Below, piece after piece: positions 1 to 64,000 of a stretch of 64,000 bases of DNA. The DNA comes from Thermodesulfobacteriota bacterium (GTDB lineage Bacteria > Desulfobacterota > Desulfarculia > JACQYL01), in NCBI GenBank assembly GCA_963675595.2, contig CAXXLZ010000001.1, forward strand, positions 1,312,001 through 1,376,000. The letters are read 5' to 3'. The notes below the pieces were generated by a model. That model was not told the DNA's origin, searched no databases, and saw nothing but the letters and a program-made list of their open reading frames with translations. Within the stretch, counting starts at the first letter, position 1. Each line of letters begins with the position of its first letter. The position numbers and the translations under genes are program-made.

Positions 1-102
1 GTTCAATTTTAGGATGTTCTCCTCCCGAGTATACCTGCGGTCGTCTTCGTCTACGTCCTGCCGCTCGACGTCGATGTATTGAAGCAACTGACCGAGATTC
101 AT
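1..102 (-). CDS. Partial virion protein (possible head-tail adaptor), N-terminus only
   Basis: ATG at 102, reads MNLGQLLQYIDVERQDVDEDDRRYTREENILKLN off the window edge; downstream of capsid genes. Product inferred from position. Confidence 0.45.
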   Translation of the reverse strand, partial: MNLGQLLQYIDVERQDVDEDDRRYTREENILKLN

Positions 103-129
103 TCGCTTTCCCCGTTTATAAGGCGAAAA

Positions 130-1218
130 TCAGTCCTGCGAAGACGGCCTAACCTCGGAATAGCCATCCCTCCGCAAAACCTTGTGATACAGGTCAATAA
201 GCTGCCGTATCTGCGCCTCCATGCAAAACTGAAAACGATGCCGAAGCACCGATTCCCGACACTTCCTCTGTAAATCCTTGTCGGCGTAAACTTTCGGGAT
301 GTCCTCCGGTGAATCCAAGACAACCCCTATCTTGTACTTCGCCACCCACTCCGCCACCTCGGCCGCCCCACACGTCAAAATGGGAACGCCTGCCGCGATG
401 GACTCAAAAAACTTGTTGGGCATCGCCATGTTCCACTGTTCACACGGTTTCGCCGGGCCGACATAGGCCCATTCGTAACGAGTCAGCTCGCGCAAAAGAT
501 CAAAATACGGCGTAGACGGGTGAATGCACACGCCGGTGTGCTGATAATACGGCCACCAAGAATTACTTCCGGCGTAGATATGGAAAGGGATTTTGTGTTT
601 CATACACAGGTTTTCGACAAAACCCCGAAAATCGCCATACTCAAGCCTTGCTACGCCCGCCGGTCTTGTCTCCGGAACGGAAATCAAACCCTCATAGACG
701 ATTCCATTGGACCTGGGAAACTCATCCACTTCGGGAAACATTCCCTTGGTACACATGGAATACAATACCGTTGACGGCTTTTGCGCCTGTCCATACGTCT
801 TAAGCGCAAACAGCTCATACGACATCGAAGGAAAAACATAAGCGTCCGCCGAAACAAACGCCTTCAACTCGTCCCGCGTCAAAACATCCGCCGGAGCCAT
901 GATGGACGGAATGTCGTGAACGTCGTAAACAACCGGCTTGTCCGGGCAAATATCCTTTGCCCGCCAAACCATCCAGTCGGGCATGTTGTGAACATGGATA
1001 ATGTCGGCCTGTTCGGCGTGCATTTGCAGCTTGAGCGCGAAATCATTTTCGTTCTCATAAAGCGAAAAAGCGGGGAGCATGTATTGACTCTCTATGTTCG
1101 CCGTCCGCTGATGAAGAAAAAGAAGGTTGACGCCCTCTCGTATCAACGCCATGGCCTGCTTGACCACCCGGATACAACAATGGCTGCTTACCACCAAAAC
1201 GGATATCGGTTGATCCAC
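130..1218 (-). CDS. Glycosyltransferase (GT-B, GT4-like)
   Basis: DIIHVHN, VVYDVHD and MPNKFFESIAAGVPIL motifs typical of GT4 enzymes. Confidence 0.8.
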   Translation of the reverse strand: MDQPISVLVVSSHCCIRVVKQAMALIREGVNLLFLHQRTANIESQYMLPAFSLYENENDFALKLQMHAEQADIIHVHNMPDWMVWRAKDICPDKPVVYDVHDIPSIMAPADVLTRDELKAFVSADAYVFPSMSYELFALKTYGQAQKPSTVLYSMCTKGMFPEVDEFPRSNGIVYEGLISVPETRPAGVARLEYGDFRGFVENLCMKHKIPFHIYAGSNSWWPYYQHTGVCIHPSTPYFDLLRELTRYEWAYVGPAKPCEQWNMAMPNKFFESIAAGVPILTCGAAEVAEWVAKYKIGVVLDSPEDIPKVYADKDLQRKCRESVLRHRFQFCMEAQIRQLIDLYHKVLRRDGYSEVRPSSQD

Positions 1219-1291
1219 AACACCCCCGTTAAACCGACCCCGCCAAGTATCTCGGCGGAGCCGGTCGCATTTGTTTAACTTAGCCCGCCGG

Positions 1292-1786
1292 TTATTCGGT
1301 TCCGGACGCGCCGATTGCGCTCGGTCCGCTCGGAGGCACGTTGAAGTTGATGAAACTCCCGTAAGAAGCCAAAGACTGCGTTCCCAGAACGGTCGTCTTT
1401 GCGCTCGCCCTTACGACGACGCCCCCGATCACCACCTTGCTCGAAGGGCACTCCGGCCACTCGGCAAGAGTGGCGTTCGCAGCAATCTCCCCGGCCACGG
1501 CGGTAACCGTGCTCCCATCGTCCACGATGAGCTGTTTCTGAGCCTCATAGGTCGCCAACGTCGCACCCTCGCTGGTGCTCATTGCCATCCCGGACGCCGC
1601 CGCGTCCGCATACAGCGTACTGTCGATGACCATGTTGACGGTATTCGCCGTCTTAAATGTCGCCGGATCCGCAACGCAGGCCGCCAAACCGCCGGAACTG
1701 GTCGCATGGTTCTTCTGCAGGGACACGAGCTTCGCAACAACGTCCCTCATGTCCTTATGGTTAATACGTCGGTTCCATCCCCACAT
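1292..1786 (-). CDS. Hypothetical virion protein (possible capsid decoration)
   Basis: Ala/Thr/Gly-rich 164 aa ORF with strong RBS (AAGGAGG) downstream of MCP. Confidence 0.55.
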   Translation of the reverse strand: MWGWNRRINHKDMRDVVAKLVSLQKNHATSSGGLAACVADPATFKTANTVNMVIDSTLYADAAASGMAMSTSEGATLATYEAQKQLIVDDGSTVTAVAGEIAANATLAEWPECPSSKVVIGGVVVRASAKTTVLGTQSLASYGSFINFNVPPSGPSAIGASGTE

Positions 1787-1826
1787 GTCGTTGATCCTCC
1801 TTTAAGGACCCGCCGTCCCGTTAGAA

Positions 1827-2177
1827 TCAGGCCGCTTTCGCCGCCTTCTCTTTGGGAGGCGGTTCCTCCTTCTCGGGCTCCTTAATCACCGGGCCCCGAT
1901 CCTCGAAAGGAAACCGCATGATGTCGTTGAAAACCGTCTCGACTTCACCGGTTCGCCTGTCACGTTTTTGAATCACTTCGGTCGTAATCGCGTTCTTCAG
2001 GATCTCCACCACTTCCACCGGCAAATTGACTTCCTTCATCCGCGGAATTCGGAACGAACGACCGTTCAACCCTACATACACATACAAATGTCCGCCCTGG
2101 TCCTCGGGACCGTTGTGGATGTAGACCCTGCGTTGCTCCCCGCTCAACTTCAAGGGGTTCCTGCTATTGCTTGCCAT
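1827..2177 (-). CDS. Phage hypothetical protein directly downstream of MCP
   Basis: ORF in head operon; ATG at 2177 preceded by GGAAGG. Confidence 0.65.
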   Translation of the reverse strand: MASNSRNPLKLSGEQRRVYIHNGPEDQGGHLYVYVGLNGRSFRIPRMKEVNLPVEVVEILKNAITTEVIQKRDRRTGEVETVFNDIMRFPFEDRGPVIKEPEKEEPPPKEKAAKAA

Positions 2178-2234
2178 CAAACACCTTCCGTGCTTTCCCG
2201 CCCACCCCACCCGTAAACACAAACCACGGCCGGC

Positions 2235-3233
2235 TTAGACGGTCGCGTAGACCTCGAGCCTGGCCATCCAGGAGTCGTTCAAAATGACCGCGCCCTGCAT
2301 GGACTTCCAGCCGACGTGACCGCGCTGGCCGAGCGGATCGCTGTCGCTCGGTTTGGGGTTGACGACCATGGGAGTGACCGCATACTGACCGCGCAACGCC
2401 GAAAGGGCGAAGGCGTCCTTTGCAAAGATGAACGCGGGATACACGTCGTAACTCGCGCCGCTCGTGCTCTCCCACGTGGCCGTTCCGGAAACCGCCTTTC
2501 CGGAGTCGGCCCAAGGAGTAATCAACTGACTTTTGACCCAACGAACGTCCTCGATGGCGCCGATCTCGCTCTCGAAGAGCTGCTTCTGCCCACCGTAATC
2601 CTTCACGTCGATGAAGCCCGTGGCGTTCCGAATGTCCGAAACCAAGTCGGTATGCACCAACCCGATGAACCCGCCCAACACGTTCTCCGTGTTGAAATTC
2701 GGGGTACTGGCAACCATCTCGGTGATGCGCTCCGCGTATTCCCGTTCCAGCGCCTTCACGGCCTTGCGCTGCATCTTCCGACTGAACGTTCCGGAAATGG
2801 TATCCCTGGTATTTCCGCTGCCGCCGTAAAACACATTGGTTCCACCGCGGATCGCCTGGAATCGAACCGTCTCGATCATCTTGCTGGCCTGCTGCCCCAA
2901 CCGCTTATTGGCGGTCTGCAACACCGGATCTTCGTGCGTATCCTGCACGATATCGGAAATCTCAACCCGGTCGCCATACTGCTTCAGCGTGAGAGTGATG
3001 TCGGTTCGGGTCATCTTCGTCGCCGCCGGAGTGACGCCTTCCGTCAACTCATTCGGCGTGAAGTCGAAAGCCTCGTACCGACCAAAAATCATGCTCTTGG
3101 AATTTCGAGCGGGCAACGGCTGAGAAGTGCCGATCCGCTCCAAAACCTGATACGGCATGCCCACCTCGAGCAGCTTGGGCACCGTATACGCCGCGGTACG
3201 CGGCGAAATATCACCATATTCTGTCCTGGCCAT
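2235..3233 (-). CDS. Major capsid protein, N4-gp56 family
   Basis: YGDISPRTAAY, LTEGVTP, TLKQYG and DPLGQRGHVGWK motifs characteristic of N4-gp56-type MCPs. Confidence 0.9.
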   Translation of the reverse strand: MARTEYGDISPRTAAYTVPKLLEVGMPYQVLERIGTSQPLPARNSKSMIFGRYEAFDFTPNELTEGVTPAATKMTRTDITLTLKQYGDRVEISDIVQDTHEDPVLQTANKRLGQQASKMIETVRFQAIRGGTNVFYGGSGNTRDTISGTFSRKMQRKAVKALEREYAERITEMVASTPNFNTENVLGGFIGLVHTDLVSDIRNATGFIDVKDYGGQKQLFESEIGAIEDVRWVKSQLITPWADSGKAVSGTATWESTSGASYDVYPAFIFAKDAFALSALRGQYAVTPMVVNPKPSDSDPLGQRGHVGWKSMQGAVILNDSWMARLEVYATV

Positions 3234-3303
3234 TCCTATGTCTCCCGTCGTCGGGAACACCCAGGACGATTACCTTTCTCATTCCACGCCCCGAGAATTC
3301 CCG

Positions 3304-4359
3304 CTATCGTCGATAATTCCGAGTGGCCTCCGACCAAGCGCCCTCGAAATCGTTCATGTCCGGCTTGCTTCTCGGAATGACTCCTCCGCGACTGTCCACA
3401 ACCTCGGCCTCCTGAGACCTGTCCCGCTTCTTCGTACCGGCTCCGTTGTTACCGCCCGGCGTGATCCCCTTGGCTTCCTTGTACCGCCCAAGCAGATCAA
3501 TCGCCGCCTGCCCACCCTCATTCAGATAGACGTAACGGTTGTAACGACCCTCCGGCGTGTCCCCCAAGGAGGCCAACCACTGACCAAGAGGGCTTGACCA
3601 AACATTCCCGGGCTGCGTCTCCGCCGTATACGAATCCACGTCGGGATGCGCCTCCCGTATCGGTGCAAGCTGTCTCTCAAGTGCAGCCTGTCTCTCAGCC
3701 TCTTCGACGCGCCGACGATCGGCGGCCTCTCTCGCCGCCAGCTTCTTTTCTATCGCCGTCAACGCCCTCACCACCGGCTCATCGTCGCCGTACTCCGAAG
3801 CCAACGCCTTAATCGCGTCCTGCTCCCCTTCCTCCGACTCGGAACCCTTCGCGCCCTGTCCGCCCTTACCGTCGGGGGGCTGCCCCTTTCCTGCGTCGGA
3901 GTTGGCAGTTCCGTCTCCGCCCTTTCGGGCCGCCTCAAGCTCCGCCTTTAGTCGCGCGTTCTCCTGTGCAAGCTCGTTTCTCTGCCGATCGGAGGCGCTA
4001 AGCCGACCCTCCCAGGAGGCAACCTTCTGCTGCAAAGCCCGCAGCTCGGCCTCCTTCGGGTCTTCTTCTTTCGTCTTCGCTCCCCTCGGCTCCTCTTCCT
4101 TCGACGGCTGTTTGTCGGCGAACCCTTCCTCGGACGCCGCAGTCTCTTGTTCCCTGTCCTCATCCTTCGAGGGGAGATCATCCGCCTCCGGCTTCTCCGT
4201 GGTCGCCGCCTTCCACGCCGCCTCAAATTCCTCCGAGTCGTCGGCCGAAGCCTCCGGCCCTTCGTTGTCCACCCGTTGTTCTTCCGAACCGCGAGCGCCG
4301 CCTTCTTCAACGACTGAGCGCTCGGTCGGTTCCTTCTCGTCAATAACTTCCTTGGACAT
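3304..4359 (-). CDS. Putative capsid scaffolding protein
   Basis: Acidic low-complexity N-terminus plus coiled coils; located between portal and MCP. Confidence 0.7.
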   Translation of the reverse strand: MSKEVIDEKEPTERSVVEEGGARGSEEQRVDNEGPEASADDSEEFEAAWKAATTEKPEADDLPSKDEDREQETAASEEGFADKQPSKEEEPRGAKTKEEDPKEAELRALQQKVASWEGRLSASDRQRNELAQENARLKAELEAARKGGDGTANSDAGKGQPPDGKGGQGAKGSESEEGEQDAIKALASEYGDDEPVVRALTAIEKKLAAREAADRRRVEEAERQAALERQLAPIREAHPDVDSYTAETQPGNVWSSPLGQWLASLGDTPEGRYNRYVYLNEGGQAAIDLLGRYKEAKGITPGGNNGAGTKKRDRSQEAEVVDSRGGVIPRSKPDMNDFEGAWSEATRNYRR

Positions 4360-4448
4360 GCCGTCCCCCTTGGTGCGGGCGCCTTACCGGCGTATCCGCA
4401 AGTTAAAACCTCGCCCGGTGTCCCCCGAAAACCGAAGGGCCGGAACCT

Positions 4449-4730
4449 CTATTCCTCGTCCCCTTCGTCGGGCGATCCACCCGGCAAAGAGGCTAAAATC
4501 TCGTGTCGCATCGACTCCGCAAACGCAAAACCGCCACGCAAATATTCGGTTCTGTCCATGGGAAGTGTATGGGCGCACAGGTTCGTCTTGATGTCCTCCT
4601 GCGCCACCGTCAGAAGCGCCACAAACGCATTCACCAACGGAGAGCCTTGCGCCGACCTAACCGTGTTTCTCGCGTCGTTGAACGCCTTCAATTGACTCTT
4701 GGTAACCGTTGACCGTCTCGGATTGAACAT
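4449..4730 (-). CDS. Phage hypothetical protein
   Basis: 93 aa ORF tightly coupled to the portal stop codon. Confidence 0.6.
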   Translation of the reverse strand: MFNPRRSTVTKSQLKAFNDARNTVRSAQGSPLVNAFVALLTVAQEDIKTNLCAHTLPMDRTEYLRGGFAFAESMRHEILASLPGGSPDEGDEE

Positions 4731-4732
4731 TA

Positions 4733-6715
4733 TCAGGCCGCCTCTCTCATTCCTGCGCCCTCGTCGCGACTGAGCGCTCGGTCGGTTTCAGCCGCCGAGT
4801 TTTCCTTGTCGGCCGCAGCCGCAGCCTGCAAAACAGCCATTTCCTGCTGCCGCCGCTGCTCCATCAAAATCTCGTCCAGCTCCTTAACCACGTCCCGAAT
4901 ATTCATGCTCTCCGCTCGCTTCACCAACAGCTTCCACCGATCCACCAGCGGAGCATCCATAGGATTCAGCGTATCGGCCGCAAACTCCCTCAAGCTCTGC
5001 TTCATCAACTCCTTATCCAGCACGGCACTCAACCCGGTCGCGATCACCTCCCAATCACCCTTGATGTCGTCCCGGTCGCTCCTCTCCATGTTGTAATCCA
5101 CCATCGCCCGGATCAACGGTCGCGTAACGTAGGTATCCCACACCCCCAACTGCGCCAGGTAAACGATCGCCAATTGCCCCATCAACATACTCAGACCGGT
5201 AGCCGTCTTCGCCCCGCCGCCCACCTTCGCGTCCCCGTACATGTACCGAGGCGTCATACTGATCTCGTCGAGCTCGAGTCCGGCGCGATCCAAAAGCATC
5301 AGCGCAAACTGCAAAATATTCGGCAGGGAATGAACACGCAACGCCGGGTATCCACTGTCCCCCGGGGCAATCGCCTTGCGGAGCAAAACCCGCCAAGGAA
5401 ACATCTTTGTCGGATTCTTCTCTTTGCGACTCAACAGGTCCTCGTTGACCTCGAAAATCGCCCCCGCCGTAATCGCCGCATTATCCAACGCCACGCGAAT
5501 CGAAGCGTTGTACATCTCTTGCGGATGTCTCAGATATTCCGCCATCCCGACGCCGAAGATCGAAGAATCGTCCTTGTCGAAGTAGTACAACTGGTACGGC
5601 CACCGATCCGTACCCTCAAACGGATTGATCACCGCCTTGATGACCAGCGGTCCCAGCATCCACACGTTGCACCGAAACTCCATGCCCAACTGGTCGTCGG
5701 CGACGTCTCCCCCGCAATCCCTTAAGTCGTTACCGCTCAACCATGCCCATCCCTCTATGGGCTCAAACCGCCTGCCGACCGGAGGGCTCCCCGTCTGCTC
5801 CCCCTCCGCGGCCATCATGAAAATCTCCTGCTCGTGATTCGACCAACTAAAGTCGCCGTTCCGCATCTCGCTCAAATACTTCAGGATCAAATCCTTACGG
5901 AATCCAGGACGCTCCGCCAACCGCAACAGCTCATGCGGCAACATCACGTGCCGCTGAAAAACGAACTCGGCGTTCTCGATATCCGTAGCCGACATGTCGG
6001 GGAAAAAATCCCAAATCCTCACAAACTGAACGAAGGGAACCGCTTCCTCTTCCGCCCGGTTCCTCCACCCGTCCTCTCCGGGAACCCAACGATTCCGTCT
6101 CCGATACTTCACCAAGGGCCCCTTCACCACCCCTGTCCCGTACAAATGTCCGCTGTGTATCGCAAACCCGCACACCCGCTTGTAATCGCACTCCGTCAAC
6201 TGATCCTCGATTACAAGCGCCATTCGCTTCGCCCGTTCCTTGATCTCCTTGTCGATCTCCGACTTGATCTCTTCCGCACTCAACTGCGTCACTTGATCCG
6301 GCGGAACCCCGGCCGCCGTCTCCTGCTCCATCCGCGCCGCCTGCGCCAGCATAACCACCTGTTGAATTTCGTCGATCACCGCCGGATGCGGCTCGGGCTC
6401 AGGACTCGGCTTCACGTCGAAATTCCGGCTCTCCCCCGCCGGCCACAGCTTGTCCATCAACTGAGAATCCAACGTCAAAATCTTCGGTCGCGTCTTATTC
6501 AAGAACACCCGGCTGCGATTCTCATCCAGGCTCGACAAAAAGCTCGGATCATACTGCCCCTTGTATTGCCGAAGACTGTCCAACCAGACCTTCTCGTACG
6601 CCTGCTCCCGCAACTTCCGAGTCTCCTCGAACATGCGACGCAACTTCCATCCCACCTCCGTCGCCATGTCCTTCACCGGACCCGTATAAGAAACTTCGGC
6701 TCTCTCGCTCGCCAT
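4733..6715 (-). CDS. Portal protein
   Basis: 660 aa directly after TerL; LYGTGVVKGP, WDFFPD and SIFGVG motifs resembling podovirus-type portals. Confidence 0.85.
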   Translation of the reverse strand: MASERAEVSYTGPVKDMATEVGWKLRRMFEETRKLREQAYEKVWLDSLRQYKGQYDPSFLSSLDENRSRVFLNKTRPKILTLDSQLMDKLWPAGESRNFDVKPSPEPEPHPAVIDEIQQVVMLAQAARMEQETAAGVPPDQVTQLSAEEIKSEIDKEIKERAKRMALVIEDQLTECDYKRVCGFAIHSGHLYGTGVVKGPLVKYRRRNRWVPGEDGWRNRAEEEAVPFVQFVRIWDFFPDMSATDIENAEFVFQRHVMLPHELLRLAERPGFRKDLILKYLSEMRNGDFSWSNHEQEIFMMAAEGEQTGSPPVGRRFEPIEGWAWLSGNDLRDCGGDVADDQLGMEFRCNVWMLGPLVIKAVINPFEGTDRWPYQLYYFDKDDSSIFGVGMAEYLRHPQEMYNASIRVALDNAAITAGAIFEVNEDLLSRKEKNPTKMFPWRVLLRKAIAPGDSGYPALRVHSLPNILQFALMLLDRAGLELDEISMTPRYMYGDAKVGGGAKTATGLSMLMGQLAIVYLAQLGVWDTYVTRPLIRAMVDYNMERSDRDDIKGDWEVIATGLSAVLDKELMKQSLREFAADTLNPMDAPLVDRWKLLVKRAESMNIRDVVKELDEILMEQRRQQEMAVLQAAAAADKENSAAETDRALSRDEGAGMREAA

Positions 6716-6717
6716 GC

Positions 6718-8205
6718 TCAGTACCCCGCAACCCCGGCCCTATAGTCAAAATACTCGTCCGGAACCTCATACCCTCCGCCCGAAACCAACGAGGCCCCCC
6801 CGGAAGTCTCCGCGAACATCGCCGCATACTGCTGCGCGTCATGCACATGCGAATAGATATTCTTCTTCGGCTCGTCCCGGTATATCTCCTCACCCCCGGA
6901 TACCTGCACCCGCGCAAAACAGTACCCGCCCAAGAACCCCTTCTTGAGCCTCTTACACTTCGAGGAAAGCAGATATCCGGGACCACCACCCGCCGCCAGT
7001 TTCGTCAAATAACTCTTCACCGCGTCCGTCCGAGGGGTAATCATGTTCGTCTTCGCAGGCGTCACATTGATACCAACCTTGTCCTTTAAAATCTGGATAG
7101 CCCAAATCTCATCCGCCTCCGACTTCCGGTTTCCGCTCGGATCACCCGTATGAAACACCTCGTATCCACTGAAGTTGTTCGCCAAATACGGCTTCACCTT
7201 GTCCCGACCAAACTGTCTCGCCCCCATGTTCTCCGTATACAACTCGTCCAACGTCCTCAACTGACCGCTCGGCAACAACTGATTCACCACAATCGCCGGC
7301 GTCCTCCCGAAGTCCCACCCAACAATCAACGGCAAACCCTGCACCGGAACCAACGCCGTCCTGGACCCGTGCACCAAATCGTTGTACTCCGGATACACGG
7401 GCTTTCCGTGCTGCACCGTCCCGTATCTCCCCTCCAGGTAAACCCGGATCCACTCCCGAGTCTTACCCGGAATCTGGCTCATCCAGTAATCAAATCCGAG
7501 AGTATGATTCTCCACATTCTCCGCGGGAGGATACGCGCCCTGCCCGTAATTCGGCTCATACCTGCCGCTCCCCGTCTCCACTTCAAACACCGCCGGAGGC
7601 TGCTGGAAAAACTCGTACCCCTCCAGCTCCTCCTCCTCCGCCATCGAATACCACCAGTGATCGTCGTCCGGGGGGTTCGTATCCATGATAAGTCCGCGCC
7701 AATTAAACCCGCCCCACTTCTTCGGCGGATACCGACCCGTTCGACCAAGGGCCATATCAAGGACGGATCGCGGAATCTGTCTCGCCTCGTTGACCCATAT
7801 TCCCGTCAGCTCGAGGGAAAGCAGCTTCTTTATGTCCTCCGGCCGGTCAAGCGCCAAAAAATAAATCTCCGCATCAATCCCATACTTCTTCGAATACAAC
7901 TTCCCGCAAATCGGGTGAGAAAACTTCACATTGAATATCGAAGGAGGAAACCACTCCTGCACCGTCTTGATCGTCGTCGTCTCAAGCTCCGGATACGTAT
8001 TCCGTATCACCGCCCACCGACTACGCTTCCACCCCTTATACTCAACCTGCCTATTGCACCGAATAAACATCTCCAACGTACAACCAACCGACTTACCACT
8101 CCCAATCGGACCCATAATCCCACGCACCAAGGCGTTAGACCGATGAAAGTTCGAAATAGTCGGCGTCGCTATGTAATCTACGTTTTCGTTCGGTGCCAAT
8201 CTCAT
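6718..8205 (-). CDS. Terminase large subunit
   Basis: Walker A GPIGSGKS, Walker B IWVNEAR, motif III DTNPP, nuclease GWDFG ... HVHDAQQY. Confidence 0.93.
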   Translation of the reverse strand: MRLAPNENVDYIATPTISNFHRSNALVRGIMGPIGSGKSVGCTLEMFIRCNRQVEYKGWKRSRWAVIRNTYPELETTTIKTVQEWFPPSIFNVKFSHPICGKLYSKKYGIDAEIYFLALDRPEDIKKLLSLELTGIWVNEARQIPRSVLDMALGRTGRYPPKKWGGFNWRGLIMDTNPPDDDHWWYSMAEEEELEGYEFFQQPPAVFEVETGSGRYEPNYGQGAYPPAENVENHTLGFDYWMSQIPGKTREWIRVYLEGRYGTVQHGKPVYPEYNDLVHGSRTALVPVQGLPLIVGWDFGRTPAIVVNQLLPSGQLRTLDELYTENMGARQFGRDKVKPYLANNFSGYEVFHTGDPSGNRKSEADEIWAIQILKDKVGINVTPAKTNMITPRTDAVKSYLTKLAAGGGPGYLLSSKCKRLKKGFLGGYCFARVQVSGGEEIYRDEPKKNIYSHVHDAQQYAAMFAETSGGASLVSGGGYEVPDEYFDYRAGVAGY

Positions 8206-8549
8206 AACGTAACGGTCGATGCTCCCATGTTGTTGATCCGACGCCTCACAGTACGATCAATCCCGTCGGCAAACTCCTCGACGACACCTCGAAACATCTC
8301 CGGAATCGGAGGCGACGTCCGAGAACGATCACGGAAAAACCGATCAATCATGCCGCCTACGGCATAAGCCGTCTCTCGCTCGGCGGACTCGTGGGGGCGA
8401 ACCACGAAACCGTCCCGGGGATGAACATAAAGGGACAACGGAGAATCCTTCTTACCTCTCTTGCTACGTTGCCAATCCTCAAAAAGACCGGCGTCGGCGG
8501 GACGCTCAAGCTCACTGAAAAAATCCGTCATCGAATCATTCCTACGCAC
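8202..8549 (-). CDS. Phage hypothetical protein
   Basis: ORF overlapping the TerL start. Confidence 0.5.
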   Translation of the reverse strand: MRRNDSMTDFFSELERPADAGLFEDWQRSKRGKKDSPLSLYVHPRDGFVVRPHESAERETAYAVGGMIDRFFRDRSRTSPPIPEMFRGVVEEFADGIDRTVRRRINNMGASTVTL

Positions 8550-8926
8550 CCTCTCAGATGTGGAGCCCCAAACTTAATAACCCTGGCCCTTGAGGCGTCA
8601 TCTCCAACGCGCCGAATCAGCACCTCTTTCGAGCCGTCGAAATGGTGGACTGTCTCCATTCTTACCTCGTGTACGGACGCCCCCATGTCGTTCAGCTCCT
8701 CCATGATCCTGTCATCCATGGCCTTGGCCTGAAACTCAACCATCTCCACGAACGCCTTTCGAACAGGATCTGACTCGTCTCCCTTGTCCTCCAGTTCGCC
8801 GGAGTTCATAGAAAAAGTCGCAGAATGCGTGTCATGCAGGTTAAGCCTCGGAAACTGAAATTCAAAGCGTCGAATCGGCCTGAATGCCTTGCCTAAAAAC
8901 GGGACCAATGCACCACCAAAAGGCAT
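8528..8926 (-). CDS. Phage hypothetical protein
   Basis: ORF track; start uncertain. Confidence 0.45.
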   Translation of the reverse strand: MPFGGALVPFLGKAFRPIRRFEFQFPRLNLHDTHSATFSMNSGELEDKGDESDPVRKAFVEMVEFQAKAMDDRIMEELNDMGASVHEVRMETVHHFDGSKEVLIRRVGDDASRARVIKFGAPHLRGCVGMIR

Positions 8927-8952
8927 ATCAACCTCCCTGCAAACGCTGAAGC

Positions 8953-9204
8953 TTACTCAGTGTCATAACCTGGAATTTTGTAGGGAAAGATTCCGGCGCT
9001 GCCGGAGTCTTTGCTGCTCCACTCCCCGTCCAGCCGAACAAACTCACCGATAGGCCACCCGCTTCCGACTTGCCCGTAAGCAAGCTCAGCCACCTCAACC
9101 GCATGCATCTCCTTCCGAAAATCGTCGGAAGAACAACAGTAGATCGCAACCTCCGCCCCAGGTGGCATCTTGCTCAACTGCTCCATCAACTCACGAACCC
9201 TCAT
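8953..9204 (-). CDS. Phage hypothetical protein (MRVRELMEQL-type)
   Basis: RBS GGGAGG; N-terminus resembles 13681-13839. Confidence 0.55.
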   Translation of the reverse strand: MRVRELMEQLSKMPPGAEVAIYCCSSDDFRKEMHAVEVAELAYGQVGSGWPIGEFVRLDGEWSSKDSGSAGIFPYKIPGYDTE

Positions 9205-9233
9205 AAGCCAAACCTCCCTGCAAACGCTGAAGT

Positions 9234-10082
9234 TCACTCGGCAATGACGCTCCGAGACAAACACCGCCTCTCAAGTGCGGTTTGGTTTAAAAGCGCCGGA
9301 GACGGGACGGGCGCACGGTCGAACCCTCGCCCACTCAAACGCGAAAGATAGCGGTCTACCTCTTTCTTTCTCTCCATACGGACCAACTCCCGGATGCAAA
9401 AACCGGGCGGGATGGTGGAAAGCGTCGGAACAGCATAAACCCGATGTTCACAAAAAAACGGTTCGTAAACCCCGGACTCGGCCTCAATTGCGTCATAGCC
9501 TCCATCTTCGTCGTCGATTTCTTCGTAGTCGATGGGGGCGGATCTCTCCTCTACAGCGGCAACGCGGCCCGCAAAAGATGGGTCGCCGTCGGAAGGAAAC
9601 AATACAGGAGTTGCCGACAAGAAATCGTCCTGAAGAATCTCCGGATCAGACGCACGGTCGCCAGGTACGATAGGCGCGTAACCCCTGAAATGGGCTCGTA
9701 CGGCACCAGGTTTGACGGCACCGGTATGGGATGACAATAGATTCTTTAGGTTTGAACGGCTTTGGCTTAACAGGCCCCGCGCAAACGGAGAGTCGGGGTT
9801 GAGGATGGTGTCATATGCACAATTTCGAGACAGAGCCCCGGGGGGCTCCTTGACGGGGTGGGGTGATGCATACCCCCCCTCCCCCCCTATTCCTTTACAT
9901 TCCTTCGGCCCCGGATCGGCTTCCGACAGCTCGGCCTCGAGGCCGGCGCAGCAGCCAGCATCCGATACGTCCAGGCATCGCCATCCGGTCATCAAGCCCC
10001 CCAAAAAATTACGAATCAGGAGGGACCATCGTCCGAACGCGCCGGAGGTCCTATGCTGGAACGGACTGAAAAGGCTACGCAT
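9234..10082 (-). CDS. Hypothetical protein
   Basis: Long ORF between TerS and downstream genes; start uncertain, no motif recognised. Confidence 0.35.
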   Translation of the reverse strand: MRSLFSPFQHRTSGAFGRWSLLIRNFLGGLMTGWRCLDVSDAGCCAGLEAELSEADPGPKECKGIGGEGGYASPHPVKEPPGALSRNCAYDTILNPDSPFARGLLSQSRSNLKNLLSSHTGAVKPGAVRAHFRGYAPIVPGDRASDPEILQDDFLSATPVLFPSDGDPSFAGRVAAVEERSAPIDYEEIDDEDGGYDAIEAESGVYEPFFCEHRVYAVPTLSTIPPGFCIRELVRMERKKEVDRYLSRLSGRGFDRAPVPSPALLNQTALERRCLSRSVIAE

Positions 10083-10785
10083 TTTTCCCGCTCACGTTCG
10101 CCGAGGGCTTTTTAGAGGGTTCCGGCCTGGCTTTCCGGCCGACATCGATGATCATGCCGCCGAGCTCTTCCCCCTGCATGCGCTTAAGCGCTCCATCCGA
10201 GGAAGGGCCTCCGATCGAGATATTGATATTGACGCCGGCGTCCGGTTCGTCGCCGGCCTTGTCTACCTTGTCCAGCCCGAAGGCCTTCCGCTCGGCCTGG
10301 ATCCACTGCGTTTCCGCCCTGGCGATATCCACCAGTGCGGATGACAGGGACTTCAGCTCGGATGGAGAGGCGACGCCTTCGATTGCGTCCAGGCTTGCCT
10401 TGAGCCGGGCTTTTTGATGATGACAGAGCGACTGGCTTTCTCGTATCGCCTTGCGATGGGTCTCAGCGACGAGCATTTGGCGCGTGGCGAGAGCATCTAC
10501 GATTTCGGTGGATGGCAGTTTTGCGCGCGCGCGTGTTGGCTGCGCAGTTTCATATTCAGCTGTTCCCTCTGATTTCAGCTCATCCTCAGCGGTTGCTCTA
10601 TCTCTTGCCTCAATTTCTTTCCTTAAATCATTTACCAGGCTTTGTTGCCATCTTTCCTTCTTCGCTTTGGCTCTTATGGTGCTTTCCGAGAGATGATAGC
10701 GCTTTCCTATTTCGCGCAGAGACAGCAATCCGCCGGCGTATTCCGCCTGGACCGCATCCCAAACCTGCGCCGACACTCTTGCCAC
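10075..10785 (-). CDS. Terminase small subunit
   Basis: N-terminal HTH WDAVQAEYAGGLLSLREIGKRYHLSESTIRAKAKKERW typical of TerS; GTG start after GGAGGTGAGG. Confidence 0.7.
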   Translation of the reverse strand: MARVSAQVWDAVQAEYAGGLLSLREIGKRYHLSESTIRAKAKKERWQQSLVNDLRKEIEARDRATAEDELKSEGTAEYETAQPTRARAKLPSTEIVDALATRQMLVAETHRKAIRESQSLCHHQKARLKASLDAIEGVASPSELKSLSSALVDIARAETQWIQAERKAFGLDKVDKAGDEPDAGVNINISIGGPSSDGALKRMQGEELGGMIIDVGRKARPEPSKKPSANVSGKNA

Positions 10786-10964
10786 TGCCTCACCTCCGCA
10801 TTTTCGCGCACTGCGCAATTCTCGCCCCCAACCCCCCAACCCCGTCCACACCATCACCTGCGCTTCCTGCGCTTTCTGCACTTCCCTGTCCTCTTCGTCC
10901 CTCGCCGCCTTCCCCGGCCGCTTGACCGCACGGCAAAAAAAATATTTCGCCGTGCATTTTTTCT

Positions 10965-10993
10965 TTGACATCGTAAACTGACCAGTGTACAGT
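10965..10993 (+). promoter_or_regulatory. Putative sigma70 promoter for the accessory cluster
   Basis: TTGACA-17 nt-TACAGT upstream of the ORF at 11040. Confidence 0.55.
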
Positions 10994-11013
10994 CTTAAAC
11001 CAGAACGCAACAC

Positions 11014-11044
11014 AACCACCACCAAAAAGGAGAAAGACCATGAC
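11014..11044 (+). repeat. 31-bp RBS/start repeat, copy 1 (copy 2 at 11664-11694)
   Basis: AACCACCACCAAAAAGGAGAAAGACCATGAC identical in both places. Confidence 0.9.
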
Positions 11045-11579
11045 GACGACCGAAACGAAATACCGTGTATCCCTCATCGGCCCCGGCCCGGACGGCGGGG
11101 AACTGATGAGCGATGAGACTTTTACGGCACTCGCCTCCGCCCATCAACATGCAGAGGCATTTGCCCGTGAAGCCGCTGAGAACGCCGGTGACTTCGCCGA
11201 CTGGAAGACGGTTGTGTACCGTGAGGATACCGGGGAGCGGATAACCGAGCGCCTGATCTACTCGCTACTTCTCTCCCAATGGGCGCGGGCGGAAAAAGAA
11301 TGGGCGCAAACCGGGATCATCCCAATGTGGTTTCAGCGGGCGCTTTTCGCCGACGCCCGCCGGGTAAAATATCCGGGCGGAGATTGCTACGTAATCAAGG
11401 GCGACAACGGCGGAATAGAGCGCATCGTGGATTTTCCCGACAACGGTGAGGCTGAATTTTTCGACCCGGGGAATTTCGCCGTGATGATCCGCGACGAAGC
11501 GGAACGGATGGGCGAGGACTGGGAGGATAGGACGGATGACCTGGCGAGGCTGTGCAATGAGATTGTGGGGGGCGAATAG
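11040..11579 (+). CDS. Phage hypothetical protein
   Basis: Strong RBS, acidic 179 aa ORF. Confidence 0.7.
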   Translation: MTTTETKYRVSLIGPGPDGGELMSDETFTALASAHQHAEAFAREAAENAGDFADWKTVVYREDTGERITERLIYSLLLSQWARAEKEWAQTGIIPMWFQRALFADARRVKYPGGDCYVIKGDNGGIERIVDFPDNGEAEFFDPGNFAVMIRDEAERMGEDWEDRTDDLARLCNEIVGGE

Positions 11580-11594
11580 GTATCCCGGCGCGGC

Positions 11595-11642
11595 CTGAGA
11601 GTCGCCGAGCACCGTCTCGTTCGGCGACTCGATTGGATGCAC
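11595..11642 (+). repeat. Intergenic hairpin element, copy 1 (copy 2 at 12512-12557)
   Basis: CTGAGAGTCGCCGAGC-loop-GTTCGGCGACTYGATTGGATGCAC in both; loops differ, stems conserved. Confidence 0.85.
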
Positions 11643-11689
11643 CAGGAACAAACAAGGGAAGTGAACCACCACCAAAAAGGAGAAAGACC

Positions 11690-12094
11690 ATGACCGAATA
11701 CAAACTGAAAAAGGGTGAAGGCCGCAAAACCCTTAGGAAAATGGGCTTGCTTCCGGCCTCCCGGCCAGTGATGCAGTTTGAAAAAATAGACAAATATCTT
11801 GCCGAGGAACTCCTCGGTGCCGGGTCGAAAGCGGATACTGGAAGCACGTACTACCTCTTCGAAGAGGAGGAGGTATCCTCCTGGGCGCTGTATTTGTGCG
11901 CTCATTATAAAGGTGATGATCGTAAAACATTTGTGGACCGGTTCGATCCACCTGCCGTGGAGGCGGCGAGGGCGGCGGCATCCAACCGACGTGACGCATC
12001 CGAAGCGGCCGAAGCGGAACGCCGAGCTGTCCGTATCGTTCCGCCTACGCCACAGTCGGCGGACGAATTTGACGATTATGACGATGAAGCATAG
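11690..12094 (+). CDS. Phage hypothetical protein
   Basis: ATG within the repeated RBS element. Confidence 0.7.
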   Translation: MTEYKLKKGEGRKTLRKMGLLPASRPVMQFEKIDKYLAEELLGAGSKADTGSTYYLFEEEEVSSWALYLCAHYKGDDRKTFVDRFDPPAVEAARAAASNRRDASEAAEAERRAVRIVPPTPQSADEFDDYDDEA

Positions 12095-12130
12095 AAGAGC
12101 CTGCTCACTTCACAATCAGGAGGGAAGAAA

Positions 12131-12499
12131 ATGGCAACATCAACGACGATTTTAAATTGCACTCCTCATTCGATTAAATACCGTCCGGCGGGGCGGGGCA
12201 CGGTTGAGTTCCCGCCTACGGGAATCGTTCCGAGGGTTTCAACCGTTGAATCCGAGGCCGCTTCCATTTCTTGCACCCTCGACTGTGGCGGCGGGTTCAT
12301 TTTGGACTGCATTCAGCAGTCACTCGGCGAAGTGGAAGGCCTGCCTTCGGCATCCCCACACATCTATTACATCGTGTCCCGGATGGTGTTCGATGCGGCT
12401 CCCGACCGCGTTGACCTGATCGTTCCGGATACCGGCAAGGGCGCGGTTAGGGATGAACAGGGCCGGATTGTAGCGGTAACGCGATTCATTCGGCGGTAA
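12131..12499 (+). CDS. Phage hypothetical protein (N-x-TPH type)
   Basis: ILNCTPH ... IVPRVS ... YYIVS ... VRDEQGRI pattern; RBS AGGAGGG. Confidence 0.7.
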   Translation: MATSTTILNCTPHSIKYRPAGRGTVEFPPTGIVPRVSTVESEAASISCTLDCGGGFILDCIQQSLGEVEGLPSASPHIYYIVSRMVFDAAPDRVDLIVPDTGKGAVRDEQGRIVAVTRFIRR

Positions 12500-12609
12500 T
12501 CCGGGCGCGTGCTGAGAGTCGCCGAGCTTGACCGTTCGGCGACTTGATTGGATGCACTGGATTAAACGAACCCAAACCACGACGAACCACCAAAGAGGCG
12601 AGACAAACC

Positions 12610-12909
12610 ATGCAAATTCAAGACGACAGGACTCCGGAACAAAAAAAGACTCATCCCGTGCTCATTGTGGGCACCGACAAGCTGTTGTCCGGTTGGGGAA
12701 AGGCGAAAGGCGGAACGTCCTACGCTGCATGGGCGTGCCGAATCGAGGATGACGCAAAGGTTTACCGTTGGGTTCGTTCTCGGTCGGACATGGAAAGGGT
12801 AAGGGAGGCCTTCGACGACGGGAAGACCCGATATCGTCCCAAGGGTAACGGGCACCTTCATATTTACTTGGTGGGCGAAGGTCACCCGGCGCTGAAGACG
12901 TCAAAATAG
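12610..12909 (+). CDS. Phage hypothetical protein
   Basis: ORF following the hairpin repeat and a degenerate copy of the RBS repeat. Confidence 0.65.
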   Translation: MQIQDDRTPEQKKTHPVLIVGTDKLLSGWGKAKGGTSYAAWACRIEDDAKVYRWVRSRSDMERVREAFDDGKTRYRPKGNGHLHIYLVGEGHPALKTSK

Positions 12910-12942
12910 GGATCAACTGCTACAGGTAACAGGAGCTTCACT

Positions 12943-13221
12943 ATGAAAAAAGAGCACATACCCTACAGGGGGGCATATTTTAAGATATTGCTGTCTTCGG
13001 ACATGATCGGGATCAAAAACGATATACACGCAGCGGTTTGTGCGTATGAAGAAGAAACTTTGAAAGCGGTTTCTGGTTCGACTACCGACGACCTGAGCAG
13101 GCTGGACGAGCTCAAAAATGAACTGCATCGGCTTCGCAGCCATTATGAGCTTGAACTGAAAAGACGGATGGAGGAAGCGGAGATTCCTTTTGAGGTACAC
13201 GCCGAGCGCTTTAAGTTGTAA
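12943..13221 (+). CDS. Phage hypothetical protein
   Basis: RBS AGGAG; 92 aa. Confidence 0.6.
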   Translation: MKKEHIPYRGAYFKILLSSDMIGIKNDIHAAVCAYEEETLKAVSGSTTDDLSRLDELKNELHRLRSHYELELKRRMEEAEIPFEVHAERFKL

Positions 13222-13277
13222 CAATATGTCCGCCCCTGCTTTCGGGCGGGGGCTTCACCGCATGGAGGATTGAGGCA

Positions 13278-13643
13278 ATGACCAGACAAGACGTGATGCA
13301 GATGACGAGACGGGCGGTCCAAGAAACGAACGACACCTGGTCGGTTCCGGTATGGTTCATCGACGAGCTTAAGAAAGAGCCGAGCGGCGTTAGATTGGTT
13401 GTCCTGGATTCGGTGTCGACGCACTTGTTCCTGATTTACGACGAGGAGAAACTCGACATGATCGTAGAACGGTGTTCTCAGGGAACCGTGCTTCACACTC
13501 CTGGCGGATATTATTGGGATTTCCGGAGGCTTACCGAATACGAAGGAGAATCATGGAGCGTTGAAGAAGACGAGCTGAAAGTTATCCGTGAGATCGCGGC
13601 ACAGATTGGTGAAGAGTATCCGGAAACAGGCAATGAGCATTAA
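13278..13643 (+). CDS. Phage hypothetical protein
   Basis: RBS GGAGG/GAGG; acidic 121 aa. Confidence 0.6.
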   Translation: MTRQDVMQMTRRAVQETNDTWSVPVWFIDELKKEPSGVRLVVLDSVSTHLFLIYDEEKLDMIVERCSQGTVLHTPGGYYWDFRRLTEYEGESWSVEEDELKVIREIAAQIGEEYPETGNEH

Positions 13644-13680
13644 ATAGCGTATATAAAAGAAGAATATGAGGGGAGAGGCG

Positions 13681-13839
13681 ATGAAAGTGCATGAGTTGAT
13701 TGAACGGCTCGGCAAGTTTCCGGCGAATTATCAGGTATATGTAAACAGCCTGAACAGCGAAGAACCGGCGGAGACGGTGCGGGATGTTGATTTGCACGAA
13801 GAGGATAACGATAGCTTTGTAGAGCTGTTTACGTATTAA
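13681..13839 (+). CDS. Small phage hypothetical protein (52 aa, not in ORF track)
   Basis: MKVHELIERLGKFPANYQVYV...; RBS GGAGAGG; resembles 8953-9204. Confidence 0.55.
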   Translation: MKVHELIERLGKFPANYQVYVNSLNSEEPAETVRDVDLHEEDNDSFVELFTY

Positions 13840-13889
13840 AGAACAGCGTGGGCTAATACTATCAATCATCGACGAAGGGAGCGCAGAAC

Positions 13890-14405
13890 ATGACCAAAAT
13901 TAAGGCAATCAATTTCCGTGTAGACGAACCAACTTTAGACTGGCTCACGCGATATAACGACCGCGCCGACCAGGGCGGAAAGGTCGGCGTGTCGGCTCAG
14001 ATCGAAGAGGATCTAAATGCTTTTCGGTCGTTGATAGGCACGGCCGAGCGGTCGCTTCAGGGGTTCCTTTCGATCGGGGAGGCAATGTTGCTGCTCGACG
14101 TCACAAACAGCTCACGGCTGTTGATGGGCGGGACGGATGCGTCGTTTGTTTCGCAAGCGCTGGCTCACGAGGTTTTAGACGCGATCCCGGATGGACTGGG
14201 GGAAAAATGGGGAATCGAGGACATGGCGGTGTTCTCGTCGAGGCTTGCGGTATTGTCTCCCCTCGAAGGGTGCGCGTTATATCACTGGTGCCTCACGTTT
14301 TGGGCGCATCACGAGGACCTGGCCGGCGACGAGAGGGAGGCTTACGTCAGGCGCTTGTTTCGGTGCCGGCCGGATGACGACGCGAACAACGAAGAAAGGG
14401 CTTAG
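13890..14405 (+). CDS. Hypothetical protein, possible RHH-type DNA-binding N-terminus
   Basis: KAINFRVDEPTLDWL strand-helix pattern. Confidence 0.55.
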   Translation: MTKIKAINFRVDEPTLDWLTRYNDRADQGGKVGVSAQIEEDLNAFRSLIGTAERSLQGFLSIGEAMLLLDVTNSSRLLMGGTDASFVSQALAHEVLDAIPDGLGEKWGIEDMAVFSSRLAVLSPLEGCALYHWCLTFWAHHEDLAGDEREAYVRRLFRCRPDDDANNEERA

Positions 14406-14413
14406 GTATCGGG

Positions 14414-14710
14414 ATGAACGACAAGCTATCAAAAAGCAGGGTTGCAAAGCTGATAAGAGACATGAGACCGGGAGAGACAGGATATACCGTTCCATGGGCG
14501 ATGGAGGTTGATTTAGATTTCCATGGCTGGTTGAGAACCTATTTTACTGTTTCCTCGCGTCCGGTAGGTACGCTTTCGATGCTGGTGAGGAGGAGCAACG
14601 ACGGCAAAAATTTCTCGGTCGATATTGAACTTTGCAAGGATTCTTTTTGGGTACCAGGAGTTAAAACTTCAGAGAATGGCATGGCTCGGGTGTTGGAGAT
14701 CATACAATAA
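14414..14710 (+). CDS. Phage hypothetical protein
   Basis: 98 aa ORF in the same operon. Confidence 0.55.
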   Translation: MNDKLSKSRVAKLIRDMRPGETGYTVPWAMEVDLDFHGWLRTYFTVSSRPVGTLSMLVRRSNDGKNFSVDIELCKDSFWVPGVKTSENGMARVLEIIQ

Positions 14711-14895
14711 TTCGTGGGAAGCGATACCGCATAGGGTTTTCTTTTTCGGGGGGCTTCACCGCATGGCGTGATGATTTTTGTTGACACCTTCGGGGCGCCT
14801 GGTGCATTCTGAGGGTGACAAAAATTCACACCAACCGGTGAGGCCAACCGACACATGGTCATTTTTTATTTGTGCAGACAACAACAAAAATCGTT

Positions 14896-14963
14896 CCCCG
14901 AGTCCGTTCATGTCGTGAGGCATGAACCAGGTTGCGTTGGTGGACCTGTGTCAGGACTCGGGG
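14896..14963 (+). ncRNA. Putative c4-like antisense RNA upstream of the antirepressor
   Basis: Closing stem CCCCGAGTCC/GGACTCGGGG encloses two hairpins; GTTGGTG and TGTGTC are complementary to upstream CACCAAC (14829-35) and GACACA (14850-55). Confidence 0.55.
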
Positions 14964-14987
14964 ATTCTTGTTTCAAGGAGATACCCA

Positions 14988-16100
14988 ATGGCAGAAAAAC
15001 ACCAAGTCACCGAGGTCATTCCATTCCAGTACGAGGACCATCCGGTTCGAGCGCTCCGCGACGACCAAGGCAATCCGTGGTTCATTGCAACAGACATCTG
15101 CAAAACTTTGGGGTTGAACAACACCAAAGAAGCCGTTCGGGCACTGGACACAGACGAGCGGAATACTGTCACTTTTTCTGATAGTATTCCGGGCAATCCA
15201 ACTCGGATTGTCATCTCCGAATCCGGCCTTTATTCGTTGATCTTCCGTTCGAACAAACCCGACGCCAAAAAATTCCGCAAGTGGGTGACGTCCGAGGTCC
15301 TTCCTTCGATCCGGAAGACGGGCGGGTTTCAAGCTCAAGATACCGTTGTTGACGGTGAACGGCCTTCCGGGTTTTCGATTACGGGGGATCCCAACGAACG
15401 GAGGCCGGGTTACCGGTTCGATACGGGTCCTGGGTTTCGCGCCGGGGATCCCTACCCGGAGGATGCTGACCTGATGCACATTCCACCGCCGTTTCCCGAA
15501 GAGCCGCTGATGTCCACGCATGACGCGGCGCTGCGGACGTTTTGTCCTACGGCGGAATCCAGGTCTGAGGACCGCAGTGTCCGTAACAATCCGCAGCAGG
15601 ATGCATGGCTTTATATCCGCAAATGGGTGTATGGATGGGAGCGGAAGGACACGGGGAGCCCGAGAACATACATGGAACCGCCCTACCCGTGCCGGTTGAT
15701 GGAACAGGGCATGGCCTGGAACTTCCGGCTGCTGTATGACGCCGGGCGTAACATTTTCAAGCTGGTGACCGGCTTTCCGGATCGAGACGTGCCGGACCAT
15801 TGGGACGGCGCTCCCTGGGACAGGGCAAACTGTGTGGATTCGGTGGCCGTGGCCGTGTACGAGCAGTATCAACGGCTTGTTGACGGGGATAAACGAGAGG
15901 TGGTTCGAACGCGCAACGAGGCCATTCGATGGTTGGCGAGGCACATTGATTTTCTGGTGTCGGCGACGCGCCCGGACGTAGCGGTGCATGACTCGTTGTG
16001 CGTGGTCGGCATCGCGGAAATGATCGTCTTGGCCATGCTTTCATTCGAAGAGACGAAGTTTTGTCCGATTCATAATCCGTTCTGGACGATCGGGTTCTAA
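14988..16100 (+). CDS. BRO-N domain protein (phage antirepressor-like)
   Basis: PWFIATDICKTLGL, ISESGLYSLIFRSNKPDAKKFRKWVTSEVLPSIRKTG. Confidence 0.88.
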   Translation: MAEKHQVTEVIPFQYEDHPVRALRDDQGNPWFIATDICKTLGLNNTKEAVRALDTDERNTVTFSDSIPGNPTRIVISESGLYSLIFRSNKPDAKKFRKWVTSEVLPSIRKTGGFQAQDTVVDGERPSGFSITGDPNERRPGYRFDTGPGFRAGDPYPEDADLMHIPPPFPEEPLMSTHDAALRTFCPTAESRSEDRSVRNNPQQDAWLYIRKWVYGWERKDTGSPRTYMEPPYPCRLMEQGMAWNFRLLYDAGRNIFKLVTGFPDRDVPDHWDGAPWDRANCVDSVAVAVYEQYQRLVDGDKREVVRTRNEAIRWLARHIDFLVSATRPDVAVHDSLCVVGIAEMIVLAMLSFEETKFCPIHNPFWTIGF

Positions 16101-16132
16101 CCTCCACCGTCATCGAAAGAAAGGCTTTTGCC

Positions 16133-16471
16133 ATGTCCGACAAAGCGACGCGAAGGCATTTAAGTCCGTCCGACATCGAGTCCGTTCTGTTCGAGCAGTG
16201 GAAGAAATACGGCGATCTACTGTTTGATATCGAAGTGGATTGGGGCGCCGGTCCGGAACGAGAAGGCATTACGGAGCCGTTCGTCAACCACAGATATCTT
16301 ACGTTTATCCTGGGGAAGCCGTTCATTGTATTGGGCGAAGACGTGAAAGAGCCGTATGACGGGGAATTGTGCGGGAAGGCGGCTTCCCCGGATGACCTGG
16401 GCTTGATTTACGGCAAGATCAACCTGCAAATGAACTGCTCGGTCTTTTCGAAGGAAGCCGCGCGGGTTTAA
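16133..16471 (+). CDS. Hypothetical protein
   Basis: ORF after BRO, followed by a terminator. Confidence 0.6.
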   Translation: MSDKATRRHLSPSDIESVLFEQWKKYGDLLFDIEVDWGAGPEREGITEPFVNHRYLTFILGKPFIVLGEDVKEPYDGELCGKAASPDDLGLIYGKINLQMNCSVFSKEAARV

Positions 16472-16500
16472 GGGTTGATATCGGCCTGAAATCTTTTAGA

Positions 16501-16531
16501 GCGGGAATCCTTGTCGGGTTCCCGCCTTTTT
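16501..16531 (+). terminator. Intrinsic terminator
   Basis: GCGGGAATCC/GGGTTCCCGC stem followed by a T-run. Confidence 0.7.
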
Positions 16532-16539
16532 ATGACGAC

Positions 16540-16845
16540 CTATTCCCAAGGCTTAGGCTTTGGCCGAACCCGAATTTCCTTCGTTCCATAGTTGTAGTAA
16601 ATCCCCGTACTGTTGTCGTATTTCCAATAGTTTCCGTTGGAATCAAGGCCGCTCTGGCTTCCGTACCGATCATAATTGTTAACCCAGGATCGGCCGGTCT
16701 GTGGGTTGTATCCCCTGAGCTCCCCCCTGGACTTGTCCCAGGTATAATGATTGGTGTCCGGTTCTCGCTCGAACGGATTTTCCCAGGCGGCGCACGGAAC
16801 CGCAAGGGCGACGCAAAGGACGAAAATTGCGGCGAATCGAAGCAT
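16540..16845 (-). CDS. Small secreted protein (moron-like)
   Basis: Signal peptide MLRFAAIFVLCVALAVPCAA; RBS GAAAGGAGA; flanked by terminators. Confidence 0.7.
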   Translation of the reverse strand: MLRFAAIFVLCVALAVPCAAWENPFEREPDTNHYTWDKSRGELRGYNPQTGRSWVNNYDRYGSQSGLDSNGNYWKYDNSTGIYYNYGTKEIRVRPKPKPWE

Positions 16846-16950
16846 GTAAGGTCTCCTTTCGTTGGCATGGCGGCGGATGGTTCGGGGTTGTGGGTCATAA
16901 AACGACGCTCCGTTACCCACAAATACACTTAAGGCTCACCGAATAGCAAC

Positions 16951-16984
16951 AAAAAAGCCCGCCTGGGATCAATCCCGAGCGGGC
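16951..16984 (-). terminator. Intrinsic terminator
   Basis: GCCCGC...GCGGGC stem with T6 on the minus strand. Confidence 0.7.
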
Positions 16985-17018
16985 AAACAAGTAAAATACG
17001 GCACGCGATTCGTGTTGT

Positions 17019-17378
17019 CTAAGCGGCCTCCGCCATGGCGGCCGGACCGCACAGCGCTTCGGACCCGGATATGTCGGCGTAGTCGCGGAAAATTTCGGCG
17101 ACGGCTTCCGGGGTCTTTTGCGGTAACGCGAAGATTCTGGCGTTCATTTCGACGACGATGGACAATGCTCCCATAGCGCCGCGCACCGCCGACGGCTTCA
17201 TACCCAACGGTCGGGCGGCGCGGCGTCCGACGTTTCGTTCAATGGCCCGCGCGACTTCTCCCATGTAGTGAAACAGGGTCCGTTTGCGTTCGGGAATCGA
17301 TTGTTCCATTTTGCCGAAGCTTACCGCCGGTTTCTGGAACACTAGGTTGTGTCCACAAACGTCTACGACTCTTCTCAT
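17019..17378 (-). CDS. Phage hypothetical protein
   Basis: RBS AAGGAG; coupled to the upstream HTH gene. Confidence 0.6.
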   Translation of the reverse strand: MRRVVDVCGHNLVFQKPAVSFGKMEQSIPERKRTLFHYMGEVARAIERNVGRRAARPLGMKPSAVRGAMGALSIVVEMNARIFALPQKTPEAVAEIFRDYADISGSEALCGPAAMAEAA

Positions 17379-17587
17379 GTGATTTCTCCTTCGAGTGCTT
17401 CACCGTCCGGAACAACGGCGTTGCGTTTCACGTAGTTTTGAAAATCGGGGCCGGGAATGATGAGCTTTCGCTTTCCGACTCGAATCCCTTTCAGGGCTCC
17501 GTCGGCGATCATTTCGCGCACCGTGGTAGTGCTGACGCGCAGCTCTTGAGCAACTTCGAGAACGGTATAGTAGTTTCGAATTTTCAC
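17375..17587 (-). CDS. Excisionase-like/MerR-type HTH DNA-binding protein
   Basis: YYTVLEVAQELRVSTTTVREMIADGALKGIRVGKRKLII. Confidence 0.75.
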   Translation of the reverse strand: MKIRNYYTVLEVAQELRVSTTTVREMIADGALKGIRVGKRKLIIPGPDFQNYVKRNAVVPDGEALEGEIT

Positions 17588-17624
17588 GCCTGCGCCCCCC
17601 TTTTGCTCGCTGCGCTCAGAGTAA

Positions 17625-18011
17625 TCAGTAGAGCCAGATAACCGGCGCGGGTCGGTTATCCTCGCCGATGTCGTCCAGGTGAATGAATGTCTTACCGATC
17701 CCGATGCGTGGGACGTGAACCGAAAGAGCGGCTTCAAGCAGGTGCCATCGGTGGATCCCGTCTTTGCATGCGAGGTCTGCGGCTTTGCCCGTGGTATGAT
17801 TACCCTTGCCGCCTACGGCCGCGTCGTGCCCTGGGCACCGGTATCCGGACGTTACGACGAGCGGAAAGCCGGCGCGGTCTCGTATGTCGTCGAGCATGCG
17901 GATAAAGTCAACGTCCATGTGCTCCGGACCCTGTCCGCATCCGCACTTGCAGGTGAACTCCTCGGGCTTGAAGCGGCGAATGTTACTCCACCAGGTCGGT
18001 ATCGTCGTCAT
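17625..18011 (-). CDS. Peptidase M15A family (putative endolysin)
   Basis: EFTCKCGCG, VTSGYRC, H-x6-D (HTTGKAAD), FIHLD zinc-peptidase motifs. Confidence 0.85.
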   Translation of the reverse strand: MTTIPTWWSNIRRFKPEEFTCKCGCGQGPEHMDVDFIRMLDDIRDRAGFPLVVTSGYRCPGHDAAVGGKGNHTTGKAADLACKDGIHRWHLLEAALSVHVPRIGIGKTFIHLDDIGEDNRPAPVIWLY

Positions 18012-18369
18012 GGATGACCGCCTCCTTATCGTTTAGGAGCTTCTTCCAGTCCTCCCCCTCGGGCACTACGATATAGCGCCCCTCGTTTTCGGCATTGTCT
18101 GGTACCTTCTCGGCGGTTTGCGCCGGCTGTTGCGCGGCCTTTTGCCCTTCGTACCGCATTCGAAGCGTGGTGTGCACGATTTCGAGCGTATGCAGCACGG
18201 CCGGGATGTTGTCCGGCACGTACGTGAATCTCAGTTTGTCCGGCTCGGCTTTGGTGACTGCGAAAAACAGCCCGACCATCAGCTCGTCCGGGTTCTGTCC
18301 GAGAGCGGCTATCTGTTTGATCAGCTCCTCATCAGATAGGTTGTCTTGTTTCGTCGTTTCTGTATCCAT
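17983..18369 (-). CDS. Phage hypothetical protein
   Basis: 128 aa ORF overlapping neighbours. Confidence 0.55.
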   Translation of the reverse strand: MDTETTKQDNLSDEELIKQIAALGQNPDELMVGLFFAVTKAEPDKLRFTYVPDNIPAVLHTLEIVHTTLRMRYEGQKAAQQPAQTAEKVPDNAENEGRYIVVPEGEDWKKLLNDKEAVIHDDDTDLVE

Positions 18370-18838
18370 ATTCTTGAACCTCCCAGCCGCCTCCGGGCTT
18401 CTTGGATTTTGGTGCGGCCATGCACCATATGTACATCGAAAAGCGCTCAGCCGCCGTCTTGAATTTTACCTTGGCATCGTCGGGCATGAATTTAAAGGTG
18501 CCCTTGATTTCCCAAAAGATCATCCTGCCGTCGGGCAACAGCTCCCAATAGTCAGGCGTGTACCAGCATTTTTTTGCCAGCCGGAATTTGATCTGTTCTT
18601 CTCCGTAGAGGTTTCCTCTTGGTTTTAAGAATTCTTCTTCGAACGCGATTTGAGTTTTTGAGCGTCCCTTTTGCTTCGGCGCCACGGCCCTGAAGTAAGG
18701 GTTGACCCGACCATCCCAACCACCCCGTTTCTTTACCCTGGGCGCCTCGTTTGATGTCGTCGCCGTCGCAGCAGGAGGCTGCTTGCGCCGTTCTTGATAG
18801 GCGTTAAGCTCTTCTTCTGTCATCCTTACGCCGGCCAT
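18332..18838 (-). CDS. PD-(D/E)XK nuclease (DUF1064-like, putative resolvase)
   Basis: YTPDYW...FWEIKG...DAKVKFK motif. Confidence 0.7.
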   Translation of the reverse strand: MAGVRMTEEELNAYQERRKQPPAATATTSNEAPRVKKRGGWDGRVNPYFRAVAPKQKGRSKTQIAFEEEFLKPRGNLYGEEQIKFRLAKKCWYTPDYWELLPDGRMIFWEIKGTFKFMPDDAKVKFKTAAERFSMYIWCMAAPKSKKPGGGWEVQEYGYRNDETRQPI

Positions 18839-18840
18839 TG

Positions 18841-19056
18841 CTAATCCATTCCCGCCATGAAGCGTCGAAACATTGACGCGCAGGCGTCGCACAGGTGAAT
18901 GGAGTGGAGCCCCTCCGGCAAGCGATACAGGTCCGTAGAGATCATGACTGGAACGTCGGACGCATACCACCCTATGGGCTCATGACATCGGCTGCACCTA
19001 TAAACGGCGGATTCGTTCATAACGATCGGCGGCAAGGCTGTATCGGCGTTGTTCAT
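18841..19056 (-). CDS. Small Zn-finger protein
   Basis: CSRC ... CDAC pairs. Confidence 0.5.
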   Translation of the reverse strand: MNNADTALPPIVMNESAVYRCSRCHEPIGWYASDVPVMISTDLYRLPEGLHSIHLCDACASMFRRFMAGMD

Positions 19057-19319
19057 GGGATCACCATTTTTAAAAGTCCGTTGAGGTAAACGAGCGACAG
19101 GTATAAAGCCACGGCGATAACGCCCCATTGCCTGGGCCGGGCCCGGATTGCGGCGGCGATCCAGCACGGTTGAGCACAGAGGAGTATCCCGTATCCGGCA
19201 ATGATATATTGAGGCACCTGGGGAAAACCGGTCCCCATGGAGATTCCGGTAAGTCCCACGCAGGTGAGGATAAGGATAAGGATTTGCAGGGTTTCATCGA
19301 GCTGTTTAGGCGTCATCAT
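19053..19319 (-). CDS. Small membrane protein (3 TM, possibly holin-like)
   Basis: Three hydrophobic segments in 88 aa. Confidence 0.55.
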   Translation of the reverse strand: MMTPKQLDETLQILILILTCVGLTGISMGTGFPQVPQYIIAGYGILLCAQPCWIAAAIRARPRQWGVIAVALYLSLVYLNGLLKMVIP

Positions 19320-19890
19320 ACTGTCCTTCTTTGTCTTCGATTCCGATAGGCGGCGGTGCCTGAAACGGCTGAACGGACAGCTCCAGCGTTACGGCCCCGC
19401 AAGTTACGGGATACCTGGGAGCCGTGCGTTGCAGCCTGAGAACCCGCCTAAGCCAATATTCGGAGGCCTCCTTCACCTTGGCTGCGGCGTCGGCCTTATC
19501 CTCTTCGGACCCGGCGGATTCGTAGCGTTCGATCTGGTTTCCCATGGCTGTAAAGAGCCGAAACGCGCTTTCATCTTGGTGCGTGAGCCATGTAACTCGA
19601 GATGAGGCGCTTTGCATGGATCGTTTTTCGAGTTCGGCGATTGAATAGAGCGCATTGGCGTAATGAATGAAAGCAGTTGTAATTACAGAGTTTTCTGAAA
19701 CTAGGTCGATCATGCGCATGTATTCGAATAGGGTAAAAAGTTCTTTTGGGGTGCGTTTAACCCGGGGTTTATCTTCGTTTTGGGGTTTCAAAACCGGTTT
19801 TACACCGAAAACTTCGGTTATTTTTTCTGCAACGGACCCTGCTTTATCCGGCATTAAAGCGGCTAAATCCTTCATTTTGGCCCCCGTCAT
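19306..19890 (-). CDS. Phage hypothetical protein
   Basis: 194 aa ORF downstream of the origin-like region. Confidence 0.5.
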   Translation of the reverse strand: MTGAKMKDLAALMPDKAGSVAEKITEVFGVKPVLKPQNEDKPRVKRTPKELFTLFEYMRMIDLVSENSVITTAFIHYANALYSIAELEKRSMQSASSRVTWLTHQDESAFRLFTAMGNQIERYESAGSEEDKADAAAKVKEASEYWLRRVLRLQRTAPRYPVTCGAVTLELSVQPFQAPPPIGIEDKEGQYDDA

Positions 19891-20140
19891 GGAACACTTA
19901 GAACGTCATGGAACATATTAACTTATTATTATTATTATATTTATTTATATATGTTCCATTGTTCCATGAGTTCCATGAGTTTTGGTGAAAATTTAACTTT
20001 CATTCTTTTTTGCCGATTGTGAACAAGTTAAAAAAATGTTCCGCGTGATTTAAATTCTTGCGTTGTTTTCCATGGAACTCATGAAACAATGGAACAGTTG
20101 GTCGATTATTTAACGATTTCATATAGTTATACTGTTCCAT
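19886..20140. other. Putative phage replication origin (iteron-like repeats + AT-rich tract)
   Basis: About nine ATGGAAC/GTTCCAT repeats in both orientations, a nearly pure A/T tract at ~19915-19952, and a 26-bp inverted repeat (19952-19977/20071-20096); directly downstream of primase-helicase. Confidence 0.7.
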
Positions 20141-20182
20141 AACCTCTTTTCAGATGGCTCGGTCAATGGCACATGGAGCGTT

Positions 20183-22567
20183 TCAATTTACGTCGTCTCC
20201 GTCCCAGTTTATGTTCATCCCTCCGATGGCTTCTGAAAAGTCGTTCCTACACTGATCCAAGCCGGGCAAATCTAAGAACCATTCCCGCTTGCCTCCCATT
20301 TCCACGGTTCGATACACACGATTTACAGATGGACATAACTGCCTGATTTCTTTTCCGAATTGTTTGTCGATCATCGGAAAACGGTCTCCATGATTCCGGG
20401 CAAACTCTAAATAAGACGAGTGCAGCGCTCCGGCGGATACCAAGGAGTTCCAGTCCGAGTCGTCACAAAACACGGTTCCCCGTCGCAGCAGCTCGAACCA
20501 GAATTTTTTGGCCGACGGCAACGTGTGGATGGCCTGATCGAATAGAGCGGCCGTACGAGGAATCGCACGAAGATCGACCGGGCTGATATCCAGGTCGAGC
20601 AGATCATACAGCAGAGCCGACGTGCCGCCCTTCTCGTCCATCTGCTCAAAAATCTTGGTGAAATACTCGCGATCTTGCCGGTGATCGTTGGCTACATCGA
20701 GGACGCAGAACCTTCGCTCGTGCATGCCTGCCGGAACAACCCATTCGTTGTTGGAGGCTATGATGAGACGAATGTGATTTTTGACGGCGAACGGATCCCG
20801 GCCTTTGGGCTCTATCTGGATGACGTCCTCGGTTACCATGCCCTTGAGGACGCCTTCTGCGCTGCGGTCTCCCGCCCAAATGCCCTCGTCACAGAAAACG
20901 AGTGCGGCGTTTTTCAAGTGCGCGTTGAATCGGCCGGTAAGTTGGCCTTGATTCGTTATGTGGAGAAAATGGTTTCCGAATATGCGTCCGAAAATAGTGA
21001 CGAAACAACCCTTGCCCGTTCCCTGTTCCCCTCTCAACACAATGGACGTTCCAGGTCGTTTCTTCCCGAGATTCTGCACGGCATCGGCCATCCAGGCCAT
21101 GACGTAAAAGAAAATATCTTCTCGTCCTCCGCAAATCACATAATACAAATGGTCCCGGTATAGGTCCCAATCGCCTTCCTTCGGCTCGACCGCGAATCCC
21201 CGCCATAGATTGTAATAGCCGTTGTCCGATACCAGTGGATCGAACACGATCCCCTTGTATTTTCGTTTTTTCGGGGATTCAAGCCACACCTGAGAGATGC
21301 TGATGTCTTTTCGTTGTCCCCTCCCTCGGTCGGGATTGGGAATGCGCTGGTCCACAAGCAACCACTTAAAGTCGGGGATCGACTTCAGAGCGATATCCGG
21401 ACGTCCGAAAACCGGGTCTTTACACTCGCAAAGGATGCAGGTTTTGGACCCCATGTCCACCATGGCATACGTGCGGTTCAGCTCTTCGATTTCGCGGGCG
21501 TAGATTTCGTCGGGGGCTTTATCTTCTTCGGGGGGCTCGGCGGTTTCCCTGGGCAGGGATAACAAGGCTTCGGCGGTGTTATCCGCCTTGAACCAGTCGG
21601 TAAGGTCGCCCTTCTCTTGGGTTCCCTCCGGCCACAAAAGGATTTCGACCCTGGATGCATACTTTGGCAGGTACTTGGCGACGCGGGCCGCTCCTCGGCG
21701 TCCGGCTTCGTCGTGGTCATAGACGATCAACACGTCCAATCCTCGAAACAAAGCGTTCCACGAATCATCCCACGACGAAGCCCCGGCCGTCTGAGTGATG
21801 CAGTGCAGGCCGTGTGAGAGCCCGCACAGGCAATCGGATTCCCCTTCGCAGAGAATCAAAGCGGCGTTGTCTTTCCTGGCCTTTTCGATTTGATCATAAG
21901 GAAACAGCCTTCGGCGTCCGTAGGAATGTCCGTCCTTGTCTCTCGGCCAGTTAAAAAACTTTTCTCCCTCTTTCGCTCCCGGCAGGTATCTACGAACATT
22001 GACAAGGCGCCCGGCTTCATCGCGAATCGGGATCCAAATACGCTTTTCTTTCGGGTGATACCGAAGCTGGTAGGCGTCGATGACGTCCCGGCTCCACTTC
22101 CGGGAGTCATCGACGTATTTTAAGGGGAGGGGAATCGCCGGTTTGTCCAGAACGGACTCCGGGAGGGTTCTTTCCGTTATGATCGAGGAAGAAGATTCTT
22201 TGCCGGCGCCCTTCTTCGATTGTCGCTTTTTGGGGGAGGCTTGAGCGCTTGCCGAGGATGACGACGACGCGGGGCCGCCGTGCTTTTCCATGAAATCTTT
22301 GTATGCTTCCTTGGTCTTTTTGAAATCTCCAAAGTAGGTGCGCGCCCAAGCCTTGAGCATGTTGCCGCCGCCGCATTCGGATCGGCAGATATACATCCCT
22401 TTTTTGGGACCTTCAACACACGCTGAGAACGAAGCGTGGGCGTCGTCGTGCCATGGACAGCATCCAATGATTTGATCGCCCTGGCGCTTTACCTTATCCG
22501 GTCCGCCCATGAGCTCGACATACCATGCAGCCACGTCAATCAGGTCTTCAATGCGAATCCTGGGCAT
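20183..22567 (-). CDS. DNA primase-helicase (Zn finger + TOPRIM + SF3-type helicase)
   Basis: CPWHDD..C..C Zn finger; LCEGESD and YDHDEAG TOPRIM; GEQGTGKG Walker A, FCDE Walker B, IIASN motif C. Confidence 0.88.
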   Translation of the reverse strand: MPRIRIEDLIDVAAWYVELMGGPDKVKRQGDQIIGCCPWHDDAHASFSACVEGPKKGMYICRSECGGGNMLKAWARTYFGDFKKTKEAYKDFMEKHGGPASSSSSASAQASPKKRQSKKGAGKESSSSIITERTLPESVLDKPAIPLPLKYVDDSRKWSRDVIDAYQLRYHPKEKRIWIPIRDEAGRLVNVRRYLPGAKEGEKFFNWPRDKDGHSYGRRRLFPYDQIEKARKDNAALILCEGESDCLCGLSHGLHCITQTAGASSWDDSWNALFRGLDVLIVYDHDEAGRRGAARVAKYLPKYASRVEILLWPEGTQEKGDLTDWFKADNTAEALLSLPRETAEPPEEDKAPDEIYAREIEELNRTYAMVDMGSKTCILCECKDPVFGRPDIALKSIPDFKWLLVDQRIPNPDRGRGQRKDISISQVWLESPKKRKYKGIVFDPLVSDNGYYNLWRGFAVEPKEGDWDLYRDHLYYVICGGREDIFFYVMAWMADAVQNLGKKRPGTSIVLRGEQGTGKGCFVTIFGRIFGNHFLHITNQGQLTGRFNAHLKNAALVFCDEGIWAGDRSAEGVLKGMVTEDVIQIEPKGRDPFAVKNHIRLIIASNNEWVVPAGMHERRFCVLDVANDHRQDREYFTKIFEQMDEKGGTSALLYDLLDLDISPVDLRAIPRTAALFDQAIHTLPSAKKFWFELLRRGTVFCDDSDWNSLVSAGALHSSYLEFARNHGDRFPMIDKQFGKEIRQLCPSVNRVYRTVEMGGKREWFLDLPGLDQCRNDFSEAIGGMNINWDGDDVN

Positions 22568-22788
22568 ACTCCGGCCGTTTCCAGTCTGCGGATGTCAAAG
22601 AGAGATACGAAAAAAATAGAAGTCGGGCTGGTGGCTGCGCCCGACTATACAGCCCCGTCTCACGCTTCGGACAGACGGGTGTCCGCCCCATCAATCACCC
22701 ACCAGAAGAGAAGAGGTCCGACCGCTTCGCGTCTCTATCGAGACGCTACTGTAACGCCCCGGCCGCGGGCGGGAGGTAGTCTCGGCGA

Positions 22789-22962
22789 CTACAATTCATT
22801 TTCAAGTTCCTTTGTAGCGAAATACACGGATAAAATGTAGGCAATTTGTTCTTCCGGGCTGCGGAAAGCAGCCTGGGCGCTTTGTCGTACCGTATCGGCC
22901 AGCTCTTTACGCGATCGCAGATCCACAATAAAAAGATCGTCACATGCAGCTATCGTCGGCAT
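22789..22962 (-). CDS. Small Arc/RHH-like regulator
   Basis: LADTVRQSAQAAFRSPEEQIAYIL pattern. Confidence 0.45.
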   Translation of the reverse strand: MPTIAACDDLFIVDLRSRKELADTVRQSAQAAFRSPEEQIAYILSVYFATKELENEL

Positions 22963-23212
22963 AAGATACAGTCTCCAGTGTATTTTGGGATTTTGGGTTG
23001 CTCGTTGAGTCGTGGCCGATATATCCTGATAATGACAGAATTTCTTTCCCTTTGAGTAGGATATATTCGCGCACCAATATGGGAATGTTTGCGTGTCCGT
23101 TGCGATAACTGCGATATCGAACGACGCTGATACCCAGTTTTCGAGCCGCGTTGGAATGGTTGCCGGTGGCGACACGCAGAGCTTCAAACATTTGTTCAAG
23201 CGTTTTGGTCAT
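22940..23212 (-). CDS. Cro-like HTH protein
   Basis: GNHSNAARKLGISVVRYRSYRNG HTH; divergent from the XRE repressor. Confidence 0.6.
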   Translation of the reverse strand: MTKTLEQMFEALRVATGNHSNAARKLGISVVRYRSYRNGHANIPILVREYILLKGKEILSLSGYIGHDSTSNPKSQNTLETVSYADDSCM

Positions 23213-23270
23213 TCGGCGGATGGTAGTCTGTTTTGCTCTATGCTTGCAAGGTTTTTTTGGGGAGCTTTTT

Positions 23271-23582
23271 ATGCAGATTAACGAGGAAACCGTAGAGCGT
23301 AATCTGGTTCGCGTTGCCGAAAAGTTGGGCAAAAAGAAAGGAATGAATAATTCCGAAGTGGCACGGCGAGCGTTTGGCGATAAAGGCAGTTCAATTACGC
23401 GATGGCGCAAGATGAGGAATCAAAATCAGCGCCTACGGCTGGCCGACGCAATGAAAATCGCAAAAGCGTTGGACGTTCCACTGGACTATTTATTGCACGT
23501 TACGGCTCTGGCGATGCGCTTTAGAGCGGAATCGTTGTCGCCCCCGATTCTGCTCGAAGAAGATGATCAATCCGCCACATAA
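23271..23582 (+). CDS. XRE-family HTH repressor (CI-like)
   Basis: GMNNSEVARRAF ... DAMKIAKALDVPLDYLL. Confidence 0.75.
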   Translation: MQINEETVERNLVRVAEKLGKKKGMNNSEVARRAFGDKGSSITRWRKMRNQNQRLRLADAMKIAKALDVPLDYLLHVTALAMRFRAESLSPPILLEEDDQSAT

Positions 23583-23605
23583 ATCCGCCACATAAATCCG
23601 CCACA
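23569..23605 (+). repeat. 13-bp tandem repeat x~3
   Basis: AATCCGCCACATA-AATCCGCCACATA-AATCCGCCACA spanning the repressor stop codon. Confidence 0.85.
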
Positions 23606-23861
23606 CTCGGCCGGCGCGTGCCGCCGTTCGGAATCATTCGATTTTATCTTGCCAAGTAGTCGGTTTTCGACTACATTGCGTTTCCAGTTGAACGCACGTT
23701 TCTTCGCGTGGTTCGGCCGTCCGCCCCTAAGGGCAATGCACGGCGCACGGATGGAAGGTGCGGCATGTAACAACCTCAAGGCTTAGTTCCGTCATTATAA
23801 CCAAACAAAAAAACGACCCGACACGCGGGACAGGATACGTGTGTCCAAAGAAGGGAGGAGC

Positions 23862-24614
23862 ATGCAAGGGCAGGATTTTCAGATCGTTCAAGAGATTTGG
23901 TCTCGTATTACGAGGGCGCATAAGCGGGAACAGATTCTGGTAACCTTTAACGGGATAGGTTTTGATCTTCCTATTCTCCACCGACGGGCCATGCTTCAGG
24001 ATATTTCCGCGGACCCGCTGCTGTACCAATTTCTCACGCAACGATATCAACGCACCCCCCATTTCGACATTATGCAAGTGATGGCTCAGTGGGATAGGTC
24101 GAACTGGAAGAAGTTGGACTTCTTTCTCAAGCTGTTCGGGTTGGGCGGAAAAACCCCGGGGATGAACGGCGCCCAAGTATATCCGGCCCTGAAGGAAGGC
24201 CGATATCAAGACGTGATCGACTATTGTAGACAGGATATCGAGATGACCCGAGCCCTGTTTCGGCGCATCGAACCCTGGTTTTTGATCAACCCTCCAAACG
24301 AAATTCTCGTGCTCGACATCGAGACGTGTCCGAATCAGTCCATTGATCCACACGATATTTACGAATTTGATCCGGACGTGGTGAAGCTCGGCAACCTCAA
24401 AGACCCCTTTAAAATCGAAGCCAAAAAGGCCGAAGCCGAAGCCGAATTTTGGGCCAACATCGACCGCAAAATGAGCTTCGACCCCGATGGGTGCCAGGTC
24501 GTGTGTGTCGGCATATATGATTCGTTGGAGGATGAAACTGTCGTGGTGAATGATTTGGACAATCTCCACATCAGAATGTCGTTGGAGGATGCATTGAAGG
24601 CGGTGAACGCATGA
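23862..24614 (+). CDS. DnaQ/PolB-type 3'-5' exonuclease, circularly permuted
   Basis: ExoII TFNGIGFD, ExoIII YCRQD, then ExoI LDIET at the C-terminal side. Confidence 0.8.
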   Translation: MQGQDFQIVQEIWSRITRAHKREQILVTFNGIGFDLPILHRRAMLQDISADPLLYQFLTQRYQRTPHFDIMQVMAQWDRSNWKKLDFFLKLFGLGGKTPGMNGAQVYPALKEGRYQDVIDYCRQDIEMTRALFRRIEPWFLINPPNEILVLDIETCPNQSIDPHDIYEFDPDVVKLGNLKDPFKIEAKKAEAEAEFWANIDRKMSFDPDGCQVVCVGIYDSLEDETVVVNDLDNLHIRMSLEDALKAVNA

Positions 24615-24802
24615 CGGACCTATTTTTGGTGATTGTCTGCGCGGTGGTGTTGATCGCCGTGTTGTCTCAGTAAGAAAAACATAGGCGGCAACACCACCGA
24701 GGCAAGGGCGGCGACGTGGGCGGCAAGGAAGAATTCTTCGAGCCTTGATCTTCTCTCGTTGGCCGAGCAGGCAATGAAATACGAAGGAGGAAACGCGGAA
24801 TT

Positions 24803-26083
24803 ATGAACAACAAAATCGTCCGCCTTCGGGCGGAAAACATCAAAAGGCTGTCTGCCGTGGAGATTACACCCGAGGGCAACGTCGTCGTAATCGGCGGGCA
24901 AAACGCTCAGGGTAAATCGTCCGTACTGGACAGCATCATGTACGCCTTAGCCGGCGCACGCTCCATTCCATCTCGCCCGGTTCGGGACGGGGCCGACAAA
25001 GGGATTATATCGCTCGACCTGGGGGACATTACGGTAACGCGATCTTTTACGGCGGCCGGCAACTCGTACATCCAAGTAGAGAACGCCGACGGGTACACCG
25101 CAAAGTCACCACAACAATTACTCGACAAACTGACCGGTGCGCTGTGCTTTGATCCCCTGGAGTTTTCACGCAAGGACAAAAAAGCCCAACTCGCCGTCTT
25201 GAAAGAACTTCTCGGGCTGGACTTTACCGAAGAGGACAAGAAGCGGAAAGAGCTTTATGACGCGCGAACCCTCACCAACAAGCAAATCGCCCAACTCAAG
25301 ACGAAGCTCGCCGATCACGCCGAAGACCCCGGAGCCCCCACGGAACGAGTCTCCGTTAAATCGCTTCTGGAAGATTTGGAAGCGGCTCGAGGGATCAACC
25401 GAGACAACGAAGGGAAACGGGCGCTACTGAACGCGCTACAGATTCGGATCAAAGAAAAAGAGCAAGGCGTCTTGAACCTACAGTGGCAGATAGAGGCCCT
25501 TCAGCGTGATCTCGAGCAACTCTATCGACAGCGCCACGAGCAGGACGTCATCATCAACGGACTGACCTGGGCCGACGAAAAGGGCATCCAACATAACATC
25601 GCCCAAGCGGAGGAAATCAATAACCGCGTCGATGCACAGCGGCAGCGCGGCCTGATCCTCGACGACCTGAAGGAGCTGGAAGCATCCGCCGTCGTCCTGA
25701 CTGAAAAGATCACGAAAATCGACAGAGACAAGGCGGAAGCGGTCGCGTCAAAGCCGTTTCCCATGGAAGGGTTGTCGTTCAACGAGGAAGGCGTTTTGTA
25801 CCAGGGTATACCTCTCGACCAGGCGTCCAGCGCCGAGCAGTTGCGGGTGTCGGTCGCCATGGGCTTTGCGTTGCATCCGCAACTGAAAGTCCTGTTGATC
25901 CGGGACGGTTCCCTTCTCGACAACGACAACCTCGCGTTGATCGCCGACATGGCCGCGAAGGAGGACGGGCAAATCTGGATCGAGCGTGTGGGCGAAGGGC
26001 AAGAGTGCCAGGTTATCATCGAAGACGGACACGTGAAAGGCAAAGTTTCCGCGGAAGAACCAGAGCCGGCGGAGGCCGCGTAA
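24803..26083 (+). CDS. SbcC/Rad50-like ABC-type ATPase with coiled coil
   Basis: Walker A GQNAQGKSS, central coiled coil, signature ASSAEQ, Walker B/D-loop LLIRDGSLLD. Confidence 0.85.
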   Translation: MNNKIVRLRAENIKRLSAVEITPEGNVVVIGGQNAQGKSSVLDSIMYALAGARSIPSRPVRDGADKGIISLDLGDITVTRSFTAAGNSYIQVENADGYTAKSPQQLLDKLTGALCFDPLEFSRKDKKAQLAVLKELLGLDFTEEDKKRKELYDARTLTNKQIAQLKTKLADHAEDPGAPTERVSVKSLLEDLEAARGINRDNEGKRALLNALQIRIKEKEQGVLNLQWQIEALQRDLEQLYRQRHEQDVIINGLTWADEKGIQHNIAQAEEINNRVDAQRQRGLILDDLKELEASAVVLTEKITKIDRDKAEAVASKPFPMEGLSFNEEGVLYQGIPLDQASSAEQLRVSVAMGFALHPQLKVLLIRDGSLLDNDNLALIADMAAKEDGQIWIERVGEGQECQVIIEDGHVKGKVSAEEPEPAEAA

Positions 26084-26379
26084 TGCTTGAAAATCAACGG
26101 TACATTAGGCCGCAGATTGTGGTGGAGGCATTCCAATGGACCGGAAACCCGGGCGACGACAATCCGGAGTGGGTGCGTGACGCGTACGACGATGGCAGGA
26201 TAAGGCTTGAGTGGAAAGGCGACGATTTTGAGAGATACCACTTGGCGTTCATCGAAGACTATATCATCCATTACGTTAAGCCGGGCGATTGGCTTATTCT
26301 GCTCCCGAATGGAAGAGTAACCAAGTGCAACAAAGACGACTTTTCCAACGATTATTGCCCGGTACAACAGCCCTTATAG
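26083..26379 (+). CDS. Phage hypothetical protein
   Basis: VEAFQWTG ... VKPGDWL ... F..DY pattern common in phage proteins. Confidence 0.65.
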   Translation: MLENQRYIRPQIVVEAFQWTGNPGDDNPEWVRDAYDDGRIRLEWKGDDFERYHLAFIEDYIIHYVKPGDWLILLPNGRVTKCNKDDFSNDYCPVQQPL

Positions 26380-26389
26380 GAGAATATCA

Positions 26390-27169
26390 GTGTCCAACGA
26401 AGTAGCAGTAAAAGACAACATTGAGGCCGGACTACCGGCCATTCCCGAGGAATACACCGGATATGAGGGCATGGATGTTTCGGCGTTCGTCGTGCCGAGA
26501 ATGAAGCTGTGTCAACCGATGTCGAAGGAAGGCACGGCCGGTAAGTTTCGCCTCAACCTCACCGGTGAAGAGTTCGCAACCATCAAGGCCGCGGTGCTCA
26601 AAATGAACCGGGGCCGCATCTGGTGGAATAAAGACGATTTGACGGCCGACGAACCGCTGTGTCGATCCCTGGACTTCATGAAACCCGATCCGCGCATTCC
26701 CGATCCGCCGGATTCCAGGTGTGCCGATATGATCAACGGACGGCTGACCCAGGTGTGCATCAAGTCCAAATGGATCGACGGCGAACGGCCCCCCTGCCAT
26801 GAAACCTTCAACATGCTCTGTTTGGATTTGCAGACGGAAGTCCCGTTCTGGATCAGTGTCCATGGTAAGTCCATATCCGGGGTACGAAAATTCCTGTCGA
26901 GCATTGCCCTGCGGAAGAAAAAACTCTTTGATTTCAGGACCGTGTTGTACTCGGAAGAAAAAAAAGAGCCTACGAAACATTTCGTGCTTTGTTTCGAGCC
27001 GCCGGTTCCCATCGAGGACGACATCAAGCCGCTGGTATATGCCGCCGTGCAGGAATTCCACGACGTGGACATTGCCGCGACGTATGACGCCGAGGAAGCG
27101 GTCAAGACGGCTGGCGCCGAGGGCGGATCCGGCGGGGACGAAGAGCCCGATTGGGTGAAGGAGGGATAG
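26390..27169 (+). CDS. Putative ssDNA-binding/recombination protein
   Basis: Position in recombination module; acidic C-terminal tail ending DEEPDW; function inferred. Confidence 0.5.
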   Translation: MSNEVAVKDNIEAGLPAIPEEYTGYEGMDVSAFVVPRMKLCQPMSKEGTAGKFRLNLTGEEFATIKAAVLKMNRGRIWWNKDDLTADEPLCRSLDFMKPDPRIPDPPDSRCADMINGRLTQVCIKSKWIDGERPPCHETFNMLCLDLQTEVPFWISVHGKSISGVRKFLSSIALRKKKLFDFRTVLYSEEKKEPTKHFVLCFEPPVPIEDDIKPLVYAAVQEFHDVDIAATYDAEEAVKTAGAEGGSGGDEEPDWVKEG

Positions 27170-27172
27170 CGC

Positions 27173-27427
27173 ATGAAAAACGGCGAAGTCAAAGGGAAAG
27201 AGCGGCCGAGTAAACGATGTCCGCTCGGGACATTGTACAATAAAGAGAAATCAACAGGCGAAGAGTCCACGTTCATCGTGCCGGCATGTTTCGCCAAGGA
27301 GTGCGGGTTTGGAGTTTACGATGAAGCTTCCGGAGAATGGGTGTGCAGCGTCTTTATGCTTCAAAAACGTCTGTTCAATCTGTCCGTTACTCTTGAGTTC
27401 TTCTTTCAAGTATATCGGGATAAGTAA
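27173..27427 (+). CDS. Small Cys-containing hypothetical protein
   Basis: 84 aa ORF coupled to flanking genes. Confidence 0.5.
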   Translation: MKNGEVKGKERPSKRCPLGTLYNKEKSTGEESTFIVPACFAKECGFGVYDEASGEWVCSVFMLQKRLFNLSVTLEFFFQVYRDK

Positions 27428-27429
27428 TC

Positions 27430-29565
27430 ATGACTGAAACCTGCCAAGGAGTCCTACAGGACGTCCGAATCTACAACGCCGCTTCCGGTTGGGGATTCGC
27501 TCGGCTCGTCGGCCAAGAATACAAGGTGGTTGGATGCTTCCCGGCCCTTGAGCCCGGCGACTACTGCGAATTCACCGGGGAATGGACCGAGCATCCGAAG
27601 TACGGGAAACAGTTCAAGGCGTCGTCGGTGTCCATCTCGGTCCCAAAGGATTCCATGGGCTTGCGGAAGTACCTGCAGCAGCGCTTGCCGTGGATCGGTC
27701 CCGTCGCGGCCGGAAGATTGGTCGATGATTACGGGGACCGACTCTTCGACGTCATCCAAAACAACCCCATGGAGTTGATATCCGTAAAGGGTATTACCGA
27801 AGAAAGGGCGTTGAAGATCCACGAGGCATTCCTGTCCGGCCAAAAAGACAAGGACCTGGATATCTTTTTTGCTACCCATAATTTGACCACGGGAATGGTT
27901 GCCCGGCTGGTGGAACGATACGGGGACAAGTCCAAAGCCGCGTCTACCATCAAGGCCGATCCGTATTTGCTGGCTGATGATGTTTATGGCGTCGGCTTCA
28001 AAAAGGCTGACGCCATAGCGTTGTCGGTCGGCATTCCGAAACGCTCCCCGCGGAGAATCAAGGCGGGGATACTATGGTTGCTGAAGGACGCATCCGAGAG
28101 AGCGGGCCATTGTTTTTTGCCCGCATCCGAGATGGGAAGCCTTGGATACAAGCTCCTGGAAGTCTCTCGTGGCGACCTGGGGGACCCCGTTCGTGAGTTG
28201 GCGGACGAGGACGGCGTTATTGTCGAAGGGGACAGGATTGCCCTGTCGGAACTGTATCATGCCGAGGAGGAGATTGCTTCGGCGTTGTTGCGTTTGGCGT
28301 CGGCGCCACATCACGCGGTGATGCGCTCCCTGTCTCAGGACACCTTGGATTCCCTGGATGACGATCAACGACGGGCTCTTACTCTGGCTCTCGAAAGCAA
28401 GGTAAGCGTCATCACGGGAGGACCCGGAACCGGCAAGACGTACACCATTCAAAGAATTCTGGAAGCCCTAGGAGATCGAAAGATTGCTTTGGCCGCGCCC
28501 ACGGGCAAAGCGGCGAAGAGGATGGAGGAGATGACGTCCAGGCCGGCGCAGACCATTCACCGGTTGTTGGAGTTTGTTCCCGCTCCGGCACCCGGGTTTC
28601 GTCGAAACCGGCAGAACCCATTGGATTTCGATTGCGTCATTATCGACGAGACATCCATGGTGGATGTCTCGTTGATGAAGGCATTTTTACGGGCCGTGGA
28701 TCCCGATATGACGCAGTTGATTTTTGTCGGAGACGTGGATCAGCTCCCGAGCGTAGGCCCCGGCATGGCGCTTCGGGACATGATCGACTCTGAGAAGATA
28801 CCCACGGCTCGGCTGACGACATTACACAGACAGTCTGAAAAGTCGTTTATTGCATTGAATGCCCGTGCGGTGAATCGAGGGGAAAAGCTCATTTTGAACG
28901 TAGAAAATAGCGACTTTCACTTCATTCAAGTTGAAGACAAAGACAAGATTCCCGAGAAGATTACTCAAATCGTCAACAGCGTTCCGTCTCAACCCTTCGG
29001 GGTCCCCCTATGGGACATACAGGTTTTATGCCCACAGAGGGTAGGCCCCATCGGCGTAAACGCGCTGAATCCTTTGTTGCGCCCCTTATTCAATCCGGAA
29101 GGCATGGAGCTATCCGGGTTTGGCGGGCTGTATACGGGAGACAGGGTGATTCAGACACGCAACAATTACGACCTTGGAATATTCAACGGCGAAATCGGGG
29201 AGGTTTTACTGCGACAGCCCGAACCGGAAGGAGGACCGGAAGAACTAGACTATGTCGCCGTGCAGTTTCCGCAAGGGATTGTGCCCTATTCGAAGTTGAC
29301 CTGCTCTGAGTTGCAGCCCGCTTATGCGCTGACAATTCACAAGTCTCAGGGATCGGAGTTCCCCTGCGTCATTGTTCCCTTGCACACGACAAATTTCATC
29401 ATGCTCAAGCGGCCGTTGCTGTATACGGCGATTACGCGGGCGAAACAATTGTTGGTTTTGGTTGGGAGCGAGAAAGCCATGAAGGTGGCGATTAAGACGT
29501 TGGACACGTCAAATAGGTATACGCGACTGAAAGAGATGTTATGCCAGGAGGCGGTTAATCGGTAA
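27430..29565 (+). CDS. recD2: RecD2-like SF1B 5'-3' helicase
   Basis: HPKYGKQF, GVGFKKAD, GGPGTGKT, IIDETSM, GDVDQLPSVGPG, AYALTIHKSQGSEF, LLYTAITRAK. Confidence 0.92.
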   Translation: MTETCQGVLQDVRIYNAASGWGFARLVGQEYKVVGCFPALEPGDYCEFTGEWTEHPKYGKQFKASSVSISVPKDSMGLRKYLQQRLPWIGPVAAGRLVDDYGDRLFDVIQNNPMELISVKGITEERALKIHEAFLSGQKDKDLDIFFATHNLTTGMVARLVERYGDKSKAASTIKADPYLLADDVYGVGFKKADAIALSVGIPKRSPRRIKAGILWLLKDASERAGHCFLPASEMGSLGYKLLEVSRGDLGDPVRELADEDGVIVEGDRIALSELYHAEEEIASALLRLASAPHHAVMRSLSQDTLDSLDDDQRRALTLALESKVSVITGGPGTGKTYTIQRILEALGDRKIALAAPTGKAAKRMEEMTSRPAQTIHRLLEFVPAPAPGFRRNRQNPLDFDCVIIDETSMVDVSLMKAFLRAVDPDMTQLIFVGDVDQLPSVGPGMALRDMIDSEKIPTARLTTLHRQSEKSFIALNARAVNRGEKLILNVENSDFHFIQVEDKDKIPEKITQIVNSVPSQPFGVPLWDIQVLCPQRVGPIGVNALNPLLRPLFNPEGMELSGFGGLYTGDRVIQTRNNYDLGIFNGEIGEVLLRQPEPEGGPEELDYVAVQFPQGIVPYSKLTCSELQPAYALTIHKSQGSEFPCVIVPLHTTNFIMLKRPLLYTAITRAKQLLVLVGSEKAMKVAIKTLDTSNRYTRLKEMLCQEAVNR

Positions 29566-29630
29566 CCGCGCCTGCAAACCCGATTACCGATTAACACAAT
29601 ACACGTAACACAACACACGTAACACACACG
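29554..29630 (+). promoter_or_regulatory. Structured leader of the Cas7-like gene (inverted repeat + 14-nt tandem repeat)
   Basis: GTTAATCGGTAA (29554-65)/TTACCGATTAAC (29584-95); TAACACAAYACACG x~3 (29592-29630). Confidence 0.55.
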
Positions 29631-29643
29631 ATCGAAAGGATAC

Positions 29644-30411
29644 ATGAAAATGGGTGAAGCTGCAAAGAAGATTCAAGAAGAGCAAATGAAAGAGACGACG
29701 ACTGCGCCGGCCGAGACGGAAGAAACGGAAGGCAAACGAGGAAGAAAGCCGAAGGCCAAGTCGGAGGCGGGGCCGAAACAGGAAGGCCCGATGTTTCTTC
29801 CCATCGCCGAGCGGACATTCAGGATTACCATGACGGAAACCATGCTTGGGACCATCCCGGCCAACCAGCAGATTTTTTCCGACTACGTCAATTCCAAGGC
29901 CATGACTCCGGAGGAGAGGGAGGAAGAGGCGCTGCTTCAGTCCGGGGAAATCGACGAGGAAACCGGGCTTCCGGCGAACGATCATCATACCGGATTTTTC
30001 CGCGACTCCGCGGGCATCTATCTGATGAACTACCACATCAAGGGCTTCTTGAAGGAGGCCGGGAACATCCTAAAGGAAGCCGCCAAAGTAAAGGCGTTGC
30101 GCTCGAAGATAGATAACAACGTCTTTGTGTTTCCCCGCAAAATCTACCTTGCCAAAACCCACAGCGGCGTCCTGGAACGCCCCCTGCGAGCCCAAACGGC
30201 GCAGGGGCCCCGAGTCGCCCTGGCTCAATCCCTGACCGTGGACGCCGGGATTGCCTTCAATATTACGATTCGACTCCTGGACCACAAAGAGCTGAGTTGG
30301 TCGTTGATCGAATTGCTCCTGGACTACGGGGAGCTGAAAGGTCTTGGGCAGTGGAGAAACGGCGGGTATGGGACGTTTTCCTGGGAAGACATCACCCCCA
30401 AAAAGAAGTAA
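29644..30411 (+). CDS. Stand-alone Cas7/RAMP-superfamily protein
   Basis: RAMP hallmarks: first strand FRITMTETMLG, IYLMNYHIKGFLKEA helix, C-terminal Gly-rich loop LLDYGELKGLGQWRNGGYGTF; RBS GAAAGGA. Confidence 0.8.
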   Translation: MKMGEAAKKIQEEQMKETTTAPAETEETEGKRGRKPKAKSEAGPKQEGPMFLPIAERTFRITMTETMLGTIPANQQIFSDYVNSKAMTPEEREEEALLQSGEIDEETGLPANDHHTGFFRDSAGIYLMNYHIKGFLKEAGNILKEAAKVKALRSKIDNNVFVFPRKIYLAKTHSGVLERPLRAQTAQGPRVALAQSLTVDAGIAFNITIRLLDHKELSWSLIELLLDYGELKGLGQWRNGGYGTFSWEDITPKKK

Positions 30412-30412
30412 C

Positions 30413-32024
30413 GGCAAGGTCGCCCCATTTGCCGCGCCGCCTCGGTTAAGCCAAGCTTCGTACTGCAAGAGCATCGCCCTGTTCCTCGAGGCGAGGTATC
30501 GGCGTGGCAAAGCAATGCAGTGAAATGAGGGCTCAGGCTATGCCTGGTAGTGGGTGGCACGTAAAGGCGGAGCATAGCATGGCATGGTTCTGTAACGGCG
30601 AAGCACGGCGTGGCGCCGCAACGCTCAGGCAAAGTTAGGTGTGGTGTTGCGCCGAGGGCGTTGGCCGGGCGCAGTAGGGCACCGTGAAACTCTGGAAGCA
30701 TAGGTAATCCTGAGTGTCGTTGGAGCAAGGAGGCGCGGAGGCGAAGCCCCGTTGGAGATGGCGGTGCATCGGAACGGCTAAGCCGAGCGATGAAGGGACG
30801 AGACATGCAAGGGCGGAGTGAAGCAGACCGGAGTAACGCCGCGGCATAGCGTGGGTTCAGCAGGGCAACGCTTCGGCACGGCGAAGCAGCGTGATGAAGA
30901 TGAACAAGAAGAGTGTTGCAAGGGAGCAGTAAAGTGTGGAGGAGCAGTGCATCGGCGAGGCGGAGTTGTGCGGGGTTCGTGCACGGAGAGGTAATCCGCT
31001 GAGATGATACGCACGGGCGTGGTCGCGCGCGGAAAAGCAGCGCTTGGGCGGTTCACAGTGTGGAGGCGTTTTGCTTTGGCATAGTCGCTTGAAGAGCCGT
31101 GGTGTATGGCTTTGGCAGGGCGAGGTAAGGCGGGGCAGAGCTTTGGCTTGGAGATGTGCTGCTTTCCTTTGTAACGGCAATTCATGGCGTATATGGGCAC
31201 GTTGAAGCTGCGGTACTGCATTTTACAGCAAGGAGCGTCATGCGCATCAGAGAATGCAAAGGAAAAGCAACGTAATGCAAAGGAAAAGCAACGTTCCGTT
31301 CCTTCCGGCGCAGGCGGGGTACAGCGTCGCGCTTTTTGGCTTAGGCAAAGTGAAGTTCCGCGTGACCCACCAAAGGCAAAGCTCTGTTGAGCTATGTTTC
31401 GGCGATGTTTCGTCCTACAAGGCGCAGGAACGCACAGGCAGGGCGTAGATAGGCATCGGCTTAGCGGGGTACTTACTGCGTCGGCAAGGTTGTGAGAGGC
31501 CGAGTTCGGCGTCGGCAAGGTGCGGCGTTATAACGCTGCGTAGCGCTTTGGCGTAGCGAAGTTTAGCCGAGGCGAAGTTAGGTAAGGCGACGATGCGAAT
31601 TGGCTTGGTACAGCGCTGCACGGACCTGTAATGGTTGTGCCAAGTTCTGAGCAGCCCGGAGATAAACGCAAAGGCACCGCGGCGTCTTCCTGTGCACTAA
31701 GGAGTAAAGGCGTAGCGGGGTACGGATGTGCAACGGCGGAGTAGGAACAAGGCGATGAAGCGTTGTGCGAAGGCACTGCATGGCAAGGTCATGTATACCA
31801 CGGGCGAGGTGTCGTTGGTCAAAGTTCAGCGGCGGCTTAGCTAAGCATAGTGCAGCCGGGGCTATGTAAAGCCGGCTCCGCCAAGGCGTTGCAAAGCTCA
31901 GTTGTGGCAAAGTGCGGTTCAGCGGCGGCAACGCATAGCACGACAAAGTAGCGCGACGGTAGTGCTTAGTTCGGCAAAACAGCGCGACGGCAGTGTCCAA
32001 CATTGCGGTGCTTCGGCGCGGCAA
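30413..32024 (+). ncRNA. Putative guide-RNA array of pentameric NGY-NN units
   Basis: Starts 2 nt after the RAMP stop codon; persistent 5-nt periodicity, e.g. GGCAG GGCGA GGTAA GGCGG GGCAG AGCTT (31114-43); no credible CDS. Repeat structure is seen directly, RNA function is inferred. Confidence 0.7.
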
Positions 32025-32040
32025 ACGAAAGGAAGAAAAA

Positions 32041-32184
32041 ATGACTTACTCGACATTGAAGGAAGCCGGGATTTCGACCCTTCGGGCCTTGGAAAAGAAG
32101 CGGATTACCATCGACGCGCGGCTTTGGTGGTTCATGTTGGGCGGTAGCGTGGTGGGCTTGTTGATGTTGTGGGTAGGGAAATGA
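32041..32184 (+). CDS. Small membrane protein
   Basis: RBS AAAGGAAG; C-terminal TM helix; stop overlaps the MTase ATG. Confidence 0.55.
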   Translation: MTYSTLKEAGISTLRALEKKRITIDARLWWFMLGGSVVGLLMLWVGK

Positions 32185-33317
32185 TCCGAACCGCCCACTT
32201 GTTCGCCGGTGCCGGGGGTGGAATTTACGCCGATTTAATCCTCGGGCACAAGCCCGTGCTGGCCGTCGAAAATAATCCGGAATGCTGCAAGATGCTTGAG
32301 GAGCGAAAACGTGAAGGATGGTGGCCCGAGCTCGACATTCAATGCTGCGACATCCGAGAATTTGACTTCAGCCCCTGGGCCGGACGAGTGGATCAAATCG
32401 CAGCGGGCTTCCCTTGCCAGGATATTTCGTATGCTGGAAGCGGTGATGGAATACGAGGATCACGAAGCGGCCTCGTCTGGGAGGTCTTCCGCGCAATCGA
32501 CGCTATTCGACCTCGATGGGTTTTCCTCGAAAACAGCCCCGCAATACGGACCAAGGGACGGCGGGAAATCATTGCCGCCTTGGTGGAGAAAGGATATTCC
32601 TGGCGAGACGGAACGCTTGCCGCGGCTCATGTCGGAGCGGGCCATCTCCGCAATCGCTGGTGGCTGCTTGCTGCCGACGCTCTGCGCCAGAGATCACAAA
32701 AACAGCGGCGGCATGGTTTTAACGCCAAGAGGGCAGACGCGCCTGCCCACCGCATTAAAACATATGCTGCCCACGATCACGGCAAGCATGGAAACATGGG
32801 CGGACTTTGTTCAGGCGCAATACCACAGCTCGAAGAGGCCGGATTATCAGATAGCGAAGCTACTCCCGACGCTGTTAGCATCAAGCGGGGGAAGAACTCT
32901 TCCGCTAGGCACAACGATAACCGGTATGGCCCCGGATGGCAAAAAGCGGACGGTGGGATTGGACCAAGCCATCAAGATGTTGCCGACGCTGACCGCATCG
33001 GACGCCACGGGAGGATCCGGGACTTCGCCGAACCGGAAAGGCGGCCCGAATCTGCGGACGATGCTGCCGACTCTTTGCGCGACCGACTACAAATTGCCAT
33101 TCAACGAGGAGGGCTATCAGAGAGCGAGTCAAGAACGGTCGAGGCCGTTGCGCGATACACTGCCACATACTACTGGTCACCGCCTGACGCCGGGGTTCTG
33201 CGAGTGGTGGATGGGGTTCCCGCTCGGAGGCACCGCATACAGGCGTTAGGCAACGCCCAGGTGCCTCTACAAGCGGCCATGGCGTGGATATTGTTGATGA
33301 GGGGAGGAATCCATTGA
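32181..33317 (+). CDS. DNA (cytosine-5) methyltransferase, main subunit
   Basis: Motifs I LFAGAGG, IV GFPCQD, VI LENS, VIII HLRNRW, X LGNAQVP. Confidence 0.88.
   Translation: MIRTAHLFAGAGGGIYADLILGHKPVLAVENNPECCKMLEERKREGWWPELDIQCCDIREFDFSPWAGRVDQIAAGFPCQDISYAGSGDGIRGSRSGLVWEVFRAIDAIRPRWVFLENSPAIRTKGRREIIAALVEKGYSWRDGTLAAAHVGAGHLRNRWWLLAADALRQRSQKQRRHGFNAKRADAPAHRIKTYAAHDHGKHGNMGGLCSGAIPQLEEAGLSDSEATPDAVSIKRGKNSSARHNDNRYGPGWQKADGGIGPSHQDVADADRIGRHGRIRDFAEPERRPESADDAADSLRDRLQIAIQRGGLSESESRTVEAVARYTATYYWSPPDAGVLRVVDGVPARRHRIQALGNAQVPLQAAMAWILLMRGGIH
32296..33249 (+). CDS. Nested +1-frame ORF, putative MTase second subunit (motif IX)
   Basis: 317-codon open frame inside the MTase gene with repeated LPTL/LPTI units, ending RLTPGFCEWWMGFP; start codon uncertain. 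Confidence 0.6.
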   Translation: MRSENVKDGGPSSTFNAATSENLTSAPGPDEWIKSQRASLARIFRMLEAVMEYEDHEAASSGRSSAQSTLFDLDGFSSKTAPQYGPRDGGKSLPPWWRKDIPGETERLPRLMSERAISAIAGGCLLPTLCARDHKNSGGMVLTPRGQTRLPTALKHMLPTITASMETWADFVQAQYHSSKRPDYQIAKLLPTLLASSGGRTLPLGTTITGMAPDGKKRTVGLDQAIKMLPTLTASDATGGSGTSPNRKGGPNLRTMLPTLCATDYKLPFNEEGYQRASQERSRPLRDTLPHTTGHRLTPGFCEWWMGFPLGGTAYRR

Positions 33318-33358
33318 TTACCAGAACCGACGGAAGATTAAACAATAAAGGAGGCACC

Positions 33359-33706
33359 ATGAAAATGAACAGGCGCGAGTTTTTGGAGCTACTGGAAGAA
33401 ATCCACTTGGAACTGGTCAACCTGAACACCACAAAAGGCCACGACTACAGCGGCGATGAAAATGTTTTCTCGAACTTCATCCGCGCTGGAGAGCGTCGGG
33501 GCTTGGCCCCGGAAACCGTTCTCGGCGTCTATATGGACAAACATGAGGACGCCATCAACACCTACATCCGAGACGGCCAGGTGAAGTCCGAACCCATCGA
33601 GGGCAGAATCCTGGATTCCATCCTGTATCGGTGTTTGTTGTTGGGTATGGTTCGGGCCCTGCACAATTCGGCCGGCGTTGGCTTATCGGAAAAACCCATG
33701 CCATAG
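33359..33706 (+). CDS. Nucleotide-modification-associated (DUF1599-like) protein
   Basis: KGHDYS..NF...YMDKH...EPIEGRILD pattern; RBS AAGGAGG. Confidence 0.6.
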   Translation: MKMNRREFLELLEEIHLELVNLNTTKGHDYSGDENVFSNFIRAGERRGLAPETVLGVYMDKHEDAINTYIRDGQVKSEPIEGRILDSILYRCLLLGMVRALHNSAGVGLSEKPMP

Positions 33707-33838
33707 GGGTTGGAATCGGTCTTCCTGTTTGGTGGATGCCTCGCTATGAAAGAAAGAAAATGCCACACTCCACAATATGGATGTGTGGATGGTTGCTTGT
33801 AATGATCATGTTCGGGAAACAAAGGAAGGATACATCCG

Positions 33839-34024
33839 ATGCATCCTCAACTTGAAAAGTGGCATTACCGCAAGGCTGAGGCAGGCGGTCCTTCGTGCGC
33901 GACATGCATGAACCGGTGGACGAATAATGGGGGAGAGGTCTGGAGATGTCTACTGATTGATGTTCCGCCGGATCGAGTATCGAACGGTAAAGTTTGCGAT
34001 CAACATAAGCCATGGAGGTTATAA
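33839..34024 (+). CDS. Small Cys-rich hypothetical protein
   Basis: CATC...C...C; RBS GGAAGGA. Confidence 0.45.
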   Translation: MHPQLEKWHYRKAEAGGPSCATCMNRWTNNGGEVWRCLLIDVPPDRVSNGKVCDQHKPWRL

Positions 34025-34206
34025 AAATGAAAGATTCCACCGTATTGGTCTACCTTATCATCGTGCCGTTCTTCGCCGGTATGATTGGAGCGTATGTCTT
34101 CGACATCATAGATAAACTGCTGCTTAAACGGCACGGCGAGAACATGCACGTAGACGCACATTTTTACATGAAAAAGCCGGAACCGCCGAAAGAGGATAAA
34201 CCATGA
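34012..34206 (+). CDS. Small membrane protein
   Basis: One TM helix; likely start at the downstream ATG after GGAGG. Confidence 0.5.
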   Translation: MEVIKMKDSTVLVYLIIVPFFAGMIGAYVFDIIDKLLLKRHGENMHVDAHFYMKKPEPPKEDKP

Positions 34207-34382
34207 GCAACCCCAAAAAGTACGCGCGGAAGAAGGTCGAATAGTTCGAGGCGTTCGAATTCGTCGGGTCAACGAAAGAGGATGCCGTCGCTTTCTGCTA
34301 AGGCATTCCTGGGCGCCACGGAATACATACAGTTCGACTCAGGATTTGGCAGCTTTAATGGAATAACGGGAGCAACAACGAA

Positions 34383-34766
34383 ATGACGGCCCAAACAAAC
34401 GACGAAACTCTCGACTCCCTGGGTAAAAATCTGACCGCCGAACAGGTTGCGGCGCATTTCGGCTTGAAACCGAGATTTGTTCGTGAGCATTATGAGGCAT
34501 TCGGCGGTACGAGGATCTCGAAGCGTGTGCTCATTTTCCCCGAAAAGGAGGTTTATCGTGCCCTATCAATACACCACACCCAAGGGAGAGAAGAAATGGA
34601 AGGGACAGGTCGTCAAGGACGGTCGCCGCGTCGTTCAGACTTTCAAGACGAAGGCGAAGGCCGTGGAATGGGAGGTGCTGACGAAGAAGCTGATGGACGA
34701 CGGAGAAGAGCCGTTTACCGAAAACCGAGAGCGACAAAGGATCCGCACGGGATATTCTCTCGGTGA
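34383..34766 (+). CDS. Putative excisionase (HTH)
   Basis: NLTAEQVAAHFGLKPRFV; immediately upstream of and overlapping the integrase. Confidence 0.6.
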   Translation: MTAQTNDETLDSLGKNLTAEQVAAHFGLKPRFVREHYEAFGGTRISKRVLIFPEKEVYRALSIHHTQGREEMEGTGRQGRSPRRSDFQDEGEGRGMGGADEEADGRRRRAVYRKPRATKDPHGIFSR

Positions 34767-35676
34767 ATGGGCAACGGACTATCTGGACTACTTCCGAGAA
34801 CACGGCCGTGAAGCTACATACAAGGAGAAGCAGGCGGTGTTTCGGCACTTCTTCAAAACGTTCGACAAGGACATGCCTGTTCGGTCGCTGACCAAGAAAG
34901 ACGTGCTTCGCTACATGACGGTGCAACACAAAATCAGGACCGGTAACGCGGTGAACAAGGACGTGAGGAAGAACCTGAAGGCGGCTTTCAATTGGGCGAT
35001 TCGGTATGGAGTAATCGACCCTATGCCAAACCCGTTCGAAGTGGATCGCCTCCCCGAAGAGCGTCACGACCGGTATGTTCCCCCGGAGGCCGACTTCTGG
35101 AAGGTCTACCAGGTGGTTACCGGCCCGGCAGACCGGCTCTTACTGTTGGCCTACATCTACACCGGCGCCCGAAGGACGGAGCTCTTCACCCTTCGGTGGG
35201 TTGATGTGGATTTCGCCGGGAGCCGAATCAGGCTGTGGACCAACAAGCGAAAGGGTGCCCGAGAGTACGACTGGATTGAGATGCGCGAAACCCTGTTTAA
35301 CTCGCTGCTTGCGCACAAACAGGAAAGTCGTTCCGAATGGGTGTTTCCGAATCCGAAGACCGGGCTTCCATACACCGATCGTAAAAAGTGGTTGGCGGAA
35401 AGGTGCGCGGAAGCCAAGGTCCGCCCCTTCGGCTTCCACGCGATCAGGCATCTTACGGCGTCCATTCTGGCGTCGAATGGGGTGCCCGTGATCGCCATTC
35501 AAGAGATTCTTCGGCACCGGAATTCTCGGACGACCGAACGATACCTTCACAACCGGTTCGACATGCGATCCGCGTTGAAAGTCCTTGAGGGCGGAAAACC
35601 CCAGGAAGAACCCTCGAAAAACCCTCCAACCCAAACCGTAGGTACATACCCTCTAAGGGTATTGTCAAAAACTTGA
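34558..35676 (+). CDS. int: Tyrosine integrase
   Basis: TGARRTE (R), FHAIRH (HxxR), LRH, TERY (Y); GTG start after AAAGGAGG; adjacent to tRNA. Confidence 0.92.
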   Translation: MPYQYTTPKGEKKWKGQVVKDGRRVVQTFKTKAKAVEWEVLTKKLMDDGEEPFTENRERQRIRTGYSLGEWATDYLDYFREHGREATYKEKQAVFRHFFKTFDKDMPVRSLTKKDVLRYMTVQHKIRTGNAVNKDVRKNLKAAFNWAIRYGVIDPMPNPFEVDRLPEERHDRYVPPEADFWKVYQVVTGPADRLLLLAYIYTGARRTELFTLRWVDVDFAGSRIRLWTNKRKGAREYDWIEMRETLFNSLLAHKQESRSEWVFPNPKTGLPYTDRKKWLAERCAEAKVRPFGFHAIRHLTASILASNGVPVIAIQEILRHRNSRTTERYLHNRFDMRSALKVLEGGKPQEEPSKNPPTQTVGTYPLRVLSKT

Positions 35677-35693
35677 ACAATTTCAGTCTGTTA

Positions 35694-35771
35694 TGGCGGG
35701 AGCGACGAGACTCGAACTCGCGACTTCCGGCGTGACAGGCCGGCGTTCTGACCAAACTGAACTACGCCCCC
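35694..35771 (-). tRNA. tRNA-Asp(GTC); prophage attachment site
   Basis: GGGGGCG...CCGGC-CTGTCAC-GCCGG...GTTCGAGTC...CGCTCCCGCCA cloverleaf. Confidence 0.95.
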
Positions 35772-35879
35772 GCAATCTTCAAGAAGCACCTTTCTATCCG
35801 CGTTGAAGAAATTTGTCAACAGAATTTGTTGGAAAAAAAAGAGCGCCCTCCCCCGGCATTAGGCGGGGCTTCTCCCCGG

Positions 35880-37148
35880 TCAGTCCCCGAGTAGCCCCAT
35901 GAGCGCGGAAACGAACCAACGCTTGGCAAGCACCCCGCCGGCGGCCCATTCATCCGCGCCCACGTCCATGGCGGCCCCACGAGGTCGGGATTCCCCGTCG
36001 AAATCATCCGTCAGCCCGGAGATGGAAATCCCCTGATCCACGACCGATTCCACCGCGGTTTGAAGATGCAGGTCTCCCTCCGCGGGGTTCACGAACCAGG
36101 CGCCTTCCGCTTCAGTGACGTTGTTGTGGAGTTCGGCGGAGGCTTCGTTCCGCTCGCGAATCAACCGATTGGTCAGATTGTTGGCGATGAAAACCCCCGT
36201 GGTGGCCGTAAAACGATACTCCACGGCATTGGCATAATCGTGTTCCATGAAGATGGTATTGTTGTAGACCTGGGTTTCCGGTGAGGATTCCAGTCCGATC
36301 CCCACGTCGCCGAATCCGTCGGAGTCGTCATGATAGATCATGTTGTTCCGGATGACGCCTCTTAGATGCCCACGGTCCCCCAGTCCGAAACCAATGCCTC
36401 GATCACAGTTCACGATCAAGTTGCGTTCCACCAGCGTGTCTTGGGAGTCGGACCAGAAATGAACCGCGTGCTCCGCCACGGCGCCGCCGGGGCTTCGAAT
36501 TCGACGAAACACGTTGTCTCGGATGATCCAGCCTTTCGCCTGATGGGCGTCCACGCCGCCGATATACCATTGGGGCCCGTAATCGTTCGTATACTCAAAG
36601 AGACATCCCTCCACCAGCCCATTGTCGGAGCCCACCGAGGGGTTGTCCGCATCGTAGGATACCTTGAGCATTTGCTCGAAAGTGTCCTGAATACGCACGT
36701 TCCGGATCACCGGACCATCGGCGTCAAGTTCCCCGTGGACCTGTATTCCGTGGTTGGCGACCCTACGAACGGTGACGTTCTCCAGAGTGAATCCCGATGC
36801 GGCGACTTCAAAACCATGCGGTACCGAACCGTACATGCCTCCCCCCTCAATGATCACCGCATCGCGGTTTCCGGATGAACCCCGCACCGTGATCCCGTCC
36901 GCGCCGATCCACAGGGCCTGACTCAATGTATAGACGCCGTCCGCCACTTCGATGTCGTTATCTCCCCCGGCATTGGCGAGCGCCACGGCCCGGACCAATT
37001 CGGCGGTAGTGGTCACCGAAACCGCGCGGGCTTGGGAAGCACCACAAATCATCAGTAGGCCGACCATCCACCATAATACCGAAGGCCGACATGCCCCTCG
37101 AGGGCACCTGAAGACACGGAAGGCTTCACGTGTATTACAATTGGCCAT
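35880..37148 (-). CDS. Secreted right-handed beta-helix (pectin-lyase-like) protein
   Basis: Signal peptide; repeated beta-helix motifs (IIRDNVF, VERNLI, IRNNMI); C-terminal DFDG..R....DVGADE. Confidence 0.75.
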   Translation of the reverse strand: MANCNTREAFRVFRCPRGACRPSVLWWMVGLLMICGASQARAVSVTTTAELVRAVALANAGGDNDIEVADGVYTLSQALWIGADGITVRGSSGNRDAVIIEGGGMYGSVPHGFEVAASGFTLENVTVRRVANHGIQVHGELDADGPVIRNVRIQDTFEQMLKVSYDADNPSVGSDNGLVEGCLFEYTNDYGPQWYIGGVDAHQAKGWIIRDNVFRRIRSPGGAVAEHAVHFWSDSQDTLVERNLIVNCDRGIGFGLGDRGHLRGVIRNNMIYHDDSDGFGDVGIGLESSPETQVYNNTIFMEHDYANAVEYRFTATTGVFIANNLTNRLIRERNEASAELHNNVTEAEGAWFVNPAEGDLHLQTAVESVVDQGISISGLTDDFDGESRPRGAAMDVGADEWAAGGVLAKRWFVSALMGLLGD

Positions 37149-37192
37149 ATGACCAGCCTAACCCATGGATTTAATGTTTCAAATCAATGTAA

Positions 37193-37756
37193 TCAGCCTA
37201 CCTCCCCATAGCGGAAACAGTCAAGCACGTGATCATTGACAAGGCCCGCCGCCTGCATAAACGCGTAACAGATGGTCGGGCCCACGAATCGGAATCCCCG
37301 ACTCTTCAAATCTTTGCTCATGGCCTCCGATTCGGGTGTGGAGGCCGGGATTTCCTCTTCGGTGCGCCACGCGTTTCGAATCGTTTCACCTCCCACAAAC
37401 CTCCACAGATACGCATCAAAAGACCCGAACTCTTCCCGCACCGATAGATACGCTCTCGCGTTCCGGACAGCGCTTTCGATCTTGAGTCGATTGCGCACGA
37501 TGCCGGAATTCGATAGTAATTCAAGTATCTTGGCATCATCGTACGAAGCAATGCGCTCGGCATCAAATTCGTCGAAGGCGCGCCGGTAATTCTCACGCTT
37601 TTTCAGAATGGTAATCCAACTCAGCCCGGCCTGCGCACCGTCCAACACCAGGGATTCGAACAATTTTCGGTCGTCGTGGAGAGGAACCCCCCATTCGGTG
37701 TCGTGATAGGACACATACAAAGGGTCCGTCCCCGCCCAGGCACATCTCTTTTTCAT
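37193..37756 (-). CDS. tag: DNA-3-methyladenine glycosylase I
   Basis: RCAW, YHDTEWG, QAGLSWITIL, VRNRLKI, FVGPTICYAFMQA.G.VNDH. Confidence 0.95.
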   Translation of the reverse strand: MKKRCAWAGTDPLYVSYHDTEWGVPLHDDRKLFESLVLDGAQAGLSWITILKKRENYRRAFDEFDAERIASYDDAKILELLSNSGIVRNRLKIESAVRNARAYLSVREEFGSFDAYLWRFVGGETIRNAWRTEEEIPASTPESEAMSKDLKSRGFRFVGPTICYAFMQAAGLVNDHVLDCFRYGEVG

Positions 37757-37987
37757 TGATTCCTCGCTTCCTCCATATCAACAACCATCGATCCGAAATC
37801 AGATTTCTTATGCAATCCCCCATCACTCAAGAGGAATTTTATCATGCATCGAATCACAAAGGAATCGTGCCGCACTTCCACACTCAACAAACCCGGCATC
37901 ACGGCGATCTCCGGTTGATTCGTCGTCATTCATTTCAAACGAAAACCGGTAATGATCTCCATCCGGAAATGGGGGCGCTGAAACGAT

Positions 37988-38018
37988 GAAAGCCCTGGAC
38001 AATAGTCCGGGGCTTTTC
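37988..38018. terminator. Bidirectional-type hairpin terminator downstream of tRNA-Leu
   Basis: AAAGCCCTGGAC-AATA-GTCCGGGGCTTT. Confidence 0.55.
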
Positions 38019-38219
38019 TATTGAATGCGGATAACGCGGAATTTTTCGAGGCTTGGCGACACCGGCGAGCCATCAACAGGCTGATGAAAGACGCGATCTG
38101 CGGAACTGCGCTTCATTCCCGGGATTCGCGCGCCTTCCGTGTCATCGTTTTTCACCGGCCTGCGGCAACCGGGCTTTTTCAAGCGGCTGCCCAAGGGAGC
38201 CGGCCCGTGCCGCATTTTG

Positions 38220-38280
38220 AAATCATTGGTGCCTGGGGCGGGGATCGACTCAAATCATTGGTGCCTGGGGCGGGGATCGA
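38220..38280. repeat. 29-bp tandem duplication of the tRNA-Leu 3' end
   Basis: AAATCATTGGTGCCTGGGGCGGGGATCGA at 38220-48 and 38252-80. Confidence 0.9.
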
Positions 38281-38346
38281 ACCCGCACGGGACGAGGTCC
38301 CAAGGGATTTTAAGTCCCTTGCGTCTACCGGTTCCGCCACCCAGGC
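38259..38346 (-). tRNA. tRNA-Leu(TAA)
   Basis: GCCTGGG...AGGGA-CTTAAAA-TCCCT, long variable arm, GTTCGATC, CCCAGGCACCA. Confidence 0.95.
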
Positions 38347-38476
38347 CCTCGCCCTCCCTATAGGGACTTTGCGGGAATTCTGTCAAGGGATTTCACTCAT
38401 TCCCGAGGACGTCCCGCACACCACGGACCTCCTCTTTGGAACGGCGTAACGGGAGTCCGGGCTTTCTGAAGGAGCT

Positions 38477-38950
38477 ATGATGAAACTGAGACTACTCTGG
38501 GTGGGTAAGACCCGAGAACCCTATCTGGCGGAGGGAATTCGACTGTTTCGACAACGAATTCAGCGCTATATGGCGGTTGAAACCGTGGCTGTTCGGGGAG
38601 AAAAGATTCGACAAACCGCCAACGAGACAATTCTAAGGGACAAAGAATGTGAGCGTCTGCTCCAAGCGGTCGTTCAGGACGACCGGGTCCTCGCTTTGGA
38701 CCCTTCCGGAAAGATGCCGGACTCGGAAGCTTTCAGCCGATTGTTGGGGGATTACAGGGATCGAGGCGTCCGCTCCATGGCGTTTGTTCTGGGGAGTCCT
38801 TTAGGACTCAACGAGGAAATCCTTCAGCGGGCGGACTTTCGTTTCAGTCTGTCTCCGCTGACGTTCACCCATGAAATGGCCCGTCTCATTTTGATGGAGC
38901 AAATCTATCGGGCGCTGACCATCCTGGCCGGTGAGAAGTACCACAAATGA
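38477..38950 (+). CDS. rlmH: 23S rRNA pseudouridine-1915 N3-methyltransferase
   Basis: VGK, LTFTHEMARLILMEQIYRALTILAGEKYHK. Confidence 0.93.
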   Translation: MMKLRLLWVGKTREPYLAEGIRLFRQRIQRYMAVETVAVRGEKIRQTANETILRDKECERLLQAVVQDDRVLALDPSGKMPDSEAFSRLLGDYRDRGVRSMAFVLGSPLGLNEEILQRADFRFSLSPLTFTHEMARLILMEQIYRALTILAGEKYHK

Positions 38951-39071
38951 AGCATTTACAGTGCCGGCAGTCCGTCCGTCGATTCAGCCGGCCGGAGGGA
39001 TATCTCGGAAGGTTCCGACGTCCGCCGCCCCGAACCGAGTTCGAGGCGAACGTACCCATCGGAAAGACGCG

Positions 39072-39293
39072 TTACACGGCTTCCACTCTTTCGACGGAAG
39101 GGATTTCCTGCTTCAATATCCTTTCGATGCCCATTTTCAGCGTCATTTGGGACATGGGGCATCCTCCGCAGGCCCCGGTAAGTTTTACCTTGACCACGTT
39201 TCCTTCCACGTCCACCAACTCCACATTCCCCCCGTCGGCCTGCAGAGCCGGACGGATTTTGTTTAAGGCGGTTTCCACCTGTTCCTTGTTCAT
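39072..39293 (-). CDS. NifU/Nfu-family Fe-S carrier
   Basis: IRPALQADGGNVELV...GACGGCPMS. Confidence 0.9.
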   Translation of the reverse strand: MNKEQVETALNKIRPALQADGGNVELVDVEGNVVKVKLTGACGGCPMSQMTLKMGIERILKQEIPSVERVEAV

Positions 39294-39487
39294 TCATCTT
39301 CCTCCCGCCGCCTTAAGACGCGCTCTCACTCGTCAGAAACACCGAGTACGGACGCACGATGCGGCGACTGTTTGTTGAAAAGTATTGCTCACCCCCGGCA
39401 GGCGCCCTCTGACGCTTGCTTATTTCTCCTCATAATAATACCATTTCGGCTTCGACGCAATTCCAATGACTTTTCCGGGAAAAGACA

Positions 39488-40501
39488 ATGACAAACAACG
39501 GTTTCTTTCATCATCGCCTTACAAGGCTCTTCGGCATCTTAGGCATCATCATCCTCTTTTCCACGGGCTGCGGTACGGGCGCGGAAAAGACCAAGAGCCG
39601 TGACATATCGGATATAGGGCTGGTGCAACTCGTTGATACTCCTCTCATGGCACAGGCAAGGCAGGGTCTGGAAGACGAATTGGCGGACAGGCTCGGAACG
39701 AGGGTGCACCGGGTTCGGCTCGATTGGGCCGACGCAGGCGGGCAACCCCTGGCGCTCAAGCCCATCATCCAAACCTTCGAAAAAGAGAACAAACAGGTCA
39801 TTGTGACCCTGGGGAGCCCTCCCCTGGAACACGCCATTGAGGTCGTTGCGACGGTTCCCGTGGTATTCGGAGTGACCATCAATCCCGGAGTTATGGGGCT
39901 CAACCTCAAATACCGTCCCGCCATGCCCAATTTCACGGGCACGTATGCGGAACCACCCATTGCAGCCTTGGGCGAATTCGTCAAGATTCTCATGCCCGAC
40001 TTGCGAGAAGTGGGCGTTGTTTGGAATCCCTCGAGAGTCAACTCGAGATATGAGATGCACGCTTTGAGAACATGGTGTGCGAGCGAAGGATACGTGCTGG
40101 AGGAATCGCGTATTCGGCGCTCGGCCGATTTGGAATACGCGACCCGCCTCCTTCTGGACAAAGAACCGCAGGCCATATTCATCCTGGCCGACGATTTGGT
40201 CATTGACGGATTTCGCGATCTGATGGCCCCTATCATCAGGGAAAGGGGCATCCCCATGTTCACGGACATGCCCGACCTGGTTGGAGAAGAAGGCGCAGAC
40301 CTGGGTTGGGGGTTCGACTTCTACCTTTGGGGCCGCGCCACCGGGCGAAAGGTGGTCGAAGTGCTTGAGGGAACAGCTCCCTACCTGGTTTCCATAGATC
40401 GCTTCGAGCAATGCCGACTGGTCGTTCACCGGGCGGGATTGGAAAAGGCGGGACTTCAGGTCCCGGAAACCCTGCTGGAAAAAGCGGATACCGTATACTA
40501 A
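39488..40501 (+). CDS. ABC transporter substrate-binding lipoprotein
   Basis: Lipobox STGC; VPVVF, NFTG, VGVVWNPSRVNS motifs. Confidence 0.8.
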   Translation: MTNNGFFHHRLTRLFGILGIIILFSTGCGTGAEKTKSRDISDIGLVQLVDTPLMAQARQGLEDELADRLGTRVHRVRLDWADAGGQPLALKPIIQTFEKENKQVIVTLGSPPLEHAIEVVATVPVVFGVTINPGVMGLNLKYRPAMPNFTGTYAEPPIAALGEFVKILMPDLREVGVVWNPSRVNSRYEMHALRTWCASEGYVLEESRIRRSADLEYATRLLLDKEPQAIFILADDLVIDGFRDLMAPIIRERGIPMFTDMPDLVGEEGADLGWGFDFYLWGRATGRKVVEVLEGTAPYLVSIDRFEQCRLVVHRAGLEKAGLQVPETLLEKADTVY

Positions 40502-40608
40502 CGCGAGGCTGGATCGAGGACCCGTCTGCAAGGCGGAGGGTCGGCGATCTCCCGGGACGGGTGAGAGTCCGTATCACTCGGCGGAGACCGCTAAAGGGCG
40601 GGCAAAGT

Positions 40609-40848
40609 TCAGTACTTCTCGATGCAACGACTCAAGGCCTGCCGAAGGGAACTTCTCACTTCTTCCGGCACGGGTTCCTGAGGTAGGATTTCAGAGAGCG
40701 CAATGGTTCGCCGAATGGATTCAAGGCAATCACCGCATTGCCTGCATTCCTCCAGGTGCGCTTCGACCTTTTCCCGAGTCGCCTGATCACATTCGAGATC
40801 AAGGTATTCGCTCATCTTTCGGTACATCTCAAGGCACTTAGCTTTCAT
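40609..40848 (-). CDS. Zinc-binding anti-sigma factor (ZAS)
   Basis: C..MSEYLD...HLEECRQC (HxxxCxxC). Confidence 0.85.
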   Translation of the reverse strand: MKAKCLEMYRKMSEYLDLECDQATREKVEAHLEECRQCGDCLESIRRTIALSEILPQEPVPEEVRSSLRQALSRCIEKY

Positions 40849-41440
40849 ATCCCAACCCTTCGTAATGATCCCGGATTTGATTTCTGAGGAACAGACGGGC
40901 ACGATGCAGGCGCACCTTGACGGTAGCCTGGGAGAGAGAAAGCATTTCAGCCGTTTCCTGCGTGTTGAACTGCTCCTTGTCTCTCAATACCCAAACGATC
41001 CGGTACTTGGGGGGAAGTTCTCCGATGGCGGATTCGATCACCTGTGCCAACTCACGATTCAGGAGCTGGTCGATGGGGGTGGTGAGCCATTGGGGCGTGT
41101 TGTCCGGATGCACATGGTCTTCAGGAAGCAGTTCTTCCCACGACAGCTCGCGATCGGGTTGATGCTTGGTCTTACGGCGCTTCTTAATGCACACGGAAGA
41201 TGCGATCTTGTATAGCCAGTTCTTGAACGCGGACTCGCCGCGGAACCGGTCCAGGTAGCGGAGAACATTCAAAAAAGTCTCCTGCAAAAGGTCTTCCGCA
41301 TCCTGTTGGTGTCTGCACATCCTGAGCCCGAAATTGAATATCTTCTGCTCATAGCGCTTCAGGATTTGTTCAAAGGCCTCCGAATCTCCGCCCAAATAGC
41401 GTTCAACCAACTCCATATCTGTGGGGATGTTCGAGTTCAT
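40838..41440 (-). CDS. ECF sigma-70 factor
   Basis: DAEDLLQETF, FKNWLYKIA, TVKVRLHRAR. Confidence 0.9.
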   Translation of the reverse strand: MNSNIPTDMELVERYLGGDSEAFEQILKRYEQKIFNFGLRMCRHQQDAEDLLQETFLNVLRYLDRFRGESAFKNWLYKIASSVCIKKRRKTKHQPDRELSWEELLPEDHVHPDNTPQWLTTPIDQLLNRELAQVIESAIGELPPKYRIVWVLRDKEQFNTQETAEMLSLSQATVKVRLHRARLFLRNQIRDHYEGLGYES

Positions 41441-41541
41441 GGTGTGCATCTTAAGAAGAGGCGCGTTGCTTGTCAACGGAGGCACATCAAGAGGCAGAGA
41501 GCTCGAGAAACTTCGAGGAGCAGCCGCCCGCGGGGATTGCT

Positions 41542-42027
41542 TCAAGCATTCCCCTGGACCTTCAAAGTCTTCAGCAGGGCCGCGACCTGTTCGGGGCCCA
41601 GATTCCGCTCCCCCACATAGATGGAGAACATCTGGATCATGCAGGTGATTTTCGAGATGACCAAGTCTCTCACCAGAAAAGTGATCGCGAAGCGTTGACT
41701 TTCGGTGAGGTTCTCGCTGCCGAAAGCTTTGAGCACCTCGCGGACCATGGGCTCGACCCGAAGATGAATCTCACGTTGGGTGTCGGTTAGAGGACCGCCG
41801 GATCCGACCCCCCAAACCGCCGGAACGATATAGTCGTTGGGGCACTGGACGAGTTCGGCCCAATGGGCGGAAAATATTTCCAGGGCGGTTTGGTTCAGTT
41901 TGGGTTCCACCGCCCTTGAAATCGAAAGGAGCTCCTCCGTCCCCTGATCTTTCTTCTTCTGAAATCGTGAAATAATGTTGGGAAGTTTCATGAAATCCAT
42001 CTCCAAAATCGGCTGTTCAGTCGGCAT
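41542..42027 (-). CDS. Hypothetical protein
   Basis: ORF in operon between pyrH and the sigma factor. Confidence 0.6.
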   Translation of the reverse strand: MPTEQPILEMDFMKLPNIISRFQKKKDQGTEELLSISRAVEPKLNQTALEIFSAHWAELVQCPNDYIVPAVWGVGSGGPLTDTQREIHLRVEPMVREVLKAFGSENLTESQRFAITFLVRDLVISKITCMIQMFSIYVGERNLGPEQVAALLKTLKVQGNA

Positions 42028-42052
42028 GCCCGCCCGGCCGGATTCGCGGCAA

Positions 42053-42772
42053 CTACACGCCGACCCGAGTGCCTACGGGCTCCCCATGCACAAGCCGTTC
42101 CAAATTGCCGCTTTTTCTTATGTTCAAGACGACCAGAGGGAGTCGGTGTTCTTTAAGCAAAGTCATGGCGGTCAGGTCCATGACTCTCAGCTCTTTATTC
42201 AAGACTTCGCCGTGTGTCAGGGTTTCGTACAGAACGGCTTTCGGGTTCACCGAGGGATTGTCGCTATAGACCCCATCCACATTGGTGGCCTTGACGAGAA
42301 GGCCGCATTCCATTTCCAATGCGGCGAGAGCCGCCGTGGTATCGGTGGTGAAAAACGGTCGCCCCAATCCGCCCACGAAAATAACCGTTGAATTCCGATC
42401 CAGATCCTCTCGAGCTTCCGTCCTCGAAAAGGGCCGTGCGACGCCGGCTATGGGCAAGCTCGAATAGACCATCGCCCTGCCCCCTCGATACTCGAAAAAG
42501 TCTCGAAGCGCCAGGCCGTTCATTACGGTGGCGAGCATTCCCATGGTATCGCCCGTGGGCCGTTTCAATTCCTCGGGACGCATGTTTCCGCGAAAAAGAT
42601 TTCCGCCCCCGATGACGATCCCTACCTGAAAACCTTGCTTCTGCACACGGAGAATCTCATCCACCACGGACAGGATCGAGGGTCCGTGGAATCCCCGGTT
42701 CTCTTCTCCTCCCAAGGCCTCACCACTCAGTTTGACCATAATGCGCGAATTAGGCAGTTTCATCGTTGCCAT
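42053..42772 (-). CDS. pyrH: Uridylate kinase
   Basis: KLSGEAL, GGGNLFRG, DTMGMLATVMN, PFFTTDT, VMDLTA. Confidence 0.93.
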   Translation of the reverse strand: MATMKLPNSRIMVKLSGEALGGEENRGFHGPSILSVVDEILRVQKQGFQVGIVIGGGNLFRGNMRPEELKRPTGDTMGMLATVMNGLALRDFFEYRGGRAMVYSSLPIAGVARPFSRTEAREDLDRNSTVIFVGGLGRPFFTTDTTAALAALEMECGLLVKATNVDGVYSDNPSVNPKAVLYETLTHGEVLNKELRVMDLTAMTLLKEHRLPLVVLNIRKSGNLERLVHGEPVGTRVGV

Positions 42773-42785
42773 CCTTTGATTCCAA

Positions 42786-43781
42786 TCAATGGTTTTCAGC
42801 TTGATCAAAATGCGGGACCGCCTCCGTGCCGGTCCCACCAAATACCCGATCCAGGAGCATCACCGCGGCGAATCCGACAACCATCAGCAGGAGCGCCACG
42901 ACAAGGTCTCGATCGACTTGATGAGGCAGAAAATTGGCTTCCTGCAATACCAGAACCTTTCCCTCGACGAGCTTGGTCTTAACGGCCTCTTTCCAGGGCC
43001 AGACCTTTCTCAGCGCTCCCACCATGAATCCCGTCAATATGGCCAGGGTTTCCTGACGCCGGTGTGAAAGGAAATAGTGGAGGACCCGGGAGAAGGCCGC
43101 GAGACCGACGCCGCATCCACACACAAACGTGACGATGACAAATATATTGGAGAGCAGAAAGGGATTTTTGAGCGTCCCGGTAATGAATTCGTATTTTCCC
43201 AGGATCAAGAGGATAAAGGCGCCGCTGATGCCTGGAAGGATCATCGCGCAGACCGCCACGGCCCCGCTGAGGAATATGAACCACGAAGATTCCGGCGTTG
43301 TCACCGGGATGGTCCCCACGATCCAGTAGCTCGCGACACAGCCCGCCACAAGGCAAACCGGCAAACGCAGGCTTTTGAGGTCCAATCCCCTACCGATGAC
43401 CAGAATGGAGGCCAGGATCAGCCCGAAAAACAGGGACCAGACGGAGACGGGGTACCGATCCATCAGATAATGCATCAAACGAGACGCGGAAACCAAGGCG
43501 GTCCCGATTCCCAACATAAGCGGCACCAGAAAACGCACGTGAGCGGTTGAAAGCACTCCCGAAATATCCAGATGGAACAGTCTCGAAAAAAAACGGGCGT
43601 CAAACGATCGAACCGCGGAGATCAGGTCTTCGTAGATTCCCGTGATAAAGGCTATGGTGCCGCCCGAGACGCCGGGAATGATATCCGCCAATCCCATGCA
43701 GAATCCCTTAAGCCCCAATACGAGCGCTTCTTTGCCGGTCTTCGGACCGGGAGACGCCAGAAATGCTTGTTTCAACCTCAT
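42786..43781 (-). CDS. DUF368 family membrane protein
   Basis: KGFCMGLADIIPGVSGGTIA and AMILPGISG repeats. Confidence 0.88.
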   Translation of the reverse strand: MRLKQAFLASPGPKTGKEALVLGLKGFCMGLADIIPGVSGGTIAFITGIYEDLISAVRSFDARFFSRLFHLDISGVLSTAHVRFLVPLMLGIGTALVSASRLMHYLMDRYPVSVWSLFFGLILASILVIGRGLDLKSLRLPVCLVAGCVASYWIVGTIPVTTPESSWFIFLSGAVAVCAMILPGISGAFILLILGKYEFITGTLKNPFLLSNIFVIVTFVCGCGVGLAAFSRVLHYFLSHRRQETLAILTGFMVGALRKVWPWKEAVKTKLVEGKVLVLQEANFLPHQVDRDLVVALLLMVVGFAAVMLLDRVFGGTGTEAVPHFDQAENH

Positions 43782-43913
43782 GAATGCTCCCTGGGAAGCG
43801 CAGGATTCCGTCTTGTGGGTCCACCAAACCGTTTTGAAAGTCTCGGCGGCAGAGGTGGGTTGTGCCGGAATACATCCGTCCATCCGATGGAGAAACCGTG
43901 ATGGGAAAGGAAA

Positions 43914-44729
43914 TCAACCCCGGTAATAAAAAACCGTTACGAGCCCCAAAATGAAGCAGTATGGTGCGAATATCCAGAACTTTCCTACTCGTACCAGCTT
44001 GAGAAGGAGGTTCAGTGCCAAGTACCCGCTCAATGCGGCGGATAAAGTTCCCACCGCCAATGACACGGGCTCGCCCATTACCCGACCTGAATCAAATTGA
44101 AGTACGGCCGCCCCCAAAATGGCCGGAATAAACAACAAGAAGGAAAAACGGGCGGCCAACTCTCGATCCAAATGCAATAACAAGCCCAGCGTGATAGTCG
44201 TGCCTGACCTGGAAATGCCCGGAATGACCGCGAGTCCCTGTCCCAGGCCGATCAACGCGGAATCCCGGAAACGAATCTCCGAAATCCGGTCTATTGAAGG
44301 CTTGGCCCATTTGCTCAAGGTCAAAATCACGCCCGTTCCCATCAAGGCGATCCCCACGTAGAAAGGAGATGCAAAGAGGCCTTCCAGTTCGTCTTTGAAC
44401 GTGAGAGCGAAGACACCCGTTACCAACGTGCCGATACAAACCAGGACGAAAAGCCGAATGTTGGGGTCCGGTTGCCGGGCGGCCGGGGAAGTCGCTCTGA
44501 TTCTTCCCCGGACTGCAACCAGGGAAAGGAGGATTTGCAGCAGCTCTTTCCGAACAAAGATACAAACGGCGAACAAAGTGCCGAGATGAAGACAAACATC
44601 GAAGAAGAGTTCGGGTTCGTTCAAACCGAAGAGGTGTTGAAAAATCACCAAATGGCCGGAACTGCTTACGGGTAGAAATTCGGTCAGGCCTTGAACGACA
44701 CCGAGTATGGCGGCTTTGAGGGGATCCAT
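43914..44729 (-). CDS. uppP: Undecaprenyl-diphosphatase
   Basis: QGLTEFLPVSSSGH, PGISRSG, ARFSFL. Confidence 0.93.
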   Translation of the reverse strand: MDPLKAAILGVVQGLTEFLPVSSSGHLVIFQHLFGLNEPELFFDVCLHLGTLFAVCIFVRKELLQILLSLVAVRGRIRATSPAARQPDPNIRLFVLVCIGTLVTGVFALTFKDELEGLFASPFYVGIALMGTGVILTLSKWAKPSIDRISEIRFRDSALIGLGQGLAVIPGISRSGTTITLGLLLHLDRELAARFSFLLFIPAILGAAVLQFDSGRVMGEPVSLAVGTLSAALSGYLALNLLLKLVRVGKFWIFAPYCFILGLVTVFYYRG

Positions 44730-44879
44730 GCGCCTTCCGAAGGCGAAAATAGTCGAGAAACGAGAGTCGGACCTTCCGATCCCTGGTGAGAAGCAGGCAG
44801 GGTAGAACGGCGGTCGTCCATAGGGCACCGTTGCATACGATCCCACTCAAAGGGCAAGACGTTGCACGAGCAGAACGCC

Positions 44880-45641
44880 TTATACCAGATTAAGATACCA
44901 CGCCACAAGGGATTCTCCGAAGAAGAGGTAACCCACTGCCGCAATTGATAAAAATGGACCAAATGGAATGGCGAGTCTCAGATTGGATCTCATAATCACC
45001 ATGATAAGGGTGCCTATGATCGCTCCGATCACGGAAGCGGCCAAGAGCACGAAAAGCACTCCCTCCCAGCCCAGAAAGGCTCCGATCATGGCCAGGAGTT
45101 TCACGTCGCCGAGCCCCATCCCTTCTCTACGAGTGAACAGGAAATAACCCCAGGAAACCGCCAGCAGGAGTCCCGCGCCAAGAATCAACCCCAAACCGGA
45201 GTCCAGCGGGCTTAGGTCCTCCCGGAAAAATGAAAAGACGAACCCGAGCGGAATTCCCGGCAAGGAGATGACATCGGGTATAATCCGGTGGGCAAGGTCG
45301 ATGAAGGAGATCACTATCAGAGAGGCCACGAAAATGAACCAGGCCAAGAACAGCCACGAGAGTCCGAATCGCATGCACAGGAAGACGGCCAGGAGAGCGG
45401 TAATCAGCTCCACGGTCGGGTATACGGGAGAAATTCGTTCACCGCAGCGACGGCACCTTCCCAGCAGCACGAGGTAGCTCAACAAGGGAATGTTCAAATA
45501 CCATGGAATGGGACATCGACAGTGGGGGCAGCGGGAACCGGGCGAAACCACGGACTCGTCCAGTGGGAGGCGAAGGATGCAGACGTTCAAGAAACTGCCT
45601 ACCACCGCCCCGAAACAGAAAATGATGAGTTGTATCGTCAT
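44880..45641 (-). CDS. pilD: Type IV prepilin peptidase
   Basis: GSFLNV, CPHC/CRRC, MGLGDVKL, IPFGPFL. Confidence 0.93.
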   Translation of the reverse strand: MTIQLIIFCFGAVVGSFLNVCILRLPLDESVVSPGSRCPHCRCPIPWYLNIPLLSYLVLLGRCRRCGERISPVYPTVELITALLAVFLCMRFGLSWLFLAWFIFVASLIVISFIDLAHRIIPDVISLPGIPLGFVFSFFREDLSPLDSGLGLILGAGLLLAVSWGYFLFTRREGMGLGDVKLLAMIGAFLGWEGVLFVLLAASVIGAIIGTLIMVIMRSNLRLAIPFGPFLSIAAVGYLFFGESLVAWYLNLV

Positions 45642-45839
45642 GAGCAGTGCCTTTGAGGGTAGGAATCCATATTCGGAATAGCCTTGGCGTTTGGAGGGGC
45701 TCGGTCCTCTGAGCGAACCATCCTATTCAAAGGACGGAGGAGGTGCAAACCGAATCACGCCTCCCCTCCTCCGTGTGGGCAAGCTCGGAGAGGAGGTGCC
45801 GCAGTTGATTTTCCCAATAAGCTGGTTTATACAAGTCGC

Positions 45840-46781
45840 ATGGCGAAGAATCCTTTTGAAGTGTTGGGCATCACCAAGGAAATGGCGAACCGTCTGACGG
45901 ACGAACAGCTCTTCGGCTTGGTGCGATCAAATTACCGCTTCCTGCTCAAAATGCTCCATCCCGACACCAACCGGCAAACATCCCGTGGCTCGTCCCGGAA
46001 GTCTCATCGGGAAGCGGTTGAACTCAACACGGCTTTTGAGGAAATCAACCTGGAAAAGAACCCTGAAGCCTTCGAACGGCATCGCCTCAACTATACCGCC
46101 CGATCAAGGAAACGGACACGCAAGCTGCTTGATGCCGCCATGGAACGCATGGAGAGGATCGACCATATAAATCGGGAGCTCTCGCAACGGTTTATCGATT
46201 ATCTTTTTTCCTTTCCCGAATTCCATCCCGACAAGCGAGACTACTCCGAACACCTGGAACCGTTTCACATTTTCTCATTACGTTCACTGCGAGTCGGTCT
46301 ATACGACGTAGCCGTCGGATACAATCTCAGACACAGTTCATGGAATCTGGGGCGAAACTACAAGGAAATTCGATTCGACGAAACGGGACGCATGGAGTAT
46401 CGACCACTGGCGAGAGGCCGTTTCAGCGAAGTGAACTACATACGGTTGGTGGGAAGCGTGGAGGCGGACAATGTGGACGTAATCCACCTTCTCGATAAGA
46501 ATATCGATAAGCACCATCATTTGAGGAGTGTGACCAGTATTCCCGCTCACGACGAACACTATGATGGCTGTGAAGTCCTGAACACCATGAATCCGGAAGT
46601 CTTCCGGGAGCACTGCCTGCCCCGGCTCAGTCCCGTACTTAGAGAAAACTCTTACCTCTTCTCCGTGCATTTTCGGGATTCTTTTTCGCACGGCATGCCC
46701 AAGGAAGTGCATCTGGAAGGAAAAATCATCAAACTGGATAGAGAAGTCCAGACCAACGGCCGACGCCGGCACTGGATATGA
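45840..46781 (+). CDS. J-domain-containing protein
   Basis: NPFEVLG ... LHPD ... LNTAF J-domain signature. Confidence 0.7.
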   Translation: MAKNPFEVLGITKEMANRLTDEQLFGLVRSNYRFLLKMLHPDTNRQTSRGSSRKSHREAVELNTAFEEINLEKNPEAFERHRLNYTARSRKRTRKLLDAAMERMERIDHINRELSQRFIDYLFSFPEFHPDKRDYSEHLEPFHIFSLRSLRVGLYDVAVGYNLRHSSWNLGRNYKEIRFDETGRMEYRPLARGRFSEVNYIRLVGSVEADNVDVIHLLDKNIDKHHHLRSVTSIPAHDEHYDGCEVLNTMNPEVFREHCLPRLSPVLRENSYLFSVHFRDSFSHGMPKEVHLEGKIIKLDREVQTNGRRRHWI

Positions 46782-46790
46782 GGAGAGGTC

Positions 46791-47906
46791 ATGATCATCG
46801 GCGTTCCCAAAGAAGTGAAGGAAGACGAGTATCGAGTGGGGATGGTTCCGGCGGGAGTGCGCATGCTCAAAGCGCATGGCGGACGAGTGATCTTGGAGCG
46901 GGGAGCGGGTGCGGGGTGCCGCATACCGGACGATGAATATGTCTCAGCGGGGGCCGAACTTGTCGATACTCCCGAAGAAATTTATGAGCGGGCTGAAATG
47001 GTGATCAAGGTGAAAGAGCCTCAGCCCACCGAGTATCCTTTGATGCGCGAGGGATTGATCCTCTACGCCTACCTCCATCTTGCGCCTGCTCCGGGCCTTG
47101 CGGACATGCTTCTGGAAAAAGGCGTAACCTGCATTGCCTACGAGACCATTCAGCTTGACAACGGTTCCCTGCCCTTACTGATTCCCATGAGTGAAGTGGC
47201 CGGGAGAATGTCCATTCAGGTTGGAGCACATTTTCTCGAAAAGACCCAAGGCGGGAGAGGAGTTCTTTTAGGGGGCGTTCCCGGTGTCCATCGAGGAAAG
47301 GTCACCATTCTCGGAGCCGGAACGGTGGGGCGCGAGGCAGCCAAGATCGCCATGGGCATGGGCGCGGAAGTGTACGTGCTGGACGTGGACCAGTGCAAGC
47401 TGATTTATCTGGACGACGTCTTCGGAAGTCGGATCACCACCATCTATTCTCATGCCGACAATGTTCGGGAAGCGGTCGCCCGGTCTCATCTGGTCGTGGG
47501 AGCGGTTTTGATACCCGGGGCGAAAGCTCCGCATCTGGTCACCAGGGAAATGGTTTCCGGCATGAAGCCCGGCAGCGTCATTGTTGATGTGGCCATTGAC
47601 CAGGGAGGATGTGTCGAAACGTCGCACGTCACTTCTCACAGGAATCCGACCTACACCGTGGACGAGGTGATCCATTACGGAGTACCCAACATGCCCGGCG
47701 TCGTCGCCAGGACCTCGACTTTCGCGCTTACGAACACCACCCTTCCATACGCGGTCAAACTCCAGGACCAGGGCTTCAACACCGCGATCCTTTCGGATCC
47801 CTGCCTGGCCAAAGGCGTGAACATCTACAAAGGACACGTCACACATCCGCAAGTTGCGGAGGCCTTGGGAAGGGAGTTCATTCCTCTGGAGACCCTGCTG
47901 GCCTGA
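46791..47906 (+). CDS. ald: Alanine dehydrogenase
   Basis: GVPKE, KVKEP, YLHLA, MSEVAGRMS, DVAIDQGGC, NMPG. Confidence 0.95.
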   Translation: MIIGVPKEVKEDEYRVGMVPAGVRMLKAHGGRVILERGAGAGCRIPDDEYVSAGAELVDTPEEIYERAEMVIKVKEPQPTEYPLMREGLILYAYLHLAPAPGLADMLLEKGVTCIAYETIQLDNGSLPLLIPMSEVAGRMSIQVGAHFLEKTQGGRGVLLGGVPGVHRGKVTILGAGTVGREAAKIAMGMGAEVYVLDVDQCKLIYLDDVFGSRITTIYSHADNVREAVARSHLVVGAVLIPGAKAPHLVTREMVSGMKPGSVIVDVAIDQGGCVETSHVTSHRNPTYTVDEVIHYGVPNMPGVVARTSTFALTNTTLPYAVKLQDQGFNTAILSDPCLAKGVNIYKGHVTHPQVAEALGREFIPLETLLA

Positions 47907-48210
47907 GCAACGCCCCGTTTCCTTCAACGTCGTTAGGGCCTAAGAGCCCGGACCGCTTTCAACAGATATTCCTCCGCCTTCGGAAATCGACCTCCGCACG
48001 GTTCCGATTTCCGCTTCCGGCGTGCCGCAATCGAAGAAACCGTCGAGTCTGCCGCTACTCGGAAAGTCGCGGCGGTTTCACATGAGAAGAAGCGGAAGCG
48101 ACGTTATCGTCGGGGCCGAAGGAAAATTGAAGAGTTCATTCGAACCCTGCTGAACGAGAACTGCGGCTCTCTTACGCACTGCCATCCTTCTAACGTGGAG
48201 TGGAATCTTA

Positions 48211-49560
48211 ATGAAAATCTGTGTCATCGGCCCCGGATATGTCGGTCTGGTAACTGGAGCATGCTTCGCGGAAATGGGTAACGAAGTCCTATGCGTGGGC
48301 AAGAAAGGGGTGGACGACGAACGAATCGCCAGGTTGGCTCAAGGCGAATCTCCGATCTTCGAGACGGGACTCGAAGAATTGCTCAAGCGAAATCTGGAAG
48401 CCGGGCGACTCCGCTTCGGCCTCGACCTTGCCGAGGGAGTGGACTCCTGCCTGTTCCAGATGATCGCCGTGCCCACACCGTCTGAAGAAGACGGCTCCGC
48501 GGACCTTCAACACGTGCTGGAAGTGGCCAAGGATATCGGAAGCACGATGGAGGAATACCGCATTGTGGTGACCAAGTCCACGGTGCCCGTGGGAACGGCC
48601 GATGCGGTCAAATCCGTGGTCCGGCAGGAATTACAGAATCGCGGCAAAGCGGTCGAGTTCGACGTGGTGTCCAATCCCGAATTTCTGAAAGAAGGCGACG
48701 CGGTGCAGGACTTCATGAAGCCCGATCGAGTGGTGGTGGGTTGTGAAAACCCGAGAACCGCGGAACTGATGAAAGCGCTCTACGCGCCGTTCGCCCGTAC
48801 GCGAGAAAAGTTGATCATCATGGACGTGCGCTCCGCCGAAATGACAAAGTATGCGGCCAATTCACTGCTGGCGACCAAAATCTCCTTTATGAACGAGGTC
48901 TCCAAAATATGCGAAGCGGTGGACGCGGACATCTCCATGGTGCGGAAAGGCATCGGCGCCGATCCCAGGATCGGGTATCAGTTCATCTACCCCGGTGTCG
49001 GATTCGGAGGTTCCTGTTTTCCGAAGGACCTCCGAGCGTTGGTTCGCACGGCGGTGAATTACGGACTCCAACCCAGAATCATGCAGTCCGTCATCGATGT
49101 GAACGAGGCGCAGAAGCGACTATTGGCAGGCAAGGTGATCGACTATTTCAGAGACCGTGGCGGTTTGGAGGGAAAACGGCTCGCGGTCTGGGGACTTGCG
49201 TTCAAACCCAACACCAACGACATGAGGGAGGCTCCCTCGATCACCATCATCGATCAACTTCTGAACTGCGGGGCCGATATTCGGGCTTTTGATCCTCAAG
49301 CGATCGAGGAGGCGAAGGCGGTCTTTTCCGGACGACAAGGAATCCGGTTTCACAAAGACAGCTACGAAGCACTCGACGGCGCCGAGGCGCTTATCCTGAT
49401 TACAGAGTGGAACATGTTTCGAACGCCCGACTTTCAGAGAATGAAAAGCCTGATGAAAACCCCGCTCATTTTCGACGGTCGGAATCAATATGATCCGGAT
49501 GAGATGAATCGGCTTGGTTTTTCCTACGTGAGTATCGGAAGGAAGCCGGCATACGTTTAG
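48211..49560 (+). CDS. ugd: UDP-glucose 6-dehydrogenase
   Basis: GPGYVGL, SNPEFLKEG, GFGGSCFPKD, GLAFKPNT. Confidence 0.92.
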   Translation: MKICVIGPGYVGLVTGACFAEMGNEVLCVGKKGVDDERIARLAQGESPIFETGLEELLKRNLEAGRLRFGLDLAEGVDSCLFQMIAVPTPSEEDGSADLQHVLEVAKDIGSTMEEYRIVVTKSTVPVGTADAVKSVVRQELQNRGKAVEFDVVSNPEFLKEGDAVQDFMKPDRVVVGCENPRTAELMKALYAPFARTREKLIIMDVRSAEMTKYAANSLLATKISFMNEVSKICEAVDADISMVRKGIGADPRIGYQFIYPGVGFGGSCFPKDLRALVRTAVNYGLQPRIMQSVIDVNEAQKRLLAGKVIDYFRDRGGLEGKRLAVWGLAFKPNTNDMREAPSITIIDQLLNCGADIRAFDPQAIEEAKAVFSGRQGIRFHKDSYEALDGAEALILITEWNMFRTPDFQRMKSLMKTPLIFDGRNQYDPDEMNRLGFSYVSIGRKPAYV

Positions 49561-49704
49561 CGGACGCCGCCGATGCGACGCCGCCCCCTCTCGGCGGCGA
49601 GCCCGCGGTTTTGAGCACCGGCGGGTGAATCAAACAGGCGGCTTCACGGACGGCAAACCGTAACCGTCCTCTCCCGCGTGCGGTTCGGGTGGTTCACCGA
49701 TCCG

Positions 49705-50235
49705 TCACGGATTGCCCCACACAAGATCCTTATGTATCCAACCGACGCCGAACTCCGGTCGGCTGATCTTGAGCCATTCCCCTTCCCTGTCCAGATAGTT
49801 CAACACTAGTCCTTTGGCGGCTCTTGAAATGACGTTGGAATCGGTACCGGGCTTATCGCGGATGTTGACCACCTCCCCGGTCACGATCACCACAGGGCTC
49901 TTTCGAACGTGGGATTCATGGACCCATCCGCCGTCGCCGTCGATGTCCTTGACCTGAATCCACTTTCCCTTTTCGCCGGTTTTTTCGTAAACATACCCCT
50001 TATTCACCTGCCAGGCGGCGGGAAACTCACGCCCCGGGCCGTGCCGGACGTCGGTCTTGTCGAACCGGACGATGTAAGTCTCCGCCCACGCACTGCTCCA
50101 GAAGGAGAAGATCAAACAGAATATGATTGCAGTTCGCAAAATGGCATTCACCTCCGTTTTGTGGTCCCGGCAACATGTCTTGGAGACGGACCGTTTGTTT
50201 ACGCTGCGGTTCACGGATACCGACGGCGCACCCAT
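49705..50235 (-). CDS. Secreted tandem bacterial SH3-domain protein
   Basis: Two SH3b-like repeats (VRHGPG...GWVH; NIRDKPG...GWIH); start uncertain. Confidence 0.8.
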   Translation of the reverse strand: MGAPSVSVNRSVNKRSVSKTCCRDHKTEVNAILRTAIIFCLIFSFWSSAWAETYIVRFDKTDVRHGPGREFPAAWQVNKGYVYEKTGEKGKWIQVKDIDGDGGWVHESHVRKSPVVIVTGEVVNIRDKPGTDSNVISRAAKGLVLNYLDREGEWLKISRPEFGVGWIHKDLVWGNP

Positions 50236-50558
50236 TCTTTACTTATCGGGCCGTCCTCTCCCTGTCAATCCGGAGATTCTTCGTCTTCAGGTTCTTCCCC
50301 GGATGATTGAAGCTGAGAAAGCGTTCAGCCGGCGCGGCAGCGGAAGGCCGGCGCCGAATCCATCGAATTGAAAGCCGGCCGGCACGATGCATTGGGAGCC
50401 CCGATACAAATAGCGCATTACCGTCGGATTTCTCAAAGACATGCCGGCTGCCGGCGATTCGTTTCAAAATTTAACTTGACTTCGTGACATAAGATTCATA
50501 ATGTGACGCATCATTCACTTTTGTGAATCAGCGATTATCGGATGGGAGAGGTCACGCA

Positions 50559-51182
50559 ATGTCGCCCCCAAAGCTCTCCAGGCGGGAACGGGAAAAACTG
50601 CGGCAACGTGGAGAGATTCTGGAGGCCGCCTTTGAGCTTTTCGCCGAAAAAGGCTATCATAACGTCTGCATGCACGAAATCGCCGAGAAGTCCGAGTTCG
50701 CCATCGGAACACTCTACAAGTTCTTCCAGAATAAGGAGGACCTCTACAAGGCTCTTATTCTGGAGAAACGAGACATTTTTGATGGAGCACTCCGGCAGGC
50801 GCTGAAGGCGTCGCATGACGAGATTAAACAACTCCGAAATTACGTTCGGAAGAAGACCGAGCTGTTTCGGGAGCATATCGCATTCATTCGCCTCTACCTC
50901 GCGGAAAGCAGGGGCGCGAGTTTCAACCTCAAATCGGACTTGCACGACGAGATACGCAGAGGATATCGCGATCTATTGGCTTCGTTGGCCGGCGTCTTCG
51001 CGAGCGGAATCAGTCAGGGACGTTTCAACCCCATCGCCACTCCCCATCGACTAGCGCTGGCCTTGGACAGCACGATCAACGCCTTTTTCCTTTTCTGGAT
51101 CGAGGACCCGGAGAATTATCCGTGTCCGGACGAACCGGATGCCGTTTTGGACATCTTTTTCACGGGACTGCTCGCCCCCTAA
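50559..51182 (+). CDS. TetR/AcrR family regulator
   Basis: ILEAAFELFAEKGY...IA...GTLYKFF.NKEDL. Confidence 0.92.
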   Translation: MSPPKLSRREREKLRQRGEILEAAFELFAEKGYHNVCMHEIAEKSEFAIGTLYKFFQNKEDLYKALILEKRDIFDGALRQALKASHDEIKQLRNYVRKKTELFREHIAFIRLYLAESRGASFNLKSDLHDEIRRGYRDLLASLAGVFASGISQGRFNPIATPHRLALALDSTINAFFLFWIEDPENYPCPDEPDAVLDIFFTGLLAP

Positions 51183-51242
51183 TCTCATCGTCATCGGCTC
51201 GCAAAACCACTCTTACCGTCGTCGACATTTTGGAGGACTTCG

Positions 51243-52457
51243 ATGCATCTGAGCAAAAGCGTTTCCCTATCACGCGGATTGGCCTTAATTCTGGCGGTGG
51301 CGGCGGGCTTCCTCGCGTTGTCGGCTTGCGAGAACGGGCACGGCAAGCAGGTTGCCGCCCCCCCGCTCCCGGAAGTGGCCATCGTCACCGTCAAGCCCCA
51401 ACGTATCGAATTGAGCACCGATCTGCCGGGACGAACTTCCGCCTATCTCATCTCGGAGATCCGGCCACAGGTCAACGGGATCATTAAAGAACGCTTGTTC
51501 CGGGAGGGCTCGGATGTCGCAGCGGGTGATCTGCTCTATCAAATCGATCCCGCGCCCTTTAAGGTGGCCTACGATTCCGCGAAGGCATCTCTCGGCAAAG
51601 CCTTGGCCAACCTGCCGTCGATCCGCTCGAGGGCGGATCGATATGAAGAATTACTGGTGGACCAAGCCGTCAGCAGGCAGGACTACGACGATGCGGTAGC
51701 CGCCGTCGAACAGGCGCGTGCCGAGATTGAATATTGGAGAGCCGCCGTGGAAGCGGCCCGCATCAACTTGGAGTATACCCGAGTCACTGCTCCGATTTCC
51801 GGACGCATCGGCATGTCCAACGTCACGAACGGCGCACTGGTCACCGCGTATCAGCCCACGCCCCTTGCCACCGTTCAACAGCTTGACCCCATTTACGTGG
51901 ACGTAACCCAATCCTCCACCGAATTGTTGCGACTGAAACGAAACCTCGAATCCGGCCGGCTCACCGCAAACGGCAAAAACGGGAAGAAAGTACGGATACT
52001 TCTGGAAGACGGAACCCCCTATCCTCTGGAGGGTGCATTGCAGTTCCGTGACGTCACGGTGGACCCGACAACAGGGTCTTTTGCGCTGCGCATCGTGGTC
52101 CCCAATCCGGAGGACCTGCTCCTGCCGGGCATGTTCGTACGAGCTGTCATAGAAGAGGGCGTCGCTGAACAGGCCATCCTCATTCCTCAGGAGGGGGTGG
52201 GCCGCAACCCGAAGGGCGAGCCTCTCGCACTTGTGGTGGATGACAAAGACACCGTGCAACAACGCATGCTGAGCCTCAACCGAGCCATCGGCAGCCGGTG
52301 GCTGGTCACTTCCGGGCTCTCGGAGGGAGACCGGGTCATCGTGGAAGGGGCGATCAACGTCAGGCCGGGTGCCGTGGTCAAGGCGGTTGCCCTGAATGAT
52401 TCCACCAACGGCGCCGAGGCCTCGAATACGGACCGTCAGCCGGTCAAGTCGAACTGA
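51243..52457 (+). CDS. RND efflux periplasmic adaptor (AcrA-like)
   Basis: Lipobox LSAC; EIRPQVNG, LYQIDP, APISGRIG, LLPGMFV. Confidence 0.92.
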   Translation: MHLSKSVSLSRGLALILAVAAGFLALSACENGHGKQVAAPPLPEVAIVTVKPQRIELSTDLPGRTSAYLISEIRPQVNGIIKERLFREGSDVAAGDLLYQIDPAPFKVAYDSAKASLGKALANLPSIRSRADRYEELLVDQAVSRQDYDDAVAAVEQARAEIEYWRAAVEAARINLEYTRVTAPISGRIGMSNVTNGALVTAYQPTPLATVQQLDPIYVDVTQSSTELLRLKRNLESGRLTANGKNGKKVRILLEDGTPYPLEGALQFRDVTVDPTTGSFALRIVVPNPEDLLLPGMFVRAVIEEGVAEQAILIPQEGVGRNPKGEPLALVVDDKDTVQQRMLSLNRAIGSRWLVTSGLSEGDRVIVEGAINVRPGAVVKAVALNDSTNGAEASNTDRQPVKSN

Positions 52458-52469
52458 CGGAGGACACGA

Positions 52470-55400
52470 ATGTTATCCAACTTTTTTCTCGAACGCCCGG
52501 TGTTCGCCTGGGTCATCGCCATCGTCATGATGCTGGCCGGCGGGTTGGCCATTTACAACTTACCCATCTCGCAGTATCCGCCCATCGCGCCTCCCTCCAT
52601 CGCCATTGACGCGTTCTACCCCGGTGCTTCCGCGGAGACCGTCGAGAACAGCGTAGTACAGATCATTGAACAGAAAATGACCGGCTTCGACAAACTGCTG
52701 TACATGTCCGCCTCCAGTGATGCGTCCGGCGCGGGAAGAGTGGAACTCACCTTCGCTCCGGGCACGGATCCGGATCTCGCTTGGGCTCAGGTTCAGAACA
52801 AGCTGCAACTCGCCATGGCGAGTTTGCCCGACGTGGTGCAACGTCAGGGAGTCAAGGTCAGCAAGTCCACCAGAAACTGGCTGATCATCGTGGGATTGAC
52901 GTCGGTGGACGGGAGTATGGACGACTACGATCTCGCGGACTACGCGCAAGCCAATGTGGAACAAGTGCTGGCACGGGTTCCCGGAGTCGGTGAGGTGAAT
53001 GTTTTCGGCTCACAGTATGCCATGCGGGTATGGCTGAATCCGGACAAACTGAACGGGTACGGATTGACCGTCGAAGACGTCATCCAAAGCATTTCCGCCT
53101 ATAATGTGGAGATATCGGCCGGACAGTTCGGCGGAGCGCCCGCTGTCAAGGGACAGAGGCTGAATGCCTCCATCATCGTCCAGAACCTGCTCAAGACCCC
53201 GGAAGAATTCGGCGCCATACCGCTCCGTATCAACACGGACGGTTCCATTCTGCGTGTACGCGACGTCGGCCGCACCGAGTTGGGTGCCGAGCGTTATGAA
53301 TCCCATGCGAGATACAATGGTCGCCCCGCTTCGGCGTTGGCCGTCCGCTTGGCGCCCGGCTCCAACGCCCTGGATACCGCCGACGCCGTAAAGGCGAAAA
53401 TGGGAGAGTTGTCCAGGTATTTTCCTCCGGGTATGGAGGTGGTCTACCCTTACGACACGACCCCTTTTGTGAAAGTGGCCATTGAAGAGGTGGTCAAGAC
53501 ACTGATAGAGGCCATCGTACTGGTGTTCCTCGTCATGTACCTTTTCTTGGGAAACATGCGTGCGACTTTGATTCCGACCCTGGCGGTTCCCGTGGTGATT
53601 TTGGGGACTTTCGCCGTATTGGGATTGTTCGGATTCTCCATCAACATGTTGACCATGTTCGCTATGGTGTTGGCCATAGGCCTTCTGGTGGACGACGCCA
53701 TCGTCGTGGTGGAGAACGTGGAAAGGGTCATGGCCGAAGAGGGGCTGCCGCCCAAAGAAGCCACTCGCAAATCCATGAAGGAAATTACGAGCGCATTAGT
53801 GGGAATCGGGTTGGTGCTTTCCGCCGTCTTCGGTCCCATGGCCTTTTTCGGAGGTTCCACCGGGGTCATTTATCGACAGTTCTCGGTGACCGTGATCGCC
53901 GCCATGCTGCTCTCGGTCGTTGTGGCCCTGATTCTGACCCCGGTTCTCTGCGCATCCTTGCTCAAACCGTCGATGGAAGGGCATCAAAGCCCCAAGGCGG
54001 GCTTTTCTTTTCTCGGAAGTTTCTTCCGCTGGTTTGATCGAACATTCTTCTGGGTGCGCGACAGGTATCAAAACATGGTCGGTCGGGTTCTCAAGGGCAC
54101 GATCAGATACATGGTCGCCTATGTTCTTATCGTTGCGGCTTTGGCTTACCTATTCCAGAAGATGCCCACCGCCTATCTTCCCGACGAAGACCAGGGGATC
54201 GTATTCGTCCAGGCGACCCTGGCTTCAGGGTCGACTCTGGAACAAACCGACAAGGTCATGACCCAGGTGCGGAACCATTTTCTGCAGGATGAAAAGGAAG
54301 CCGTGGCTTCCTGCTTCACTCTAGCGGGCCGAGGTTTTTCGGGTACCGGTCAGAACGTGGGGATCGCCTTCGTCCACCTGAGCGATTGGGACTTGCGTAA
54401 CCGGCCGGACCTGAAAATCAATGCGGTGTTGGCGCGCGCCATGGGGAAATTCTCGAAAATTCGCACCGCACGAGTATTTGCCTTCCCTCCGCCCGCCGTT
54501 CTCGAACTGGGACAAGCAGGGGGATTCGACTTTGAGCTGCAGGACCGCGGCGGCATAGGGCATGAAGCGCTCATGTCGGCCCGCAACCAATTGCTCGGCA
54601 TGGCCGCGCAGGATGCAAGACTCACGCGTGTCCGTCCCAACGGCCTGAGCGACGTGGCTCAATATCGAATCGACGTGGATTGGGAAAAGGCCGGCTCCCT
54701 CGGAGTTCCCATCGATTCCATCCACACTACCATCGCTGCGTCCTTCGGGAGCGCTTACGTGAACGACTTCATCCAGGGCGGGCGCGTGAAAAGAGTGTAC
54801 GTTCAGGCTGACGCACCCTACCGTATGCTCCCGGGCGACCTGGAACGGCTCTATGTCCGCAATCATGCAGGGACCATGACGCCTTTCGATTCCTTCGCCT
54901 CGGGTCGTTGGTTCTACGGTTCCCCAAGGCTGGAACGCTTCAACAGCTTTCCGGCCATCAACATTTGGGGGGAACCCGCACCGGGGAGAAGCTCGGGTGA
55001 AGCCATGCAGGCCATGGAAGATATCACCGCCAAGCTGCCCAAAGGGATCGGCTATGACTGGACCAGCCTTTCCTACCAGGAAAGAATGGCCAAGTCCCAG
55101 GCACCTCTGCTTTACGCCTTTTCCGTGATCGTGATCTTCCTTTGCCTGGCCGCTCTTTACGAAAGCTGGACCGTTCCCATTTCCATCTTGCTGGCGTTGC
55201 CCTTGGGGGTCATCGGCGGTGTAGTCGCCTCCTCTCTCCGCGGTTTGCCCAACGACGTGTACTTCCAAATCGGTCTTCTTACGGTTTTGGGCCTCACGAC
55301 CAAGAACGCCATCCTCATCGTTCAATTCTCCATGGCCAAAACGAAGGAAGGAATGGGGTTGATCGAAGCCACGCTGGAAGGGGCAAAATTGAGATTGCGT

Positions 55401-55655
55401 CCCATCGTCATGACCTCCATGGCCTTCGGTTTCGGTGTATTGCCGTTGGCGACCGCAGGAGGTGCCGGCGCCGGGGCGCAGGTCGCCATAGGCACCGGGG
55501 TTTTGGGCGGCATGATCACCGCCACCTTTCTGGCAATCTTTTTCATCCCGTTGTTCTATGTCGGAGTCGTTCGGCTGTTCCGAGGGAAGTCGAACGCATC
55601 GCCGAAAGACCACGCCTCGGACCCTGTGAGCCCTTCGGGAAGGAGGCGGAAATGA
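52470..55655 (+). CDS. RND efflux permease (AcrB/HAE1 family)
   Basis: RPVFAWV, GLLVDDAIVVVENVER, KNAILIV, RLRPIVMTS. Confidence 0.95.
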   Translation: MLSNFFLERPVFAWVIAIVMMLAGGLAIYNLPISQYPPIAPPSIAIDAFYPGASAETVENSVVQIIEQKMTGFDKLLYMSASSDASGAGRVELTFAPGTDPDLAWAQVQNKLQLAMASLPDVVQRQGVKVSKSTRNWLIIVGLTSVDGSMDDYDLADYAQANVEQVLARVPGVGEVNVFGSQYAMRVWLNPDKLNGYGLTVEDVIQSISAYNVEISAGQFGGAPAVKGQRLNASIIVQNLLKTPEEFGAIPLRINTDGSILRVRDVGRTELGAERYESHARYNGRPASALAVRLAPGSNALDTADAVKAKMGELSRYFPPGMEVVYPYDTTPFVKVAIEEVVKTLIEAIVLVFLVMYLFLGNMRATLIPTLAVPVVILGTFAVLGLFGFSINMLTMFAMVLAIGLLVDDAIVVVENVERVMAEEGLPPKEATRKSMKEITSALVGIGLVLSAVFGPMAFFGGSTGVIYRQFSVTVIAAMLLSVVVALILTPVLCASLLKPSMEGHQSPKAGFSFLGSFFRWFDRTFFWVRDRYQNMVGRVLKGTIRYMVAYVLIVAALAYLFQKMPTAYLPDEDQGIVFVQATLASGSTLEQTDKVMTQVRNHFLQDEKEAVASCFTLAGRGFSGTGQNVGIAFVHLSDWDLRNRPDLKINAVLARAMGKFSKIRTARVFAFPPPAVLELGQAGGFDFELQDRGGIGHEALMSARNQLLGMAAQDARLTRVRPNGLSDVAQYRIDVDWEKAGSLGVPIDSIHTTIAASFGSAYVNDFIQGGRVKRVYVQADAPYRMLPGDLERLYVRNHAGTMTPFDSFASGRWFYGSPRLERFNSFPAINIWGEPAPGRSSGEAMQAMEDITAKLPKGIGYDWTSLSYQERMAKSQAPLLYAFSVIVIFLCLAALYESWTVPISILLALPLGVIGGVVASSLRGLPNDVYFQIGLLTVLGLTTKNAILIVQFSMAKTKEGMGLIEATLEGAKLRLRPIVMTSMAFGFGVLPLATAGGAGAGAQVAIGTGVLGGMITATFLAIFFIPLFYVGVVRLFRGKSNASPKDHASDPVSPSGRRRK

Positions 55656-57112
55656 AGCCAATGCTGTTGGCCCTCTCGGCAATCATAGGCCTTCTGTTTT
55701 CCGGATGTACGTTCATGCCTAGCTATACGCGTCCCGAAGCGCCGATCCCGGACTCGTGGCCGGACGGACCCGCTTACTATGAGACGGCCGCGCTGCAGCA
55801 AGCCCCGGCGGCCGTCGACCTGGATCGACGGGAATTTCTCACCGACGAGCGATTACGAGAGGTCGTTGCGATCGCGTTGGAAAACAATCGCGACCTTCGG
55901 GTGACCGTTCTGAACCTCGAGAGAGCAAGAGCATTGTATGGGATTCAACGGGTCGAGATCCTCCCCACAATCGGTGCCGTCGCCGTCGGTTCAAAGCAAC
56001 GAGTGCCTAAAACCATTTCCGACACAGGTCGAGCGAAGACCGTCGAAGAGTACAGCGTGGACCTCGGAATCGCTTCCTGGGAAATCGACTTCTTCGGCCG
56101 TATTCGAAGCCTGAAACAAAAGGCGCTCGAAGAATACTTGGCTACGGAGCAAGCGGTGCGCAGCGCGCGGATTCTGCTGGTATCCGCGGTGGCCGATGCC
56201 TATCTGACACTGGCGGCGGATCGGGAGAACCTGCAACTCGCTCGATTCACGCTCGAGGCCCAGCGAACGTCATATGACCTGATTCACCGGCGCTTTGAAG
56301 TGGGACTGACGCCCGAACTCGACGTCCGCCAGGTTCAAACGAGAGTGGACACGGCTCGAGTGGACGTCGCTCGATATACCGAAAGGGTCGCCCGTGATGA
56401 AAACGCGCTGAATCTGCTTGTCGGCTCACCCGTGCCGGCCGACCTTCTGCCCGAAACCTTAAGCTCCGTGAAGCCGTTGCGGGATGTATCGCCCGGCATG
56501 ACTTCCACGGTGCTGTTGCGTCGCCCGGACATCATCCGGGCCGAGAATCTGCTGAAAGCCGCCAACGCCAACATCGGCGCCGCACGCGCGGCCCTCTTCC
56601 CCAGGATTTCCCTCACCACCGCTGTTGGTACGGCAAGCAGCGAATTGTCCGATCTCTTCCAATCGGGGACCCTGCAATGGAACTTCACGCCCAGCATCAG
56701 CATTCCGATCTTTTACCCGGGAACGTGGTGGGCGCTGAAACTAAGCAAGGTGGACCGGGAAATCGCATTGGCTCAGTACGAACAAGCAATTCAATCGGCC
56801 TTCCGGGAGGTCGCCGATGCCCTGGCCGGAAGGGGGACGATAGCGGATCAGATCGAAGCGCAACGGTCCCTCGTGGAAGCCACTGCTGAAGCGTACCGCC
56901 TTTCCGACGCCCGGTACCGGAAAGGCACCGATATCTACCTGAACGTCCTTGACGCGCAGCGTTCTCTCTACACGGCGCAACAAGGGCTTATCAGCACCCG
57001 CTTGGCCGAACTCGCCAACCAGGTTCGCCTTTACACAGTGCTGGGCGGAGGAGGCGATTTGTTCGATACCGCAGGGTCCGACGAGAATCGCGACGAACTT
57101 CCGACCCAATGA
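55652..57112 (+). CDS. RND outer-membrane factor (OprM/NodT-like lipoprotein)
   Basis: Lipobox FSGC; WEIDFFGR, RRPDI, ANANIGAARA, LGGG. Confidence 0.92.
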   Translation: MKPMLLALSAIIGLLFSGCTFMPSYTRPEAPIPDSWPDGPAYYETAALQQAPAAVDLDRREFLTDERLREVVAIALENNRDLRVTVLNLERARALYGIQRVEILPTIGAVAVGSKQRVPKTISDTGRAKTVEEYSVDLGIASWEIDFFGRIRSLKQKALEEYLATEQAVRSARILLVSAVADAYLTLAADRENLQLARFTLEAQRTSYDLIHRRFEVGLTPELDVRQVQTRVDTARVDVARYTERVARDENALNLLVGSPVPADLLPETLSSVKPLRDVSPGMTSTVLLRRPDIIRAENLLKAANANIGAARAALFPRISLTTAVGTASSELSDLFQSGTLQWNFTPSISIPIFYPGTWWALKLSKVDREIALAQYEQAIQSAFREVADALAGRGTIADQIEAQRSLVEATAEAYRLSDARYRKGTDIYLNVLDAQRSLYTAQQGLISTRLAELANQVRLYTVLGGGGDLFDTAGSDENRDELPTQ

Positions 57113-57152
57113 GAGATTTTGAGGTTGCTCTAAAGAAGAGGCTGGGAGTAAG

Positions 57153-58340
57153 GTGAGTGATCCAACTTGGGAGGTGATCACCATCCGTACCCTATCGGGC
57201 ATTCTCATGCTGGCTCTTTTGCTGTCGGGGTGTTCCGTCACCGGACCCGAAGCCCCCGTTACGCCTCGTCCCGGCGAAATCTTCGAGACTTCCACCGGTA
57301 ATCCGGTTTCCTTTGAAGAGCTGCGGGAAGCCCTTATGGGGGTTTCCGTGATTTTCGTGGGAGAGACGCATGATCAGGCGTCGCACCACGAAGTCCAACT
57401 CCGCATACTCAGAAGCATCCTCGAGTACCAAGGTAATCTGGTCATCGGCATGGAGATGTTCGGATACGAACAGCAGGAGGTTCTGGACGCCTGGATTCGG
57501 GGTGAGATGTCCGAGGATGCATTTCTGAGGAGGGTCGGCTGGGAGGAGAACTGGGGTCACCCGTACATTTTGTACCGAGATATCCTGGAGGAGGCTAGAA
57601 ACTGGTCGCTTCCCGTTCTGGGACTCAATGCGCCTGGAGAGGTGGTCGGCAAGACCGCAAGATTCGGATTGTCGGGCCTTACACCGTCGGAACGGTCTCG
57701 CATTGCCAAGGATATCTTTCTGGACCTTCCCGAGTACCGAAAAATCATTCGTCGGCAATTCGAAACGCACGAGCAAACCGAGTTGTCGAATTTCGAGTTT
57801 TTTTTCCAGGCACAACGAGTGTGGGATGAAACCATGGCGGAAACACTCGCAGCTCATGTGCCGGAGTTCGAATCGAACACGAAGATTCTCGTCTTCACCG
57901 GATCGGGTCATCTCTACAAACGGCAAGGAGTGGTTGAGGCTTTTGAACGACGCACCGGCCTGCCTTTGCTCACCGTGATCCCCGTTTCCCCGGAGCGTGC
58001 ACGGGAAGCCCTCGCCCTCAAACTCGGCGATTACATCTGGGTGGCGGCGCCCAGTAAATTCACACCTCCCCGTCTGGGCGTGACCGTGGACAACGCAGCC
58101 CTCTCGGAAGGACGGCTCGAAGTGTCTTCCGTGCTGGAGGGAACCATCGCCGCGAAAATGGGTCTACAGCCGGGGGATGTGCTGGAGAGTCTTAACGACG
58201 TGGAGTTACATTCCGTACACTCCGTGCACAAAGCAATTATGGATGCGGGCCGCGGCCGATCCGTGCATCAATTGCGTATCCGCCGGAATGGTGTTTCCAT
58301 GGGACTGACCTTTTCCATGGATCCAAATCCCAACCTTTGA
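57153..58340 (+). CDS. ChaN-family lipoprotein with C-terminal PDZ
   Basis: LSGC lipobox; VGETHD, GMEMF, AQRVWDETMA, GSGH; PDZ-like AKMGLQPGDVL. Confidence 0.8.
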   Translation: MSDPTWEVITIRTLSGILMLALLLSGCSVTGPEAPVTPRPGEIFETSTGNPVSFEELREALMGVSVIFVGETHDQASHHEVQLRILRSILEYQGNLVIGMEMFGYEQQEVLDAWIRGEMSEDAFLRRVGWEENWGHPYILYRDILEEARNWSLPVLGLNAPGEVVGKTARFGLSGLTPSERSRIAKDIFLDLPEYRKIIRRQFETHEQTELSNFEFFFQAQRVWDETMAETLAAHVPEFESNTKILVFTGSGHLYKRQGVVEAFERRTGLPLLTVIPVSPERAREALALKLGDYIWVAAPSKFTPPRLGVTVDNAALSEGRLEVSSVLEGTIAAKMGLQPGDVLESLNDVELHSVHSVHKAIMDAGRGRSVHQLRIRRNGVSMGLTFSMDPNPNL

Positions 58341-58806
58341 ATTGCAGGCCCGAATCTCGTCCGGCGGGGTTACTTCTTAATCGTCATTCTTTTTTCGCTT
58401 CTGAATAACGGCGAACACTTCGGTAAGAATGATGATTCCCACGGCCAAAGCCATTACCAGATAGAAATCAAGCACTCGTTCACCCCCCCCTCTTTCACCG
58501 GCCGTACCCTTCGTTCCGCCCGCCTTTGGGATACACCGTATCTTCCTGCCTTATTACGTGACCGACTCTCCAAAGGCAAGGTCTTGCAGACGGTTGAAAA
58601 ACGCGACGCGCGGCGTTGCGCTCCGTCCCTCGTCACTGCGACGTACTCTATTTGCTTATCGCTGTTTAAGATGTTCGCGCCCATCATCTCATCGTCTTTC
58701 GGCGGCCTACAGCAACCGGCCTCCTTCCACGGGCCGGCGACGACGGGCGAAGCAGACCGGTTGACAAGAAGATTTTCATGAGCTATTTCGCCTCCGGAAA
58801 TCGCCA

Positions 58807-61800
58807 ATGTTCCGAGAACGGATAGAGCCACATTTCGATGAGATCATCCGAGCGATCAGGGAGAACAAACAGGCTCCCATCGTCACAGGTCTTTCTTTGT
58901 CCGCTCGGGCGCACCTATTGGCAAGAACGGTCCGAACTCTCCGGAAGTCCCTTCTCGTCGTGGCATCCACGAGAGAGCAGGCGGATCGGCTGGCTTCCGA
59001 CATCCGTTTTTTTCTCACCTCGTCTCCCGGCCACTCAACAATGGGCCGAGGGATTCTCTCTTTTCCGGCATACGAAGTTTATCCTTTTCACGATATATCA
59101 CCCCCGGTGGAAGTCTCGGCTAGAAGGATCGAGGCTCTCTACAGCCTGTTGGCAGGCGACGCACCCGCCGTCGTAGTGGCGACCCCCGCCGGCATCATGC
59201 AGAGGACCCTGCCCCGGGAAGTCCTGAATAGGCACGTGGAATATCTTGTGTCGGGAGAGGAAGTGGACCGGGACGTCCTCATCAAACGTCTCGTGGAGGG
59301 AGGATATTACAGGTCCCAACTCGTAGAGCAACGTGGCGACTTCTCCGTGCGTGGAGGGATACTGGACATTTATCCCCCCTTGGCCGAAAATCCCATTCGA
59401 ATCGAGTTCTTCGGCGATTTCATTGATTCCATCCGTTTTTTCAATGTGCTGAATCAAAGATCCTTCGAGTCCATCGACGAATGGATTGTGTTGCCCGTCA
59501 GCGAGATAGTCTTGCAGACCGAGCACCTGCAGCGTGCCGCCAAGCGGCTCACTCCCCATGTGTCGCCTGAAAAGGCCATTCATTTCAGGGAGCTGATGAG
59601 CACCGGCGTCCTTTTCCCCGGTGCCGAAGCCGTGCTTCCCATCTTCTACGACGAGACCGAGAACCTGCTCGACTACCTCCCCGACGGGTGCCCCGTATTT
59701 CTGTTGGAGCCCGAGAAGGTGAGAGACGAAGGCCGACACACCTTTGAGGAGTTCACGGAAGCGTGCGGCGACCTGGAAGACATTTTCCCTTTGGTCCAGT
59801 GGGAAGAGCTCGCCCCCCGAATCGAAGAACGGCCTCATGCCCTGCTGTCCGATCTAGTGTTCGGTCACGCCGACGAAAATGCACCCGTTATCCGTCCCCG
59901 GCATGAGGAGAACCTGGATATCCGCTCCATCGCCAAATCGGGCTCGCAGCAGTGGGAACAACGCCGAGAACTCGTCGCCCGAGTTGAAGAATGGCTCGAA
60001 ATGGGGATGGACATCGTCTGGGCATGCTCTTCGTCCCGAAGAGCCGCCCAGCTCCAAGAGTTTTTCGCAAACTCCGAAATCCCGGTGCAAAGGGAGAAAC
60101 CGCCCTTCGAGCCCGCGGCCTCCCCCGGAACGGTTCGCATTTACGAAGGGACTCTTTCCGGCGGCTTCAAATTGTGGTCGGAACATCTCATCATCATCAC
60201 CGACGAAGAATTTCTCGGTACCCGGCAGACGGTAAAACCCAGCAGACGCAAGTCCAAAATCGAAGCATACGTCAGCTCTTTCGAAGACCTGAATCCCGGC
60301 GATTTGGTGGTGCACACGGACCACGGTATCGGCCGCTATCGCGGCCTCGTCCAGATGGATGTGGGACCTTCGCTGGGCGAATTCCTATTTATCGAGTACG
60401 AAGGGAACGACCGACTTTACATACCGATCTATCGACTTAAGGCCATTCAGAAATACGCGGGCGTCGACGGAAAGGATCCCAAGCTCGACCGGCTTGGAGG
60501 AAAGAGCTGGGCGAGGATCAAAACACGGGTCAAGCAGTCCGTGGAGAAGATCGCTGCGGAACTGGTCCAAGTTTACGCCGCGAGAAGTGTGCGGAAAGGC
60601 CATCGGTTCTCAAGAGAAAGCCTCGAAATGGCCGATTTCGAAGAGACTTTCGAATTCGAGGAAACACCGGACCAAGCCAAGGCCATACGAGAGGTGTTCG
60701 CGGATATGGAAGGTGAGGGTCCCATGGATCGCCTGGTCTGCGGCGACGTGGGGTACGGTAAAACCGAAGTGGCGTTACGAGCCTCCTACAAGGCCATTCT
60801 GGATGGGAAGCAGGTCTGCTATCTGGTTCCAACGACGGTACTTGCCGAACAGCACCTCAAGAGCTTTAAGGAACGATTCGCACCGTATCCGGTGCGGGTG
60901 GAGTCTCTAAGCAGGTTCAAGTCATCGGGTGAGCAGCGGAAGGTCATCGAAGGCCTTGCAAGAGGAACCGTGGACATTGTCATAGGAACTCACCGACTTC
61001 TGCAGAAGGACGTACTCTTCCGGGACCTGGGACTCCTGATTATCGACGAAGAACATCGTTTTGGAGTCACCCACAAGGAGAAGATCAAGCAGCTCAAGAA
61101 ATTGGTCGATGTTTTGACCCTGACCGCCACGCCGATTCCGAGAACTCTCCAGATGTCCTTGATGGGCATCCGAGACCTGACCACCATCGAGACTCCCCCG
61201 AAAGAGCGCCTTTCGATCAAGACTTATCTGGCCAAATACGACGACGAAGTCGTCAAGGACGCGATCAGCCGTGAGTTGCGTCGCGGAGGACAAGTCTTCT
61301 TCGTGCACAATCAGGTGAAAACCATCGAGAACATGGCCGACCACATCAGGAGCCTCACACCCCAGGCCCGAGTTGGGGTCGGACACGGACAACTGAAGGA
61401 AGCGGAATTAGAGAAAGCGATGATGGCCTTCATCAATCGTGAGATCGACGTACTGGTCTGCAGCACGATAATCGAATCCGGGTTGGATATCCCGGCGGCC
61501 AACACGATCATCATCAATCGAGCCGACCGCTTCGGCCTCGCCCAAATCTACCAGCTCCGCGGCCGAACCGGACGAAGCAAAGAGCAGGCCTATGCTTATT
61601 TGTTGGTTCCAAGCGAAACCGCCATGAGCAAAGAAGCGCAGAAGAGGCTGAAAGTACTGATGGATTTCACGGAACTCGGCTCCGGTTTCAAAATCGCTTT
61701 TCACGATCTTCAAATCCGAGGTGGAGGCGAAATATTGGGTGCCTCTCAGTCCGGACACATAGCGGCCGTCGGATACGAGATGTATCTCGAGTTGATGGAA

Positions 61801-62274
61801 AAAGCCGTTTCAGAGCTGAAGGGGAGCTCCACTCCGGATGATATCGACCCGGAGATCAACATCCCCTTCCCCTCATTCTTTCCGGAAAGCTATGTGGAAG
61901 CCGTCAGCGAGCGTTTGTCACTTTACAAACGGCTTTCGTCCATTGTGAGTTCCGAGGAACTGGAGGACTTGTGTGCCGAACTCAAGGATCGATTCGGCCC
62001 TATCCCTGCTGAGGCTGAAAACCTGATCCGGACCATCGAAGCCCGGAACCTGATGAAGAAGGGCCGCATACGGAGGCTGGACTTCAGCGGAGGCGAACTC
62101 GCCTACTCGTTTGATCCCGAGGATGGGGTTAATGTGGACAAGCTCCTGGAATTTGCGCGTAGGCATCCTAAACGCACAAGAATTCTGCCGGAAGGAAGAG
62201 TATTTTACAAAGTATTCGGGGAGCGGGAAAGCGTGTTTGAAGAAATTAGAAAGACCTTGCAAGAGATGACGTGA
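58807..62274 (+). CDS. mfd: Transcription-repair coupling factor
   Basis: RGGILDI, VVHTDHGIG, ETPDQ, CGDVGYGKT, IDEEHRFG, TATPIPRTL, QLRGR. Confidence 0.96.
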   Translation: MFRERIEPHFDEIIRAIRENKQAPIVTGLSLSARAHLLARTVRTLRKSLLVVASTREQADRLASDIRFFLTSSPGHSTMGRGILSFPAYEVYPFHDISPPVEVSARRIEALYSLLAGDAPAVVVATPAGIMQRTLPREVLNRHVEYLVSGEEVDRDVLIKRLVEGGYYRSQLVEQRGDFSVRGGILDIYPPLAENPIRIEFFGDFIDSIRFFNVLNQRSFESIDEWIVLPVSEIVLQTEHLQRAAKRLTPHVSPEKAIHFRELMSTGVLFPGAEAVLPIFYDETENLLDYLPDGCPVFLLEPEKVRDEGRHTFEEFTEACGDLEDIFPLVQWEELAPRIEERPHALLSDLVFGHADENAPVIRPRHEENLDIRSIAKSGSQQWEQRRELVARVEEWLEMGMDIVWACSSSRRAAQLQEFFANSEIPVQREKPPFEPAASPGTVRIYEGTLSGGFKLWSEHLIIITDEEFLGTRQTVKPSRRKSKIEAYVSSFEDLNPGDLVVHTDHGIGRYRGLVQMDVGPSLGEFLFIEYEGNDRLYIPIYRLKAIQKYAGVDGKDPKLDRLGGKSWARIKTRVKQSVEKIAAELVQVYAARSVRKGHRFSRESLEMADFEETFEFEETPDQAKAIREVFADMEGEGPMDRLVCGDVGYGKTEVALRASYKAILDGKQVCYLVPTTVLAEQHLKSFKERFAPYPVRVESLSRFKSSGEQRKVIEGLARGTVDIVIGTHRLLQKDVLFRDLGLLIIDEEHRFGVTHKEKIKQLKKLVDVLTLTATPIPRTLQMSLMGIRDLTTIETPPKERLSIKTYLAKYDDEVVKDAISRELRRGGQVFFVHNQVKTIENMADHIRSLTPQARVGVGHGQLKEAELEKAMMAFINREIDVLVCSTIIESGLDIPAANTIIINRADRFGLAQIYQLRGRTGRSKEQAYAYLLVPSETAMSKEAQKRLKVLMDFTELGSGFKIAFHDLQIRGGGEILGASQSGHIAAVGYEMYLELMEKAVSELKGSSTPDDIDPEINIPFPSFFPESYVEAVSERLSLYKRLSSIVSSEELEDLCAELKDRFGPIPAEAENLIRTIEARNLMKKGRIRRLDFSGGELAYSFDPEDGVNVDKLLEFARRHPKRTRILPEGRVFYKVFGERESVFEEIRKTLQEMT

Positions 62275-62328
62275 AGTGTTAGTTTTCGTTTGATAAATAG
62301 TGAAAAAAAGCAAGAATAAGGTAGGCTT

Positions 62329-63309
62329 ATGAAGAATCTGATCGTCTTTTTGTGCTTGTTGCTCGCAACCGCCGCATCCGTTTCCAGCACCTCCGCGGCG
62401 GAGCTGGTCAATCGTATCGTCGCCGTCGTGGGCACCGATGTGATCACGCTTGCGGAGCTCGAAGAAGCCACACGAGCTGAGAAACAGAAGATCATGCAGA
62501 ACTATCAGGGGAGAGCCCAAAGGGAAGAGCTGTTCAAGATGCAGAAAGAGTACTTGGACAGAATGATTACGGATCGACTGATTCAGAAGGAAATCGATCG
62601 ACAAGGCCTCTCCGTGTCGGATGAGCAGATCGACCAACGCATCGAAGAGTGGAGCAAACAGAACGGCTTGGGGCCGGAGGACATGAAGGCATATTTGGAT
62701 CGACAGGGCTTCACCCTCGAGAAGTATCGGGAAATGCTCAAATCGTCCCTGACGGTCCAGTTACTGTTGGCCCGAATGGAAAAGCAAATCGTGGTTCCGG
62801 AGGAAAAAGTCAGAGCGTATTTTGATGAGCACAAGGATGAATTTGAGCGCAAAGATCGTGTCCACCTAAAAACCATTCTGCTGCGAGCCGATCCCGGGGT
62901 GGAGACGGAAACCCCGGACGAACGGAGAAGCAAAGCGGAGAATATACGAGCCAAGATCGAACACGGAGCCTCATTCGAGACCATGGCCGTTCAATTCTCG
63001 GAAGGTCCCAACGCCATGGCCGGGGGTGATGCGTCATGGATAGATTGGAGCGCCCTGGACAAGGAACTGCAACAAGTACTCGATAAGATGGAACCCGGCG
63101 ATGTGAGCTCCGTGATGCAATTCGAGCGCGGCGGTGAAAAATGGTACCAGATCGTGAAGCTGGTCGAGAGAGAAACTCCAGGCGAGTCCTCGTTTGAGGA
63201 TGCCAAACCGAAAATCGTCGAGATCCTGAGCCTGCAAAGACGCGAAACAAGAAAGGAAGAGTGGCTGAAGGAGCTCAGGGAATCGTATTTCGTCAAGGTC
63301 AAGCTGTGA
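62329..63309 (+). CDS. SurA-like PPIase chaperone
   Basis: Signal peptide, NRIVAVV..DVIT, parvulin domain (ASFETMAVQFSEGP..GGD); follows mfd. Confidence 0.85.
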   Translation: MKNLIVFLCLLLATAASVSSTSAAELVNRIVAVVGTDVITLAELEEATRAEKQKIMQNYQGRAQREELFKMQKEYLDRMITDRLIQKEIDRQGLSVSDEQIDQRIEEWSKQNGLGPEDMKAYLDRQGFTLEKYREMLKSSLTVQLLLARMEKQIVVPEEKVRAYFDEHKDEFERKDRVHLKTILLRADPGVETETPDERRSKAENIRAKIEHGASFETMAVQFSEGPNAMAGGDASWIDWSALDKELQQVLDKMEPGDVSSVMQFERGGEKWYQIVKLVERETPGESSFEDAKPKIVEILSLQRRETRKEEWLKELRESYFVKVKL

Positions 63310-63555
63310 ACGCTCTCCTTCCGAACCAGCCGGTCGACGGCCGCATTTTCTGACCTTGCCGCCGACCGGCGAACGCAGACATCCCCTGCTTCTTTTTCAG
63401 ACAAGAGACTCCCTATCCCCACTTACGCTCTCTGGAAGACAAGGAAGAACCTCCCGTTCCTCGATTATTTTCTGGAAATGGGATGCCTTTTCGAAGTAGA
63501 CAGGATGGCCTGAACCGAATCGTTCGGAGGACTCCGGACGGCAAGATGGAGAACA

Positions 63556-64000
63556 ATGCTGCCGAGAGAATCCGTCGGGATCATTCTCCAACGAAGAATA
63601 TTTCGCGAAACGGACCTGATCGTAACGTTTTACGGCGAGCTCGAAGGAAGACTCAGCGGTTTGGCTTTCGGCGCCTTGAGAAGCAGAGTCCGATTTCAGA
63701 ATTGTCTTGACCTGTTCAGCAAATCTCTGGTGCGTTATACCGTTCGTCCGGGACGAGAATTGGTTCGTCTTGAGAGCTGCGACCTGATTGACGCACACTT
63801 GGGGCTTCGAAACGAGGAACGGACCCTCGCATACGCCGCCTATTTGGGAGACTTGGTTTTGCACCTCTCGGCAACGGAAGATGCGTCGCCCGGGGTATTT
63901 GAACTGCTGGACAAGGCCCTCGGCTGGCTTGAAGGAGGAATGCGGGGGGACCAGGTAGCCCGAATTTTTGAAATAAGGCTTCTGACCCTCCTCGGTTACC
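63556..64000 (+). CDS. recO: DNA repair protein RecO (partial, runs off window)
   Basis: MLPRESVGIILQRRIFRETDLIVTFYGELEGRLSGLAFGALRSRVRF. Confidence 0.8.
   Translation, partial: MLPRESVGIILQRRIFRETDLIVTFYGELEGRLSGLAFGALRSRVRFQNCLDLFSKSLVRYTVRPGRELVRLESCDLIDAHLGLRNEERTLAYAAYLGDLVLHLSATEDASPGVFELLDKALGWLEGGMRGDQVARIFEIRLLTLLGY

What the first reader, a model, noticed from the sequence alone, without database searches (positions are those of the whole stretch)
29644..32024. Candidate minimal RNA-guided system: lone phage Cas7/RAMP gene plus a 1.6-kb NGY-NN pentamer array
Seen: a 255-aa ORF with RAMP motifs (FRITMTETMLG, YLMNYHIKGFLKEA, Gly loop GLGQWRNGGYGTF). Two nt after its stop begins a ~1.6-kb gene-free tract on the same strand, which is unusual in an otherwise densely coding phage. 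The tract has a 5-nt rhythm with a semi-fixed triplet (GGY most common, then AGY/CGY/TGY) and a free dinucleotide, e.g. GGCGG AGCAT AGCAT GGCAT GGTTC TGTAA (30566-95) and GGCAG GGCGA GGTAA GGCGG GGCAG AGCTT (31114-43). I found no cas1/2/5/6/8/10 and no repeat-spacer CRISPR array in the window. Established: Cas7/RAMP proteins polymerise along guide RNAs with a fixed nucleotide step. Inference: the protein coats transcripts of this tract one pentamer per subunit, the fixed triplet being the protein handle and the NN pairs spelling a discontinuous target code, perhaps against competing phages or host genes. From memory this resembles recently reported phage 'VIPR'-type RAMP + GGY/NN repeat-RNA systems, which I cannot verify here; this copy has a relaxed first position.
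Basis: partly seen in the sequence, partly recalled or inferred. Interest (0 to 1): 0.97.

Follow-up and report, generated by a model that had tools for sequence, protein, structure and literature searches.

The report
Prophage VIPR guide-RNA system
A prophage carries a small Cas7-like protein gene followed by a 1.6-kb array of five-letter RNA repeats, which is a new example of the recently described phage VIPR RNA-guided silencing systems rather than a new kind of system.

Summary
ORF 29644-30411 encodes a protein whose AlphaFold model matches Cas7/Csm3/Cmr4 backbones (Foldseek probability 1.00). The gene-free tract behind it has a strong 5-nt rhythm (lag-5 z = 8.1).

The repeat is N-G-Y-N-N. 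G is 90% and Y 87% conserved, and the other three positions vary. The array is punctuated: 50 of 57 register changes are +1, made by a G-G-C hexamer. This gives units of 5n+1 nt, most often 31.

The pairing is a family trait. 87 of 98 distinct loci with a homologue carry such a tract within 400 nt on the same strand, and 1406 of 1570 register changes there are +1.

This matches VIPR, described in three 2026 bioRxiv preprints, which also mention YNNNG repeats and tail-less "staggered" arrays. A profile of the family aligns with the validated SUSP1 Vipr (hhalign E 5.8e-5, G-loop aligned).

The host element is a ~60.6-kb prophage at tRNA-Asp. I found no targets, no RNA data and no conserved accessory gene.

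Verdict: a real VIPR locus and a new member of a known kind. The 5n+1 punctuation and three variable positions remain mechanistically open.

The parts
29644..30411 (+). vipr gene: a 255-aa stand-alone RAMP (Cas7-like) protein. The conserved core runs from about residue 50 to 250. It is preceded by a ~50-aa charged N-terminal extension that most relatives lack. An alternative start at M49 (29788) cannot be excluded.
   Evidence: ORF and motifs. No Pfam, PHROG, NCBIfam or PADLOC family. 701 homologues at E <= 1e-3, most of 185-230 aa. AlphaFold2 pLDDT 85, pTM 0.73. Foldseek to Cas7 of type VII, Csm3, Cmr4 and Cas7-11 at probability 1.00, with TM 0.33-0.59 normalised to the single-domain targets. 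phmmer to PDB type VII Cas7 at the G-loop, E 0.003. hhalign to SUSP1 Vipr, E 5.8e-5. G-loop G233-L-G-Q-W-R-N-G-G-Y-G243; G233, G235, Q236, R238 and G243 are invariant in all 33 aligned sequences.
30441..32025 (+). Putative vrRNA array of about 300 pentamer repeats N-G-Y-N-N. Single extra G's (G-G-C hexamers) break it into 47-57 units of 5n+1 nt, with 31 nt the commonest. It has no conserved tail, no spacer-repeat structure and no ribozyme.
   Evidence: Viterbi segmentation and position frequencies. 50 of 57 register changes are +1; unit lengths 31 (x20), 21 (x6), 26 (x5), 36 (x5). Junction logo G .96, G .92, C .76. 303 repeats. No Rfam match at E <= 1. No recurrent long repeat. RNA folding z-scores 0.05 and -0.94.
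31253..31294 (+). Exact tandem duplication of a 21-nt (4x5+1) unit inside the array.
   Evidence: Tandem Repeats Finder: period 21, 2.0 copies, 100% match. Also family D8. Otherwise adjacent units are no more alike than distant ones (0.279 against 0.273).
27430..29565 (+). RecD2-type SF1 helicase gene, 78 nt upstream on the same strand. It is a neighbour, probably part of the phage replication module, and is not shown to belong to the system.
   Evidence: Pfam AAA_19, AAA_30, HHH_RecD2, UvrD_C_2. PHROG 4412 at E 5.6e-149. The PADLOC best hit is the type IV-D RecD model at E 2.6e-71. No homologue is present in any of 103 relatives' loci.
34477..35771 (.). Tyrosine integrase (34477-35676, +) and tRNA-Asp (35694-35771, -), which form the right end of the prophage that carries the system.
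   Evidence: Pfam Phage_integrase and PHROG 1. tRNA-Asp. A 34-nt direct repeat of the tRNA 3' part lies 60.6 kb to the left, outside the window. Head, portal and terminase genes are at 2-11 kb.

Best explanation
This is a VIPR (Viral Interference Programmable Repeat) locus carried by a ~60.6-kb tailed prophage integrated at tRNA-Asp.

Shown here: the 255-aa protein is a Vipr-type single-domain RAMP. The 1.6-kb tract behind it, on the same strand and with no promoter-like or terminator-like site between them, is its repeat array. Each repeat is a G-Y handle followed by three variable letters.

Inferred by analogy with the SUSP1 system (cryo-EM and genetics in the preprints, not tested here): the tract is co-transcribed with or just after vipr. 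One Vipr protomer binds each pentamer and flips out the G-Y handle, so the protomers form a helical filament. The exposed variable letters pair with double-stranded DNA of a competing phage, satellite or prophage in a gapped register and silence its transcription.

Specific to this clade and shown here: the array has no structured tails. It is punctuated by one extra G (G-G-C) about every 5-7 repeats.

My inference from that: this +1 register break ends one filament and starts the next. The transcript would then yield about 50 short guides of roughly one helical turn each, either cut apart or simply coated separately.
For: - Fold: AlphaFold2 pLDDT 85. 159 PDB chains match at E <= 1e-3, and all the listed top ranks are Cas7-family backbones. 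The best viral match is a phage protein that its depositors named a RAMP superfamily protein.
- Link to a validated Vipr: the SUSP1 ORF L104:28474-29061(-) carries 13 of the 14 residues that the cryo-EM preprint numbers. GGY-NN repeats lie beside it. The family profile aligns to it at hhalign E 5.8e-5 over 125 columns, and the G-loop G-D-W-R aligns with G-Q-W-R.
- Array: period-5 statistics; G 90% and Y 87%; +1 punctuation.
- Between related arrays G and Y change in 5.5% and 8.3% of aligned sites, and the three N positions in 15-18%. That is the pattern of a fixed handle plus a variable code.
- Co-occurrence: 87 of 98 distinct loci have such a tract within 400 nt of the homologue on the same strand, against 9 tracts elsewhere in 1.04 Mb.
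- None of the window's neighbouring replication, methylase or integrase genes recurs beyond a single locus (AAA ATPase 1 of 103, integrase 1 of 103); only a Bro-N anti-repressor ~14 kb upstream has homologues, in 8 of 103. Gene and array therefore travel as a module.
- At least 572 homologues lie on IMG/VR viral contigs.
- Prophage setting.
- The published description of VIPR fits: GGY/NN or YNNNG repeats, minimal loci, mostly proviral, 'staggered' arrays.
Against: - No expression or processing data: no RNA run holds the stretch.
- No target was found under any of ten reading rules in the own genome, the window, or 2.4 Mb of relatives' loci. Real hits equalled shuffled controls.
- One pattern searched in IMG/VR and in the only 3 genomes of the family gave nothing.
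- The sequence link to SUSP1 Vipr is weak (probability 65.7%), and tblastn does not reach SUSP1.
- The array lacks the 9-16-repeat plus conserved-tail form of the characterised type II vrRNAs.
- No conserved vap gene was seen; the best neighbour cluster is an HTH protein in 11 loci.
- The preprint states that the ribozyme and single-vrRNA architectures were confirmed by small-RNA sequencing. It does not say this of the staggered one.
Confidence: 0.88

Rival explanations
1. The components are the same but the code differs. Because three positions per repeat vary and the G1 pocket is relaxed, this clade would read three letters per pentamer, either contiguously or as 3+1. The G-G-C hexamers would be true guide boundaries, so each guide is only 4-8 repeats long. 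This would be a variant mechanism, not the published 2+1 rule.
For: The three N positions vary equally between related arrays (15-18%). The residue aligned with SUSP1 D177, which the preprint reports as contacting G1, is an invariant Q in all 33 sequences. Units of 5n+1 nt are family-wide. One 20-of-21 match under a 3+1 rule was seen in the own genome.
Against: That single match does not respect unit borders and stands alone. I estimate chance at roughly 0.02-0.1 after multiple rules. No 3-letter rule gave more seed hits than controls in relatives' loci. Stop triplets are only mildly depleted (8 seen, 15.7 expected). The preprint found targets for other types with the 2+1 rule.
Confidence: 0.2
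2. The tract is a protein-coding or formerly coding repeat, for example a pentapeptide-repeat or frameshifted gene. In that case the 5-nt rhythm is a by-product.
For: The only other period-5 hit in the genome is a pentapeptide-repeat gene. A 246-aa ORF lies on the minus strand.
Against: No + strand ORF exceeds 68 aa, and all frames are broken. Four minus-strand ORFs have no Pfam match. The period is 5 with +1 slips, not 3 or 15. The same tract type sits beside vipr homologues in 87 of 98 loci while its variable positions diverge.
Confidence: 0.02
3. The tract is a cis-acting DNA element of the phage replication module, such as origin iterons or a binding array for the helicase or primase. The RAMP-like protein would be unrelated to it.
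For: It lies among primase, exonuclease, ATPase and RecD2 helicase genes.
Against: None of those replication genes recurs beside the tract in relatives: 0 of 103 loci for primase, exonuclease and RecD2, and 1 of 103 for the AAA ATPase. The vipr homologue does recur. The signal is strand-specific (G-Y on the vipr strand). About 300 units with variable letters do not look like iterons.
Confidence: 0.03

Closest known systems
VIPR systems (Vipr protein + vrRNA), bioRxiv 10.64898/2026.04.26.720920, 10.64898/2026.04.26.720927 and 10.64898/2026.10.15.759431; the characterised example is type II of Escherichia phage SUSP1
   Same: A ~20-kDa single-domain RAMP with RRM core, G-loop and thumb. It is encoded by a (pro)phage, with no cas genes or CRISPR array. 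A flanking non-coding tract on the same strand is made of 5-nt repeats with a fixed G/Y handle and hypervariable letters. The G-loop W-R is shared with SUSP1 Vipr.
   Different: The handle is G-Y, not G-G-Y; this is the YNNNG variant named in the preprint's Methods. There are no separate ~100-nt vrRNAs with 9-16 repeats and a pseudoknotted tail. Instead there is one continuous 1.6-kb array of about 50 units of 5n+1 nt, separated by a G-G-C hexamer. I found no vap gene. Q stands where SUSP1 has D177. Sequence identity is too low for BLAST.
'Staggered vrRNA arrays' of the same preprint (legend of fig. S18, read as text only)
   Same: Tail-less arrays in which the end of one vrRNA is the start of the next, with a 1-nt relation between neighbours. 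This fits the +1 register break seen here.
   Different: I could not see the figure or the data files. I therefore cannot say whether the published arrays are of this clade, whether the 1 nt is an overlap or an insertion, or whether 5n+1 units and G-G-C junctions are described. The text says the other two architectures were confirmed by small-RNA sequencing and does not say this of the staggered one.
CRISPR-Cas Cas7 backbone proteins (type VII Cas7, Csm3, Cmr4, Cas7-11)
   Same: Best structural matches. A G-loop motif is shared with type VII Cas7. Established for Cas7: it polymerises along a guide RNA at a fixed step.
   Different: No Cas7 sequence family matches. There is no repeat-spacer array, no other cas gene nearby, and a step of 5 nt rather than 6.

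Membership tests
VIPR | Protein with a RAMP fold: RRM core, glycine-rich loop and thumb hairpin | tested here: met
   AlphaFold2 pLDDT 85. Foldseek to Cas7-family chains at probability 1.00. Invariant G-loop residues. A long beta-hairpin at 175-199 and a two-helix insert at 75-98 appear in the model's secondary structure. Calling these the thumb and the bundle is my reading.
VIPR | Homology to an experimentally validated Vipr (SUSP1) | tested here: inconclusive
   hhalign of the 33-sequence profile against the SUSP1 Vipr: probability 65.7%, E 5.8e-5, 125 columns, G-loop aligned. tblastn finds no SUSP1 match. The preprint's seed accessions could not be looked up (one search returned no UniProt ids).
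VIPR | Non-CRISPR context: no cas genes and no repeat-spacer array beside the RAMP gene | tested here: met
   The neighbours are a helicase, a methyltransferase, an integrase and replication genes. No CRISPR or other RNA family is in the window. The genome outside the window was not searched for cas genes.
VIPR | Flanking tract of at least four tandem YNNGG repeats or the alternative NNNGG / YNNNG / NNNNG repeats | tested here: met
   About 300 N-G-Y-N-N (= YNNNG) repeats. The criterion is quoted from the preprint's Methods.
VIPR | Gene and repeat tract co-occur across relatives | tested here: met
   87 of 98 distinct loci: 50 downstream only, 34 upstream only, 3 on both sides. Of the 11 without a tract within 400 nt, 3 have one 600-1100 nt away and 1 is cut 76 nt after the gene.
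VIPR | Viral or proviral location | tested here: met
   A ~60.6-kb element bounded by a 34-nt tRNA-Asp repeat, with head, portal, terminase and integrase genes. At least 572 homologues are on IMG/VR contigs.
VIPR | Accessory gene (vap) next to vipr | tested here: not met
   No neighbour family is shared widely. The best is an HTH protein in 11 of the loci compared, and RecD2 is in 0 of 103. The preprint says loci 'typically' hold a vap, so I treat this as a usual feature, not a defining one.
VIPR | Tract is transcribed and the RNA co-purifies with the protein | not testable with these tools
   No RNA holder is listed for the stretch. The laid runs are DNA contigs.
VIPR | Variable letters match natural DNA targets in a gapped (one-skip) register | tested here: inconclusive
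   No excess over shuffled controls under 10 rules. One pattern gave 0 hits in IMG/VR and in the 3 family genomes. Suitable pangenome data are lacking.
VIPR type II (SUSP1-like) | Discrete vrRNAs of 9-16 GGY-NN repeats, each capped by a conserved structured 3' tail | tested here: not met
   No recurrent tail-sized repeat. No structure signal. Units are mostly 4-7 repeats. The SUSP1 locus, read for comparison, shows the tails.
CRISPR-Cas (class 1) Cas7 | Match to a Cas7 sequence family, neighbouring cas genes and a repeat-spacer array | tested here: not met
   No Pfam, NCBIfam or PADLOC family for the protein. No CRISPR array.

The most novel reading that the evidence does not exclude
In this large clade the guide array is written with a punctuation mark. 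A single inserted G (G-G-C) shifts the pentamer register by +1 every 4-8 repeats, ending one Vipr filament and nucleating the next. One 1.6-kb transcript would then give about 50 tail-less guides of roughly one helical turn each. Each repeat would present three, not two, programmable letters, which implies a reading code different from the published two-plus-one-skip rule.
Probability: 0.2. Interest if true: 0.7.

Novelty: new member of a known kind. Interest (0 to 1): 0.42.

Why it matters
VIPR is a very recent discovery, so each well-described natural locus helps map its diversity.

This one belongs to a clade that is abundant in environmental and gut viral contigs. It has one of the longest arrays among the 98 loci compared. 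It also shows clearly an architecture the preprints mention only briefly and did not confirm by RNA sequencing:
- no tails;
- units of 5n+1 nt;
- a G-G-C junction;
- a two-letter handle with three variable letters.

If the punctuation defines guide ends, or if the third variable letter is read, the rules for programming such systems would differ from SUSP1. That matters both for predicting natural targets and for using these small proteins as tools.

As a finding of this scan it is mainly a correct recognition of a known system.

Tried and rejected
**Sequence-family searches.** The protein has no match in Pfam, PHROGs, NCBIfam or PADLOC.

**RNA families and structure.** Rfam gave nothing over the locus at E <= 1 and nothing over the whole window at gathering score, so no ribozyme or CRISPR repeat. 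The promoter/terminator scan found no more sites than in shuffles, and none between vipr and the array. RNA folding of two 300-nt pieces gave z = 0.05 and -0.94, so there is no structured element.

**Target searches.**
- Own genome: 10-repeat windows under rules with 0, 1 or 2 skips gave 26, 26 and 18 hits with at most 3 mismatches, and no rule stood out.
- Own genome, 7-repeat three-letter rules: the apparent excess (29 against 8) was one 3-mismatch hit to a 15-copy element.
- A lone 20-of-21 hit under a 3+1 rule does not extend and ignores unit borders.
- Spaced-seed look-up of 7,670-7,896 guide windows from all arrays against 2.4 Mb of masked loci under ten rules: real counts equalled reversed and shuffled controls. 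An earlier brute-force version timed out.
- Unit-level search of the 64-kb window: real equals shuffled.
- One pattern had 0 hits in IMG/VR. It also had 0 hits in the family's genomes, of which the collection holds only 3 including this one.

**Expression.** No RNA holder is listed. Laying three DNA contig sets showed only identical low-depth pieces of the same element.

**Accessory gene.** None of the window's flanking module genes recurs beyond a single locus.

**Array growth by duplication.** Apart from one exact 21-nt duplication, adjacent units are no more alike than distant ones.

**Seed accessions.** Cluster look-up of ten homologues gave GenBank ids only, so I could not tie the family to the preprint's UniProt seeds or to one of its seven types.

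**Second genomic period-5 locus.** Rejected as a pentapeptide-repeat gene.

**Not run.** I did not run complex prediction, because filament formation depends on RNA.

**Supplements.** I did not ask for any paper's supplementary files. Figures S16-S18 and data S3-S4 of 10.64898/2026.04.26.720920 may already show this clade, its type and its array form.
Full report
**1. The observation**

The quoted pentamer strings are at the stated places.

Between the stop codon and the next gene (start near 32041) no + strand ORF exceeds 68 aa. Four minus-strand ORFs of 106-245 aa have no Pfam match.

The 1,612-nt tract is G-rich (G 584, A 365, C 357, T 306). Its same-base autocorrelation peaks at lags 5, 10, 15/16, 21 and 26, with z = 8.1, 6.8, 4.8/5.9, 6.2 and 8.8 against 200 shuffles. 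The drift from 15 to 16 and from 20 to 21 already shows the period is slightly above 5, and the Fourier peak for G is at 5.15.

As a genome-wide control I scanned all 271,746 overlapping 200-nt windows of the 6.8-Mb genome on both strands for a G-Y signal of period 5.0-5.25. Only two loci passed. One is this tract. The other is a 656-aa pentapeptide-repeat protein gene whose 15-nt period gives a harmonic.

**2. Anatomy of the array**

A six-state Viterbi segmentation (five repeat phases plus background) places the regular array at about 30441-32025.

| Repeat position | Composition |
|---|---|
| 1 | A .30, C .19, G .28, T .23 |
| 2 | G .90 |
| 3 | C .59, T .28 |
| 4 | A .40, G .32, T .21, C .07 |
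| 5 | near even |

The fixed handle is therefore G-Y, not G-G-Y, and three letters vary. About 300 repeats are present (303).

The register is not constant. Of 57 register changes, 50 add exactly one nucleotide. The in-register stretches are 31 nt (20 times), 21 (6), 26 (5) and 36 (5), that is 5n+1. At the junction the logo reads G (.96), G (.92), C (.76), and the preceding repeat also prefers C (.76). So each unit opens with a canonical G-G-C, followed by 3-6 relaxed N-G-Y repeats.

I found no recurrent tail-like element, no Rfam family, and no folding signal (z = 0.05 and -0.94). The only exact repeat is a 21-nt unit duplicated in tandem at 31253-31294. Otherwise neighbouring units are no more alike than distant ones.

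No promoter-like or + strand terminator-like site separates the gene from the array. This is compatible with co-transcription but does not show it.

**3. The protein**

No curated family matches it. It has 701 homologues at E <= 1e-3, most of 185-230 aa and unnamed. The window's copy has an extra charged N-terminal ~50 residues that only a few relatives share. A start at M49 is possible.

With a 33-sequence alignment, AlphaFold2 gives pLDDT 85 and pTM 0.73. Foldseek against the PDB returns 159 chains at E <= 1e-3. Every listed top rank is a Cas7-family backbone subunit (type VII Cas7, Csm3, Cmr4, Cas7-11), at probability 1.00 and TM up to 0.59 by target length. phmmer also finds the type VII Cas7 at the glycine loop (E 0.003). 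In the viral structure library the best match is a phage protein that its depositors called a RAMP superfamily protein (36% identity).

**4. Relatives**

A pattern scan confirmed by tblastn found 23 loci in species-representative genomes and at least 572 on IMG/VR viral contigs, of which 80 were kept. I removed five duplicate loci.

Of the 98 distinct loci, 87 have an N-G-Y period-5 tract of at least 120 nt within 400 nt of the homologue on the same strand. It is downstream in 50, upstream in 34 and on both sides in 3. Only 9 such tracts lie elsewhere in 1.04 Mb. Of the 11 without, three have a tract 600-1100 nt away and one contig ends 76 nt after the gene.

In these arrays 1406 of 1570 register changes are +1. 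Unit lengths peak at 31 (329), 26 (302), 36 (140), 21 (138), 41 (52) and 46 (23) (the five duplicates were still included in that count). The junction logo is again G-G-C/T. The 5n+1 punctuation is thus a trait of the clade, not of this phage.

In eight alignable pairs of related arrays, G and Y differ at 5.5% and 8.3% of sites and the three variable positions at 15-18%. The pairs share members, so they are not independent.

None of the window's flanking module genes recurs beyond a single locus in the relatives' loci. RecD2, primase, exonuclease and methylase are in 0 of 103, the AAA ATPase in 1 and the integrase in 1. Only a Bro-N anti-repressor ~14 kb upstream has homologues, in 8. The most widespread neighbour family among relatives is a small HTH protein in 11 loci. 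Gene plus array therefore move as a two-part module.

**5. Setting**

The window lies in a 1.78-Mb contig of a 6.8-Mb, 56% G+C genome.
- A tyrosine integrase (34477-35676) abuts tRNA-Asp (35694-35771).
- A 34-nt copy of the tRNA's 3' part lies 60.6 kb to the left, outside the window.
- Between them are major head, portal/adaptor and large and small terminase genes, an anti-repressor, a primase, an exonuclease, an ATPase, a RecD2-type helicase and a C5 methyltransferase.

This is a complete-looking tailed prophage. The genome has one vipr homologue only.

**6. Comparison with what is known**

A literature search found three 2026 bioRxiv preprints on VIPR.

From 10.64898/2026.04.26.720920 I read the Results, the Discussion, Methods sections 18, 20 and 27, and the supplementary-figure legends as text. 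It reports:
- Vipr is a ~20-kDa ancestral RAMP found mostly in proviruses and viruses.
- vrRNAs of the SUSP1 and P. fulva clades have 9-16 YNNGG repeats and a conserved tail.
- The NN letters pair with DNA with one skipped base.
- Natural targets are satellites and prophages.
- There are seven types and six vap genes.
- Alternative repeats NNNGG, YNNNG and NNNNG exist.
- Array forms include 'staggered arrays with overlapping vrRNAs', ribozyme-interspersed arrays and single vrRNAs. The preprint says 'the latter two' were confirmed by small-RNA sequencing.

From 10.64898/2026.04.26.720927 I read the outline and the first part of the Results. It reports one protomer per repeat and a helix of six subunits per turn without DNA and five with DNA. 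G1 is contacted by H17 and D177, G2 by R138 and W178, and Y3 by the next protomer.

Of 10.64898/2026.10.15.759431 I saw the abstract and outline only.

To test membership directly I fetched the SUSP1 genome. The 195-aa ORF at L104:28474-29061(-) carries 13 of the 14 residues numbered in the cryo-EM preprint and is flanked by GGT-NN repeats with tails. The family profile aligns to it with hhalign probability 65.7% and E 5.8e-5 over 125 columns. The G-loops are in register, G-V-G-D-W-R against G-L-G-Q-W-R. The residue at the D177 position is an invariant Q in this clade. I read that, as an inference only, as a possible reason for the relaxed first G.

**7. Mechanism**

- *Shown:* a RAMP-fold protein, an adjacent strand-specific array with a fixed G-Y handle and variable letters, their co-inheritance, and the prophage setting.
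- *Inferred from the SUSP1 work:* transcription of the array, one protomer per pentamer, a helical filament, gapped pairing with double-stranded DNA of a competing element, and silencing.
- *My own inference:* the +1 G-G-C junction breaks the 5-nt spacing that protomer contacts need. It would therefore end one filament and, by offering a full G-G-Y, start the next. The modal 5-6 repeats per unit equal one turn of the SUSP1 filament, which may be a coincidence.

Whether the third variable letter is read is open. My target searches could not decide it, because no rule gave hits above controls and the collection holds only three genomes of this family.

**8. Verdict**

The finding is real and correctly interpreted, but it describes a member of a system already in print, so its novelty is modest. 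Two things remain of interest: the clear 5n+1, tail-less, G-Y/NNN array grammar of a very abundant clade, and the unusual size of this array (about 50 units). The grammar may be the 'staggered' form that the preprint mentions without experimental confirmation. I could not see the relevant supplementary figures or data.

Noticed in passing
window 1-35771 and beyond the left end (34-nt repeat at window coordinate -24909): The system sits in a ~60.6-kb prophage bounded by a 34-nt direct repeat of the 3' part of tRNA-Asp. Head, portal/adaptor and terminase genes lie at 2-11 kb, and the integrase is at the right end.
   Followed up: partly
window 27430-29565: The best PADLOC match of the RecD2-type helicase just upstream of vipr is the type IV-D CRISPR RecD model (E 2.6e-71). 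A phage family (PHROG 4412, E 5.6e-149) fits far better, and no homologue lies near vipr in any of 103 relatives' loci. A role as an accessory helicase in this one phage is not excluded.
   Followed up: partly
window 30441-32025, fourth letter of each pentamer: C is strongly avoided at the first variable position after the G-Y handle: 7% here and 9-13% in relatives. This is stronger than any codon-position bias I would expect. It may reflect a constraint of the protein or avoidance of G-C pairing within the array.
   Followed up: no
G000 contig C2, about 34,650-36,620 (locus L106 6649-8619, minus strand): A 656-aa pentapeptide-repeat protein gene is the only other place in the genome that passes the period-5 G-Y scan. 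It is a useful false-positive example for such scans.
   Followed up: yes
window 29644-29790: The vipr ORF has a ~50-residue K/E-rich N-terminal extension, modelled at low confidence, that most relatives lack and a few share. Shine-Dalgarno-like sequences precede both the first ATG and the ATG of M49, so the true start is uncertain.
   Followed up: no
loci L020 and L021 (one 86-kb contig): The same vipr-array locus appears twice, 47.9 kb apart, on one metagenomic contig. This looks like a concatemeric assembly of a circular or terminally redundant phage genome.
   Followed up: no
window 32169-33317: A C5 cytosine methyltransferase gene follows the array. Pfam matches only its N-terminal half (residues 7-174), and a long overlapping ORF (32296-33249) lies in another frame. 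I did not examine it.
   Followed up: no

What the first reader, a model, noticed from the sequence alone, without database searches (positions are those of the whole stretch)
30413..32024. Higher-order block structure of the array (5n+1 units opening with GGC)
Seen: the pentamer register shifts by +1 at fairly regular intervals, and the new block usually opens with GGCNN. Examples: 30566-96 (6x5+1), 30597-627 (GGCGA AGCAC GGCGT GGCGC CGCAA CGCTC A), 31803-33 (6x5+1), 31834-59 (GGCTT AGCTA AGCAT AGTGC AGCCG G, 5x5+1). Blocks of ~21/26/31 nt would give several tens of units, nearly all different. Some stretches (e.g. ~30900-31110) are more degenerate. Inference: the one-nt slip marks boundaries between individual guides or processing sites, making the tract a library of distinct guides rather than a decayed microsatellite.
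Basis: partly seen in the sequence, partly recalled or inferred. Interest (0 to 1): 0.8.

Follow-up and report, generated by a model that had tools for sequence, protein, structure and literature searches.

The report
Block grammar of a VIPR array
The 1.6-kb tract is the guide-RNA array of a phage system first described in 2026 (VIPR), and its five-base repeats really are grouped into blocks of about 26-31 bases that open with GGC, a grammar shared by dozens of related phages.

Summary
Window 30413-32024 splits into 312 repeat units (254 of 5 nt, 55 of 6 nt, 3 of 4 nt). These form 58 blocks whose lengths peak at 31 nt (21 blocks), 26 (8), 36 (6) and 21 (6). The unit after a 6-mer opens with GG in 84% of cases, against 36-38% in two nulls of 150 runs each, none of which reached it.

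The same grammar recurs in 62 related phage arrays. The junction there is semi-conserved, GC-R-A-N|GG-Y-A.

The gene just upstream (29644-30411) folds as a Cas7-like RAMP. Of 80 IMG/VR relatives, 75 carry a 5.05-5.32-nt periodic tract beside the gene, against 0 of 4037 distant control windows.

This is the VIPR system of four 2026 bioRxiv preprints (Vipr protein plus GGY/NN vrRNAs). One preprint names tail-less "staggered arrays" in a figure legend.

So the blocks are real modules. That each block is a separately processed guide is not shown: no RNA data exist. One suggestive own-genome match (58 of 4545 permutations reach it) runs across three junctions.

Verdict: a new member of a known kind, with a quantified block grammar that I did not find in the texts I could search.

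The parts
29644..30411 (+). vipr gene: 255-aa Cas7-like RAMP (P0001). Residues 1-50 form a low-confidence Lys/Glu-rich extension that most relatives lack.
   Evidence: No Pfam or PHROG family. AlphaFold2 model with pLDDT 84. Foldseek against PDB: type VII and type III Cas7/Csm3 chains, best E 2.6e-8. 701 relatives of about 200 aa. Invariant G-loop GxGQ[WF]RNG. hhalign to the phiSUSP1 195-aa ORF beside its pentamer arrays, which I take to be its Vipr: probability 63%, E 7e-5.
30413..32024 (+). vrRNA-type array: 312 repeat units (xGYNN) in 58 blocks. It starts 2 nt after the vipr stop codon and ends 16 nt before the next ORF (32041).
   Evidence: No Rfam family at E <= 1. No promoter or terminator excess.
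30597..30627 (+). Example of a canonical 31-nt block: a GGC-opening unit, four more 5-mers, and a closing 6-mer.
31803..31859 (+). Two adjacent canonical blocks, 31 nt (31803-31833) and 26 nt (31834-31859).
31253..31294 (+). Exact tandem duplication of 21 nt, the length of one 4-unit block (3x5+6).
30700..31110 (+). Weaker, partly degenerate part of the array, with runs of consecutive 6-mers and poor GY units.

Best explanation
The tract is the guide-RNA array of a prophage-borne VIPR system. The gene just upstream encodes the Vipr protein, a minimal Cas7-like RAMP.

Published mechanism (SUSP1 and P. fulva systems; inferred here by homology). Vipr protomers polymerise along the RNA, one per pentamer. 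They sequester the conserved G-Y(-G) bases and present the variable bases to pair with double-stranded DNA. One target base is skipped per repeat. The result is silencing of competing mobile elements.

What is particular to this clade (shown here). The array has no tails or leaders. It is one continuous run of repeats punctuated into blocks of mostly 5-6 repeats. The first repeat of a block carries the full GGY. Inner repeats keep only G2 and Y3 (xGYNN). The last repeat carries one extra base.

My reading (inferred). The blocks are the functional modules of the array. The full GGY is the strong assembly site. The extra base breaks the 5-nt register on which two adjacent protomers jointly hold one motif. 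One transcript, probably co-transcribed with vipr, would thus be partitioned into dozens of short segments of about one helical turn each, whether by cleavage or only by interrupted filament growth.
For: Identity as VIPR:
- RAMP fold and a G-loop aligned to SUSP1 D177/W178/R179 (residue roles).
- 75 of 80 IMG/VR relatives carry a 5.05-5.32-nt periodic tract within 2.5 kb of the gene, against 0 of 4037 windows farther away.
- The tract is G-rich on the gene strand in all 75, whether it lies downstream (45 loci) or upstream (31; L005 has both).
- The preprints describe this pairing of protein and GGY/NN array.

Blocks as modules:
- Across 61 arrays there are 1276 blocks, 1157 ending in a 6-mer and 119 in a 4-mer.
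- Units per block peak at 6 (305) and 5 (265). A geometric process would give 76 and 95. The CV is 0.44 against 0.90.
- GG follows a 6-mer in 920 of 1177 cases, against 1211 of 5309 other units, in 62 arrays.
- Pooled logos show the junction GC-R-A-N|GG-Y-A, with the lowest information at the variable bases of the inner repeats.
- Adjacent block lengths are not anticorrelated.
- Between related arrays, positions 2 and 3 change at 8.5% and 10.6%, and positions 1, 4 and 5 at 21-23%.
- A 21-nt duplication and a 31-nt indel have block size.
- The Fig. S18 legend on staggered arrays fits this layout.
- The SUSP1 binary filament has six protomers per turn and the ternary five, which matches the 5-6 repeat mode.
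Against: - Nothing here shows expression, cleavage or separate action of blocks.
- Under the published NN rule, 5-6 repeats give only 10-12 specified bases. Characterised vrRNAs have 9-16 repeats, and some natural ones up to 30.
- No target enrichment was found for single blocks in the own genome. Exact 12-of-12 hits numbered 29 with the 1-nt skip, against 17 and 27 with skips 0 and 2.
- The only suggestive match spans 11 repeats across three junctions.
- Homology to the SUSP1 protein is weak at sequence level (probability 63%).
- The most frequent clean indel between related arrays is 5 nt, one repeat (26 cases), not a whole block.
- No conserved accessory (vap) gene was found, although the preprint calls one typical.
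Confidence: 0.55

Rival explanations
1. Guides span several blocks. The extra base is internal punctuation, mirrored by one extra skipped base in the target (guide 6 nt to target 4 nt). The block is therefore not the unit of targeting.
For: I searched the own genome from seeds of 5 exact repeats and extended them. The best hit matches 21 of 22 NN bases over 11 repeats (array 31698-31755). It crosses three 6-mers and fits only if the target skips one extra base at each. It lies at the 5' end of a cheW-like gene on contig C2. Only 58 of 4545 shuffles of the NN pairs reach that extension score. Characterised vrRNAs carry 9-16 repeats.
Against: It is a single hit, with p about 0.013 before correcting for the two junction models tried. 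Both guide and target are G/A-rich. It is a host gene, whereas the preprints report no self-targeting on the source contig. In the set of 80 loci, neither junction model beat the skip-0 or skip-2 controls. It does not explain why block ends are semi-conserved.
Confidence: 0.25
2. The +1 is a structural spacer that keeps a very long Vipr filament in step with its helical turn, one extra base and one full GGY per turn of about six protomers. It has no role as a boundary.
For: The SUSP1 binary filament has six-subunit periodicity and the ternary five. Block modes are 6 and 5 repeats. The mean period of 5.17 nt holds over more than 200 nt.
Against: Block lengths range from 4 to 7 repeats and do not compensate each other (r = +0.11), so register with a fixed turn would drift. 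SUSP1 vrRNAs run 15 repeats with no extra base.
Confidence: 0.1
3. The signal acts at the DNA level: a half-turn (about 10.3 bp / 2) periodic binding or curvature signal. This was my first idea on seeing a non-integer period.
For: The period of 5.15-5.17 nt is close to half a helical repeat.
Against: The period is simply 31/6, produced by discrete blocks. G-richness sits on the gene strand in 75 of 75 arrays. The partner is an RNA-binding RAMP.
Confidence: 0.03
4. A decayed pentanucleotide microsatellite without function.
For: One part is degenerate (30700-31110). Growth by duplication is visible.
Against: The grammar is conserved in 62 arrays beside a conserved gene. G2 and Y3 evolve 2-2.5 times more slowly than the other positions. 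Both nulls were exceeded in all 150 runs each.
Confidence: 0.02

Closest known systems
VIPR type II (Escherichia phage SUSP1, P. fulva prophage). bioRxiv 10.64898/2026.04.26.720920 (Results, Discussion and three Methods sections read) and 10.64898/2026.04.26.720927 (Results and Discussion read).
   Same: A small stand-alone RAMP next to tandem pentamers with conserved G-G-Y and variable bases. Phage-borne. The array lies on the gene strand. The G-loop W and R that hold G2 and Y3 are kept.
   Different: SUSP1 vrRNAs are separate units of a leader, about 15 strict GGYNN repeats in one register, and a structured 3' tail (read directly). Here there is no tail or leader, a +1 shift about every 5-6 repeats, G1 kept only at block starts, Q instead of D at the G-loop residue that contacts G1, and no conserved vap gene.
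'Staggered vrRNA arrays' of the same preprint (Fig. S18; legend seen, figure and supplementary data not seen).
   Same: [quoted passage not shown]
   Different: I cannot tell whether that figure shows this clade or the same arithmetic. The legend speaks of a 1-nt overlap. Here the junction carries an extra, mostly non-G base (6th position: A .29, C .36, G .22, T .13). No block-length statistics or junction consensus appear in the texts I searched.
CRISPR arrays and the Class 1 Cas7 backbone.
   Same: RAMP fold. A conserved short element alternating with variable sequence. Many different units in one array.
   Different: There are no 23-50-nt direct repeats and no cas1/cas2 or other cas genes nearby. 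The periodicity is 5 nt with a 6th base only at block ends, whereas crRNA-target pairing is disrupted at every sixth position in Class 1 CRISPR, as the preprint states.

Membership tests
VIPR (Vipr + vrRNA) | Small RAMP protein (RRM core, glycine-rich loop, thumb) outside a CRISPR-Cas locus | tested here: met
   Foldseek gives type VII and type III Cas7 chains at E 2.6e-8 to 1e-5. G-loop GxGQ[WF]RNG is invariant. The seven neighbouring ORFs scanned have no Cas families.
VIPR (Vipr + vrRNA) | Homology to an experimentally characterised Vipr | tested here: inconclusive
   hhalign of A1 against the phiSUSP1 195-aa ORF beside its pentamer arrays gives probability 62.7%, E 7.2e-5 over 128 columns, with the G-loop aligned. 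tblastn of P0001 finds no SUSP1 hit. That this ORF is the published Vipr is my inference, from its position and from residues C173/D177/W178/R179 matching the paper's numbering.
VIPR (Vipr + vrRNA) | Flanking tandem pentamer repeats with a fixed G-G-Y (or related) motif and variable bases, on the gene strand | tested here: met
   Seen in 75 of 80 relatives against 0 of 4037 control windows. Inner repeats fit the 'related consensus' (xGYNN / YNNNG) that the preprint mentions.
VIPR (Vipr + vrRNA) | Viral or proviral location | tested here: met
   An integrase, a C5 methylase and a RecD2-like helicase lie nearby. At least 572 IMG/VR contigs encode relatives.
VIPR (Vipr + vrRNA) | vrRNA expressed and bound by Vipr | not testable with these tools
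   No RNA holder was listed.
VIPR (Vipr + vrRNA) | Variable bases match DNA targets with a 1-nt skip | tested here: inconclusive
   In the own genome and in the 80 loci there is no excess over the skip-0 and skip-2 controls. There is one suggestive hit. The host pangenome and IMG/VR were not searched.
VIPR type II architecture | Discrete vrRNAs of 9-16 in-register repeats capped by a conserved structured 3' tail, with vap1 | tested here: not met
   No tail or leader, a shift about every 5-6 repeats, and only 90 of 1157 blocks with 8 or more repeats. No conserved neighbouring gene.
VIPR 'staggered array' architecture | Abutting vrRNAs offset by one nucleotide, without tails | tested here: inconclusive
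   The layout fits the legend. The figure and supplementary data were not available, and the junction here is an extra base rather than an evident overlap.
CRISPR array | Direct repeats of about 23-50 nt separated by spacers, with adaptation genes | tested here: not met
   TRF and the repeat finder show no such repeats in the tract. No cas1 or cas2 among the neighbours.

The most novel reading that the evidence does not exclude
This clade of VIPR arrays uses a miniature repeat-spacer grammar. A junction of about 9 nt (GC-R-A-N|GG-Y-A) carries a deliberate +1 register break. That break, rather than a tail, a ribozyme or a dedicated nuclease, partitions one transcript into dozens of Vipr filaments of 5-6 protomers, about one helical turn each. 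This would be the simplest known way to build a multi-guide array, and a plausible intermediate between tandem-repeat guides and CRISPR repeat-spacer arrays. A variant: the extra guide base is mirrored by an extra skipped target base, which would extend the published recognition code.
Probability: 0.3. Interest if true: 0.6.

Novelty: new member of a known kind. Interest (0 to 1): 0.38.

Why it matters
VIPR was described only in 2026 and is proposed as the ancestor of CRISPR RAMP effectors. All its experimental work is on arrays of the SUSP1 and P. fulva kind, which have tails.

This locus belongs to a large clade: 701 proteins at E <= 0.001, and at least 572 IMG/VR contigs. Its arrays are tail-less, lack a conserved accessory gene, and follow a countable block grammar.

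Knowing whether a block is a guide, a filament turn or only punctuation would settle three things: the minimal length of a working vrRNA, how multi-guide arrays are partitioned, and whether the recognition code tolerates an extra base. Those points bear on the evolutionary story and on use of the system as a tool. As a piece of annotation, it also explains a 1.6-kb 'non-coding' gap in this prophage.

Tried and rejected
1. DNA half-turn or curvature idea, and a ring-protein (triplet plus 2-3-nt spacer) idea recalled from memory. I dropped both once the period resolved into discrete 5n+1 blocks beside a RAMP gene.

2. Rfam. No match at E <= 1 in 28000-34000, so this is not a hammerhead-interspersed array.

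3. RNA evidence. No RNA holder was listed. The three runs I laid are contigs identical to the window wherever a piece of the array lies on it. No block gain or loss is visible, apart from one T put in behind 31267 in two X3 contigs.

4. Targets in the own genome.
- Single blocks with at most 1 mismatch showed no excess for the 1-nt skip.
- No collinear hits of adjacent blocks were found. The array itself was recovered under skip 3, which served as a positive control with 26 pairs.
- A contiguous-triplet rule (N4 N5 plus the next base) gave 88 hits with at most 2 mismatches, against 63, 70 and 64 in three shuffles, and no exact hit.

5. Targets among the 80 loci. Seed-and-extend showed no excess over the controls. 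The best case (L077 on L027) is A-rich low-complexity sequence and was discarded.

6. Accessory genes. RecD2, the C5 methylase, the 47-aa ORF and the other window neighbours scored 0 of 80 loci, and the integrase 2 of 80. No neighbour cluster other than vipr and its antisense shadow ORFs covers more than 16 loci.

7. Promoter and terminator scan. No more sites than in the shuffles.

8. VIPR type. I could not assign one, because the type tables and Fig. 5A, S16-S18 are images or supplements that I could not see.

9. Rows dropped.
- Five of 80 loci had no tract at power above 5 (L009, L013, L014, L057, L066).
- Segmentation used the 62 loci with power above 6 and at least 250 nt of tract.
- L033 and L078, duplicates of L032 and L077, were dropped but are included.
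- In one search, one of the 12 pairs (L070/L073) had no segmented array.

Full report
What is there

Window 30413-32024 lies between a 255-aa ORF (29644-30411, + strand) and a 47-aa ORF (32041-32184). The tract is G-rich on the + strand (G 584 of 1612) and matches no Rfam family at E <= 1.

Its base periodicity is 5.15-5.17 nt, not 5.00, with a strong harmonic at 2.58. Autocorrelation peaks follow multiples of 31/6 out to at least 201 nt, and the envelope has maxima at 26-31, 57-62 and 93. It is also the only such tract in the 6.8-Mb genome. The one other window that passed (C2:4382801) is a CRISPR array.

Checking the block claim

I segmented the tract with a semi-Markov model: units of 4-7 nt, one position matrix per length, hard EM, and no dependence between successive units.
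- It found 254 five-mers, 55 six-mers and 3 four-mers.
- Cutting after each non-5 unit gives 58 blocks. Their lengths are 31 nt (21 blocks), 26 (8), 36 (6) and 21 (6), plus shorter ones in the degenerate part.
The fourth (30566-96) falls inside a single 96-nt block that ends at 30596.
- The unit after a non-5 unit begins with GGY in 42 of 58 cases, against 56 of 253 elsewhere.

A decoder could prefer to place the extra base before a good GG. I therefore ran two nulls of 150 runs each: independent units simulated from the fitted model, and real units in shuffled order. Neither came near the observed values:
- GG after a 6-mer was 0.84, against null means of 0.36 and 0.38 and maxima of 0.55 and 0.51.
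- The share of blocks with 5-6 units was 0.50, against a mean of 0.15 and maxima of 0.27 and 0.31.

What it belongs to

The upstream ORF has no Pfam or PHROG family, but it has 701 relatives of about 200 aa, all unnamed. A model built on 30 of them (pLDDT 84) matches Cas7/Csm3-type RAMP chains of type VII and type III CRISPR complexes (best E 2.6e-8).

A profile scan of IMG/VR found at least 572 contigs with a relative, of which 80 were fetched.
- In 75 of the 80, a tract with period 5.05-5.32 nt abuts the gene: downstream in 45 and upstream in 31, with L005 having both.
- None of 4037 windows more than 2.5 kb from the gene passes the same threshold.
- In all 75 the tract is G-rich on the gene's coding strand.

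A literature search then showed that this pairing is published as the VIPR system. The Vipr protein is a minimal RAMP, and the vrRNAs are made of GGY/NN pentamers whose NN bases read double-stranded DNA while skipping every third target base (10.64898/2026.04.26.720920). A companion paper gives structures (10.64898/2026.04.26.720927). Two later preprints exist. Of those I saw the outline and searched passages for one, and searched passages only for the other.

The phiSUSP1 locus, read directly, shows the characterised layout: a leader, about 15 strict GGYNN repeats in one register, then a hairpin tail, three times over. The SUSP1 195-aa ORF beside these arrays aligns weakly with my family profile (probability 63%, E 7e-5). 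Its G-loop D177-W178-R179 sits opposite Q236-W237-R238 of the window protein. According to the structure paper, D177 contacts G1, W178 stacks on G2 and R179 holds Y3.

The grammar is a property of the clade

The same segmentation, trained separately on each of 62 related arrays, gives a mean period of 5.08-5.25 nt.
- GG follows a 6-mer in 920 of 1177 cases, against 1211 of 5309 other units.
- With duplicates removed and the window added there are 61 arrays and 1276 blocks. Of these, 1157 end in a 6-mer and 119 in a 4-mer.
- Units per block peak at 6 (305) and 5 (265), where a geometric process with the same mean predicts 76 and 95. The CV is 0.44 against 0.90.

Pooled logos of 26-, 31- and 36-nt blocks show three features:
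- G2 is near-invariant and Y3 is preferred in every unit.
- G1 is strong only in the first unit (0.86-0.92).
- The junction is semi-conserved as GC-R-A-N|GG-Y-A. The variable bases of the inner units carry almost no information.

Between arrays of closely related phages, positions 2 and 3 differ at 8.5% and 10.6%, and positions 1, 4 and 5 at 21-23%. Indels are most often 5 nt (26 cases). Block-sized ones also occur: 31 nt between L063 and L064, and 21, 26 and 35 nt elsewhere. In the window, the only exact repeat is a 21-nt tandem duplication, the length of one 4-unit block.

What the blocks mean

Three readings remain.

(a) Blocks are modules that act separately. In favour:
- the peaked length distribution;
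- the distinct block ends;
- the lack of compensation between neighbouring block lengths (r = +0.11, n = 759);
- a mechanistic argument: two adjacent protomers jointly hold one GGY, so a 6-nt spacing should disturb filament growth.

(b) Guides span several blocks. In favour: characterised guides have 9-16 repeats. In addition, one own-genome match covers 21 of 22 NN bases over 11 repeats and crosses three 6-mers. It fits only if the target skips one extra base at each. It lies at the start of a cheW-like gene on contig C2. Shuffling the NN pairs reaches that score in 58 of 4545 trials. That is suggestive, but it is a single hit in G/A-rich sequence, found after trying two junction models.

(c) The extra base keeps a long filament in step with its turn of about six protomers. 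The spread of 4-7 repeats, without compensation, argues against this.

No RNA data exist to decide between these, and I could not search the host pangenome or IMG/VR for gapped targets. I put (a) at about 0.55, (b) at 0.25 and (c) at 0.1.

Context

Nothing but vipr and the array is conserved around the locus. RecD2, the methylase and the small ORF are found in 0 of 80 related loci, and no other neighbour cluster covers more than 16 loci. The RecD2-partner idea is therefore not supported. The array carries no more promoter- or terminator-like sites than shuffles do. It starts 2 nt after the vipr stop codon, which suggests co-transcription. This last point is an inference.

Novelty

The system is known from preprints of April to October 2026, and a tail-less 'staggered' architecture is named there. 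The main texts and legends I could search do not give the block arithmetic, the junction consensus, the restriction of G1 to block starts, or the absence of a tail and a vap gene in this clade. I therefore file this as a new member of a known kind, with a quantified grammar that poses a testable question about minimal guide length and array partitioning.

Noticed in passing
genome contig C2, about 3007520-3007560 (minus strand); outside the window: The 5' end of a 157-aa cheW-like ORF matches 21 of 22 variable dinucleotides of array repeats 31698-31755 under a 1-nt skip, with one extra skipped base at each 6-mer. 58 of 4545 NN shuffles reach this score.
   Followed up: partly
genome contig C2, 4382701-4383400; outside the window: A canonical CRISPR array with a repeat of about 29 nt and a 61-nt period. 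The host therefore carries CRISPR while its prophage carries VIPR. Spacers were not compared with the prophage.
   Followed up: no
window 27430-29565: A RecD2-type helicase (OB, HHH, AAA_19/30, SH3 and UvrD_C domains) sits 78 bp upstream of vipr. No relative of it lies within the fetched flanks of any of the 80 related vipr loci.
   Followed up: yes
window 29644-29800 (P0001 residues 1-50): A Lys/Glu-rich N-terminal extension with low model confidence that most of the 29 aligned relatives lack.
   Followed up: no
window 31267: Two contigs of run X3 carry an extra T behind this position, inside the 21-nt duplication. All other laid pieces are identical to the window.
   Followed up: no
L047:9890-10220: A different periodic tract with a period of exactly 5.0/10 nt, in which AAGCA pentamers alternate with variable pentamers, arranged in three 90-nt copies. 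It may lie within an ORF that starts at 9677.
   Followed up: no
L005, L062, L077/L078: Some relatives carry two periodic tracts. In L005 they flank the gene. In L062 and L077 there are two stretches downstream.
   Followed up: no
window 32169-33317: A C5 cytosine methyltransferase. The Pfam match covers only residues 7-174 of 382. Earlier first-reader notes suggest an unusual frame arrangement here, which I did not examine.
   Followed up: no
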